Both the position numbers and the translations under genes were made by a program. From assembly GCA_051047955.1 (NCBI GenBank), contig JBPGPT010000002.1:620001-684000 (forward strand): a stretch of 64,000 nucleotides of DNA, written 5' to 3'. Shown here piece after piece: positions 1-64,000 of this stretch (its first letter is position 1; every line of letters begins with the position of its first letter). The notes beneath the pieces were generated by a model that had not been told where the DNA came from, made no database searches, and saw only the letters and a list, made by a program, of their open reading frames with translations. The DNA is from Cystobasidiomycetes sp. EMM_F5. Its lineage: Eukaryota.

Positions 1-1041
1 GGAAGCCTGTCGACGCGCTGGATAGGCGTATCGTATAGACCCAAGCTGCTGTGCTGTAGCAGTCGGCTCGCAATGCAAGACCCTTCACGCCTCGGTGACG
101 AGACCCTCCGAGTCTTCAACCGAGCTCAGACCCTCAACGAGCGAGGCGTCTCGTGAACTTATTGCAAATGTCGATGCAAAAGGAATACTCCAAACATTGG
201 CAGCGTGTGCTCGCATTAATCCTGCGGTGCCGGCGCCTTTGAAGGCTTCTCCATCTAATCTTTCCTCAAACGCCCGGATTCAATTAGCAAAGAGCGTCAC
301 CCCGCTGAAGCCCTCCGCCCTTTACGAATCGCGCCGCGATGGTCATCATGCGACCATGCTGTTGTAATAAACACACCAGAAACAACGCTTCTACTACGTA
401 TGTGGTGCCTCTCTACAGTGACAACTGCTGAGAACACACAGCTGGATGGTACATCGCTCATCCTGACTTGCAGCTTGCAAAAGCACCTACTCCATCAGCC
501 ATCGCGTAACTACGTACACGCGCTTTATATTGTTCAAATGCCATCGCCTCTCGACACGGCAAACCTCACGTGCGCATCGCATGCTGCCAAATTTCGCATT
601 TGGCAAGACGCCGTTCTCGACCGGATCTGCCCTGAGACGCGATTTATTTGTTTATTTATAGATTCATCAACATGCATATGGACGAGTCTTTGCAGGTTGC
701 CCGTGTATTGGCACTTTGCGATCCATCTGCAGCTGAACGCACAACTCCATATATATGCATGCCAAAGCTTACCGCTATGTGACAAGGCACAGCTGAATAT
801 TCGCTGACTGTAACTTCTGCACATCGGTTCGCAAAGCAGTCTTCGTGTGAATCTCGTCAGCAGTCCCATGCCTGATAGACTGCTGGTCGAGCGTTCTCTT
901 CCTCCGCATACTCTTGCTCCTCCTCGTCAAACCCAGTCATCACCACCCAATTCTGCTTCGCGTTCCGCGTTCAGAACGCGCTCCTCGTACTGCAGCACAA
1001 TCTGCAACAATCACAGCCGGCAATCCTTTCTTTAGCAGAAA

Positions 1042-2157
1042 TTATGGAAAGGGAAGCGTCTCAACGCTCCTTACCGCAGCAGTCTCCGGTTGGCCCCAGC
1101 TGCCATAGTCCCAATGACAACCCTCAAAAGGCTGCATGCAACGTGGCCGTTTGTGAGGCTTCTTCATACTCCCATAACCAGACCAACCGAATGCCGCACG
1201 GGTCAAATCCAACAACGTGATACCAGTTTCGTTGTGAAGATTGTCATTTACCCACCAATCGTGGTCCCACACGCCCAGAGGGGGGTCCGCATCATCGCGG
1301 ACGACAAGCTTGGCGCTTTCGACTGGCAGTGTCAGGGCGAAGAGGCTAGAAACGACAATGTGCGAGTCGATTCTGTACTTCTTGCTAAAGTATTGATCGG
1401 ACAGCCGCTGATCAGACAGCTCCGTGCTGACTTCCTTGGTAAGACTATGGATGAATCGGCGTGCACTGTCATCATCATGTCCATCTTGTATCAGATTCAA
1501 CATGGTGGCTGGAATTGAGAGCCTGCATCTGTCTTCGAAGGCCAGTGCCCCAAAGACCGCCAGCAAGGGACAGCCTGGTCGATAAACTGCGTCGATGGCA
1601 GCGGTATTGTATTCGAGTCTGATGTTGGATGGACCAGCAAGGTTGCGAACAGCTTTTAGCCCATCCATCACATCGACAAACGGATGCATTACTGCATCGA
1701 GAATGGGCATCGCTTCGAATGATGGCGGTAGCGGCTCTGGTTCCTCTTCAAGGGGATTGTGGGGCAGTTTCCGATTATCTTGCATCTACAGTCAGACATC
1801 GACCCAGCGCAGTAATTGGATAGACTGACCAATCTCTCGCTGCTTTGTAGTGTACTCCTGCATTATCGTTCGACAGGCTCGACAACGGTCAGAATGGTAA
1901 ATGATTGCAAGAGAGATCGACTTCCACGTCTTCGAGGTATCGATAAGGGTCCTCCCGAAGCCTCGTGTACGAAGCGCAGCCTTCCAGGCAGTCTCGAGGT
2001 ACGTTACGCTTGCGAGATCTCGACGCCACCTTGAACAGGTCTGACTGAGGCACGCGACCTCCCAGCATGTAAGATGCGGTACTATGCCATGTAGTATGAT
2101 ATCCTGCGGCAGGTTCAGCAGGGATGCCGCGCTCTTCTGCTCTTCTTGCACGAGCAT
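1042..2157 (-). CDS. F-box domain protein (2 exons; intron ~1786-1829)
   Basis: N-terminal LLNLPQDIILHGIVPHLTCWEVACLSQTCSRWR is a typical F-box. A GTCAGT...CTGAC..TAG intron joins ORFs 1792..2157 and 1042..1785. Confidence 0.8.
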
Positions 2158-2516
2158 TTTTCGCTTGTCAGTCCAGAGCGAACCCGTGTCGAACGAAGTC
2201 TGCTACTGGCATATCGAGTAGCGTTGCTTGCCATTTTGAAGCTGTTATCTTTAAGTGCGTATTTCTGCCGTTCACCACCTGTGCTGCAGTTGGTCCTCAG
2301 CCAAAACGATGCGCATCACTTTGCAATGCTTATCGCCGATGCTGGCGCCGCACGTGACCTTTGTTGACTTTACGGATCTCGCGTTTGAAATGTTTACAAG
2401 CCTTGCTAATGCACATAATCTGCGAGTAATTACGGAATACCTGCACAATCTGAGTCTGATAATCTGAGGAAACGTATGCCTGCATAGTCAGAACGGGGCT
2501 GCCCAAGACTGCCGCA

Positions 2517-5500
2517 ATGATGCTCGCTGGACTCGCCAATGATTCGATAAACAGCGCCGGGTCCAGCGATGCCTCAGCTGTCGAGCTGAGTGCCATCGAG
2601 CAGCAGAAGGAAAACATACAGCCTCTCGCAGCTGGCCGGTCAGCAAAAGCCCTGCATGCCCTATTCACGGCCGACCGTAAACAATTGCACGACGAACTGC
2701 GCGAAGGGCACGAGGGATTCCGGAAAGAAATCCAGCAGGCTGAACGCGAAGGATCAGATGACCCTTTAGATGTCTATCACCGGTGTGTACAAATCACGCT
2801 ATCGCCTCTGTGTTTGGCCTTACAAACCGCCCCGCCGCAGATACGTCCGGTGGACGCTCTCTTCGTACCCGACCGGGCCATCCCACGCTTCCCACCTGGT
2901 CCCCCTGTTGGAAGAAGCGACTCGCAAATTTGTGCACGAGGAGCAGTACAAGTCTGATGTGCGCCTACTAAAGCTATGGATTCTCTATGCCAAGTACATA
3001 GACTGTCCGAGGGACATCTTTCGGTTTTTGGAGGGATTGCAAGTGGGCGTGACATTGGCAAGCTTCTACGAAGAATGGGCAATACTCGAAGAGCAGAGAA
3101 ATGAGTGAGCAAGATAGTAAAGCTCCGTCTCAAACCAAACTAAGCCGCTCTTTGCAGCTATGCGAGTGCGAAAGCCATCTATAAGCTCGGTATCGCTAGG
3201 CGGGCACAACCGCTCGAGAGGCTGAAAAAGCGTAGAGATGCCTTTCAGGCCCGTATGCTACTGCCCAGAGCAGAACAGATCGAGCGAGATGTCGGAACAG
3301 AGGCTTCAAATTATGGCCGTACCATACTAGGAGACAGCGCCGGCCATACTACATCATGCGGCGGGCATACTGCATTCAAGGGCAATGCGACGTCGACTGC
3401 TTCTTCCCGTCTGCCTCTAGCTAACAATGGCGCGTCTCTCTTTGCGGTCTTTCAGGATGGTGACGAAAATGGCAATCCACAACAGCAACAGGACGGCTGG
3501 AATGACGTTGGCACGGTAGAACAGCGCAAAAAGGAGAATATACGTCAAGCTACAAGCTGGAATGCCGATGTTCCATTCCAGCAGAACGCATTATCGGCAT
3601 CACAAAGCGGCAACAAGATCGCCGTTTTCCGAGACGATGTGGGCACTGTTGCAAACGCGCATATGACTGAAACGTCTGATTGATCCCGACAGGACGCACC
3701 TCTTCCTCAAGGTGTTTTGACGAGCAGCGCCAACGGATTGTCATTGTCGAGATCACTGAGAGGTCCGGGAGAAGCGGAATTACTGCGCAGGGATCCCTTT
3801 CGCAATCATACGCAAGCAGTTGTCTTGGCCAACTTGCCTACCTCAGACTCGATCGCGCTGCCAGAGAAGACCGCCCCTACAAATACATTACCGTCAGCAG
3901 GACCATCATCGTCATCAGTGCAGTCCGGCAGCAGCAATCGGCCTAGCAAGAAATCACATCAATCAATAGCGGACACCGCACCAATCCCAAAGCGCGCTGA
4001 GCGTGTAGCTTCACCTTTGCACGACATTTACCCGGACGGCGCGAATGGCCCAGAGTATTCTTTCGAAGAGATTTATGCAAGCCGAATGGGGCTACGGCAT
4101 GTGCGCTCTGGTACCTTAGAGGGGCGTCTGGCTGTACCGATGCAAGCTTGGGAAATAGAATGTAGGAGCAGCGGCGCATCATGGCGCCAGGACTCTTCCG
4201 GGCAGACATTGCTACGCGACCCAATCAGTAAAGCACCCCTGTTTCAGTATATAAGAAGGCAGGATGAAGCTGAGCAGGCCCTGCGACTGGAGGAAGAGCG
4301 AATCGCCGGGAGGGAAGCAGAGTCTGCTAGATTGGCTGAGACTGCTGCTGCTGGATTGGCGGTTCGGGAAGCGGACCGGGCTCGGCGCCGTGATGCTGGT
4401 GTTACGGCCAGCGTATTGCACGCTGGTCCGAAGAATCGCGAAATCACGGTCTGGCAAGATCAAGTAGAAGGCAGCTTTCGCGAAGCTGGGGTGCACCTCT
4501 TAAGCGAATGCAGCGAGACAGGGCCTCACCAATGGGCGGACATGCGGTCCTCCGATGACTCAAACGAGCCTGCTGCGATTCGGGCACAATCTGAAGAAAG
4601 AACAGCATTCCGCCCGCCCTCGCCGACAATCAATACAAAAGCAGCTCTTGCTGAAGTCAATGCTATGTTCAGCAAGACTATGCGATTTGACGATGCTCAG
4701 GATTACGATAAGCACGAGAGTAACTCAGATACCGAACATTCAGCCTCCGACGAAGACGACTTTGATAATGCTACACCGCTGCCGCCGAGTCAAGCAGAGA
4801 CCGATGACACTTTTTGGAATCACAGTCAGCCTGCTAGTCAAAGCCAAAGTCAGCAACCCTTTCAATCCCAGTCTACCATGCCCAGTCAAAGCAGCCTGGG
4901 AACGACTTCTGAGTCCGGAGATACAACCGAAGGCAGTGATTCGGAGTCTGATCATATCCAGCAACAGCAGTATATCTCGCTAAAACCTTCTGCTTCTGAA
5001 TCCCAATTGGCCATGTCGAGATCCAGCTCATCTTCCTCATCCGCGTCCGGCCAATTCGAACCCTTTAGACCCAGCCGGCCGAGAACAACTCCCTTCATTC
5101 CCAAGAAGCCCCGTGCGAACGCAAAAGCGGACGAAAACAGTTCGTTCACCGTTAAATCAGCAAGTGCTGCGATAGCACGCGCGGGTATGTCAACAGAAGA
5201 CAATCAGCAGGACTCCGCGCAGCCTGCTTTCGAGATCTACAGGGAAGAACCAGTATCGGTTGTGTCATCCCAGTATACAATGACGAACAGCATTAAGCAC
5301 AAGCATATTACCGGCCCTTCGGCGCAGGAGTCGCCTAATGACGTTTCTATTGACAAGGGTGGTCCATCTGCCGAATCAGAAACGCCCGGATATGCACTTG
5401 GCAGGCGGATCGGCGGGGCAAGCGCTTTCGCAAATAACGTCAACATAATGACTCCCATAATTGAGCGGACTTGCGAATTTGGAATGTCCACGAATACCTT

Positions 5501-6983
5501 TCCAGGCAATTCCAGCTCCAGCATCCAAGCCTTCACCGTACTCGCAGACGCCGAAACAGACAACGACGGATTTGACATTGTATATGACGATCTTGTCAGC
5601 AGTCGGACCAGCGTTTCGCATTTAGACAGACGGAGAAATGCAGACGAAAAGGAGGTTGACGTACTTGTAGCTCCTTCCGTACGCGAGGATGATATTGCAA
5701 CCAATGTGAAGACAAATCCGCGATTTGGTAACAATAACACTGGCTCCGCTCTCCCAATCGATCCGCTCGCACCATCACTATTACACAGCATTTTGAACGA
5801 TCGCGATATGAAGCTGTCAAACTTATCGGGCTTCGTAGATCGCCGCTCACAGTATGCCCGCAAGCTTGACGGTCTGCAGAAAACGGCCAAGTCAAGACGC
5901 AAATCGGGAGGCCGTCGTTCCAGCTCCGTATTTGACGAATCCGTTTGGGAACTAGAGCTGGATCGCTCAGTCTTTTCTGTCAGGGAGAAGCTGGGAGAAG
6001 GAGGTTTTGGGGCTGTATTCCGCGTAGTCGAGCTTCTCGACGGAGAACAGGACGAAGACGAAGACTTGGTGCAGACCGCGCTAAAGGTCGAGAGTCCAGC
6101 CAACTTATGGGAGTTCTTCATACTACACCTGATCCACTCGCGGATAGCAAAAAGTGTCCGGAAGTCGGTCATTCGATCTCATCGTTTATATGCTTACAAG
6201 GACGAATCACATATGCTGGTCGACTACTGCGACCAGGGAACCTTGTTAAACGCAGTCAATCATGCGCAAGAGGCAGGCGTCGGTCCAGCCGGAGGCGGTC
6301 TTGGATTTGAAGAAGTCGTTGCTATGTTCTTTACAGTCGAGTTAAGTCGGGTCTTGGAAGGCTTTCACGATGCTGGATTCTTGCATGGTGACTTCAAGAT
6401 TGACAACTGCCTACTTAGGCTAGACGAAGTTGCTGGCGGTGCACGCAATTGGTGCGGCACTTACAGATCGGACGGTAGTGGCGGGTGGTCCAGTAAGGGC
6501 GTTTGTGTCATCGATTTTGGTCGCACAATCGACTTGCGACAGTATGCCGATGGCCAAAGCTTCTCGACGAAGTGGACGACAGACAAGCATGATTGTCCCG
6601 AGATGATGCAGGGTCGTCCTTGGACATACCAGCCAGACTACTATGGACTAGCCTGCTGTGCTCATGTCCTTCTGTTTGGCCGATATCTCGAGACTGCCTC
6701 CATGGAGGATACGTCAGCGGGAGTCCGATACGCTGTCAAAGAGCCATTCAAGCGCTACCATCAGGCGGCACTTTGGTCTCGGTTCTTTGACATTCTTCTT
6801 AATCCCACTCTGGTCAACCGCGACGGATCCTTGCCAATCACTGGCACTGTAGCGGACGTTCGGCGTGAGATGGAGATATGGCTCGAGGCCAATTCTGAAC
6901 GCAGCGGAAAGAATTTGAAACACCTACTCAAGAAGTTAGAGATACAAGCCATGTCGTCGTCGTCGTCGTCACGAGATCGTTAG
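2517..6983 (+). CDS. BUB1: Spindle checkpoint kinase Bub1/Mad3 (MadBub), 4 exons
   Basis: KEN box IEQQKENIQPL, TPR region (DDPLDVY...KLWILYA), second KEN, GLEBS (EYSFEEIYA), CD1 (PSPTINTKAALAEVNAMF) and kinase motifs GEGGFG, HGDFKIDN, DFG. Confidence 0.95.
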
Positions 6984-7235
6984 TCGGACGCGACAAAATT
7001 ACCACCGTTTTCGACTTTCTCGTAAGGTAGTTTCTTCTGATACCAAGAGGCCAATTGTGGCGGATGACATCAAGCTTTCAGCACGGCAGACCTGATTCCC
7101 TGTGAATGTCTATGTTTACAACGTAGTTTGCAGCGACTATCCTAGGTCATCAACTAATTTATGCCATACTAACCACTGCACAAGCACTGATGAAATGCAG
7201 AATGCGAACAAAGAATCCAATGCTAGCGGGATATA

Positions 7236-8664
7236 TCAGTTGCAGTCAATCAAGAGACGTCTCTTTCCTACGTCTATGCCCCCTATTTCCAGCATAGACA
7301 AGACAGTGGTGGAAGAAGGCCATGCAGCGCTCTGCCGACCGTAGGCCCAGTCGCTGGGAGGTCCGACTATGTTGGACCAGTCGTGCAGAATGTTACCCTT
7401 GCCGGTCTGTAGCCAGGCCTCCGCCTCGTCGGCAGGCACTCGTCGGAACAAAACGAGTACGCGATGAAGCGAGATGACTGCTTCCGAGGTGATCTCAATT
7501 GGCAAATCGTCCTCAAAGTCGCAACGCGGAACTACGCGAACGGCAACGTATTGCTCCTTTGCAAAACGAGGTGTCCAGGACTGTTGGCACAACATGTTAG
7601 GTGCACTTCAGCGCGGATTGCTGTACGTCACTTACATTGATGAAGTCCATTCGAGCCCTTTGGCAAACCTTGAGCTTCTTCAGGACTCTGTTGATGTAGT
7701 AAGACAATTGCTCGATGTGCGACAAGACTGCAGTTTCGCGCTCTACAGAGAAGGGTCCGTAATCATATACTGGCGATTGGAGCGTTTGCGTGAAACTGGA
7801 GACTGCGGATCGTCTAGATGAGGGCTGATCACCGCCAGGCTTTGCATCCTCTCGGGCGCTTCGTGTCGATGATGAGACCCATTGCGCTGCGATAACGCTT
7901 TCCATTTCATCGCCGTCGGGGTTTGACGAAGCCATAGTGGTCATCGTGGTGGTAGTCAATTGACGCGCCAAGCTGACAGGTCGAGCGTTGAGACCACCAT
8001 GCTCAGACTTGACAGACACATCGGCAAGTTTTGAAGCAAGACTTGGACTGGCACTATCGACCGAAGACGTGGGCGAGCTATGGGGCGTGGAGAAGATCGA
8101 AGAAGATTCGGGAGATGCAGGAGCTGTAAAGGTTGAAGAGGTGCTCCGTGGTCTGGGTTGGGCGTAAAGTTCGGGAGTCCTCATGCGGGCAATGTGCGCA
8201 TACGCTTCCAAGGGTTGAAGTGGAACACGAGGTAACGCTACAGATGTCGGCAAGGTCTTGGGAGACGGACCGCGATTTTCAGTATCTGAGCAAATCTGAC
8301 TGGAGTTATATGTCGTAGGCATGGGCGGCACACCGTGCAGAGTGTCGGGAAGCTTGCCGGACTGGACCGCACTGCGTGCAGGAAGCGCAGACAACGTATA
8401 CGCGGAAGCGGGGACGTCTGCAGAGGTCTTGACGGATGCCGCTGAAATCTTCCACGACACGACAGTCACATTGTCATTCTCTCGTCGTGGCAACCTTTTG
8501 CTGAGCGCGGTCGTTGGTAGCTTGAGCACCACGCGTGTGCAGTCGAGGGGCGAATGGATGCTGGTACTGCTAGTACTGCAACAGGCCGAATTGAGTGTGC
8601 CGGTTTCGGAGATCAATTCTTTACGTAGAGGGAACAGATAGATAGCATGTCGTTCTGAGGTCAT
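7236..8664 (-). CDS. Hypothetical protein: S/T/P-rich N-half plus a globular C-terminal domain; start uncertain
   Basis: The 355-aa ORF joins 7236..7595 through a GTAAGT...CTAAC...CAG intron at ~7581-7635. No family recognised. Confidence 0.6.
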
Positions 8665-9808
8665 TCTTGCGGATATCGTTGCGTTGACAGTTTGTTGTTC
8701 GTTGTTAGAGATCCGTTATTGACGGCTACAGGAGGTAAGGTCGTAGCCGGGAAACAGGTATGAGAGTCTGAATTGAGTTTTTGGGCCTCTGAGTACGTGT
8801 CAGGCTGCGGTTGCCTTTGTGCGATATCGTCCGCCTCTTGGGTTCCCAAATCACTTCGGCTTGCACCCGGTTGACCCAAGCAGCCCGGACGAGGCTGGCA
8901 GGGAGAATTCGCAAGCTGATAGCCTTTGTCCAGTGTACGAGATGTTGCGTACTCTTCGAAATATCCAATTGTGACCTTGTGCCGAGTGCCGTGACGATCC
9001 GGAGCTTTAAGGGGCTGCGATACTTCAGAGCTCCAGAGATAGATACGACAAGTCGCGCTCTGCACAAAGTTGATGGAGCGTAAGAGAAGAATCAAGTCCA
9101 AATCGTCCTCCTCCGTTTACGTGTTTCGTCTTCAGCCTGGCAATCCAGTTACATAATTACGTGCCCCTGCAGATCACTTGCGCGCCGGCATGCTTGGGTG
9201 TGGGCGACCGCAATTTCAAAGAGTGTGGTCTTGCTTTCAGCCTATTGAGCAGCCGCAAGTGTAAATGCGAATACCCAGCCAGAGGTATGTCCCAGATGCC
9301 GTCCAGAATGGTCGAGGCCCAAAAGTTTTGGTGACGTTGGACGGCTCCGCTTTTCGCGTCGCAATGCAAGACGAGCTCCGTCGTAGCAGTAAAGGCAAGC
9401 ACCGGCTGCCGCCAGTGTCCAGGATATCGGCATTATCTGGCGCGTCTCCTGATGGTCCTAGACCCATTGTCGCATTAGTACCTTACGCGCTCTAGGCCTT
9501 TAGCGTCCCGTCGCGTCGTCGGAGAGGGCCGGGGGCTGGGCCCCTTTGCTGCTGGCGCTCTAGCAACATCAGCGAAAATGCAGCAAGACAATGCTGCCGT
9601 CGTATGAGACGCGCAAGACGTGCAAAAGGTCATTCTATGGCCACGCCGCGGCGCTCTCAGTGCTACTCGTCCTCGTACATTCAAGCTTCATCTTCCCCGC
9701 TTTCATAGTGCAAAAGACGAAATGACACAGAAAGCCTTCAGCTTTACTCTCTGCATACACACACTCACTCGATATTACATAGAGCCTGTCTGCGTACATA
9801 CACCAATC

Positions 9809-11230
9809 TCACAAGATGACGCAACGCCGACGAGATCCTGGCTTTTTGCGCTTTCCCTCGCGTTGCTGGTTTGGAACATCGTTCCGATGACGAATGACCT
9901 GTCTCAGCAAGTCTTCAAACACGTTGTGAACGTTGATGTCGCGCCGTGCACTCGTCTCGTAGTATGGCACTCCGCCCCAGGTTTGGGTAGTGAGGGCTAC
10001 AGGTATCTGCCGCGGCACTTGGCGTTCGTTGACGAGATCCACTGCGTACAAAGCTATCGTCAGTACCTTGCACACGCTTGTAATACGCACTCACCTTTGT
10101 TGCCAACCAAGACTATCGGTATATTACTCTGAGCAAGTGATAGCCATATGTTAGTATACGCGGGACAAGCAGCGTCAACACACTACAGCCCACCGCAGTG
10201 TATCCATCCACTTCTTTCAGTCGTAATATCTGATCCCGCAGATTGGATAGCTCGTTGAGAGTCTCCATGCTTGTCAGAGAAAAGACGAGAACAAAAGCGT
10301 CCCCGCTCTTCATGTATATCGAGTGCAAGGCCATACTGTTCTACGTTAGTGTATATTCCTGAAATTCAGGCCAAAAACCCTGTGCATACACTGAACGGGA
10401 AGCATTAGCGCTTGTAGTATCGTATCCGGGCGATATGTGCTTACACTGATGAGTCGTCCCCGTTGCCGAGTCGAAGAGCACGCAGCCATGACTTTAGCAT
10501 CTGATCTTTGACATGACTCTGCGCGCTGTCTACGCACTTGTTCTGTCCCGGCTGTGTCGAGCACCTCGACTTGGATCGTCACGCCATCGACTTGCACTAT
10601 CTTCTGGTACTGCGCAGGGGAGACTAATCAGCTTTAGCCGTATTGCATCTTGTATGTCAAGCTCACTTGATCTTCTATGGCTGTTTATCACGTACGGCGA
10701 CGTCGTTGACGCGTACCAGGGCAGAGATAAATATCGCGCACGTGAGCGTGTAAAGCTGCATGCAAGCGAGTTTGCACTGACTGGGATCATAACTCTCGAC
10801 GCTGTATAGCACAAAGGGGTTATATGTGGTTCAGCTCTTCCGTAATTGAGATTGCAGACATAGCCATGCTGTCGTAAATTTGTGCCTCTTGACGACCGAG
10901 ACTGCCATTGACTGCAGCTGTTCAGGATTGTCCAACTCACAAGACGCTGTAGACGTATTGACACGTTAAGGCAGACTTGCCTACACCACCGCCTGCAGTA
11001 GGTTCCTAAGCCATCAGACTGTGATATCCCGATGCCGGACCCGAACTGCGCAACGGCCGCGAAATGGATTCAGGCATGACTTTTGGCCAACTCACTGCCC
11101 AGTATCACGACCTTTGTGCGGTGGAATGGAGCATCATTCGATCCTGTTCCCATGGCCAGTTCATGCCCGCTTCGCTCGTCGGTGTGCGCGAAAACAAAAT
11201 GATGGACACTTTCATTTCATCGGGTCTCAT
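9809..11230 (-). CDS. RSR1: Rap/Rsr1(Bud1)-like Ras GTPase, ~11 exons including micro-exons
   Basis: Spliced product reads MRPDEMK|VVILGS|GGVGKSALTCQYVYSVF|VESYDPT|IEDQ|YQK..DTAGTEQ|F|MALHSIYMKSG..|NIPIVLVGNK|VDL..ETSAR..RRRCVIL (CAAX). Thr at the Ras Q61 position is Rap-type. The first exon is less certain. Confidence 0.88.
10390..10390 (-). other. Putative second 1-nt coding exon (T) of the Rap/Rsr1 gene
   Basis: Minus strand reads CTAAT..gttCAG|T|GTATGC, flanked by two 54-nt introns. Confidence 0.78.
10445..10445 (-). other. Putative 1-nt coding exon (T) of the Rap/Rsr1 gene
   Basis: Minus strand reads catCAG|T|GTAAGC. Needed for frame and for the Phe of DTAGTEQF. Confidence 0.75.
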
Positions 11231-11709
11231 GGCCTTCTCACGCATTGACCTGCCTCTTTTTTTGCGAAATGCAATGAAAGACTCACAGACCTTCCGGATG
11301 ACATACGCTTACCCAACGAGTTAAGCTTCCTAGCCTCCGAGTCGCATCGCGACCCGTACTCTGCGACAATTCCATTTGTCGTCCGGGTCGGAATGTGGAG
11401 CATCGCGGGTGCGCTCACTCATGGGCAGCAGGACAGTCACAATGGGCAACAAACTCTCACGCCTCGTGATGTTTATGTCCACCGGGTTGCCAACGGACAA
11501 GCTCGAAGCAATACAGTAATGGCAAGTCACTTCACTTGTCGACATTCCACGAAATTGCTGTCCCGCTCTTCATCTGGAGATCGTGATGCATACGCTACAT
11601 GACGTCGGGAAATCGAAGTGATCCGATTCCATAGTCCATTCTTTTCTTTGGCTCTTCTGTCTCTATCTGCGCCATATCTCCATTCTTCTTGTTCATGTGA
11701 TCGCCTACG

Positions 11710-12397
11710 TTATTTCAGATGTATGCTTTCTGTGAGAGATGCCTCCACCGTGTCAGTCTCGATGCTGATTTCGTCGGCTTGCAAGGCTGCCGGATCGTCA
11801 ACTATCTGGTCAGCCTCCATTTACGGCGTTTCATTCTTGATGGAACTGACTGTATGTTCCAGCCGGGAACTGAGTTGATTTAATGGTAACGTTTTTGGCG
11901 GCGACGTAGCCGTCAAAGTGCAATCCGCTGATGATCTTTCGATGAGAAAAGATATAGCAACAGTATTTCAGCTGAATGTTCTCGTCACAGTCTATATTTT
12001 TGGCAAGACCAGCACGTACACGTTGCCCGCCCAGGTAGACGTTGACAGTATACTCAGAGCCTGTCTGTTCCTGCGATAGCGATGGTAAGGCGAGACACAG
12101 CGACAGCGAGCGACAGGCACCTACTCCATCTAGCATCTTGAAGGGCAGGAGCGCAGCTCCGTTGCTGTATTTGTAAGTAGATCCAGCGGCCGGATACTTG
12201 ATGTAGGCCGCTGTGGAGACATATGAGGGCATTCAGTACTACGCACAGACCCTCGCCTTTTGATTGGAACGCTCACGGTGAGGTTCGCGGGACGCCATGT
12301 CGGATATAGCACGCATGTCGAGTGCTGTACCAGACACACAGTGTATACCTAAGAATGCGAGGGTCCCAAACATGGCTGCGGTGGATGTGAACTTCAT
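11710..12397 (-). CDS. Small secreted protein, multi-exon (model approximate)
   Basis: Signal-like MKFTSTAAMFGTLAFLGIHCVSG followed by spliceable segments AYIKYPAAGSTYKY.., TGSEYTVNVYLGG, IISGLHFDGYVAAKNVTI. Confidence 0.55.
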
Positions 12398-12912
12398 GAT
12401 GGAGGTGATGAATGCAGGGTGGAGACAAGAGATCAACGCAGAAACAGACGGGCGACAAGAAAGAACAGCTCGTCGACGTCCGTGTCAGCTTTGAACACAA
12501 CTCGCACACCCGACCTCAGCTCGAGAATGCAGCATTCCACGCTAAATCGTAGTCGGTCAAACACTTCGTCATCGAGCTGTTTGGAGGCAGAAGACGAGCA
12601 ATGTCACCCAGACTTGCGAGCTCCAGCTGGGCTCTACAGCTGGGCTGTCCGTGATGTAACTTATGTTGGCACTTTATGAGCTCCAACGTTGTCCATACGC
12701 TCGAGCCAGGTGCAGACTTTTGTCGTATTCAGCTTTTGCGCGTATATCCGCCCAGTACACGATTCAAAATTGCTCTTTGTTGTATACTGATTCTGGCGAG
12801 CACGTCGGTGTACATCACTGTGCAGAGCTTGCTGTGCTGCGTCCCTTGTTTGTCGCATGTTGGGATCTTTCGAACTGCCATTGCAACTTGACCACACCAC
12901 CACCGCGAAAAC

Positions 12913-13934
12913 ATGGCCGACATTCGGGCGTTGATGAAACAGAAGGCTGCGGGGAAGCGGATATCACATCCGTATGCAAAGTATGGCAACAGCGGGCAGC
13001 TGTCTTGTTCGTTGTGCGGCGTGCCAGTCAAGAGCGATGTATTGTGGCCGTCGCACTTGTCGAGCAAGGTCCACCGAAACAGCGTACGAAAGGAAAAGGA
13101 GCAGCTAGAACAACAGCAAGAGCAGGAGCAGTCGGATGTAGCGAATCTGAGGAAACGGGCTGCTTCAGATCCGCCCGATGCGTTGGATGAAAACGGTCAA
13201 CAAGACAAAATGTCAAGCAAGCGAGTGCGGTTCGATGAGAGCTTAGATGAAGCCAATGTGCCTACATCTTTACCGTCTGCGGACATCGACGCAAACCCCT
13301 CTACATCTTCTTCTTTTCTGCCCGCTGGCTTCTTTGATGATCCCAGTCAAGTACCTCAAATCAACGGTAACGAGGCCAGAGACTACGAAGACGAGGAATG
13401 GGCGGCATTCGAAGCGACTCTAGCCGCAGAGGCAGATAGTGCCGAGCAACAGCAGAATACATCTAGCGTACCCTTCTCGGCCCACGCAACATTCTCGGCA
13501 CAAGAAGTCCTATATGACAACGACAACGATGAAACGCCCAATGGAGATGCTGCAAATGGGCAGGCGGGGGATATCGAAGAAGAAGACAACGACGAGCCAA
13601 AGGAGACTGAACAGAAGCGGAAAGAGCGCGAGGATAGGGAGGAATTGATGCAACGTATCGAAATGTGCGTACATTATCCTGCTTTCTTTGCGTATCAGAT
13701 GGGCTAAACTATGCATCTATCTACCTCTGTCGATACAGCGAAGAGCGCGAACAACAGGAAGCAGACGAAAGGGTCGATGCACTCAAACGACGTCTATTGT
13801 CCGTACGAACGGCTAGGCAATCAACCAAAACGACAAAAGCCAATGGCAATGACGTTCAGGAGTTAAACACAGATGATGCGCCAGCAGGTCCTTCGACAGC
13901 GCGTCAGCGAAGACGACGCGGCCTGAGAGGCTGA
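12913..13934 (+). CDS. ZNF830/CCDC16-like zinc-finger protein
   Basis: ISHPYAKY..LSCSLC..W..HL..KVH zinc finger, LPAGFFDDP motif and acidic coiled coil; one intron from 13665. Confidence 0.85.
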
Positions 13935-14267
13935 AGGTGCCCTATTGCGAAAGGAGCTTCGTCTAGCGCGGAGACCCCGCCTAACCCTAATACCCTTGGT
14001 GTCTCCACCTCTTTGGAATATTCGAGCGACTCTTGCGCGATCGGTTGTGTAACCATATGCCGGACATCGTAATGCTGGCACAGGATCGCCTAGCCTGGGC
14101 AGTGAAGGAGGTTGGAGCTCTCGCAGCTGCATTCTTTGCTGATACTGGCGATTGCCTATGGCCAAGGGGTGCCTCTAGAAAGTTGTGATCCTGTCTGCCA
14201 GTAAAAACGGTTCTTGGAAGCCGAACCCAAGGCCAATGTCCAGCGAAGCGCGGAGACCGCATGAAAT

Positions 14268-15568
14268 TCAAATTCGCGTCCCGTTTCGCGGCCCTGCTAT
14301 GTCACCAAGAATGGAACGCTGAAACCGTCGAACGCGGACCAATGTATCTGGTAGACGGAAGCCGAATTGTTGAGATCGTGCGTCGGCAATGAGCCTGTCG
14401 ATCCGTACCGTGACATATCTTCTAGGTCTAGCTGTAAGTCTACCAATAGCCGATGACAGCAAACGATAGATTGCCGAAGGTATCGTCGCAGGTTCTCTGA
14501 ATGACCACACGGGCTTAAGAGCATCCGGCGAAGACTGCGCCGCAGCGACCACGTCTGTTGGCTGTTGAACCAGGCAATTCTGCCATTCTTCTAGTGCATC
14601 AAAATTACGTCGGGTCTGGAAGAATCGCATGACACGCTTCACGGCAAAGTTTTCGAGAGAGCGCATAAAACGCGTTCCTAGACCTTCCTTCTGCCAGAGC
14701 GTTACGGTCAGAGTAGGAATGGCTTCGAATGAAGGCACGGCGGAGGAGTGCTTCTGAACATTGATTCGGTTCGCCAATACAATATCCGTCATGACGCGGT
14801 CGCCGATGACCAGAATCTTGGGAGCGGAGAAGGCTGCCTCGGCGACTGTCACGACTTCTTTCGTGTCCTTGCTCCATTTAGCAGCTACGTCAACTACCGG
14901 TCCAGGCGGATGTGCGAGGCGATGTGATCCATTGTTGCCGTGTTGTGCGAATATCGACGCAAAGTGCGCAGTGACAGCTGCGTCACAGCCAGGCTTCTTG
15001 ACAGCGTGTAGTAAGACGGGTACGCCCAAGTGTCTAGAAACGGACTCTGCTTGCAGCAGACCTGCATCGTCTCGCGAGCCAGCGCTGTTTGACACGACCA
15101 AAACATTACGCCTTCCGAATGCTTTTACAAGATTCGGCCATGCTTCCTGTTTTCCATTGACGCCAGTTAGCTAGAGTCACCTCCTATCGCGGTCGCGTAT
15201 GGCTTGCCTTCAACTCTGAAACAACACTGTCGACTTTCGGTTTCGTCTGCAAACGAAGGACACAAACGAGAAGCAATATGGTCAGCGGACCCTGTCGGCA
15301 TCTGGACAGCAATCACGACCAACAAGGCAATTATCTTTGTCTATGACGATTCCGGCTACGCCTCTTGCGCGAAGTTTCACAAGGTCCAGCTGGCGAATGT
15401 CTGTTGCCCATCAAGATATGGCCGTCAGCAATTGATGCATACGTGATGCATACGTGTCTATTCGTGTCTATTCCAATCCTTACCTCGAATGACGAGCTTC
15501 GGCAGCAGTAGACTTGGCCTCCAAGCGACTTGGAAGACCGCCTTTATTCCAGCAGTATTGAGACCCAT
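14268..15568 (-). CDS. GEP4: Mitochondrial phosphatidylglycerophosphatase (HAD IIIA)
   Basis: Motifs IVIDKDNCL, VVSNSAGS, HAVKKPGC, VIGDRVMTDIVLAN. Three introns, one GC-AG (15147-15207). Confidence 0.9.
15433..15474. repeat. Two abutting micro tandem duplications (TGATGCATACG x2, TGTCTATTCS x2) in GEP4 intron 1
   Basis: Directly visible in the sequence. Confidence 0.85.
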
Positions 15569-15872
15569 GAACAGACGCAGCCCGCTCAATAGCGGGTTGG
15601 ACAGGTATGAAGTCGCACAGGCTCGTAACTACAGAGAACCTGATGTTGCATTGTTTTGAGCTTGGTCAAAAGCCGGCACAGAAGCTTCAAGTTGATGCTT
15701 TCGGAAACAAGCTGACTATTTCCCAAATTATAGCAGGATAGGTATGTGTGATTGCCAGACAATCGTACGATGCTCAAACTGATTGTCTAATCGCGACTTC
15801 ATCTCAGGGAAGTCCAGAATTCAGGAATCATGCAATAACAACGAGCAAACATCTCACACCGTGGACCACAAT

Positions 15873-16650
15873 TTAGTGAATCTGCTGGCTCAGACTCGTG
15901 GCCAGATCTCGTTCAGCTTTTGACGCGCCCACCGCATTCTTCAGGACCTGTGCATCCGTTTTCGGATTAGCGGACATATCCGCCCACAGATTTGGGACCA
16001 ACATGCCGCTTACCTTCTGCAGTTGATGTTCCACTGTGTCTGCTACCCCGACTTGAACGCCTTTCGCCTGATTGATCCGGGCTTGCTGGAACTGCAGAAA
16101 AAACTTCACTGACTTGACGCGACCGAGTATTGAGCTCGAGGTTCCAGACTGCGCAGCTGGTCTCAGTAACCGCTGGTTTATTAGTATGGCAGAATGGGAC
16201 TGCGCTGACCTGACTGCGTAATGCAGCTTCCCAAGCCAGGTAGAGATCGAGGGCAGCCCCGATTTTGGCCGTTGCTTTCGCGGAAATCGCAGAGGGAGGA
16301 GAGGGTATGCCGAATTGCGATTCCGCAAAGCCCAGTGGTGACGTTCGAGATGTTTGAAAGTCAATGCTAGACAATGAAGTTCCCGAAGAAAGTAAATTTG
16401 GCACTCCTGGACTGATTTCAAGCTGCATGTGTCTGCGTTAGCTAACGGCTGCTTGGGCATTATACAGATTACTGACCGACTGATCGCATTGCACGACAGC
16501 GGCGATTCTGTCGACTCCCGTTGCAACCTCCTTCGGTAGAGCGATATCACCAGTAAGAAAGCATGGTCGCAAAGCAGCTCGTCTTGATCCGCCTGGTAAT
16601 GCGATAGCGCCAGCAATCCACAACATACACAGCAGAGAACAAAGGAGCAC
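15873..16650 (-). CDS. Fungal small secreted protein, multi-exon; start uncertain
   Basis: Hydrophobic N-terminus, then PCFLTGDIALPKEV..GVPNLLSSG..SSIDF..SPLGFA..YLAWEAALRS..KFFLQFQ, resembling a conserved fungal secreted family recalled from memory. Confidence 0.7.
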
Positions 16651-17309
16651 TAGGTTCCGTATTGGGTCTCAGCTTGCTTGTCACTTTGCATAGCCTCAAG
16701 CGGAAGTTTGTACTTACTGCTGGACTTCTTTTTTGGACTCGGTGTGGTCCGAGACTCAAGTACAGCGTGCTGGATATGCGAGTAGCGCTGGATGAGAAGA
16801 CCAGTGCAATGCTTGAGCTCAATATCTTCGCTTGCTTGCTACATCGATACGACGGGAATCTAATGGTTGCCCAGCAACGGTCGGTAAAAAACATCACAAC
16901 TACGAGCATACCTGACGATGGTGTGAAATCGCGTTCCAAGATCTTGTTAATTCATGCCTAATGCTTGTGCTGCGAGAGCACGCAGTCGCCGGCGATTCTT
17001 TTGCCACTCTTCCTTGTGGTTGCAATTGGCCAAAATCTCTATACGATCCATTTCAACGCGCCGCTGAGCTGCTTGCGGTGATTGTGACATAGGTGATGCG
17101 ATGCTACTCCGTCTCAAAACTTGAGAAACGCAGCGGCGACCTAGGCATCAGCTGATTCAAGTATGTGTGTGCGCTTGGTCGCATACTGCTTTATATTATA
17201 CCCGCTACTAACAGACGCGCCAGAACTATGCGTCGAGACACGTTTCAACTTCAATGTGCGTAGCCCCATCCGGTGACTTAGATATCCGCTTGAATCTGTG
17301 CTGCGCTGA

Positions 17310-17882
17310 TCATCGTTGTAAGATCGACTTCGCTAAGCGTTGTAGGCGTGCAGTGTTTCCCATCTGTCGCGGAAAGTCAAGATGGAGCCTCCGTTGCGCT
17401 TCATCCGCAGCCGACCATGGATACACTGAAAGCTCACTGCTGGATGATGACGCGCGGGAACGCGTCACTAAAGAGGATGGAGTAACACTTCCGGCCCAAG
17501 TGGTACGCTGGGACGATGAATCGTAGGGACTGGACGGGCCTGTAGTAGTTGAAGGACTGCCCTGAATGACTAAAATACGTTTTGTGGTCCTCGGGCTGGT
17601 CTGTTGTAAGTTCATTGATGGTGTGGAAGGACCATTGCTGGCATGTCCACAACATTTGCTTTTGATGGTATACGATTTGAACGGCATAGCTTTCACTGGG
17701 GACGGTTGAAGAGGGGGCGGAGGTGTGTTGAAGAGAGATAGAGGACTGCATGCTCTGCACTTCAATCTGGCGCTAGAGCGTTGTGCGGAGGCAGTGTCAG
17801 ATCGGGCTGTACTTTCGGAAATTGACCGTGATGGAACTCCGCTTTCGATAAAGGCGCCCCTCGTTGTTGACTTGACCGCCAT
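17310..17882 (-). CDS. Orphan Ser-rich protein (possible paralog of 18127..18741)
   Basis: 190-aa ATG ORF with a Ser tract followed by SAADEAQRRL. Confidence 0.45.
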   Translation of the reverse strand: MAVKSTTRGAFIESGVPSRSISESTARSDTASAQRSSARLKCRACSPLSLFNTPPPPLQPSPVKAMPFKSYTIKSKCCGHASNGPSTPSMNLQQTSPRTTKRILVIQGSPSTTTGPSSPYDSSSQRTTWAGSVTPSSLVTRSRASSSSSELSVYPWSAADEAQRRLHLDFPRQMGNTARLQRLAKSILQR

Positions 17883-18126
17883 ACGGGCGGCTCTGTCAAG
17901 CAGCTAGCTAGGTCATCGATTCCGCCCACGAGTCAAAGTCAATCTGTAATGGCTCCGCAAATGACAGCCCGGGCCATAGAAAAGCGTCTTGGCACATCAT
18001 GACCAGCCAGCTTCAGCATCAGTGCACTTTTGTCAGCATATAAAATCCTGTTAATAGAGACTACTAGCTTGAGTTCTACTACAAGCATGATACGTGAGAC
18101 GGAGGAGGCGACAGGACTGCTTCGCA

Positions 18127-18741
18127 TCAAATCCAGCCCTTCGCTCCTGCCGCCCGATTGCGAAGCTTTAGAACGTGCTGGTGGGTTTCGAATCTTGCCC
18201 GATCCTCCTTGTCCCTCAATCGCTTGGCTGCACTCATCTCCGCCATCGCTCGTTGGAGACGCCTTTCAGCTACCTGATCCGCAGATTCGTATGTCACGGG
18301 ACTGCTGTCGGTAGAACTTGATGATACAGAAGCGACTGATGATGATCTGCTGCTTCTAACTGAATTCCTTGCAGTTATCGGGCACGAGCTTGACATTATG
18401 GTTCCATCTAACAAATCTTGTTGACGTTGTGCGCGACTGAACGATGTGCGCAGATTAGGTGCGGTCGTGATTGTGAATAGCTCAGGCTTGCATGTCTGAC
18501 GGACGGGGTTGTAACCGCGTAGACCAATGAACTGTTGCTCAATCGGGCGAGGCGAACTTGGTCGTGTCGGTGCGGCGACGTGGGCTTGTGCATCACATCC
18601 GCCTGGCAACTTCCAGTCGGGCGGGTAATGATCACGTTTGTAAGGCGGGAGTTGTGAGTAGGGCTTTGTGGCTAAAGACGGTACTACATCCGCATTCACC
18701 AGTGTGGATGCCGTACTGAGTGACCGCTGTAAGGGAGCCAT
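18127..18741 (-). CDS. Orphan Ser-rich protein
   Basis: 204-aa ATG ORF with a Ser tract followed by SADQVAERRL and a helical basic tail. Confidence 0.55.
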   Translation of the reverse strand: MAPLQRSLSTASTLVNADVVPSLATKPYSQLPPYKRDHYPPDWKLPGGCDAQAHVAAPTRPSSPRPIEQQFIGLRGYNPVRQTCKPELFTITTAPNLRTSFSRAQRQQDLLDGTIMSSSCPITARNSVRSSRSSSVASVSSSSTDSSPVTYESADQVAERRLQRAMAEMSAAKRLRDKEDRARFETHQHVLKLRNRAAGAKGWI

Positions 18742-19324
18742 TTTGTGTAGGCTGCAAGGCGTCTGAACGATCTCGGGAGGAAATTGTTAGAAAAGGGGTG
18801 ATAAAGTAGTGGCAGGAAGCAACCTCAACGCTGAGGTCGTTCTGCGGAGGCCTTAATGAGGGGCTGTACCCTCGGAGATTGACCCGGGTGGCACTGCCAT
18901 TGTTGACAAAGGCGCTCACTCTTGTTGATTTGACCGTCAATGGTACTGGATACCCTCAGGCAACTTGCCATCGATTTGTGCCGAGTCTCGTGAGGAGTCG
19001 AGCCAATGGTTAGCCTGCCCCGCTTGGATAGGCTGGAGGAGAGTAGATTACGTTGCCGCACATCGTCTCAGTCAGCTTGAGCATCAGTAGACCTCTGTCA
19101 GTATGTCACATCCTCCACCTCAGTCTGGCCTGTACATTATATCCACGATCGATTTGTGCCTTAGAGGCTGGACCAGCCTGTCAGTGAGGACTTCCCCGAG
19201 GGAGGGTGCAGCATTCGAGCGTATCGAGGATATATTATGGACATGCTGCCAGCTTCTGACAAGTGCTGCGCCTGCTAGTAGTCTGAGTGGGCGCTACTCT
19301 AGCTAGCCCAGCGTTTCCTCTGGC

Positions 19325-21593
19325 ATGTCCTCGTCTGAGATGAGCCAGCACCCAGATGACTTGGACATGGAGCCACATCGTCAACGACGACGGCGAGCAG
19401 CTCATCGCAGCGTCGACCACAGCGGTATCATCCCGGTGGATGGTCGGGAAGAGACGGGCAGCCCCTTGGAAGCTGCAGACTGCGTGCCCGGTCTGGCTGC
19501 CATGCCATCGACGGGCCATCGGACAGCGACATCGGGCAGAGATCTCAGTCGGTCAAAGCCGCGGAAGAGGCGATATGATGGGAGTGCAGCGTCAACGTCG
19601 ACGAGTGTAGCCAGCAGCAGTGCTGGGAGCGCTTCATCGCCCGCCTCGCCGTCCCGTTCAGATACTGCATCAGCAGGGTATGCATCGGGCATCGACGACG
19701 CAGCTTGCGGCTGCAGCGGAGAAGCCGACACCGACAACGACTACGCTTCACGGTCGACGTCTCCAGATAGTCGCGCAGCCAGACTAGCGGCATGGGATCA
19801 CTTCTGGTACCCCTACCGACCAATCCTGTCGAGGACGTTTGACTTTTCCGACAGCGGGAATGCGAGTACGTCACGTACACGCCCAGTAACTCGACCCCCT
19901 TCCCTCCAGCTCCCAATCTTTCCCGTCTTCGTTACGTCTCCTTCGTCTTTCGCAACAGCCTCCTCGTCCTCAGGGTCTTCATCTGGAGGTTCTTCCTCAT
20001 CGAAATCTTCCTATTTCCCCTCTTCATCACAAAGTCCCCCCTCTTCGTGCGACGAGAGCTCGTCTGCGCCGTCCTCTCAAGCCTCTTCGACCATCAAGTA
20101 CGATCATGACGCTTCATTGCAAGTACCACATACCTTCTCCTTCAATCCTCCCGAAGATACCGCTCAAGTACTCTCCAAAAGGACGGCAGGCATAACGCCC
20201 CTGCAATCTGCTCTACACCTCAAGAAGCGCAAGCTTTCTCATCGTATCCGTTCATTTCTGGTCCTAAGGCCACCGGGTCCACCTCTTCCAGGGGTAGACG
20301 GAGCAGCAGATATTGCTTTGATTGCAAAGGCGCCGAAATGGTTAAAGACTGCGACTGCGGAACTGAGTAGAGAGTCGAGGATGAGTCCGTCAGAGTGGTC
20401 CTGGTCGGGTAACGAGACGACGGCCGGGAAATGGACAGTATCGACGCTCGAGAGGCAGTTGAAGAGGCAATTGAAACTGATTGATGACAACGAGGGCGAG
20501 CAGTTGGATAGGGCGAATGCTCAGCCTAACACCACAAAAGACGGCGTGGTCCACATCTCGGCAGGCAATGGTGGTGCAGTATCGACCAAACAGCTGCAAA
20601 CACATATCGATTCGCAGGACACTACGCCTCCACGACCCCAGCCTGTGCCGCAACACGTCCTCAAGGCTCAATTGATGGCAATTCTCCGATCCAGACTGGG
20701 CGACAATCACAAGAGTGCCAATGCACCTCTCCGGATGAAGAAGTTTGTAGTATGGAACGGTGCGTGTGTACTTATGACGGTTTTCATGTGCTAATTTGGC
20801 TAATTACCTAACTTGTGTTTCAGCATGGACACGGCGATCAGCTAGCCTTTCGCCGAGACTGGTTGTACGAAGCGCTTCGCCCCAGTCGGACAATGATGCT
20901 GGTGAACGCTTACCTCCTGCTACGATGAAGTCCGATGACTTGCACCAGAGTGACTCGCTATCAGCGATTGAGACCAGTGGTCACAGAACAGATGTCGCAG
21001 CCCTCTTGAGATCAGCTCAGGATCAGCTACCGGAAGCCTTGTCCCCCGAAGAAGTCGCGGTTCAAGTTCCAACACCGTCTACTAAAATGACGTCATATCA
21101 GATGGCACAATCCCCATCCAGTCTAGGCTTGTTGGGCATGCCTTCCGTGCCGTATGCGTCTGCAAACGATACAGCAAGACCTACTTCACCTACGAGGCAG
21201 CGGCTCGAGCGAGATCAGCGCGACAACCTCGCCATGACTGAGCATTCTCCACAACCGCAGCCTCAGTTCGTCTCGATGGCAGACCTTGTACAAAGTCCTC
21301 GAGCACTTCCCTCTGTGCTACCTCGTCCAGTCCTGAAAGATTTCGAGCCATCAGCTTCTGTAGCTGAGACTGCGAAACGACATGCACCTGCCAGACCGAA
21401 ACTCTTTCGATCGCCATCTACTCCTGATCCACCATCATCCGCCTCGCCTCAGCATCATCATCAGCAGAGACGCAGAAGTTCAATCTATTCAGGAACTTTG
21501 CGCACGACTCCACATCCTGCCTCTGCATCGCCTCCGTCCCGCGAGACGCAACATTTGCATCGTCATCAGCTTCCGGCTTCTACGAAGGCTTGA
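19325..21593 (+). CDS. Large Ser/Pro-rich, probably disordered hypothetical protein (2 exons)
   Basis: The 489-aa and 265-aa ORFs are joined by a GTGCGT...CTAAC..CAG intron at ~20760-20823. Confidence 0.7.
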
Positions 21594-21889
21594 AGTCTGT
21601 TCCGAACCCTCTTACCATGGGTTCTCGTTGGACAGTTCCATCGTTGGTATTACAGTACATAGATCTTTCAGTTTGTTTATAGGGTGCAGTATTGCGCTTT
21701 TTGCTGGCTGCACCGACTATCACGCTCGCAGAGCGTATGTAGCATTAGATCTACAGCTTTCTTGGGAAATGGAGCCTGTCAGACCTATAACAGTCAATTT
21801 GATCACCATGCTTCAACGCTGATGTCTTTGCGACCCTCCATTTTTAAAACAACAACAATTTCGGCTCGGACAATCGTCCAAGTAATGCT

Positions 21890-22973
21890 CTAGAACTCTT
21901 CCACTTCTACTGCGTAATCGCCCGACGTCGGAGCGTCGGCAGTCGGCGAGCCTTCCACAGGCACGTCTTCTTGCTCTGGCGCCGTTACAGCAGCCTTGCC
22001 CTTGCCCCTACCTCTTCCTGTACCACCGCGACCGCGACCACGCGCTCCTGTGCTTACAGTGCTTTTCGCTCGGGCGCGGGTACCACGTCCTCTGCCTCGT
22101 TCTGGCTTGTTTGTTACGTCAGGTGCTTGCTCGCTAATCTCATTCGGATTCGTCTCGCTTGTCTCATCATCAACTTGGACCTGAGCAGTCGTGTCGGAGC
22201 TAGTGCTACCCTGCCTTGCCTTTCCGCGACCTCTGCCACTGCCTGTACCCGACGCTCGAAGGCCGCGACTGCCTCGGCTTCCTCTTCCTGAATTGATGAG
22301 GTAGTGCGATGCATCGTGCCTCTGGCTTTGCCCGCTGATCTTGCCTCCATCTTTGGGCACGAGCTTTAGAGACTCGAATTGTATACGCGTTTGCGTCGTG
22401 CCGAGCCGTTGCAAAAGACCATGCTTGCCGGTATCAGGATCCGCTGGGGGAACGCAAGTTCTTCAGCACGTAGTTGAGGAAGCAGTAGAAGTAATCCGCA
22501 GACGCACGCTGAGGTTGTATGAAAAGGAGGTCGCTACCCAGTGTGGTCTCATAGCGTCCCCGCAGGATCTGCTGTCCAAACCTCACGAATGGCTCGTGTG
22601 TATTTAAATCCTGTGTGAAGCCAGTTCGAGCAATGATTAGGCTTTGCTTGAATGCGAAGCTGTCGCGCAGCCCTGTGAGATCTTACAAGCAGTTGCAGCG
22701 AGTCGATATGCGACATCTGCTCGGCTGTCACATCCTTTCCCAGGTCGAGGGTGATGTACGAGACCTGCAGTTTCTTCGCGTTAACAAGCTGCAGCGATAG
22801 TTTGAAGCTCGCTTGCACACCTCTTCATCCGAGTACTCGTCGTCTTCACCTTCTGGGAATTGTGGCACTAACGTCCATCCCTCTTCAAGCGGCAGAATCG
22901 CAGACGGGGTTGCGCGACTTGCAGGTTGTTCTGCACTTCCTGATGCTGCCTCATCATCCTCATCAATGGACAT
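21890..22973 (-). CDS. TFIIIC triple-barrel subunit (GTF3C6/Tfc7-like) with RG-rich tail
   Basis: EEE|VSYITLDL..LQLL|GLNTHEPFVRFGQQILRGRYETTLGSDLLF matches the TFIIIC_sub6 pattern; RGRG repeats at the C-terminus. Confidence 0.75.
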
Positions 22974-24154
22974 GGTTTGCAGCTGATCCTACGCTGTCAC
23001 AGCATGGCTCGCATGGGCATAAGGCACAAACAGCTGAATCTGACGACCTTTGTTATGACAGCTAAAGAGACTGACGGCATTCAGGCTCGTAATATACCGT
23101 CATACAATGTAACATTCGCGTCGTCAAGAGTGCGTCTGTTGATGCTATTTGACCGCCCGTCAGCGCTGATAGAGCTGAACATTCACAGCGAGGTTCAAGC
23201 TAGTGCGTAGCCGTCACGATGGAGGGCGAGGCCTCTCATGAGGAGTCCCGGTCAACATGGTCTCGTGTTTACAATGCGCGCGGTCACGACGCGACGCCAT
23301 TGTTGCCCAACAAACACGAAACGCGTATGTGGCGACCCTTTTTACATTGGAATGCACAAGCATTCCAGAGGTCCGTGCTGCATTCCTTAGGTAATGAAGA
23401 GCTGAACAGCTGAAAAGCGCGTAAAGCGAGCCTATCAATGTATATCTCGAAGGCTGCGGCAGCTGGCGTGAGTGTCCATACAGGACCGCTGGAATGGCAT
23501 GAAGGCTGTTGTAACCGACCAGCGATGCCTGCCTCATAGTCCCACATAGCACAAAAGCCTTGGAAAGCATACCAGAGTTTCGAGATTGACTGATACGTCC
23601 AGGCTGTTTTCTTCTCTTCCCCCTCTCTCCCTGTTTCCATCACTCGAAAACATCAAAGCATTAACATCAGGCCTCGCAAAGGCAGAGGTCACGGTAGGAT
23701 CGGGTCTCATTCATGCTACAGAAAGCCATGGATATGCAGCAGTACGCTGTGACCCTCGCTCGGATGCAGTTCATGGTCTAGGCGCCTCTTTTATCACTTT
23801 ATCTTCGCTTTTTACGCGTTTCCGTGCCTGATCAGTCGATGCGCAAAGGACGCGACTATAGTGGTGGCCCGTGCATCCATAAAGGATAAGGCCGGGAAAT
23901 GGGAGGGAAGAGCCTGAGCGGAAAATACGCGTTGTTCTGACCGGTCGCGTTCTTTGCCTTTGCTTCATCCCGACAAAACACATCAAACACCATCATCTAC
24001 GTCTTCTTCGTAGACCAACGTCAACTGATACTCGAGCTGGTTCTCGACATAGCAACGACGCCCTCATCTCGACTAGATTCATTTATACGAAAATCCCGGT
24101 GACATCGAGTGTCCCGAATCAACTTCCAGAATCCAACAAGCAAATACCACAATC

Positions 24155-25090
24155 ATGTTTACGACACGTCTAGCTTTCCTTCTGTCTGCATTCTTGTTCG
24201 CTTTTGCAAGCGCCCGCCAAACTAGGCATCACATGAGGCGTGGAAACTGGGTTTCCGTCATCAACCCTAATGTCACGCTGTCAACTGTAAGGCTGGTTTG
24301 GTACTGACGTATCCAACGGCGGGCTGACATTGAGCCTCATACCTATTATAGTGCCAGCCGTACACCATCAGATGGTTGGTCCATTCAGCTTCTGACCCTT
24401 TTTCATTACCCGCTCATGCCCTCTCCGCTTTGACGCGTCTTTCAGGAACGGGACCGGTGCCCCTTACGCTGTCGGCGTGCTTGTCGGCGCCTCGTCATCA
24501 GCACCATTGTATCATCTTGGCAATCCTACAAGCAACATGTACCCATGGTGTGTTGTCATTTATAGCGCGTTCGAGTTCTCCACGCTGACAGGCCTGCCTC
24601 CCCCAACTAGGAATGTCGACCTCCCGCCTAACACGACCGTAACCTTCGCCGTGAAGGCTCAGGATGGCTCTGTCGGGTAAGCCTGTTCACCTTTGTGCAG
24701 TCCCTCTCAACCATCTTCATAACTGCGCCTTCTATCCCACCTAGATACTCCGAGAAAATTGTTATTATGGGTAGCCCGTCTACTGGATGCCTGGCCAGCT
24801 CGCCATGGCGAGTACCCACATACTCATATCCTACGAGCACCAATGCGACCAGCACCTCCAATGGAACCAGCACATCCTCCGTCAACGGTACATCAACAGC
24901 CATCCCTGGTGTGTCCAGCGGTATTGGGTGAGCAGGGTCTCGCCAAAAATGTGGCATTATGCGTTTTAACACCTGCACTTCTTTCAGTGGTGCTGCTGCA
25001 GCAACTCAAAGCAAAGCGTCGAGCGCTACGCGAGTGACTGCTGGGTTGACTCTCTTACTGGGCTGCGCGATCTTTGCTCTGTCTGCGTAA
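24155..25090 (+). CDS. Secreted Ser/Thr-rich, probably GPI-anchored protein
   Basis: Signal MFTTRLAFLLSAFLFAFASA, then CQPYTIRW..WNVDLPPNT..GYS, an S/T tract and the hydrophobic end GLTLLLGCAIFALSA*. Confidence 0.8.
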
Positions 25091-25403
25091 ACAGATTGGA
25101 CAAGTCGTGGCAAAAGCGAGTAATCAGGATGAGGTAAATGGGCCGTTGCAGGAACTAAAATGGGCGGGAAGTTATTCGGTCTTGTTGACATCATTATCAT
25201 ACTATACAAGCCTGCGAAAGCTGGTTCTTTCGTCACATTCGTGTTTAAACACATTACCGTTGCATAGTCATTTAATGTAGCGAAACACGCTCTTTCTATT
25301 GTCCGCTGTTTTGTCATCGCTCACTACCTTATCAGGTCTGCACAAGGTTGGTATTCTTCGCTTCTGACGTATCGAGACAATGATGAATCTACTCTGTACA
25401 TGC

Positions 25404-26013
25404 ATGCAACGAGCAGTTCGCTCAACAACACGGACACCGCTAGGAGCATCGACGAGATATTATATCCATGGGTCTTCAGCACCGCGCTCGAGAGCGGTAT
25501 CGATGCCAAAGCCAAAAGGTTTGTCTGCCTTTGGCGGCGTGAATGGTAGGATTCTGTAGACTAATCATACCTCATATCATACTCCAGAGGGTCTTGCAAC
25601 GCCAGTCGACTTCCTTACGCGGATGGGCCGCTCAATGAGCGAGCAAGAAAGCAAAGTTGGGTCGGATTGGCAGAAGTTCTGGAGGATGCGAGGCGACGCT
25701 TTCAAAGAAGCTGGAGTAGGAGTCAAGGAAAGAAAGTGAGCAATGGAATCACTTGCTGGAAGTCTGCTACGATGGCTGATTTTAATGGGCAATCTTCGCC
25801 GCAAAGATACATTCTGCGGCAAATGGAGTATTTCCGTCAAGGGAGAGAAATCAAGGAGATCGAGGCCAAGCCGCCAAAGGTATTCAGAGGGTACGCAAAC
25901 GAATGCTTCATTCTCATCACCGTGGTTCGACTGGCTTACATCTGCATCATTCGCATGATTTTGTTCATCGCAGGCGAGGACCCAAAGTGCAGAAAGGAAT
26001 GCGAAGGCCCTAA
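25404..26013 (+). CDS. FYV4: Mitoribosomal protein mS41/Fyv4 (IGR domain), 4 exons
   Basis: Presequence MQRAVRSTTRTPL.., then DFLTRMGR..WQKFW..FKEAGVGVKERKYILRQMEYFRQG..RGRGPKVQKG. Confidence 0.85.
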
Positions 26014-26220
26014 GACTGCGGTCGCAAAGGCCCAAACGTGTACGAAAACTTTGTAACACCAACGAATCCTGTATCCACACCTATCTGTGCTCGCCGTCGT
26101 CACGACTCTCGATCTGGTCAACAAAAGCGGCCGAGAACGCACAATTGTTCTTGACAGGCTGGATTCAGCTAACGCGCAACATGCTTCCAACACGTACTAA
26201 GCTTTGATATTTCTGATGTC

Positions 26221-28149
26221 ATGGCTAGTCTCATCAGTGGACTCATCTTAGCCTGTCTCGTTCTACTTCTGGCTCGCAGCCTGCACGCCGGCTTGCGGAC
26301 TTTCAGGCACAATGCAGCTGCCGTCAGGTAAGGCATATATTCCTCGGCATTGCACGCTAGGTTTACTTACATCACCAACATGCAGTCATATTCCTGGATA
26401 TCGGATAGCGTTACACCCGCATGCAATCCTCGCAACGTGGCTGCCTCGTCTCGGTTGTTTCTTCAACATCGGCGAGCAGTACACATGGCGATACAAGCAT
26501 GATCTATTTGCGGAGTACGGTTCCGATTTGATATCGGTCGTGTCCCACATCCCGCATACCCGCAGTGTTATTACGTGCGATCCAGAAGCCGTCAAAAGCT
26601 TGGTCACCAATCGGAAGCGATACATCAAGCCAATAAATATGTACAAACCGCTGGCCATGTTTGGTCCCAATGTCGGCGTCACGGAAGGGCATGAGTGGAT
26701 CAGACACAAAAGGATCGTCGCGTCTTCCAATCTTCTGGAGGTGGGTCATCTGGAATGATACTCCAGACTATCCTGGCAGCTAATTCGACATGCGTGATGT
26801 ACAGAACATCAACGTTCTTGCTTGGCAAAATACAATGAAGACGCTTGATCTCTGCTTCGAAGACTGGAGAAGTCAAATGGAAAGCAGCGGGCAGCGCAAA
26901 GTCCGGACGAGCAATGTGGTACAGCTTACTCTGAAGGTAAGCGGACGCATTGTAGGGATCAATGCCGAATTAACGCTTGTCTTTACCATAGCTAGCACTC
27001 TTCGTCATTCTTGGTGCTGGCTTCTCGCACTTTCCTGCGTGGAACGACGATGCAAAAGAGAGCTTGACAGGAGCCCACTCCATGTCATTTCGCCACGCAC
27101 TACACAACGTTCTTGAGAATGTATGGTGGAAGATCGTCTTACCGACATGGGCATACAAGCTGCCGTTCTGCGGATTCGTCCGTAAGATAGGCACCTCCTT
27201 CGACGAGTTTGGTATGTATCTGCAAGAAATGGTACATGACCGCCGCCAGCTAGGGAGAGAAGCGGTCGATCGTCGTGCAACAGATCTACTCGGTGCACTT
27301 GTCCAGTCGAGTGGTGCGGATGAAGAGGACGCTGTTCCTGTTGAGCCAGAAGTGAAGACATCGGATAAGCTCAGCGATCAGGAAGTAATGGGAAACATCT
27401 ATGTCTTCTTGCTGGCAGGACACGGTAAGGTATTATTCGGTTTGATGCGTACGACCATCGCTGAGATCGCTTTTGCAGATACAACAGCTCATACGCTAGC
27501 TTTCACTTTCGGGCTGCTAGCTCTATATCCAGATATCCAGCAGAAGCTGCTGGAAGAGATCTCGTCTATTCTGCCCAGCGCTTCTCACGATCTCACATAC
27601 GAAACGATAGCCAAACTGAAGTACTCGCACGCCGTATTCCTGGAAACACTCCGCCTATATCCTTCGGTCGTCGTTGTGCCCAAGTTCTCTCTGGAGGATG
27701 GCTACGTGCCTGTGCACGCCTTTGAGGCAGACTGCGATGACACAACGATTAGTGGACCTCGGCAAGTCCACATTCCTGAATATTCTGATATTCTCATCGA
27801 TGTGCCTGGGATGCACTATAATCCGCGATACTGGGGGAACGACGCGGCCGATTTCCGTCCAACTCGGTTCCTCGACAATGAAGAAACCGGATATCGATGG
27901 CCGCGAGAGGCATTTATGGGTTTCTCGCAAGGTCCGCGAGCGTGTCTTGGCCAGAAATTTGCGCAAGTTGAGGCAACAACCATCATTACGGAGATTGTCC
28001 GCCGATTCGAAATTCGGATCGATCCGTCTGCTTTGAAGGCTGGGGAGAGTACCGCTCAGGCGAGGAGGCGGCTGCTCGATAGCTGCAAGACCGTCATCAC
28101 ATTGACGCCTAAGCCTTTTCCAGTTGTCTTTGTCGAGAGGATGCCTTGA
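26221..28149 (+). CDS. Cytochrome P450 monooxygenase
   Basis: N-terminal TM anchor, I-helix AGHDTT (across an intron), ETLR, FRPTRF and heme motif FSQGPRACLG. Confidence 0.95.
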
Positions 28150-28217
28150 TTACTGTTGTAAGCGCATTCATTTACGCAATCTGTGCTCGTTCGAGTCTCG
28201 TGATGTGAGGCAATGAT

Positions 28218-29253
28218 TCAGTCAACAATGACAACATCTGCAGGTGAGACAATGTTCAGCCTATTGACATACCCCGTGCAGCAACGGCCATGACGTACAT
28301 TCTCTCGTCGAAAATGCAAACTGTATGACATCGTTTGCCTGAATTTCGTAGTATCTGGATGGTGGGATGGCGGTTCCATTCACGGTCGTCCCGTTGGCAG
28401 ACTCGAGGTCGATAATGTAGGGTCTGACGATGAAGTGTTAGCTATTCCAAGCCCTAGCGTACAAAGGTTACTCACTTTGTAATGTTTTTGGTCTCCCCAA
28501 ACTCGCTTCGCTCCTGAATCGAGCGAAATTGCAGTACGGCATGCTGTTTTGACGAGGAGGGGTGCTCGATGTGTATGTCAACCACCTTTAAACGAGATCG
28601 TCAGCCTTGAAAGCAATATAGAGCAGATGTATCCAACGCACCGTTCGGTCGCGACCAAAGAGGTATGCGCTCTGCCTGTTGATCTGAACCATGTCTACCT
28701 GCTCCTTGCCCTTGAAGACGTACAATCTCCATCCTTTGTTGGGTTTCCTCGCCTCTGGGGGTTCGTTGTACTTGAGCACAACACCTTTAAAAGTGTTTGT
28801 CTCGGCAGCCAAAGCTCCAGAGTTCTTAAAGTTTGGCTTGGAGGCCTCTATCGCTTCCGCTGAGGGCGAGGGAGATCTATCCTTTCCTCGCCTATCTCTC
28901 GAGCCTGACGGTACTCCTGCCTCTGCCAATGCAGCTGTTTGCGAGGGCAGCGGTTGTTGGCTGCGACCGGCGTTCTGTTTAGCTGGCGGCGGTGACCTTG
29001 ACCGCGATCTTGACCTTGACCGACTAGGACTTCGCCGTCGTCCATCGTTACGACGTCCGTATGAGCTGCCCTCTCTGCCGTCCCCATTGCCATATCGTCT
29101 ACCATCACCTTTGCGGTCGCTGTCCACGTCGCGGCTACTCCTGCTTCGATATCCATCTCTGCGACGATATCCATCCTCGTTCTCGTCTCTGTCCCGTTGA
29201 CGCCGTGGTGGTGAACGACTTCTGCTGCGCTCACGGCCGGCATACGATGGCAT
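28218..29253 (-). CDS. PML1: SNIP1/Pml1 FHA-domain RES complex subunit
   Basis: RS-rich N-terminus; KPNF..SGALAAETN..LKYNEPPEARKP..WRLYVFKG..YLFGRDR; HPSSSKQHAVLQFR; IIDLESANGT. Confidence 0.92.
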
Positions 29254-29325
29254 GTTTGTCGTTTGTAGGGCAAGAAGGCAAGATGCGATTCGAAAATTAC
29301 AAGCCAAATGCAGCTTTCACCATTT

Positions 29326-29989
29326 TTATTCCTTTGACGGCGTCCTGTCTACAGGAATACCCATATCCGTCAATGTATCCTGTATCTGCTGGTCCGCCTG
29401 CGCTTCAGTCATCTCTCCTCTGGCAGCCAACATGAGTTCGTATAGCTGTCCGATTTGCTCGGGAGACATCTGAGGAGACCAAAAGAAGGGAGTCAGTAGG
29501 ATTACCTATTTGTAACTTGAAACAACATACCTTCTCCACTAAGCGCATATCCAGCCGTTTCCCTCGCTGTTCTTGCTTTGACACGCCACTAGAAGTTAGT
29601 TCGTCGAGGTAGGACTTCCATCTGGAGGATATGTTGGTTATTGGCAGCACTTGCTATCCAGTACATGTTTATGCGCTCACTCGCTCAGGAATCCAATGAT
29701 ATGCAGCGGGTTGTCTGTAGATTTCGTTCGCCTGAACTCAGCTTTGACGTAGTCGTCGCCTGGCAATGAATCGCAAATCAGCTTCTGAAGAGCTCAATGG
29801 CAGTACCATCGGCCATCATCAACACCGCAACTCACCCAACACCTTCATCTCGACTGGCAGATGCTTCCGATGCGCTCGCAGCAGTCGCCGATACAGCACC
29901 AGCGGTGGCAGCAGTGATTGCGAGACGGCTTTTGCGCTGATGGGCGTGGCCGATACAGCTTCCGCCAGTCTGGGCAGTGTTCTGAGCAT
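29326..29989 (-). CDS. SDH7: SDH assembly factor 3 (Sdh7/ACN9, LYR protein)
   Basis: [60 protein letters not shown]. Confidence 0.92.
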
Positions 29990-30166
29990 GTTTGGTGGGC
30001 AGTGTGTTGGTCGATTGTAATCAGAAGTGCCCAGTTCACAAAACAAATGGATCTATCCTTTATGGTCTTTGATCATTACTCGGACATTCTTTCCTAACCA
30101 GATATGCCATAACAAGCTGTGACACTGCCTACATGACTTGCGACTGGTACATCTTGGACGTAGACG

Positions 30167-32307
30167 ATGGGCGCAAATGCAAGCACCCCGGCCGGAGATG
30201 GCAGCCGTAGTGCAAATGGCACATCGGCAGCTCAAGGACCCGATGACTTTTATGAGCGTGCGTTGCTTTGCTGATGCTTTCGTTGCTGAGAATTGCTCAC
30301 ACAGTATGACATCCCACAGTGCTCGGCGTAGACGTCGAAGCTACGTATGATGAAATTCGTAAAGGGTGACGATAAATCACAATCTACACGTTGAACGATG
30401 ATGTGCTGATACATGTCTGCATCAGATTTCGTCGTGAAGCGCTCAAATGGCATCCGGATAAGAATGCTGGTTCCGATGATGCATCTCGGCGTTTCGTCAA
30501 AATACAGGCGGCATACGATGTGTACGAATACACTCTTATTGAGAAAAGTGACAAGAATCTGAAGTTTGTTTTGATAGCCTCTCTGATAATCAAGAACGAG
30601 CATACTACGATGCTCATCGGGGAGACATTGGCCAAGGTTAGGTGCCAGTCAGAATTTCCTGTATCCATGCTAAAGCGATGCGTCACAGGCGATCTCGACG
30701 AAAGTTATGACCTTCGCGAACGAGCAAAGCAAGCTGCCACCTCCAAGCAAGCTGTCCGTATCACAGCCAAGCATCTCATGCGTTTCTTTGATGCATCACT
30801 CTGGAACGGCGACTTTTCTGACGATGCCAATGTACGTCTGCACCCACATGAAGGGCGATGAGACTCATATTACTCACTAACGACCATCATACAGGGCTTC
30901 TATGGAATATACAGAACTCTGTTCGAGACCATCTCGCAAAGCGAGTATTACGCTACTGCACCGCACGGCGAGCCTGCATTGTCAAGCCCGCCTGTGCACT
31001 ATCCTACATTCGGCTTATCTACAACCTCGTATGACGATGGGAGCGGTCAATTGAAGCAGTTCTATAATGCATACCTCAACTTTGTCAGTCGCCGTGCATT
31101 CAACGAAGTCGACCTGTACAAGCTGCAAGACGCGCCAGACAGACGCATCAAACGGTAAGTAGTACCTGTCATGACGTGTTCTAGCCATTGAGAGTGGCTT
31201 ACGATATACCTTTGGATAGATTGATGGAAAAGGAGAACAAGCGAGCCAGAGATGACGCTCGAAAAGAGTACAATGACGCAGTTCGATCCGTAGCAGCGTT
31301 TGTGAAGAAACGTGACCCACGATTCCTTAATTCAACATCAAGCGATCCTCTGCGGGCAAAGCAGCTTGAGAGACAAAAATTGCAAGCTCAGCTCAAGCAA
31401 GCCAGTCTGGAAGCAGCCCGTGCCCGTGAAGCTTCTGCACGCGCTTTTGTCGAACAAGACTGGCAGCGACCTCGCGAAGCGGAGGAGAGCGAGTCGGACT
31501 CCGTCGCTTCTGACTCTCAAGCTGGCAACGAAAACGAGATGACAGCCGAAGGTAACGGGGCGGAAGAGGCCGAAGCTTCGGAAGAAGATGCAGGCATTCC
31601 AGACTGGTACTGCCCCGCTTGCGAGAAGGACTTTGCCTCGCAAGGAGCTTGGGACAACCACGAACGTTCTCGAAAGCATGTCAAGAATATGGAGAAATTG
31701 CGTAGGGAGATGCAAGCGGAAGAATTTGAGTTGAGCCTCGCTCAGGATGTGCAAGATGATCTTGTTCTTGCCGAAAATAAGTTGGATGATGCTCAACAGC
31801 CAGCGAAATTATCAAAGAAGGAAAAGAAGAAGGCGAGGCGGAAAGTCGCGATAGATCTTGAAAGTGCAGAGGAGGTGCTGGAAACGGTTGCTGCCTCTGG
31901 CAACGACGACGAGCCTGGCTTGCAAGAGACCCAAGTCCTTCCGTCCCGAGGCGATAGTCCACCGATAGCCGGTGCAGAACCCGCCGCTCCTGATGCCATC
32001 GAATTGCCGGACGGAGATTCTGTAAACGGCACGGCGGAACCACAACTGAGCAAGCGCGACAAGAGGAGGGCGAAGGAAGCAGCAAAGAAGGCTTCCGGAT
32101 CGAGTACACCAGCAGAGGTCGGTTGATGTGTTAGTACTATCACCTTTCTCCGTCTGACGAGCGGTTTTGCGTTTTCAGATATGTAACGTGTGCGATACCG
32201 TCTTCTCATCTCGGTCGAAGCTATTTGACCACATCAAAGCAACTGGCCATGCTAGGGCCGCACCCGAAGATACCGGAAAGTCTGGCAAGAAGGGCAAGAG
32301 GAAGTAA
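30167..32307 (+). CDS. JJJ1: J-domain/zinc-finger protein Jjj1/DNAJC21
   Basis: WHPDKN J-domain; RLMEKENKR..FVKKRDPR; C2H2 fingers CPACEKDF..HERSRKH and CNVC..LFDHIKATGH. Confidence 0.93.
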
Positions 32308-32564
32308 GTCTCGCATGCGCAGTCAGGGTAAGGGAACAGGTAGTATTGCATTATCAGCGTAAGTTGGCATATTCAGTCTGTTGTTGTATCTCCGTATGTA
32401 CGTAAGTGCTTTGGCGTGTGGTTCGCGGAAACGGTGCTTGCTGTCTGTTGATCCGGTTTACACGAGTGCTTCGCCACCAGTGTTGACTGCGAAATTACGA
32501 CTCGTCTACAGAGTCGCTTCCTACTGACCGAGTAATAATATCTGTAGTTGCTGCCGCCGTCAAG

Positions 32565-33056
32565 ATGTTAATTAAAGTCAAGGTGAGCCAGCTACGATGC
32601 TTTTGCAGTCCTTCATGCAGCTGAAATCATGATGGTTGCTGCCAGACATTGACTGGCAAAGAGGTCAGTCAACACCGCATCTCTAGTGATTTCCCGCCAG
32701 TACAATATCTGAAACAAGCCCTACATGCATCGCTGATACTCTCAGATCGAGCTGGACATTGAGCCTACCGACAAGGTCAGCCCGTTCCTGGTGACAGTGC
32801 AAAAGGAGACGACTTACGCGCTCACTTGTCAGGTTATGAATATCAAAGAAAAGGTCGAGGAGAAGGAGGGCATTCCCCCGGCTCAGCAAAGACTCATATT
32901 CAATGGCAAGCAGATGTGGGTCCGATAGATCATTACCGTCTTGATTCCGCATCTAATCAATTTAACAGGGCCGACGAGAAGACTGCTGCAGAGTCAAATG
33001 TTGAAAGCGGGAATGTCTTACACTTGGTTCTCGCATTGAGAGGGGGAGCGAGATGA
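32565..33056 (+). CDS. NEDD8: Ubiquitin-like protein NEDD8/Rub1 (5 exons)
   Basis: [50 protein letters not shown]|..[12 protein letters not shown]. Confidence 0.96.
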
Positions 33057-33330
33057 TTATTTCAACATTCGTTCATAGTGGCTTCAGGCGGGGTCCATGC
33101 AGCACAACCGCGCAGATTTCCCGTTAGATCATTCGAGTAGATTCTGTACTTTACATTACAGCAGGTTTCAATCATCTAGTCACTCAGCTGCGTAACATGT
33201 TCCACCCCGTCTGAAACTAGTGGAAACCGCTTACGTGGGAAGCCGTACCTCTTTCCCCTAGGTAGCCCTACACCTACATCCACAAGGACTAACTGATTGT
33301 ATTTGTGCGTTCTCGCTGATCAAGGTTGCG

Positions 33331-35442
33331 TCATTGTGAATATGCTTGACGTGCTTTCAGCGGAACCTTCGCCCAGTATATTGACTCTGGAGTACCCGTA
33401 AGTACCTCTACCTCCACATACTTGGCGTGGATTTCAGCTATGCCGAAGGCGACATCGGGATTGGTAGATGAAGCATCGACGTGCTTGAATTTGCGTTTAC
33501 CGGTAAAGTACGACGCAATGAAGGAAGCGCTAGCGGCATCAGCAAAGCGTAGATAGCACTGCAAGGGGCGGTATGAGTCATCCGTTAACGTAAACGCTAA
33601 GCAGGGACCTTACTGAGTCAACGTTACGAATGTGATCGACGTAATGGAGACTAGAAGTAGCCATTTCCTCTTGCTCTAGAATGGCCTGTATGAGCGTCTT
33701 GAGCGTTGTCCCATTCACATTGGGATCGATACGCTTGCAGAACAGTACACAGCCTCGTGGGAATCCGTCTTTGCCAGAATCGTACGTGCGGAGAGGCCTC
33801 TCGGGTGATGGTGAGAGAGGCTTACGCTCCCACCTTCCGTTGGAATCAGACTTGATTCGGGATGGGCTCGGTGAACGATCTCTCCGGGACCATCGGCTAG
33901 GACTTTGCGCTTTCTTCCTGGTATCGCGATGTGATTCTAAAGAGTCGCTGCGTTGCCTGTATGATCGGGCCAGGCGTTCCTCGCGTTGATGCTGTAGGGT
34001 CGTGAGATCGCGAAAGTACGCCATGTACTCGCTCTTCAGCGTGTTGAATGTCGTTCTTGGAGACGCGCGTTGTCAGTATAGTAGAACATAAGTTTTGTTG
34101 GGCTTACATTGGCATCATTGTAAATCCGCTTTGCAGAGCCCGCTTGTGGGGCGTCGTCACTGATGCGCCGCCCTCAGTAGCTGAGGCACTCGGCATATCT
34201 TCTGTGATCCCGGAGCTGACTGTCGCCAATGCTGCCGAGACCTCCCCATCGTCGTCCTCACTAGATGTCGAGACGTTATCATCGTCGTTCAGCGAGCTCC
34301 CCTGTCCGCTGTCGAATCTGTCTGCGCTCCATTTGATTGCAGCTGTCTGTGCCTTCTCAGCATCATTCAGCACCACGAAAGCGAAGCCCTTGAAAGGTCC
34401 GCCATTCTTTGGCAGGACATACGCTTTCTGACGCCTCCTAAGATCGGCATCTGCTGCATCGCTTTTCGCCCCGCTACGCGTACTACTTTTCTCCGACTTT
34501 CTTTCCGTACCGTACGCATTGGAATATAGTCCGCCGATGTGCGATGCGGCAGCCGTGCTCTCTGTACTTTCAGAAGCAGTCTTCAAGGCAGCTGGCGGAA
34601 CATAGATTCTCGGCAGTCGCAGAACGTCAATTGAACAGTCCAGTAGTTCCGTGAGGAATCTGCGAAGAGATTCAAGCGTGTACTGCTTGACCCGCTTGAC
34701 GCCGGGGACACTAGCCGAAGGTATATTCTCCAGGTAAAAAGTCCTCAGGCCCCATTCGTCGATAGTCATAGCCCTTAGACGTTCATAGTCGGCCTCAATA
34801 CTCCTTGCAACCTGGAAGCCAGTTTCATCTAGCCGTATAGACTGTGAAGGGCCTGTTCGTATTGCTTCGGTAATATCCGACAAGGTGTCTGTGACATCAA
34901 GAACCGATGGCAAGCTGAGAAGATGTGAGATATGAACGTCTGTCACGAATACATAGAAGGGTAGCATTAGCTAGACGATAGGTAGCTTCAATAGTTGACG
35001 AACATCCGGTTTCGCTTTCTGCCAACTTTTCCAGCAAGGTTCTATTCTGACATGATAGACCCCAGTCTGATAGGCATTCTTCGAGTGTGTGTCTCAGCAG
35101 CTCCAACTTCTGCGCTCGCTCTGGTATTATGGAGGATGATTTTGCAACGTCGTTTGACTTGCTGTCTGTCGATGTTCCAGCGGATTTCGCTACGAGGTGC
35201 GAGCCTGTAGCATCAGAGAGTGGGGCTGACGCCGCGACAGCATTGTATCCAGTGAGCGCATCCTTCGCGGAACCGTCAACCTCTGGCTTCGGTTCTCCAT
35301 CTTCAGCTGGCTTCGCAGGAATAGCCGGTGTTTGAGCAGAGACTGTCGGCGGATCTACTGCAGCAGATAGTGCGACTGCAGAATCAGCTGCTGGGAGCGA
35401 TCCAGCTCCACCCTTCCGCTTTGTAGATCTCGGTGCAAACAT
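33331..35442 (-). CDS. LARP7/Pof8/p65-like La-related RNA-binding protein
   Basis: La-motif-like LEECLSDWGL..HISHLL, RRM1 (TFYLENIP..FKGFAFV) and C-terminal xRRM (FPRGCVLF..YVDH..CYLRF..LTGTPESIYWAKVP). Confidence 0.8.
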
Positions 35443-35535
35443 ACGGCCAGTTGCCGTGAGCAGGACGTGCGTCAACAAGCCATGATATTAGACGTCTAGC
35501 GTGCATTTCACATCGACAGCTATCAAAGACTATTC

Positions 35536-36117
35536 TCATCCATACTTGGCGTCTGGCCTGTCGTAGTCTGCGTACATATCGTCCCGCGCGAAGACTGACG
35601 AGTCCATACTGGACTTGCCCTTGTTTATATCGCTCGGCAGGTCGCCGACCTCAGACGGCATAGCACTGGCTCGAGTGACCATGACTGAAGGTAGCTCTGT
35701 CAAGGTCTCGGGCTTGTTGGGCAGGAGTACAAGTCCCTTTTCTTGCAGCATGTCGAGCAGAGCTTTACGTTCCCGCCTGAATCTTGCTAGCACGCATGAC
35801 ATGATTGTCAAGGTCATGAGACTGGCTAGGAAAGCCATGAAGAGAATGAAGACGATCATCCCGCCGTTGTCGTTGATGAAGCCATTGGGATATGCTTCAT
35901 CAGCCTCGTCGGTTGAAGTACTGAGTGTACTGGATGAAGTGGTCGAGGCAGCTTTCTTGCCTTTCTTGCCAGACGCAGAGGTGGTTGTGGACTCTGTAGT
36001 GCTAGTCCCGGCGGTATTGGTAGCGCTGGCCGTTTCAGCTGCGCCAGCTTGCAGCGTCTGGATGAGGAGAGTATGGATTAAAAAGAGCGTGAACGGGAGT
36101 AGCCTCGGGCGTTGCAT
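35536..36117 (-). CDS. Type I single-pass membrane protein, unknown function
   Basis: Signal peptide, S/T-rich ectodomain, TM helix GMIVFILFMAFLASLMTLTIMSCVL and basic stop-transfer sequence. Confidence 0.8.
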   Translation of the reverse strand: MQRPRLLPFTLFLIHTLLIQTLQAGAAETASATNTAGTSTTESTTTSASGKKGKKAASTTSSSTLSTSTDEADEAYPNGFINDNGGMIVFILFMAFLASLMTLTIMSCVLARFRRERKALLDMLQEKGLVLLPNKPETLTELPSVMVTRASAMPSEVGDLPSDINKGKSSMDSSVFARDDMYADYDRPDAKYG

Positions 36118-36393
36118 CCTCCCTCGTTGCTGTTGTAGCTGTGTGGGTGTGTCAGTATTGCGTTGATGGGAGACTGGCCAGTCCCACTCACGCTGCCATC
36201 CTGACGTCTCCGCAGACTTAGCGGTGCAGAAATTGCACGGCCACGGGAGAAAGGCAGTAAGTGGAGAGTCAGCTGATCAGCGAGAGGCTTGGAGTTGACA
36301 TCTGACGGGCAGAGTATTCATTCGATTTAGCGCTTTATCAACATATTCGCTTTAGCGTCATCGATCGCAAACTGTCCGCCCCGCCAGTCAAGC

Positions 36394-37329
36394 ATGGCCA
36401 GCTTGTCCATGTACCACCAGCGTCTAGCGAAGCATTCTGTTGGCAGTCTCATAAGAACTTCAGCTGCTCCTCTCAGATCTACGACCACTTTCCCGAACTT
36501 CCTCAGCTTCTTTCGCTACTCCGGCACAAAGTCCGCAACCATGGTCCGTCCAGAGGGAACTGAAAGCTTGTAAGTTGGTGGTTTCAATACACTGTCTAAA
36601 AGCTAAGATGAATCAACGTAGCAAATTCAACCACACCATGTTTCGCATCAAAGACCCAAAGGTCTCGCTCGAGTTCTACCAAAACGTCATCGGAATGGAG
36701 TTGCTACAAGAGATGAAGATGTCCGATTTCACAAACTACTTCTTAGCCTTCCCGGACGATGCGTACGTCGACGAGTTTCTAGCATGCTTGTCGGCAGTCT
36801 TAGTCTGATTTGCGGTTCGCCGCTTCCATCCGTTTCAAGAACCGAACATCAGTCTATCGAAAGCAAAGCTAAAGCCAGATTCCATCGCGAAGGTAGACTC
36901 TGCGCTACTCTGTATCATTAATCGCGCTAAGCTTGCTACTTATTCACAGGCATCCTTGAGCTCTGCCACAATGTAAGCTAAAACAGCATGGAAGCACAAC
37001 CTACCTTGACTCACTTGGATATGCAGCATGGAACCGAGTCGGATGAGAGCTTCCAGGGGTACGCGAACGGCAATAAAGACGGATCTAAAGGATTTGGTCA
37101 CATCGCCATTTCCGTAAAGGACATCAACGCAGCGTGCGAAAGATTCGAGAAGCTCGGCGTCAATTTCCAGAAGCGACTCTCCGATGGCAGAATGAAGACT
37201 ATCGCCTTTATTACTGATCCAGATGGGTGTGTCTGTTTTTCACAATGCCTGTCGTTTGTTAGTCTGTCAGTAGCTAATTTGCGGTACAGTTATTGGATTG
37301 AAGTTGTGCCTCAACGCGGCGACGTGTAA
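36394..37329 (+). CDS. GLO1: Glyoxalase I (lactoylglutathione lyase), short type; alternative start at 36541
   Basis: [52 protein letters not shown]. Confidence 0.93.
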
Positions 37330-37537
37330 GGTAGCATCGCGCGATGCAAAGTGCCGACTAAAGGCAGAGTACTGCAGGAGAATGAAGCCATCCAACTTGT
37401 AACCCAATAACATCTAAATAACAACCAAAAATACTTGATATAACGAGTGTTTAGCCGAACGAGGCGCGCATTACGCTTCAGAAAATTCCTACGAGGAGCC
37501 CTGTCCATGTACTTCTGCTGCATTTCGACGAGCCCAA

Positions 37538-39137
37538 CTAAACGTGATCCCGAGCATGATCGGCCATGGTGCTTTTTTCTGTGACAATAAAGATGCCGGG
37601 AGCTGGTCTGTGGTCGTCAGCTTCGTAAGAGAACTTGTCTGTGTCCTTGGAGGGACCCTGACCATCGGTCATACGCTCCAGTGGGATGGTGACGCTCTGA
37701 TGGCCATAGCCTGCCGGTAGACGGTGTAGACCAGTATTGCCGTTGTTGGAAGCGGTAGGGTTGCGATGAGCAAGGAACGACTTTAGACCACCGCCTTGGC
37801 TGCCGGCAACGCCTTGGCTTATCGAGGAACCTTCTCCGTTAGCGTGGCGTCGAAGAGACAGTGCCATACGGCAGGACACAAGCGCAGAGATCATGAACTG
37901 TGAAGGGTGTCAGTATGCGCACTTGTACTCAGTATCATGCCGCTCCACTCACAGCCATGCCAGCATTGACTGTCTGCCATTGTAAGGGCGCACCAAGCAA
38001 AAAGCCGACATTGATGAGACTGTAGGATTGCAAATGACAGCGTGAGTGATCTTCATACTGTGTAGAACGCAGGCGAACTTACTTGACGGCAGAAATGGCG
38101 GCAAAGTAGAAGAGACCGCTGACAGGACGAAAAATCACAACGAAAAAGATCAGTCACCTGCGGCTTTCGCGGATATGACTCCTGACGTACTCTCGTACGA
38201 GCACCGACAAAATATTGTCTTTGCTGAGAGAAGCACCTTTTTTGCGCATAATCCAAACCTGATACGGGGCAGACTTTAAGCTACCCGCTTGATTCTTCAG
38301 AACTACGCAAGCTTACTCGGCCGACGAGAAGGACGAAACATAAAGAATCGTACGCAAATGGCCCCAGCTGCAAGTGATGGTCAGTCATTGCTGCATGTGA
38401 GAATCTCAAGCCTCAAAGGCTAACCCAATTTGCGATTCTTAAGGTCGTTGCATCTTTCTTCGCAGACGCGAAGCAGGGACCGAGATCGTTCAAGACTGAG
38501 ACGAGGTAATTGTTAGAGCAGGAGAGAGAGACAGTCGCTCTAGTACGAATCCCCGACTTACAGTGGGGCGCATCAAACATGGTACTGGCGAACCCAGCAA
38601 CAACCACTACAGCTAAAAGAGCGACTCCGAGGATAGCAAGCAGCTAGATACACGAGTACACAAGTCAGTTATTATGAGAATGCGAATGGTATCGGGCTTT
38701 CGACTACTGACCCAGATGTTGCGGCCGTACAGAGCATAAAGTCTCAATGCCAGAAGAGTAGAGACACATATGGTTATGGGCAGGTTACTGTTGACTTGGA
38801 AAGCTGTCCAATCGTGGCATCTCTCGTATGACATCCACGTATTAGAAAGGTAGAGACTGATTGCAAACTTGACCAAAGGCCAGTAACGCAAGATAATGTA
38901 TAGCCCATTAACGGTAGTGGGCTTGGACCGCCATATGTACTTGTACTCGTCAGGTAGAGACAGAAGCCAGTCGTAGACAAGGACTGAATAGATGCAAGCA
39001 GTGTACGTTGCTGACACTCTCATCTGAAACGAATCTCGTGTCAGCATCCGTCACGGGTCGGTCAAGAAATAGCAGAAACCACTTACGGACGCCAGCTTAG
39101 GATCCTCAAGACAGACCCCAGCTGCATCTGACGCCAT
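37538..39137 (-). CDS. DUF6533-type multi-pass membrane protein
   Basis: LVYDWLLSLPDEYKYIWRSK..LYIILRY, LLALRLYALYGRN and SCRMALSLR, with several TM segments over many exons. Confidence 0.8.
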
Positions 39138-39174
39138 GGTTGCGGAGTAGGTTTGTGTAGGTTTGATTGCGAGG

Positions 39175-39230
39175 TGCGGAAGGTGGAGGTATGGATGCGG
39201 AAGGTGGAGGTATGGATGCGGAAGCGGAGG
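39175..39230. repeat. 21-bp tandem repeat (TGCGGAAGGTGGAGGTATGGA), 2 full copies plus a partial one
   Basis: Directly visible, ~40 bp upstream of the DUF6533 ATG. Confidence 0.9.
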
Positions 39231-40480
39231 TTATGTAAGTTGGCTGACAGCTGAGGGACGCTAGTGGTGCTGGACGAAAGAGAGGAGAGCCACATGCCAG
39301 CCTAGCGTCCCTCGACTTGGGCAGATCAGCCGTTGAACCATTTGCAGCGTGCAAGATTCCGCATTAGCACAGCAGGCCGGCTTTCCCATAATCGAGAAAA
39401 TTTGTATTGCTCAGAGTCGTCGTGTGGCCAGACCGTTCCGGGCGGTTAGACTGGTCGCTTATGGGGGCATTTGGGTCGGGAAGATTGCGAACCCCGCAAA
39501 TTCTGCACTCTTACGGTAACTTCTCGTAAATTAGGCCTAGGAATTCGGACAACAGCACGGGCCGCGAGCGTGTTGTGATCTCGCTAAATTTGTCAGATAG
39601 TCAACCATTCTTCTGGGTGGAATTGAGGCCATCTGCAGCGACATCTATGCCTATACCTCACGCAGAGGGATGGTCGACTGAACCTGTGTTCTGATTCAAC
39701 GGTCCGTGAGAAGCGATACGACGCGAATGATGACATTAGCACTCGTGTACAGCGGTTGAACAGGTGTCATAATTTGCAACGAAGTGTCCGCAGCTCGGTG
39801 TTGTGAATCATACTTCTGCTGCCTTCTGGACACTGATACCGGTAGGAACGTCAGTCTCGGCTGCCTTCCCAACCATGCGTCGTACCTTATGCTGTGAACG
39901 CTACAGTGTACGATAACGCTTGCTGTGGGGCGGGGAAGCCTCACGGATGCTGTTGAAAGTCGTGCACAGAGATTGTGCATTCGGATGCTCAGGTCAACTT
40001 GTCAGTGATTTCTCTCATACTTCGCCGGGTGAACGCCGGCGATGGGTTCAGCATGGATATCGATCTCAGGCTCGCCGCGTCTCAATCAAGCTGGCTGGAA
40101 TTGGAGCACGGAACCTTCGAGGCCATCATTTGTCTCATCACCATCAGTGTCTGAGTTGTTGTAGGTCACCAAGCTATCCTGCCAATCTTGTCGTGCAACC
40201 ATTAGGATATCGGCAAAGGCGTCTGCAAACCTCATCAGTAACAGACATATACACTGAAGCTGACACTCACACCCGATTTCTCAGCTAACGTCAATAGACT
40301 TGCTTTGACTGCTGATGATAAGGATTGCCCCTATCGATATCTCTTTCCGGCAAGCCGAAACCTCGATTACCTGGAAAAGTGTTGTCATCGCCGCCTGAAG
40401 CTTTTAACCCCTCATGCTCAGCAGCGCTCAAGGCGAGCAGACTCAGCTTCTCTCCCATATCTTGATTGATACTGCACAAT

Positions 40481-43200
40481 ATGAATCGGGTGTCGGCAGA
40501 CACCGCAGTTGGGACGAATGGAGGTTCCAAAGTCATGGGTGGGGAAAAAGTCTGTGTGCGCGATGGCGGCAGCTCTGACAATCAAGCTGCAGACGACGAG
40601 AAGAAAGCAACAGCTAAAGGAGCTGATGAAAACGGCGAAGTCGTCGTCTCCTCCGTTGATAAAAGCAAGGATGGCATGTACGACCCGTCAAAGGAATCAA
40701 GATTAACGCGATTAGGCTTGACTTTCGAGAGTTTCAAACGAGCTCCTGGCTCTACTGGCGGTCAAGTCGTTCATGGAGCCCAAGGAGATACGGAAAAGCA
40801 CGGCGACAATCCTATGCTGCAGCAAACCATGAAGAATCGTCATCTCCAAATGATTGCAGTTGGCGGAAGTATCGGAACAGGATTGTTTATAGGCGTAAGG
40901 CAACGATGCAGTAGAGAAATCTGAACTGATTCAGTCTGCATAAACAGTCCGGAAGTGCATTATCCACTGGAGGTCCGGCGTCGCTTGTCATCGCCTGGAC
41001 AGTGATGGGAATCATGATTTTGAATGTAGTACAAGCTATCGGCGAAATGGCAATAATGTATCGTAAGTCTCTGAATAACGCACGCTCGGATCAAAATCTT
41101 TAATCGATTCCTCCATGCAGCCGTCTCGGGCGGATTCTACACTCTCGTTTGTCGATTCCTGGATCCTGCATGGGGCGTAGCAATGGGTTACGACTATATC
41201 CTCCAATGGGCCGTGACTTTGCCGCTGGAGTGTGAGCTAGCATAATTTCCACTATTGCCGTACTCCTAATAGTCAGCACAGTAACTGCTGCAGGATTCAC
41301 CATCCAGTACTGGGATAGTCAAAAGATAGTCCCAATCGCGGTGTGGATTACAATCTTCGCCATTGTCATTATAGTATTGAACATTTTCGGGACCTGGGGC
41401 TTCGCGGAAGAAGAATTCTGGGGGTCTTGCGCAAAGCTACTCATCATCGTCATATTCATCTTCTCTGCTCTGGTCTTTGTCAATGGAGGCGGGCCGCGCA
41501 GCGGCGACTATGGTTCATATACTGGCGGTCATCTTTGGTACGACCCCGGCGCATTTGCCTACGGCTTTAAAGGTCGCCTTTCTATCTTCTTCTTCCCTTC
41601 TTCTCGCTTATGCTGTACTTGCAGGTCTGTGCTCCGTTTGGGTAACAGCTGCTTTTAGTCTGGCCGGAACAGAAGTAAGTCTGATTCCAAGCTGCGCGCA
41701 AATTTCGACTAAAGCGGTGTGCTCAGCTTGTTGGACTGGCTGCAACAGAACACCCCAACCCACGCAAAGCAGTGAGTTGCAGTATCGCACTGAGCGAAAA
41801 AGTTTCTGAAACCCTACCTCGTGTCAGTTACCATCTGCCATCAAGGCGACTGTTTGGCGAATTAGCCTGGTTTACATCGTATCACTCACCATGATTGGTC
41901 TTTTGGTTCCATATGACGATCCACGCCTGCTTGGAGGTGCGCGCTCGGACACGGCCTTGTCTGCAACCATGCTGAATCTTTCGTCCACAGGCAGCAGCGA
42001 TAGCAACACCAGCCCATTTGTCATCGTATACGCTAAAGCAAACGTAGCCGGATTGCCCGATCTCGTCAACGCCGTCATTACTGTTTCTGTTCTCAGTGTT
42101 GGGATGAGCTGCGTATATGCTGGAAGCCGGACAATGCTCGCTATGGCCGAACAAGGCTACTTACCAAGGTGTGTCCAACATAGGTGTGATGAAATTGCCA
42201 TTGATGTGACTCGCCCATAGACTGTTCACATATGTTGACAAAGCGGGACGGCCGCTATGGGCAGTGCTGTTTATTCTTCTCTTTTTTCCCCTCGGTTCGC
42301 CGTATTACCCATGACACCGAGAGACTATGTGCTGATCTGCATACTAACAGCTTACATCAATCAAAGCCCTGACACCGGCACGCAAGTCTTCAATTGGCTT
42401 ATCGCCATTTCCGGCCTGTCCACGGTCTTTATGTGTGAGCAGTAGTCTCCTCATCTTTTTATGACATGTCTAATGATCTATGTATCATCGAACTCAAAGG
42501 GCTATCCATATTATTAGTACGCCTGCTAACAGCCCCGCGCTCATTCGCTGACAACACAAGTTTGCTTGTAGGCTCACGTTCGCTTCCGAATGGCATGGAA
42601 GGTAACGATTTGTTATGAACCGATATCTGTGCACTGCTTACTGTTGCCCGCCTCCGCTCTCTCGTTCTCCTTTCTTCCTATCTGTCTCCTTTCCATTCGT
42701 TATGTGCAGGCCCAGGGTCATTCAGTCGATGAATTGCCATTCCGGGCACTTGGCGGAATTTGGGGGTCTCTGCTTGGGGCGTTTATCCTGATCATCGTCC
42801 TTATCGCTCAGGTGGGGTTTTCATCACTGCCGCAGTGCGTCGTGCGTCTGATTCGTCAGGCTAGTTCTACATTGCGGCGTTCCCCATTGGCTCGAGCAGT
42901 GACGATGACCCGGCTGAACGAGTGCAATCGTTCTTCGAAGCATACAGTCAGCACATTACACAAGCCCTTATAATTTGGCAAAAAAGCTAACCATTCCGCA
43001 TAACAGTCTCCTTCCCTATCGTCATCGTCTTCGTTATTGGCGCATACTTGTGGAAGCGCACACGCCCCCTCAAGCTTCAAGAAATTGACCTCGTCTCTGG
43101 CAGGAAGTGCTGGGAATCTGCAGAGGAGCTGAATGTATGGCGGGCCCGCACAAAGTCCTGGCCATTATATAAGCGTGTCCTACATACTCTGTTTGGATGA
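40481..43200 (+). CDS. Amino-acid permease (YAT/APC family), highly intron-split
   Basis: MKNRHLQMIAVGGSIGTGLFIG, GEMA..YP.SGGF, AAFSLAGTELVGL, SPFVI, YAGSR, VDKAGRP. Confidence 0.93.
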
Positions 43201-43468
43201 AGGCGAGATGAAAGCCGCGGCCGCGTAGATCACGAAGGAGCGACCAGATAATACTTTCGATAATAATTTAGCGGGGCGGAATGCAGGTGCACTGCGATGC
43301 CAGCTATCGAGCTTTGGAATAGGAATGTTATGAGCAGCAGCAGCAGATATGTTACGAGTCTTCATACGGTGCAGAATAGGAGGCAGTACTGTAACCTACG
43401 GTCCGTGTCCAGGTACGCGTAGAGTGTGACGCATTCCGACCAATGGTACGGAAGCCATCTCATGATAC

Positions 43469-45693
43469 ATGAGCATTCTGTTGCCTGTTCATGACTCGAT
43501 GATGCGGTCGCGCAAGAGCTCGGCCGGCGACGATGAAACACTGATGGAGCTGTTGCCGCAAGCGCCGCGGTCGTCTATCAATCCAGTCGCAGAGGGCACA
43601 CGGCGGGATGCTGCGAAACACAGCATGGTCAGCTCTAACAACAACAACAGTGACCGCTTAAAAGCGTTGGCGCATCGCTATCGGTGGCCTTTAGGGCTGG
43701 GCCTACTCTTGTGCGCACTGGTGCTGTTTACCAGCCAACAGGCATCAAGCGAGACCAGACGTTCAAGGACAACTCTAGCCGAGCATCTGAGCTCTTTCGG
43801 CTCGTCCAGGTACCTATCTCCAGAGGAGGCTTTCGAGGAGCAGGACGGACTATTGTTTCTACAGGACCGAGCACGTCCCGACAACATCTTTTACAAGTCT
43901 GTCCACCCGATAATATATTTGATGAAAAGAGCCAAAGAAGAATGGCAAAACAAGCTGGCCAGTCAATCCAAAACACTCGAAGAGGCCGTCCGGACGTATG
44001 AGATAAAATACGGTCGTCCTCCGCCAAAAGGTTTCGATAAATGGTACGGTACGCAAACGATTACCTAAACGGAACATCTCGTTCTAATGCTCTAGCTCAG
44101 GTGGGGCTTTGCACAGGACAACCACGTATTACTGGTCGACAATTACGATCAGATCTATCGCGACATGCTTCCCTTCCTAGGTTTGCCGTCTGAACCGCTC
44201 AAGAGAAGGTCGACAGAGCTTGTTGATGATCCTGGAAACTATTACTACCAAGGATCGTTCACATTCCATATCGTAAACGGGGCCGTCGCAGATGTAAGCG
44301 GCGGAAAAAGTGGCCATAAAAGAGTGGAAGAACAGCTTCATCTGCTAGACAGAATTGTCAAGTATCTTCCAGATATGAATATAACGATATGGGCACACGA
44401 CACGCCAGTCATGCATGTCGCAGGCGAAAAGCGGCAAGAGCTCGAAGATCTTGCCCGGCTAGGCAAAAGTAAGCTGAGCCGAGTGTTATTTCTTACGACC
44501 CAAATGTGCTGATGCTTTCTGATCAGCTCTGCCGGAAAATCGATGGGGTGACTGGGGCGACCTTCCAGAGTACGTTGGATGGGAAGCCTTTTGCCTTCCA
44601 CATTCGAAACTGCGCAATTATATTGGAGGAATTGAGCCACCATATTCACCGAACCCTTCCTTCATAGGCGATTTATACGAAGCAATCGACTTCTGTGCGC
44701 ATCCCGAGAATCTGCCCTTACATTCTTTGACCGGCAATTACGGCGTAGGGCCCCGCGCTGTCAATCTGTCACCGGTCTTTTCGCATTGCAAGCTCTCGTT
44801 ATATTCCGATATCGCCATCACGCCCCTCGAGCAGTTCGATGATGATGTGGGACCAGATCCGGAATGGTCTATGAAGACAGATAACATGGTGCTTTGGCGC
44901 GGATCCACAACAGGTTCGCGATATGACCGAGGCATCATCTGGCGAGCGGCACAGCGTATACGTCTGGCGCTCCTCACAAATAGCAACTCTGAGCACATCC
45001 GAAAGCGCATCTACACAACCGGCACGGACAACTTCACCCTCGCCGCATATGACGAGAATCTGGGTCACCTCAACAAGCAAATGTTTGACGTACTGTTTAC
45101 TGGCGAGCCGCAGCAATGCAACGTCGGTGATGGGACTTGTGAGCGAATGAAGCATCATCTGCCCTTCGCAAGCAAGCGGATGCAGCCACAACAAGCGAAC
45201 CAATACAAGTATGTGCTCGATGTCGACGGTAATGGTTGGAGTGGGCGTTTCCACCGCCTCATGCGATCAAATGCAGCCGTACTGAAGAGTACAGGATTCA
45301 CGGAATGGTGGGGCGACCGAATCCAGCCATGGGTGCAGTGAGTTGACGCTTAGTATCGATGTCTTCACGAGGTTGAGGTTCCTGTCTGCAGCTTTATCCC
45401 GGTCAAGCTGGACTACAGCGACCTCCAGTGAGCGCAATATCTGTATCTTGCCATACCCTGACTAACAGATGGTCGGCAATCACAGCTCCATAGCATCTTT
45501 CTTTGTTGGTGATGACAAGTCGCCCGGGCATGATGCAGAAGGTAGAGAAATTGGCGAAGCCGGCAAGACCTTTGCTGCGCAACACTTGCGCTACGCTGAT
45601 ATGGAAGCGTACATGCTTCGCCTCTACCTGGAATATGCTCGAGTCATGGGTCGCGATCCGAACAATCCGTCAAACATGGACTATGGTGGTTGA
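43469..45693 (+). CDS. Glycosyltransferase family 90 (CAP10/Cxt1-like), copy 1
   Basis: Type II TM anchor; HPI..LM; YGRPPPKGFDKW; WRGSTTG; YKYVLDVDGNGWSGRF; DMEAYMLRLYLEYAR. Confidence 0.93.
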
Positions 45694-45962
45694 CGTGTCT
45701 GCCGATTTCGCATCAGTTGCAGTCCTCCTTTGGTAATAGTAGTACTCGTAGTCGTGTTTAGTGCAGCAGTTGCATAGGGTCACGCTGACAGAGAGTGAGC
45801 GAGTAGGAGCATTAGATTGGCAGTCTAGACTTCTGTGTTGGCAAGCTGTATGCAAGCACAGTGTCTTCGGGTCCGTCTCCGCTCAGCAGGGGCAACGAGG
45901 GGCACTTAAAGCATTTGTGAAGGCTACAAACAGGCTAAGGATGCTCTCAACCAACAGCAATA

Positions 45963-48017
45963 ATGACAAGGTCCCGCAAATCAATGCTGCTCGTCAGCCT
46001 GCTCGTTGCGGCTGCAGTCGCCTTCGTCAAGATTTCAATAAACAATCGTCATGGTGGCGTCGCGTGGGACCCTCGCTACAAAACTGGCAGACTGCTCAGC
46101 GGGCTGAGGACATACATAGACCGCGCTGACTATCTGACCTTCAATCAATCCTATGAAGAGCGTGATGGGCTGCTGTTGCTCAAAATCAGAGGTCACCCAG
46201 AAGCGGGATACAAGGCCATACATCCCATTCTATACTTGATCAAACAGGCCGAGATGGAATGGCAAAGAAAGCTGGCTACTCAGTCTCGAACACTTGCACA
46301 GGCTGCACACACGTACAAGCAGAAATATGGGCGGGCCCCTCCTCGAGGCTTCGATAAATGGTGCGGTATTTGTGGAGACGCGACGGAAATAAAGGGACTG
46401 ATTCGGCGTACGGGAACAGGTGGACGTTCGCGAAGGAGAACAACGTTGTACTCGTCGATAACTACGACCAGATTAATCGCGACATACTTCCCTTCCTGGG
46501 CATGCCTTCTGAACCTTTACGTGAATGGTCCAACGAACTCATTTCCGACACAAACAATCACATTCATCGCGGTTCCTTTACAGTTCACATCATTAATGGC
46601 TCCGTAGCACACCTCAGTGGGCCGCAAATGAATTGCTCGAGGGCAAAGCAACAACAGCAGCTACTTCAACGTATATCCCAGTTCTTGCCGGATATGAACA
46701 TAAGCATCTACGCTCATGATGGTCCTGCTCTCCGTGTGCCTGGCAACTTGATAGACGAATTGGAAGGACTTGCAATGGTTGGCCAAAGTGAGAAAGTCAA
46801 TCGGCCGTGCTCAGGTGAAGGGCTAATCATGTATTGACCAGCGCAAGCCAAGGACCGATGGAACACCTCTTCGCAATCATCGGAATACACTGGATGGTCA
46901 ACTTACTGTCGTCCTCAGTCCGCATATCGAAAATACTACGAAGGATCACATCATCAAGACCTTACCCTCCCGTCTTTCATCAAGGATGTGTACAAAGCAA
47001 ACGATTTCTGTGCACATCCTGAGAATGTGCCTCTGCACTCGGTTACTCACAATCACGCACTACCTCCCCCTGCAACACGTTTGTGGCCCTTGTTTTCGCA
47101 ATGCAAAATGTCTGTACATGCCGACATGACTGTAACACCCTTAGAGCAGTACGGCAAAGGTAACGGTAGAGACGTGCTGTGGTCAGACAAGCCGTACAAC
47201 AAGATTCTGTGGAGAGGGAGTACCACCGGACCTTCTCACGATCGCGTGACCAATTGGCGAAAGTCGCAGCGGATACGTCTAGCATTGCTAGCGAACAGCG
47301 TGTCGCAGAATCCTAACGCACGAGTGTACACTACCGCTTCCGATAATGTCACGCTGGCGGCGTACACTCCAGACCTGTCTCCTCTCAACAAACGCCTCTT
47401 TGATGTGCTATTGGCCGGAGGTCCAAAACAGTGTAGCGTGTCGGATGGAACTTGCGAAATTATGAAGCGGATTCTGCCATTTGCCGAATCTTCAATGTCC
47501 GAGGAGCAAGGCAATCTGTACAAGTATGTGCTTGACGTCAACGGCAATGGCTGGAGTGGCCGCTTTCAACGCCTGCTGGGGTCAAACGCGGCCGTCCTTA
47601 AAAGTACAGCCTTCACGGAATGGTGGGGCGACCGTATTCAGCCATGGGTACAGTCAGTTGGCAGGTGGTCTGCGTTTCCAAACAGAATTGACACCGCTTT
47701 GACAGCTTCATACCTGTCGAGATAGATTACAGCGACCTGCAGTAAGCGTTCTAAACATGTTTGCAACCTCAGCTGAATGGTTTCATGTCTCCCTGACAAA
47801 TAGCTCAATAGCATCTTTCTTCATTGGAGATGATGTATCGCTAGGCCACGACGCACTCGGCCAACAGATTGGTCAGGCTGGGAAAAGTTGGGCAGCTAAG
47901 CACTGGCGATTTGCAGATATGGAAGCGTACATGCTGCGGCTGTATCTCGAGTATGCTCGCGTCATGAGTCGCGATGCAGACAATCCGTCGAGCATGGACT
48001 ATGATGCAGCCAGGTGA
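45963..48017 (+). CDS. Glycosyltransferase family 90 (CAP10/Cxt1-like), tandem copy 2
   Basis: Same motifs and equivalent intron positions as copy 1, but YKYVLDVNGNGWSGRF. Confidence 0.9.
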
Positions 48018-48289
48018 CAGATGTTGGCGATACATTGTAGGTTGCGTTTCAGCAGTCTTTTGTGAAAGTGCAGTGCAGGAGACAGGAAGTCCAGGGAAAC
48101 AAGCACACATTAGGTGTGAACGGGAAGCAGCGCTGTCAACGCAAAGACCTCAGCAAGTGAGACTCCATAAAGACGTTAGCGTGATGGTGGTTAGCCTGTC
48201 TGTTGCCGGCATTCTGCCATAGGATGATGAGCTATATGCAGTACCCAATCATCAATCTCGTACACGTCTGCAGGAGAATCCAATCGCTT

Positions 48290-48918
48290 TCAATTTGACC
48301 TGTTGTCCATCTTTTCTTGCTTTCCACCCTCCTTTTGGGGTTTATCCTGCTTGCCATTATCGCTTCCGCTATCGCTGCTTTCCTGATGCTCAAGGGCGAT
48401 CAAGTTCAGTCCCATGATGCCTCCGGGCGTTGCTTTCTGGACTGCCTCCTCTTTCCGCTGAGCTAAGAGATGCTGTTGAGAGTGTAGGTAGTGCGACTTT
48501 ACAGTTTGTGCGCGCTTGATCTGGTGAGACGAATAGAGTAGCGTGCAAAGGCAGATTGTCGAGCTTCAGCCTGGGACGAAGAGCTTGCAGCATGTACCAA
48601 CCTCTTTGGTGTGGTGTAAGCATTCGAGGTAGTCTTCTTTCTGCGCGGTGCATTCCGTGCGAGTTTCGGCGTTGGCGAAGCATTTGGCGAATTCTGGACG
48701 ATAGCAGTGTCATGGTTGGCGCAGGGAGGCGATGTTACCAAAGACAGCTGTCAGTGCGGTCTCAGCGCTCAGTCTAGCAGGACTGCAGCTCACCCTGCCA
48801 GAACGGGTGACACCTCGAGCGCCCTCCGGCGTATCCGAAGCCAGACTGGACAACACGGAGCGGACATTCAGCAATGTTTTAGCAATTGTTGACCATCTTG
48901 CAGCAGACTGACCGCCAT
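48290..48918 (-). CDS. NDUFS5: Complex I subunit NDUFS5-like (twin Cys motif), 4 exons; not captured by the ORF track
   Basis: Spliced product MA|SGFGYAGGRSRCHPFWQ|EFAKCFANAETRTECTAQKEDYLECLHHTKE|IKRAQ.. Confidence 0.88.
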
Positions 48919-49089
48919 ATTTGTCTGATTGACGTCGGGGCCTACAGCTTTAGAGCAGCGTCTATCGAAGCAAAGGCAACCTGGCTGTTTCGAAAGCGGA
49001 TATAGGTCAAGCTTCTACCAACTTGGCCATGTTGGATGTAATTCTGCTCGTGTAGCATTCTGTCGTGCTCGTTCTGAGCTGCCACCGTT

Positions 49090-50747
49090 ATGGCAGCTGC
49101 CGTGCACCCATCCACTGCCACTCCCAATGCCCAGGCTGGGTCATCGACCAGCATGTCTACGGCAAGCCGGTCAAAGCCCGTCGCCAGCTCCTCCGGAAGC
49201 TCAAACGGCGTTTTGCTGACTCCGACAATAATGGTGCGTAGAGTCTCTTGAAATCGCTTCACGAAAGCATGTCCTCGATTTAAATGTGCAAACATGACCG
49301 CAATATAGCAGGACTGTCCGACTAAGCTCAAACAACTGACGATACATTCAATCATGTCCAGGCCAACTACAAACCAGCCAAAGTGTACAAGTCGCACATC
49401 AAGGAAGGGAAAGCCTACACGTCTCTTAGCTTCGACATGACAGGAGAGAAGTGCATGACTGCAGCAGAAGATCATGCAATGCAGATTTTCGATTGTCGTA
49501 CCGGACTGTAGGTCCATCTATGCAACACCTTGGCTTATAATGGCGTCTGATGTCTCCCGCCATCTCAGACACAGGCACACTGCATACTCCAAGAAGTATG
49601 GCGTAGGATTGGCACGCTTTACCCATCACAAGAGCAACATTGTTCACACCTCAACCATGGAGTCTGATGATATACGATACATGTCTTTGCATTCAAACAC
49701 CTACATTCGATACTTTATCGGTCACAAAAGGCGGTAAGATGCGATACATTGTATACCGGAAGCCGAATCGACGCTAATTTCACAAGGTCGGAACAGAGTC
49801 ACATCTCTCGAGATGTCGCCGGCAGACGACACTCTTCTTTCCGGGGCCCTTGACGATACTGTACGGTTGTGGGATGTTCGGTCGAGAAGTTGCGCTGTAT
49901 GTCTACGTTAGGCCCTTTCAATTCGTGAGCTAAACTTCTGCCATCTCTCAGGGAATGTTGAACGTTGCCGGGGTCCCTAGCGTGGCTTATGACCCATCAG
50001 GCATGATCTTTGCAACGGCATTAAATCTGAAACCTACGGTCCTTCTTTTCGACATTCGGAAGCTGGACTCGGAGCCCTTTGCCGATATCCCTCTCAACGA
50101 CAAGATTTTGGAGAGAGTCGGCTTCCCACCACGGATTCCTATCAGTACGAGCGTGAAATTCAGCAACGACGGGCAACATATCCTCATTTCGACAAGCGGC
50201 AATGTTCACTACGTGGTACATAGCTTCGATTACAAGATTGTGGCAAGGCTCGAAGGTATTTCAGTGTATACTGTTTCAGTTCACCACGCTGATGCGATGG
50301 TCATAATAGGTCACGAAGGGCTGGAAGCCTTCGGGCAGGAGCCAGACAGGCAGATAGCACCGCAAGCGGGTATCTCTGGCGAGGAGACCTCCTGGACTCC
50401 AGATGGGCGATTTGTCTTGTCGGGTGCGTCCAGGATATACTAGTCTTCCCGGATTACGGCGAGCTGACGGGATCATCGCAGGCTCAAATGACGGCAGGGT
50501 ATTTGTATGGGATGTGAACCCTCCTGCTAGCGATACAGAGGCGCACAAAGACCGACCGCCAGCCGGACCAGATTGTACGTTGATGCCTTGCAAGGTTCTT
50601 GAAGGACACAAGAATACGCCGTCTAGAGTCGTCAGGTATAACCCAAGATATAGCATGTTTGCGTCGGGCGGCATCGGAGAGCTTGCTTTCTGGCTTACGG
50701 ATAACAAAGATCCAGCTTCTGCAACGCAAGGATCTGGGCAAGCTTAG
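49090..50747 (+). CDS. SWD2: WD40 protein Swd2/WDR82 (COMPASS/CPF)
   Basis: [71 protein letters not shown]. Confidence 0.93.
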
Positions 50748-50914
50748 TTTGTTCCGCTGCCGGTCCGATTGTGGCAGTTCTTGTTGTTGTTCTCGGTATA
50801 ACGAAGGTGTTTCTCATGTCGACCATCTGAAGTGGTTTATTGCCCTACAAACTATGACAGGAATATGAGACGTCTGCCTTACGCCTCCGCGGGTCTCGCA
50901 TCCTCTTGACGCCA

Positions 50915-52043
50915 ATGACGACACGCTCCACCTCACCGAGCTCGTTGCGGTCGCTGGCAGGACATGGCAGGCTGACAGTCTTTGCGGCGCATCTCTGTCT
51001 TGCGTTGTCAGCAAGGAAGCATCTCCTCATTAGCCTGCCGCGAGGTCTGCACGAAGAGACCGTTTGCGACTCTATACACGACTTTAGCGATACTCTCGAC
51101 AGGCCCCGCAAGATCCGCTGCATCATTCCGTATGAAAGTGCTCAGTCATGGCAGAGTATACAGACAGATGACCTGCTGCGTAATCTATTCATCACCGAAG
51201 ACACATCTCAGGACAGCGACACGGACTATGCTTGGCGGAATAGGCCACTGCGCCCAAACGGCCGAGCTGAACTCCCGGACTTGCTTGTTCTCGGCGACCT
51301 GGATCAGTACACACCTCCACTCCAGGCCGCATTGAATAATCTGCTGCGAGACCGACGCTTCGAATTAGGCCACGAAGTCTACAATCTTCCGGACGACTTT
51401 CTAATTGTAGGCTCAGTTTCGGACGGAAGGCATGAACACCTCTCGCACCATGTGGTACGTGCTCCTCATAGCTTTGTACGACGTGGGCTTATGTTCAGGT
51501 CTGTTACGTCAGCTTGATCATTTTGGTCTGCATCTACGACTTTCGCGGGGGCAGAGCCAAACAATTGCACAGACTCCTCGATCCGACACTTCACCGCTTG
51601 TTCCAGCGTCTCCGCCCTTAGCCTGCACGCCGCCTTTGCGAACGTATGCAGCAGACTTGCTGTCCCATTTGCGTCACCATCACCTTCTTCACAGTTCTCT
51701 CCTTACTTACAGGTGTCCACCGGCATTTATACTGGAGACGGCATCTGTATGGGCGAAACTGAAAGCGAAGCATCACATCTCCGGACTTGTGGACCATGAC
51801 GGAGAGAGCGAGCAGCATGCACCGTCCGAAATCAGGCCGCAAGACATTCAAGAAGTAGTGCAGTCTTGCGTCTCACATCGTCTCAGACTTCGAAGTGAGC
51901 AAGATCAGCTGGCTGCATTCTGGACGGAGATCAAGGAGTCAGTCGATGAATCTGCCCAACAGCGTCAATCAGTTCCTACAGGAGCGGCTGCGCTGTCCCT
52001 TATTGAAGAAATCATAGAAGGCGTCATCAAGGATGTCCACTGA
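50915..52043 (+). CDS. Degenerate MoxR/AAA_3-like protein (possibly Mtc2-like), 2 exons
   Basis: PPLQAALNNLLRDRRFELGHEVYNLPDDFLIV and IRPQDIQEVVQSCVSHRLRL follow the MoxR pattern; Walker A is absent. Confidence 0.7.
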
Positions 52044-52356
52044 GTACTTGCATGGTTCGGGCTTTACATGAAAGCGATGGTCCGCGTGGTCCGACTTCCC
52101 TTCCCGTACCCAGACAAAAACCGTCTGTTTGCGGATCTGTTGGACATGCTATGCAAGCTCAAGTATAGCAAGATGTCCCAAAAACGAGCGGAGCGATTCC
52201 ATGACATGCAGACCGACATGGAGCCTTAAATGGCGTTGCGATCGTAATACGCTGGCATCCAGTCACTTGCATGACATGCTGATCAAGAACACAAAGAGTA
52301 TCTGATGGACACGATATAACGAAGCATTGGCTAGCTGCAGCATGTTGCAGCGTTTG

Positions 52357-54831
52357 CTACACAAACATCTCCCACGGGCCTGTCCTGCTGCCAGCTTTTG
52401 CCAGCAAATCTGTCTGCTCGCCTTTGCAGCCAACGATAGGGCACGTCACCCACTTCGGGTCGACGACAGGCTCAGATGGTGTTGTAGCAGTAGCGCGACC
52501 TTTGCCTTTGTTCTTCTTTGCTGTTGTTGCCTGCTCTTCAGGAGCAGATACCATGGCGCTCTTCTTTGCACCTCGTGATTTCTTGATAGAGACTGGCTCT
52601 GTCGGCGCTGCAATGGTTTGCGAAGTCTGTTCTTCCTCGGGCGTGGGAGTAGGACGATACGCTTCGCCATCTCCTGTTCGTTTGCTTTCATCGTCGTCGC
52701 TCGAGCCTGCGAAAGCATCTGAATACGTTGCAGCGACATGCAGACGGGATGAAGTGCGAGTGCTCGAGCTTTTTGGAGCATCAGACGTCTTGGACTTCTT
52801 TCCTCTCCGACGGTCGGGAGCAGCAACGCCAGAGATGCCTCGCTTTCTTTTGCCTTTGGTTTTTGGGGCGTCCGGCAGCGGTGCTACCACTTCCTCAAAC
52901 TTCTCCTTGAAGGGCGTTCCTTGCCACCCATCATCGCCCTTTTCTGTCTCGCCAACCATATCTGGCACTTCGATATCGATCGGAGCATTGACCAATACAT
53001 TGGCTCTAGCCCTCGCACTGTCCAAACAAGTATGGCACACTATGTGAGCACACAGGAGAAGGTACGGCCTTCTGGCTGCAGACTGATGTAGGTAAAGTGG
53101 TTCCAGACAGGACGCGCAGACGGGTGCAGCGAAATGCCGAGTCCTTGGCGCGACAGGCAGGCTCGGATCGCTGCCCTGAAACAGTGACAGAGATGTAGAG
53201 TGTTCAACATTCTGCATTGTGTCGTTAGAAAACGTTGGGCCAGCCGAGTTCTCCGGGAGGGTCTGTGCGATGTCTAAGTGAGGGATAGCTTCATCAAGGA
53301 CGAGCTCCTCTGAGCTGGCGATAGCGGTGTCTCGTAGTGTCGACGTCATGCCCTGCTGACGAAGGGCGGCTGCATCGGCCATCTGCGCGCGACGATTTGC
53401 TTTCGATTGTGGTGACAGGGGTTTTGCAATGATATAGTTATCATCGAAATCATCTTCTTCGAAGACTTCGTCAGGCTCCTCACGTCCGATACTATGCTTG
53501 TCGTTGCCATTAGTGGACGGACTTCCGCCCTTAACCTGCCTCTCGACGTTCCAACGCTCGGTCCTCGTCGTCTGCTTTGGCGGAGCGTCTTTATTTTCGG
53601 ATGGTTTGTCGACGTTCGACGGTTGTTGATGCTCCTCTGCGTCTGCTTCTTGCTCTTCCTCGACTTCGGGTGGGGGTATAACATCCCTGCTAAAACCGAA
53701 TATCTTCTTTACGTAGTTTGGATGACTCTGTTTTACAGAATACTTCTTGGACCTTCTGCGCTTCTCATCGGCAGCTGAGACTACCGAGCCCGGATAGTAG
53801 TTGGCTCGTCCTGCCGTCCTATCTGGTCCAGGCCACGCCTGGGCAGCATTGTAATTTGCAGGGCCTCCCCAGAATCGATTCGACATTGCTGTAAAGAGGT
53901 CTGCCATCGTATAGTGGCTTCTAGCCCACCACGTATTGTTGTTGTTATTGGCTGGCCCACCATTGGTTTCTACATGTGCCAAGTCTAGATATGGACCGAC
54001 TGCCCTGACAGCCCCTCCTGGTCGAGCAGCCATGTCTTCGTCCGGATATTGGCCATCCCTGGATAGAGCGTCTCGCAGTAACTCATCATACAAGCCCGTG
54101 TTTCCTTCTGGTCTACGAGGCCTAGGCTGTGCGTTAGGTTGTGCATTGTAGCCAGAGTACCCAGGCGCATGCGCTGCTGTTCGCAAACGATTCTGATAGG
54201 AAAGAGACCGTCTCATCGCTGCGGCTTCACCCATCGGCCCTTGCGGAGTTGGGAGTGCCCCTCCATGACGTGCTTGATTGTTGGACCACACGAGCGGAGC
54301 TTCGTCATGGATAGTGAGACCGTCGTTTGCAGATGAGGATGTGGCTTGTAAGGCGCGATTAGAATGGCTGGATGACGCCCCAGCAGGATGACCGTTGCCA
54401 CTGGTATCGGATCCACCGGCGTCTCTCGAGAATATGTTTGCGCCGTCGCTCCTTCTGCCGAGGACATCGGCTGTTTGTGTATAAATGTAATTAGTTGAAC
54501 TCTTTCGATAAAACATTGTGAGCAACCCACCCATCCATCTTGCCGCGGCATCCCCATCGTCTCTGCTCGATACGGGCACCAGGCCAGTCTGCGGAAGCTG
54601 GAGGACCCTCGGCTCTTCTGTTCTCAGAAACACGATATCCTCCTCGTCGTCGGCGTCGAGGTCAATGGCGCTCGACGCGTTGTTGTTGCGCCCAGCTGCG
54701 TCGGTGACGATGTTTCGCTGGACTGGGAGGCGGTAGTTGAATAGCGACTCGACTGGCAGCTCGTACTGAGCTGACTGGGTGCTGTCTGGCTCATCGTGCG
54801 GTCCATCGTGGGTGAGGTCGATGACCTGCAT
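52357..54831 (-). CDS. SIM-containing RING protein (STUbL; Slx5/Slx8/Rfp-like)
   Basis: SIM-like VIDLT, AIDLD and EEDIVFL; C-terminal CASC..CAH..CHTC...CPIVGC. Confidence 0.75.
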   Translation of the reverse strand: MQVIDLTHDGPHDEPDSTQSAQYELPVESLFNYRLPVQRNIVTDAAGRNNNASSAIDLDADDEEDIVFLRTEEPRVLQLPQTGLVPVSSRDDGDAAARWMGGLLTMFYRKSSTNYIYTQTADVLGRRSDGANIFSRDAGGSDTSGNGHPAGASSSHSNRALQATSSSANDGLTIHDEAPLVWSNNQARHGGALPTPQGPMGEAAAMRRSLSYQNRLRTAAHAPGYSGYNAQPNAQPRPRRPEGNTGLYDELLRDALSRDGQYPDEDMAARPGGAVRAVGPYLDLAHVETNGGPANNNNNTWWARSHYTMADLFTAMSNRFWGGPANYNAAQAWPGPDRTAGRANYYPGSVVSAADEKRRRSKKYSVKQSHPNYVKKIFGFSRDVIPPPEVEEEQEADAEEHQQPSNVDKPSENKDAPPKQTTRTERWNVERQVKGGSPSTNGNDKHSIGREEPDEVFEEDDFDDNYIIAKPLSPQSKANRRAQMADAAALRQQGMTSTLRDTAIASSEELVLDEAIPHLDIAQTLPENSAGPTFSNDTMQNVEHSTSLSLFQGSDPSLPVAPRTRHFAAPVCASCLEPLYLHQSAARRPYLLLCAHIVCHTCLDSARARANVLVNAPIDIEVPDMVGETEKGDDGWQGTPFKEKFEEVVAPLPDAPKTKGKRKRGISGVAAPDRRRGKKSKTSDAPKSSSTRTSSRLHVAATYSDAFAGSSDDDESKRTGDGEAYRPTPTPEEEQTSQTIAAPTEPVSIKKSRGAKKSAMVSAPEEQATTAKKNKGKGRATATTPSEPVVDPKWVTCPIVGCKGEQTDLLAKAGSRTGPWEMFV

Positions 54832-57007
54832 GGCCCTGCTCGCCGTTTGCCACTCTGTCGGGTGTCGTCAAAAGGTCGCGAAATTTGGCGAAGTCGAGGT
54901 TGGCTCTGCTTTGCATACTTTGGCAAATTTCAAACAAGTCAATTACAAACCTGGTGAGTGGGTTTGATTATCAAACACCCCCAGCATCGCATTGCATTGC
55001 ACCGGCGGACTCGATGACAGCAACCAATTACTCTTTCCCCGTCGTATCCACACCTGCCGAGACGACAAAGAGGCGTACCCCGTCTGCCAGGTCTTCGATT
55101 TACCTCGAGCCTGGTGGCAGGTCGCATCATCGCGACTACGACATCTTCCGTAGCCGCAACGCTTGCCAGTGTTATCCTTTTGTCTGATCCGTCGTTGCAA
55201 TAGTGCAACTCGCAAAAACCCAGTTTCGATCATGCGAGAATTTCAACTGATTGATTCTTGTGAATAGGTATCTGTGACAGTATGATGTAGGCAGTGTGAG
55301 TACTATGGTCCTTTTCATGCTCCCTCCCTCCTTGTTATTTTGCCGACCGACGATGTAGACGGCTACCCGTGCCATAAATCCACTCGCAGTTTCCACAGAT
55401 TGGTCAATCCTACGCCTGGGATTTCTCACAGCTTCTGTTGACGCAGAACTTGAGGAGGCTTGATCTCTCGCTCGGGGTTCCGTTAAAACGAGCTCTGGGG
55501 CCGTGACAGCGAACCCTCCCTGGCTCACGCCTTGCGAGAGTCGCGGTAATGGGAGTAGAGCTTCGATTGACGATGGTTTGACGGGCGTCTGAGGTCTCTC
55601 TCTTACTCTCAGTTTGCACTCTGATGACTAGTCGCACAACTTGCTGACTTGCGTCTCTAGTTTGCAAAGTCTAAACAGGCGCGCTTTGGCCTTCTCCTTG
55701 CAGTCATGTACAATGCAATAGTGTGCGTGTCTTGTTGTATGCTTTGTGCAAGTACAAACATTCGTATGGCTTACTTGAGGGTCTGCTCTTGCCGTGTCAC
55801 ATACAGGAGTTGATGCATCTAAACATGTTGCGCTCAGACCCTCTCCGTACACACATGCATCCCGTACCCACTCCACACATTCAAACGATGAGACGATTAC
55901 CACTCAAATATTAATAGGAAGAGCCGTCTTACTCTGTTCCATGCTCCGTCTGATTTTCAATCAGCGAGAAGGTCTGACCGCCGTCCTTGCTCAAGGTCAG
56001 CAAGACGAGCGAACGTCGGGATTTGGATTCCGTATTCTGCATCCTTTAGCAGTAGCAAGTGATCTGAAGCTATGGCGGGTCCTACGGGAGGGTAGCCTGC
56101 GCTACATCGGGAAAACATACTGCTCGAGCGTTTGAGTCGTCGGCTCGTGCGATTACTATGCTTTTCGGTCTCATACTCCCTCATTCGCTATTCCAAACGT
56201 CACCGTCCATACGCATACGCTTTCGTCCATCCATCCCATCTTCTGCATGCTTGGATGCTGTGGCCAGCGTCGGCGCTTCGATTGATGGATTCGTCCGTCG
56301 TTTCGATGGAGGAAGGACGGCGAGGCTTGTTGGTGTCGAGTGGTAATGGTGTTAAGCTATATGCGCTCTGTCCCAGCAGGGCCTTCCCCTATCCTCTCGG
56401 AATTGGGCCCAGTGGGCTGGGTGTGTCGAATTGCGAGCGATCATGCGATGATTGACGGGCGAACGAGGTCGAGATATTGCAAGAGGGTGGAGGAAAGCCG
56501 AGCATGACCGAATCCGCCTGACGTTCGGTACTGGACTCGATGCGTGTGTCGGCTCATCTTCTCGGAGTTCTTGAAATAGAACAAGATTGCATGTATGCTG
56601 TTTGAAGATGGCAGGGGCAGAGTCTGCTCAGTCCTGTAGATGTACGCTTGCCTCGCTGGCTTTGCCGGCTCGGACGGACGGAAAGCCCTTTTCTGTGGGC
56701 ATGGAAACGGGAAGGACGATAAAACTGGTTTTCATTACGAAATTTATTAGCTGAACTCTGCACTCTCCGCTTCTTCAAAGCCGACGTCGCTCAGTATTGC
56801 CAAGGAGCCGCATGAAACTTTCACGGACGTAAGCTGATGTGGTTTCTGTTTCGATTGGACAGGATGCATTATATTCAGGTCATGCATGCAATTCGCTAGA
56901 GAGATCCTTGTAGCATAGTTCAAGATGTGATTTGAAAACAATAGAACAACGACATTACTGATTACTGAGTTTTCACATTGCTGTACACTGCTTGAGATGC
57001 CGATGCT

Positions 57008-58768
57008 TCAGACTCCCGCATGTTGGGCTTTCAGCTTTTCGTTTATGCGGCGCAACCGCTCGAATTTCGCTTTGTTGATCGGAAATTCGTATCCTGTCCC
57101 TCTACTCTGCGTTGTCGGCACCCACGCTCGCCAACTTGTCCAATCTGCTCCAAAAACTTCCCTGAAATTGCGCGTTGAAGTGCCCAAATCGTACATGTTG
57201 ATCTTCCCCGCTGTACGTTCCAAATCACGACGCTGTAATCGAGTCAGTGTGGACTGTAATGCGTTGTTGCTTGACTGGGTGGCGTTTGCGGTTTGGCTTC
57301 TGATTGAAGTTGCCGGCAGGAACGGATTGCTGTAGTTGATGCCTTGTGCACTAAGCCCTGGCTGCTCGCGGGCGACAGGTCCGTCAAGTAATCGGCCAGC
57401 GTCAGGCTTGGCCTGTTCCGGAAGACTCGCGCTTTGTGGATCGGATGTACCCGCAGATACGAGGCTTTCGATCCGCGGGGGCAAGGATAGCAAGCGACCA
57501 TTGCGTTCCATATTTTCGATTGTCGTCCTGTTATTCACCGCAAGGTATATATGGTATGGGAAAAAGCCAGACAGCATCATGGTGAACAAGAAGCCGAAAA
57601 GTACGAGGAAGCCCCACGCGACGGGAGCCAGACCGAGTAGCTAGTAGTATTTGCAACATCAGCTCGTGCTTGCCTCTGTTACCTTGACACGGACTGACTT
57701 CGATAGAGACATCCATCGTCTGTATCAGTCCCCATAAGCTTGAAGTCGCAGTGAACAGCGCCAGCAGATCAGCATAAAACAAAAACAGGACGAACGGCTT
57801 GTAGTTCTTGAATCCAACGCATCCGCCCAGCCATGGGCAGTGATGGTCCATCTTTAGGATACAGAAGCCGCAAGTTGAGCAATGATGGGCTCTGTCTGGC
57901 TTAGGTAATTTACATTTTCGACAGAATCTTGCTCGACCATTGGCTTTCGCCATCAGAGTAGTGCTAGTGTCTGCCATCGAGTGACCCGGCGCGCCTTCTT
58001 CTGATGATATGTTTTTGGATTTGCCGTTGAAAGTGCTAGGGAGAATGATTTCGATAGCAGGCCCGGCCTCGCCTGGACCCTCTTCTCCCAGGTCCGCCCT
58101 CTCAGTATCACTGTTGTACCCATCGTCACTGGAGGAAATGGCAGACCCATCACTGTTTGTGCGTTGAAGACGGTGGTGACCATCGAGCTGGGGCTCATCG
58201 GTCGAACTATCGCTCTTTTGACGCCTCTTCCGAGATTTGTGAGATTGTGGTTGTGAGCGTTTTGCAGACTCGCTTGAGGACGTCATCAGAGGAGCTTGCT
58301 CATCCGTATAGTCTGCTTCCCTTTCCATAGAGCCGGCCTCCGCATTGTACGCGCTTTCAAGGACCAAGATCTCTCCAACTGCTCCTGGACCGCGCCTGAC
58401 TGCGACAAGCAATGACCACACCGTCATGCCAAAGAGGAAGTGGAAGCATGTGATGAAGCATAATGATTTGCTCGTGGATCCTCGTAGGACGATTAGCCAG
58501 CGAATATTGAGCGAGATGACCTTTTCAAAGCATGGCCGTCAACCGGTGAGGTTGCGATGTGTTTCGATGTGAGCGCACGCAAGTCTACCGTCGTAATCCC
58601 TGGACGTACATATCCGTAGTATATCGCACAAAGCCCAGCTAGCAGGACATAGTACGGAAAGCGGACCAATAAACGCGGTCTAGGGATGTTTACGCCAGAC
58701 TTGCTGCCAGCATGACTGGCAACTGCTGCGCTGCTGCTAGGGCTGCTGTAGCGCGTCAGCAGCTTCAT
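57008..58768 (-). CDS. PFA3: DHHC palmitoyltransferase (Pfa3-like)
   Basis: [68 protein letters not shown]. Confidence 0.88.
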
Positions 58769-59072
58769 AAAGTAGCAGATTGGGCGCAGCTCAGTGGTAG
58801 TCGCATTTGGTCGAACTCTAGCAAACCTCTGTCTTTGTTGTCGAGCTCGAATGGATCGCGGCCGATGGAACGCGAGAATGCGCAACGTAGCCACTGCTGT
58901 TACTAAAGAGCAGTGATTAGAAGACGACAACGCTGGGGACTAGTACTAATATCGGGACTTGGTAGCCGAGATGATAGATGCCAGTGGCCTGTGATGCGGA
59001 AGGACGAAATATATCATCCAAGTCGAAGTCTGCTGGGCTAGATTGTGTTTGTGCTCCACTCTACTGGCGATG

Positions 59073-59465
59073 TCATTTAAATGGGCCTGGTCCATAGCAC
59101 GTACATTTTGGCGAATTATAGTGGTCAACCGCCGTTCTTGTGACGAGAGTTGCCATGTTCTGAGAACCTTGTCGTGAATACTGGGCGGCCGCATCAGAAG
59201 CCGCAGCGGCAGCGCTTTGGCGTTTCTGCCTAGCCGCCAGTCTTGTTGAAGGCGGCTTCGGCGTCAATATGGGCCTCGTGAAAACCTCCGATGTAGGTGC
59301 GTTACTTGCAACGTTACGACTCTGTGCAGTAAGCGAAGTGTTTATTGGTGCAGCCCTAGGCTGATGAGATCGGGACGGCAGGAATCCATAGCCAGATCCT
59401 GAGTTGCTTGGGCGTCGGCCGTTTAGAGCGGAGTTGCCCCATGTGCTGCTTTGGACATTCTGCAT
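59073..59465 (-). CDS. Orphan small protein with C-terminal HYNSPKCTCY
   Basis: ~130-aa ATG ORF sharing a motif with 60732..61268 at the duplication offset. Confidence 0.55.
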   Translation of the reverse strand: MQNVQSSTWGNSALNGRRPSNSGSGYGFLPSRSHQPRAAPINTSLTAQSRNVASNAPTSEVFTRPILTPKPPSTRLAARQKRQSAAAAASDAAAQYSRQGSQNMATLVTRTAVDHYNSPKCTCYGPGPFK

Positions 59466-60119
59466 CACACTTCGACTGTATTGAGAGTATATTCTGCGGA
59501 TGTAATCGTAGAATGGGTAAGGCGGAAACTGAAATCTTGTAACGAGGGATGAAAAAGTAAGATGGTAAATATTCGCAATGAAGAAAAGAAAGCGGGCTAC
59601 CGTTGAAAGTTTCAGAGAAGTAGTGCCAAGTGCACTGCCGCATAAAGTGCTGTACTACAGCAGTACCGCTTACCGTAAGCACAGCCATATTTCTCGCACC
59701 GCTGCAGAGCCTGTTATGCGGTGAGAATGCGGTACTCGTCACATACATCTTACATTCAAGAGATACAGTCGTATTTCTGAGCCATGTGCGGAGGCAAAGA
59801 CATTCTGGATGGATTTGGTGCGGAGTCGTCTCGTCCCGCGTACATGAGCCACCTTTACGGAGATCGAACGAAATTTTAAATTTCGACAGCTCATGGTGTG
59901 GCAGATTCTGCCAGTGTCGTCGTACTCGTGCCTGTCAAAAATACGATTAGTTGTCGGCAGACATCATTTTGCGCTTGACGTGGTGAAATGTGACAATTTC
60001 TTTGTGACAGCTGTGATCAGTTCTAAAATTCTGCGCATCTCACTGCAAGGCAGCTGCCAATAGGCTGCCCTCGAGCCAAGTGTGTTTGGAATGGTGGTGA
60101 CGCGTCTGATGCAGCTCAC

Positions 60120-60470
60120 TAAGTGAGGATATATGCATAAAATGGACATTAGCGAGAAGCATCCTGCAGTAGCCAGCGGAAGCCTCATTCAAGGCATTCA
60201 AGGCCTGTATAGACAAGCACAGGCGGGAGTCTGTAATCAACATGATCTCCTCACGCTTGCGTTCTCCGCAGAAGGTTTATGGACGTCCATGACATGATGA
60301 GTGCACGAGCTTCATAGTCTGGCGCAGATACCAGCGAAGCCGTCAAAATCACTTCCGACCCTGGACGAACACAAGCATTGCAGGAGTAGGCAACCGTAGC
60401 GCTGCTGCTAGGGCTGCTGTAGCGCTTCAGCAGCTTCATAAGTAGCAGATTGTGCGCAGCTCATTGGTAG
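60120..60470 (-). pseudogene. Decayed duplicate of the PFA3 5' end and leader
   Basis: 60389-60470 is nearly identical to 58718-58800 ([14 protein letters not shown] vs [14 protein letters not shown]). Patchy identity continues (CCCTGGACG, TAGCCAGCG) but the frame is broken. Confidence 0.65.
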
Positions 60471-60731
60471 ACCTATCTGGTCGGAGTTGAGCAGATCTGT
60501 GTTTGTGGGAAGGAAGTTAAATAGACTGCAGCCGGCGGAAATGGGACGCGACGCAGTAAATCACAAGGCCACGTAAAACAGACAGATTCAATCACGACAA
60601 CATAATCAGTGGGTGCACAGGAAGAGACGCTCTCAACCCCGGTTGCGGAGGGTATAGGTAATGAATGAGGGTGCGGAGAATTGTGAGATGTGAAGACTCA
60701 TCCATCGTTGCCGTGTTGACAAGAGCTAGCT

Positions 60732-61268
60732 TTAGCGCACTACTGGACAGGCAGGTCCACCTGAGGCAAAGCATAGGCATTGCGGATTATTGTAATGCTT
60801 TGCTTTGCGCAATTGTGCTTGTGCTTCCGGGCCACGTCCTTCTGCAGCGAACTTTTCGCCCTTTTCAAGATGTTTTAACGCAGTGACACGTCGGACGTAT
60901 TCGCCGTCTCGAGCAGTCGTTGCTACCGGTCTCGATAACAAAGACCCTCCAGCACCAGGTGGCGCGGATGATATTGATGGTCTCCTTTGCTGGCCGGACT
61001 TGGCACTGGAGGCGTTGCATCCCCTTGCGATGCTGTTGGGCATCTCGTCGGCAATGAGCGCGTACTGACGTACCATGGAATCACTAATGGGAGGCCATTC
61101 GGAGTCCGAGAGTGGAACACTGTACGTGGGAAAAATGTTGTACCTCTGTACATGGCCTTGGGAGCTACGCCTTGCCGTCGTAGCCACGGAGCTGCTGCCA
61201 GATGACTGCTGAGGGATAGCAGGTCCAAAAAATCCGAAGCTGTTACTGTATGGTTGATAAAATGCCAT
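60732..61268 (-). CDS. Orphan small protein with C-terminal HYNNPQCLCF
   Basis: 178-aa ORF with ACCATGG start context; motif shared with 59073..59465. Confidence 0.65.
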   Translation of the reverse strand: MAFYQPYSNSFGFFGPAIPQQSSGSSSVATTARRSSQGHVQRYNIFPTYSVPLSDSEWPPISDSMVRQYALIADEMPNSIARGCNASSAKSGQQRRPSISSAPPGAGGSLLSRPVATTARDGEYVRRVTALKHLEKGEKFAAEGRGPEAQAQLRKAKHYNNPQCLCFASGGPACPVVR

Positions 61269-61741
61269 GGTAGCGTTAAAGTCTACAGAGTGTTAGCGTT
61301 AGAGGATCGAGTTGGAATGCAGGTAGATTTGGCTCTACGAAGATCAAAAATCGGACAGTGAAGAGATGACAAACTGGGAACAGGGCTACAATGCACATCT
61401 GCTCTTGTGTCACGATCTGCTGAGAAATTGCGGTGTTGCACAATGGCACTGCAGAAGCGAAAGCGTTGCACTGCGCATCTGAGACTGAAAGGGTCGGAGC
61501 TGTAATCATCCTTTTGGGGTGTCTTATTCAGTAAATCGACACCGCTCAGTGCGCTGCCCACCTCCATGCGGTGCCAGGCGGGGAGAGGTGTTTCGGGAGG
61601 TTGCCATGAAGCGGGCCTATGAAGCGCACTGGAAGATGTAGGATAGGTTAATCGAAGCCGCTTAATTTGATCTGTTCGATAGGCGTGTAGCGGACTGTCT
61701 TCGTCGTAATCTGTGGCTCGGCTTTCACCACATCGACAACA

Positions 61742-63232
61742 ATGACTGCAGTGCCAGCTGCGCCCAGTGGGCTGCTCAATGGGTCATCGAATGGCATTAC
61801 TGAAGGTCTGCATTATGTTGGAGCCATCAGCTGCCAGGATGCTGACTTGTCCGGTTGTCGTCAGATGAAGCCGCACTCTACGACCGTCAGATACGACTAT
61901 GGGGTGTCGAAGCTCAGAATCGGCGAGCATGATGCCAGCATTTGAAATGTTATATTCAAGACTTACAATGGCATCCTTTCCAGAATGCGCTCCGCCTCAG
62001 TCCTCGTCGTCACTTTACGCGGTATCGCTACCGAAGTCTGCAAAAACACAGTCCTTGCTGGCATTGGCAAGCTGACCATACTGGACGACGCTGACGTGTG
62101 CGAAGAAGATCTGGGCTGTGGCTTCTTCTTTCGCGAAGAGGATGTCGGCTCAAAAGTACGTATTTGGTCGTAAACAGCTAGCCAGGTGCCAACTCGACTT
62201 GGACAAATGAGCTGACGGCGTCTTCTATGGTAGCGTGTTGTCTCTGCGCGGCCTCGAATAAACGCTCTCAACCCCAGAGTACATATAGAAAGCCAAAGCG
62301 ACATGCAGCTTTTGGACAACGAAGAATCCCTAGCCCAATTCGACCTGGTTCTCCTCACCGACTCTGACCGAGACACTGTGGTATGCTCACGGTGTAGTCT
62401 TTCGAGCCGGGTCTGAGCTGATCAAACGTTACAAGGTGCGCGTTAACGACTTGTGTCGGAAACGTAATGTCAAGTTTTACGCGAGTAGCAGCTACGGCTT
62501 GCATGGGTACATTTTCGCCGACCTCCTTTCCCACGAATGGATCATGTGAGTCTCTGCCTCGGCCTGCGAGTAGCACGTCTGGCTGAAATAGTATTGCTGC
62601 CAATCATGGCCAGTGAACAAACACAGAAAGCGCCAGATCATAGATCAGCAGAAACATCCTCTTCCGCCGAAGCCATCAAAGTCAGTATCAAGAAAAACCA
62701 ATCCTACGTTCCTTTTTCTCGAGCGCTGCAACACACTTGGGCCGGTACAGGCTCTCGAAAGCTGAAGAAGCTTACGCCGGTTGTTTATGCTATATTGGGT
62801 GAGTGACCGCTGTCCGATGTTTACAAATAGGGTAAAATGCTGATGGTTCTAATTAGTCGTATGGGAATATCAATCTCGCAATTCGGGAGCCCTACCAAGC
62901 GAGGAGGATCGTGCCTCAATTCTGCGGTCAATAGCCAATGAAGTCTTGCCCAAGCATGGACTGGATCCGAAATTGCTACCACAAGACCTTCTGCAGTTGG
63001 TCGGTTGTTAGAGCACAACGGATGGAATAGCTGATACGGTATATCGTTCAGACAATTCGCTTTAACGGCCTCAATGGAGTTTATGCCGGTTTGCGCAATC
63101 ATTGGCGGACTACTCGGCCAAGACGCACTGAATACACTCGGCGGCCGAGAAGCTCCCATAACGAATCTCTTCACTTTTGACGGCAGTACAAGTGCAGGAG
63201 ATTTCCATCGATTGTCAATCGATGCGGAATAG
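61742..63232 (+). CDS. AOS1: SUMO E1 subunit Aos1/SAE1
   Basis: ITEDEAALYDRQIRLWGVEAQNRMRSASVL..GIATEVCKNTVLAGIG..EFMPVCAIIGGLLGQDALNTL..NLFTFDG. Confidence 0.93.
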
Positions 63233-63436
63233 TGGAGGTGGACATATAAACCAGTTCGACCGAACAAGAATACTTTGACCAGTCGAGGCAGAGAGAATAT
63301 TGCCATAACAAGCGTGTCAACAACAGGACTGCCAGACATCAAAAGCTAAAGCTAAACTGCGGGTATAGTCAATACCAGACACTACTGACGAAGACTAGCT
63401 TCGCGAGAGACCATTCTTTGGGGGGAGGAAGGCAAA

Positions 63437-64000
63437 TCACACAGCACGGGAGGCTTGGCCGAAGACATGGTCGCTTTTGCTGCCTGTGAATATTACATTA
63501 GAACTGTTGCATGTGTTGTGGTACTGCTGCCAATTGCAGAATCGTGGGCTGTTGTAATGATCAGTGCATCCCCGCAGCTCCTTCAATATGTTTCCTCCCG
63601 CTATCCTGTGCCTGTACTTGGATAACATGTCCAACAGTGTGGCACTATCGTCGCCACCTTGCGGGAAAGCCTGATAAATGCTTCGCCAGAGTTTACTGTC
63701 GCCTGTCATCCCGGCTTTCAACATCTGGTTAATCCATTTTAGCGCTAATCTCGGCGAGCCGCTCGCGATGACGGAAAGTATGATCCCGAGGTCCGCGAGG
63801 GAAGGGGTCAAGCGTTGTCGTAGAAGAAGCTCGAGGACATCTGCTGCTCCTTGTGCGTCATGGTTTACAATGCATGCGCGTAGGACGGAAGTCATCTGGC
63901 ACGGATCCAGATCCGCTCGATTAGATCTCTCAGTCAGAAAGCTGTCGATGACAGAACGACTATCTGGGTCTACCGCTTTGCTGTTGGACTTGCTTCGCAT
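63437..64000 (-). CDS. 3' part of a PPR-like helical-repeat protein (continues beyond the window; end uncertain)
   Basis: TSVLRAC..AADVLELLLRQRLTP and ALKWINQMLKAGMTGD resemble PPR repeats. Confidence 0.55.
   Translation of the reverse strand: MRSKSNSKAVDPDSRSVIDSFLTERSNRADLDPCQMTSVLRACIVNHDAQGAADVLELLLRQRLTPSLADLGIILSVIASGSPRLALKWINQMLKAGMTGDSKLWRSIYQAFPQGGDDSATLLDMLSKYRHRIAGGNILKELRGCTDHYNSPRFCNWQQYHNTCNSSNVIFTGSKSDHVFGQASRAV

Follow-up and report, generated by a model that had tools for sequence, protein, structure and literature searches.

The minus strand of the window, by which we mean the whole 64-kb stretch of DNA analysed, carries the coding sequence of a Rap/Rsr1-like small GTPase between positions 9809 and 11153. 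The gene model, joined from window coordinates and translated, consists of 10 exons and 9 introns and contains no in-frame stop codon; its 627 nt of coding sequence specify a protein of 208 aa that begins MGTGSNDAPFHRTKVVILGSGGVGKS... and ends ...RRRCVIL, with the final CVIL followed by a TGA stop codon at 9811-9809. Every one of the 9 introns starts with GT and ends with AG. From the first to the ninth they measure 103, 139, 101, 57, 92, 54, 54, 65 and 53 nt, an intron density of 9 introns per 627 nt of coding sequence. What sets this gene apart is the junction between its fifth and eighth exons, where a single phenylalanine codon (Phe73) appears to be divided by short introns into three one-base parts. 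The features of the locus are as follows, with slashes marking exon-intron borders and "the contig" denoting a spliced transcript contig described below.

11153-11096, minus strand: exon 1, window-based model; start codon proposed at 11153-11151
10992-10941, minus strand: exon 2, window-based model
10782..10801, minus strand: exon 3, a micro-exon of 20 nt; found by eye in the contig, with 1 synonymous difference
10667..10680, minus strand: exon 4, a micro-exon of 14 nt; found by eye in the contig
10538..10609, minus strand: exon 5, 72 nt, translated as YQKIVQVDGVTIQVEVLDTAGTEQ, ending in phase 0 after CAA; both ends coincide with contig piece boundaries
10446..10537, minus strand: intron 5, 92 nt, GTGCGT...CATCAG, phase 0 between Gln and Phe; the position is also found in relatives L001 and L002
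10445, minus strand: exon 6 of the model, a lone T that opens the Phe73 codon, in the context CAG/T/GTAAGC; the contig has TT between exons 5 and 8
10391..10444, minus strand: intron 6, 54 nt, GTAAGC...CTAAT...GTTCAG; fits a strict intron-like pattern
10390, minus strand: exon 7 of the model, a lone T that supplies the middle base of the Phe73 codon, in the context CAG/T/GTATGC; the contig has TT between exons 5 and 8
10336..10389, minus strand: intron 7, 54 nt, GTATGC...CTAAC...AACAG; fits the same strict pattern
10194..10335, minus strand: exon 8, 142 nt, a T (third base of the Phe codon) and then, in translation, MALHSIYMKSGDAFVLVFSLTSMETLNELSNLRDQILRLKEVDGYTA; matches the Pfam Ras profile, and a contig piece ends at 10335
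10128-10095, minus strand: exon 9, window-based model
10041-9809, minus strand: exon 10, window-based model
10341..10343, minus strand: competing in-frame TAG acceptor, which would open an exon from 10340 and give TEQ-NS-MALHS; unused in the contig

A Rap/Rsr1-like GTPase gene rich in short introns and exons

As judged from its protein sequence, the label "Rap/Rsr1-like" for the window gene is justified. The predicted protein contains a Ras-family domain with the motifs GSGGVGKS, YDPTIED, DTAGTEQ, NKVD and ETSAR, which we take to be the G1-G5 motifs of GTPases, and the Thr that stands in place of Gln in DTAGT is a hallmark of Rap proteins. At the C-terminus, a basic stretch precedes a CAAX motif ending in Leu (...KRKKPGSRRRCVIL), and a terminal Leu in such a motif directs geranylgeranylation. 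Residues 2-41 of exon 8 correspond to positions 63-102 of the Pfam Ras profile, and both exon 8 and its orthologue P0006 match PF00071. The latter protein, annotated as "ras related protein 1b" of Cystobasidium minutum (Basidiomycota, Pucciniomycotina, Cystobasidiomycetes), is the closest relative found, with 91% identity over exon 8. Aligned with the whole window model, it is identical at 145 of 194 residues (75%), and the alignment runs without a gap from residue 14 to residue 199, across the junction in question. When this orthologue, rather than the joined window model, was used as the query in a search of solved structures, the 15 best matches were Rap-1b or Rap-1A (E 1e-54 to 4e-51), ahead of Rap2A, Ral, R-Ras and KRas. 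The initial annotation had assigned the gene to Rap/Rsr1 and had aligned MALHSIY gaplessly after DTAGTEQF; both points are borne out by the ungapped pairing of P0006 (ldtagteqf-malhsiymk) with Rap-1b (ldtagteqf-tamrdlymk). A Cyphobasidiales protein from a metagenome-assembled genome that is named rsr1 is also among the matches to exon 8. The window gene may be an Rsr1 orthologue or a second Rap-like paralogue, of an FMALHS type as against the canonical FTAMRELY type of loci L003 and L011.

Several further details of the gene may be recorded. The two micro-exons of 20 nt and 14 nt, exons 3 and 4, are separated by an intron of 101 nt. Upstream of the proposed start codon, an ATG at 11164-11162 on the minus strand opens a short out-of-frame reading frame (window 11164-11105) that overlaps that start codon and, by reading, runs to a TGA within exon 1, a possible uORF. 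Introns 1 and 2 have nearly the same first 13 bases, GTGAGTTGG-CAA (11083-11095 and 10928-10940, minus strand; 12 of 13 identical), and are dissimilar over the rest of their length, while introns 6 and 7 have GTA-GCACA in common at their starts. An extended donor preference could account for these shared starts, as could a common origin of neighbouring introns.

A phenylalanine codon probably spread over a 202-nt junction

Read on the minus strand, the junction runs ...ACA GAA CAA/GTGCGT...CATCAG/T(10445)/GTAAGC...CTAAT...GTTCAG/T(10390)/GTATGC...CTAAC...AACAG/T(10335) ATG GCC TTG. Between the end of exon 5 at 10538 and T10335 there are thus three complete intron-like units of 92, 54 and 54 nt, an anatomy that had been described in the initial annotation and that we recovered unchanged, in coordinates, lengths and motifs, upon re-reading the strand. 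The single Ts at 10445 and 10390 each lie in CAG/T/GTANGC, with AG directly before the base and GT directly after it. The flanking introns appear viable: introns 6 and 7, at 54 nt, are of a size with the gene's other small introns (53, 57 and 65 nt) and possess their own CTAAT and CTAAC, respectively, and intron 5 has canonical ends. By reading, no clear CTRAY branch site stands at the usual distance from the acceptor of intron 5, where the candidates are CTAAA, GCAAC and CTCAT at 48, 17 and 4 nt. No Rfam family matched 9600-11400 at E up to 1, and the predicted fold of 10320-10555 is not unusual (z = -0.23).

The reading frame places a strict demand on this junction. For the exon that begins at T10335 to encode MALHSIYMKSGDAF..., it has to be entered in phase 2; its other frame specifies no GTPase. 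Since exon 5 ends in phase 0 and exon 8 is read in phase 2, two bases are missing between them. Within the 202 nt, the sole AG/T/G[TC] sites are those at 10445 and 10390, and AG/TT/G[TC] sites number 0; the two single Ts are therefore the only possible source of TT, given GT-AG or GC-AG introns. With both Ts kept, the model gives 627 nt and 208 aa without a stop, and when either or both are dropped its translation shifts frame, just as the initial annotation had predicted for skipping, and soon meets stop codons.

Transcript evidence was drawn from one public run (X1; a 0.06 share of words, and only guessed to be RNA), which was compared with positions 9700-11300. It yielded one contig of 243 nt, at a depth of 3.4 and 95-99% alike to the window, in three pieces that cover 10237-10335, 10538-10609 and 10941-10976. 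The joint between 10335 and 10538 skips 202 nt whose ends read CT..AC on the plus strand, that is, GT..AG on the strand of the gene, and the letters found between the joined ends are exactly AA on the plus strand, or TT on that of the gene. The contig thus reads GAACAA-TT-TATGGCC. Moreover, 0 letters at this joint fit either side, and the ends of the flanking exons consequently cannot be shifted. The 34 letters that lie in the contig between 10609 and 10941 correspond, by eye, to exon 4 (14 nt) followed by exon 3 (20 nt), with 1 difference (AGT to AGC, Ser to Ser). As the contig is without five introns, it derives from spliced RNA. It differs from the window at 3 of 207 aligned letters and at 1 of the 34 between the pieces, or about 4 of 241 exon letters, and its source may be another strain or a sister species rather than the strain of the window. 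Support from mature RNA therefore takes the form of this one contig, of depth 3.4 and 95-99% likeness, from a run guessed to be RNA; it contains the diagnostic word that the initial annotation had expected in RNA reads, with TT exactly between 10538 and 10335. Only the productive form was seen, and no T-skipped or partly spliced contig was present in this single low-depth run.

TTT itself is therefore observed, in a fragment from a near-identical organism, and that exactly T10445 and T10390 contribute its first two bases we infer from the sites available in the window. The earlier claim that both single Ts are exons, giving an mRNA of ACAGAACAATTTATGGCC, agrees with the TT of the contig and with the want of any other source of TT in the 202 nt. 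Two ways in which that claim might have failed, a different 2-nt exon and shifted splice sites, find nothing to sustain them, given 0 AG/TT/GY sites and 0 shiftable letters.

The arrangement is also more than chance would give. The string CAGTGTANGC occurs 2 times on the two strands of the 64-kb window, both times at this site, against 0.45 expected; a count of 2 anywhere was reached by 8 of 100 shuffles. A strict intron-like pattern (GTVNGY..CTRAY..YAG, about 45-80 nt) has 76 matches in the window; in 100 first-order Markov simulations the count averaged 33 and never exceeded 48. Units of this pattern exactly 1 base apart form 1 pair in the window, namely introns 6 and 7, and such pairs number 0 in the 100 simulations. 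A separate candidate on the plus strand, CAG/T/GTGAGT at 55295 with CTGAT upstream, is probably incidental, having stops in 3 of 3 forward frames and no evident coding exon.

Relatives, competing readings and the origin of the extra introns

Relatives of the gene that cover the site retain the phenylalanine, and those with a readable structure are free of the one-base exons. A protein search with exon 8 against longer proteins returned 8 proteins among 19 candidates. TEQFMALHS is contiguous in 5 of these (P0004, P0006, P0007, P0008 and P0011), which are all those contiguous across the site; in 2 (P0005 and P0009) the open reading frame takes in, without a shift of phase, an intron situated after Q and before an intact F, and 1 (P0010) starts downstream of the junction. 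When proteins of comparable length were searched instead, 6 of 6 candidates were obtained: P0012 reads ...VKQ-FMALHS, with an intact F right after an apparent intron end, 4 start at a Met after the junction, and 1 is the window's own reading frame. In a metagenome scan, 18 loci were read as DNA or in translation. Two of them (L001 and L002) have one intron between CAA or CAG and an intact TTT or TTC, and DTAGT[EDQ]QF is contiguous in 9 more Rap-like loci (L003-L009, L011 and L012); the remainder are 4 more distant Ras-like genes (L013-L016) and 3 loci (L010, L017 and L018) with no upstream DTAG. An intact Phe codon is accordingly found in 11 of 11 readable Rap-like loci as well as in the read-through frames of P0005, P0009 and P0012. 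Every relative that covers the site has Phe there, with at most one phase-0 intron ahead of an intact TTT or TTC wherever the structure is visible, and the two Ts of the window gene thus restore both the reading frame and a conserved residue. The initial annotation had suggested looking for CAG-T-GT sites in orthologues, and here the outcome went against conservation, as the 11 intact codons attest; such conservation is true of the plant and Fusarium one-base exons discussed below, and is not strictly defining. The intron position between Gln and Phe, by comparison, is common to the window gene and its nearer relatives.

Three observations on these relatives stand apart from the question of the codon. 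The Gln/Phe intron of L002 (2404-2498) is of the GC-AG type (GCAAGC...CAG). In the public model of P0008, a Cyphobasidiales protein of 330 aa from a metagenome-assembled genome, the N-terminus is extended by a long unrelated stretch, and an additional SQSQDLLRSV separates YDP from TIED, where the window gene has its micro-exons; this segment looks like a mis-modelled intron and micro-exon region. Lastly, in six more distant Rap-like loci (L004-L009) an intron occupies another site, immediately behind DTAGTEQFS and some 250-390 nt upstream of the matches.

Taken together, we hold it to be very probable that Phe73 (TTT), in switch II of this Rap/Rsr1-type GTPase of a basidiomycete yeast near Cystobasidium, is split T/T/T by two extra short introns placed after an older Gln/Phe intron, and that all three introns are removed with two 1-nt exons kept. 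Among the alternatives, the one that survives best accepts the one-base exons as real and supposes that they are alternatively skipped, with unproductive splicing and nonsense-mediated decay (NMD) regulating the gene. Omission of either or both Ts does lead to a frameshift and early stop codons, and very short exons are prone to skipping. In the same vein, exons of less than 51 nt may cause exon skipping according to the Arabidopsis study (PMC4674806). The 1-nt exon of Arabidopsis is, however, described as constitutive (PMC4674806), the only form seen in run X1 (one run, of low depth) is the productive one, and the region contains neither a conserved structure nor an RNA family. We therefore regard regulated skipping as unlikely.

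A further alternative would have the whole region removed as one intron through the TAG acceptor, with exon 8 beginning at 10340 and the protein reading TEQ-NS-MALHS, and would attribute the TTT of the contig to a relative in which the codon is intact. Such a transcript would be in frame and would encode a full-length protein; the contig, moreover, with its likeness of 95-99%, could stem from another strain, and the Phe codon is intact in all relatives with a readable structure. Against this, the product would lose a Phe that is present in every relative examined and would add one residue to switch II, and the paired intron-like units with their single Ts, of which the 100 simulations produced 0, would go unexplained. 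The TAG also lies just 5 nt after the branch A (CTAAC, 10346), compared with 10 nt for the CAG, which is weak evidence in the same direction; a distance of 5 nt from branch to acceptor is unusually short for yeast introns. Removal as a single intron is, in our estimation, very unlikely. Pseudogene decay or misassembly, with a merely incidental likeness to three introns, seems an extremely improbable explanation: a second intact copy could exist outside the 64-kb window, but the frame stays open across 10 of 10 exons, which all have canonical GT-AG borders, neither the GTPase motifs nor the CAAX is damaged, identity to the Cystobasidium protein is 75% (145/194), the one contig difference that could be placed is synonymous (by eye), and the pattern has a very low probability of arising by chance.

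Returning to the reading of two one-base exons within an interrupted codon, the intact Phe codon in relatives, together with the shared Gln/Phe intron, makes the two extra introns look lineage-specific. As they are seen only in the window, they would most parsimoniously represent a gain in this lineage. Their origin from a tandem duplication of a 54-nt intron finds no support: when introns 6 and 7 are compared, each with its preceding T, 9 of the first 10 columns are identical and only 20 of 55 overall, mostly splice signals. No copies of introns 5, 6 or 7 were found beyond chance words of 8-15 nt in the 64-kb window and the 18 fetched loci, which is a weak test, and an origin from introner-like repeats is likewise without support. 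In connection with the Fusarium one-base exon, it has been proposed that a lost base can be rescued by a cryptic AG/N/GT site within an intron (PMC12940212). The rescue of two bases at once would need two ready-made sites with branch points, and this route thus appears less likely than two successive intron insertions into T/T/T. A bolder proposal is that two separate introns gained in one codon beside an older intron mark an existing splice junction as a hot spot for new introns, which might arise there when excised introns reverse-splice next to it, and that an obligatory recursive order of removal, with failures passed to NMD, tunes the level of a polarity GTPase. We consider this unlikely; if true, the codon would be the first known to be assembled from three exons and would offer a natural test bed for the minimal exon.

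Splicing of the junction and its precedents

The splicing of such a junction may be envisaged as follows. The pre-mRNA would present three complete GT-AG introns, of 92, 54 and 54 nt, with two one-nucleotide exons between them. Short fungal introns are recognised by intron definition, and the two 54-nt introns, having their own ends and a CTAAY each, could each be recognised alone in this manner. Under intron definition, no exon sequence is needed between introns, as the published single 1-nt exons show. Because an acceptor and the next donor are one base apart, spliceosomes could hardly occupy neighbouring introns simultaneously, and the introns are therefore most likely removed sequentially. 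Removal would then resemble recursive splicing, in that the upstream exon together with its newly joined T would act as the 5' exon of the next reaction, and the final product would be ...GAA CAA TTT ATG GCC.... A recursive splicing site proper keeps no base. Splicing at this junction is probably sequential and constitutive, and it is reasonable to suppose, as did the initial annotation, that ordered splicing is needed.

One-base exons have precedents in plants and fungi. A constitutive 1-nt exon was reported in Arabidopsis APC11 (Guo and Liu, 2015; PMC4674806), and conserved 1-nt microexons are known from plant APC11 and VPS55, where mention of "two 1-nt" exons refers to two different genes (PMC8831610). 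As in the window gene, a single base lies between a canonical acceptor and donor, is essential to the frame and was missed by annotation (PMC4674806; PMC8831610). The plant genes, however, contain a single 1-nt exon apiece, which land plants have in common, whereas the window gene is fungal, has two in one codon, and has them to the exclusion of its readable relatives. The 1-nt exon of Fusarium CYP621A, presented by its authors as the second case of its kind and the first from a fungus (PMC12940212), comes closer, being a single base (AG/G/GT) in a fungal gene that falls in the codon of a conserved motif, restores the phase and is supported by SRA reads. It differs in that there is one G exon, in ascomycetes and conserved in 24 genes, as opposed to two Ts in a GTPase of a basidiomycete yeast (PMC12940212). 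Within the basidiomycetes, the tally for Coprinopsis cinerea stands at 13 exons of one nucleotide (13 genes), 57 of two (50 genes) and 27 of three (26 genes) (PMC12230235), which indicates that a basidiomycete spliceosome can handle exons of 1-3 nt. With 13 one-nt exons in 13 genes, none is reported there with two, and the part of that source consulted describes no consecutive pair (PMC12230235).

The junction also invites comparison with recursive sites and with stwintrons, in which one intron lies inside a splice signal (donor, branch or acceptor) of another (PMC12403724; PMC5639578). In all of these, successive reactions at an abutting acceptor and donor lead to one mature junction (PMC12403724; PMC5639578). 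The window gene differs in that its three introns each have complete signals of their own and that one base is kept at each step. Identification of the junction as a stwintron can be set aside, all three introns having uninterrupted GT...AG ends in the genomic sequence. Full-text searches of open-access papers brought to light neither a consecutive pair of 1-nt exons nor a codon divided among three exons. The window site takes a known rarity to a new extreme; it is no new kind of mechanism.

Exons of one base represent the lower limit of what the spliceosome can retain, and few have been described. Where two stand in succession, the spliceosome has to excise three introns from 202 nt to the exact base, and exon sequence offers no help in defining the sites. 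The gene is consequently a natural substrate for the study of the order of intron removal, of the simultaneous occupancy of abutting acceptors and donors, and of the establishment of new introns beside old ones. Gene-prediction programs will split this gene or model it wrongly, as will spliced aligners, and models of its relatives already go astray at the neighbouring micro-exons.
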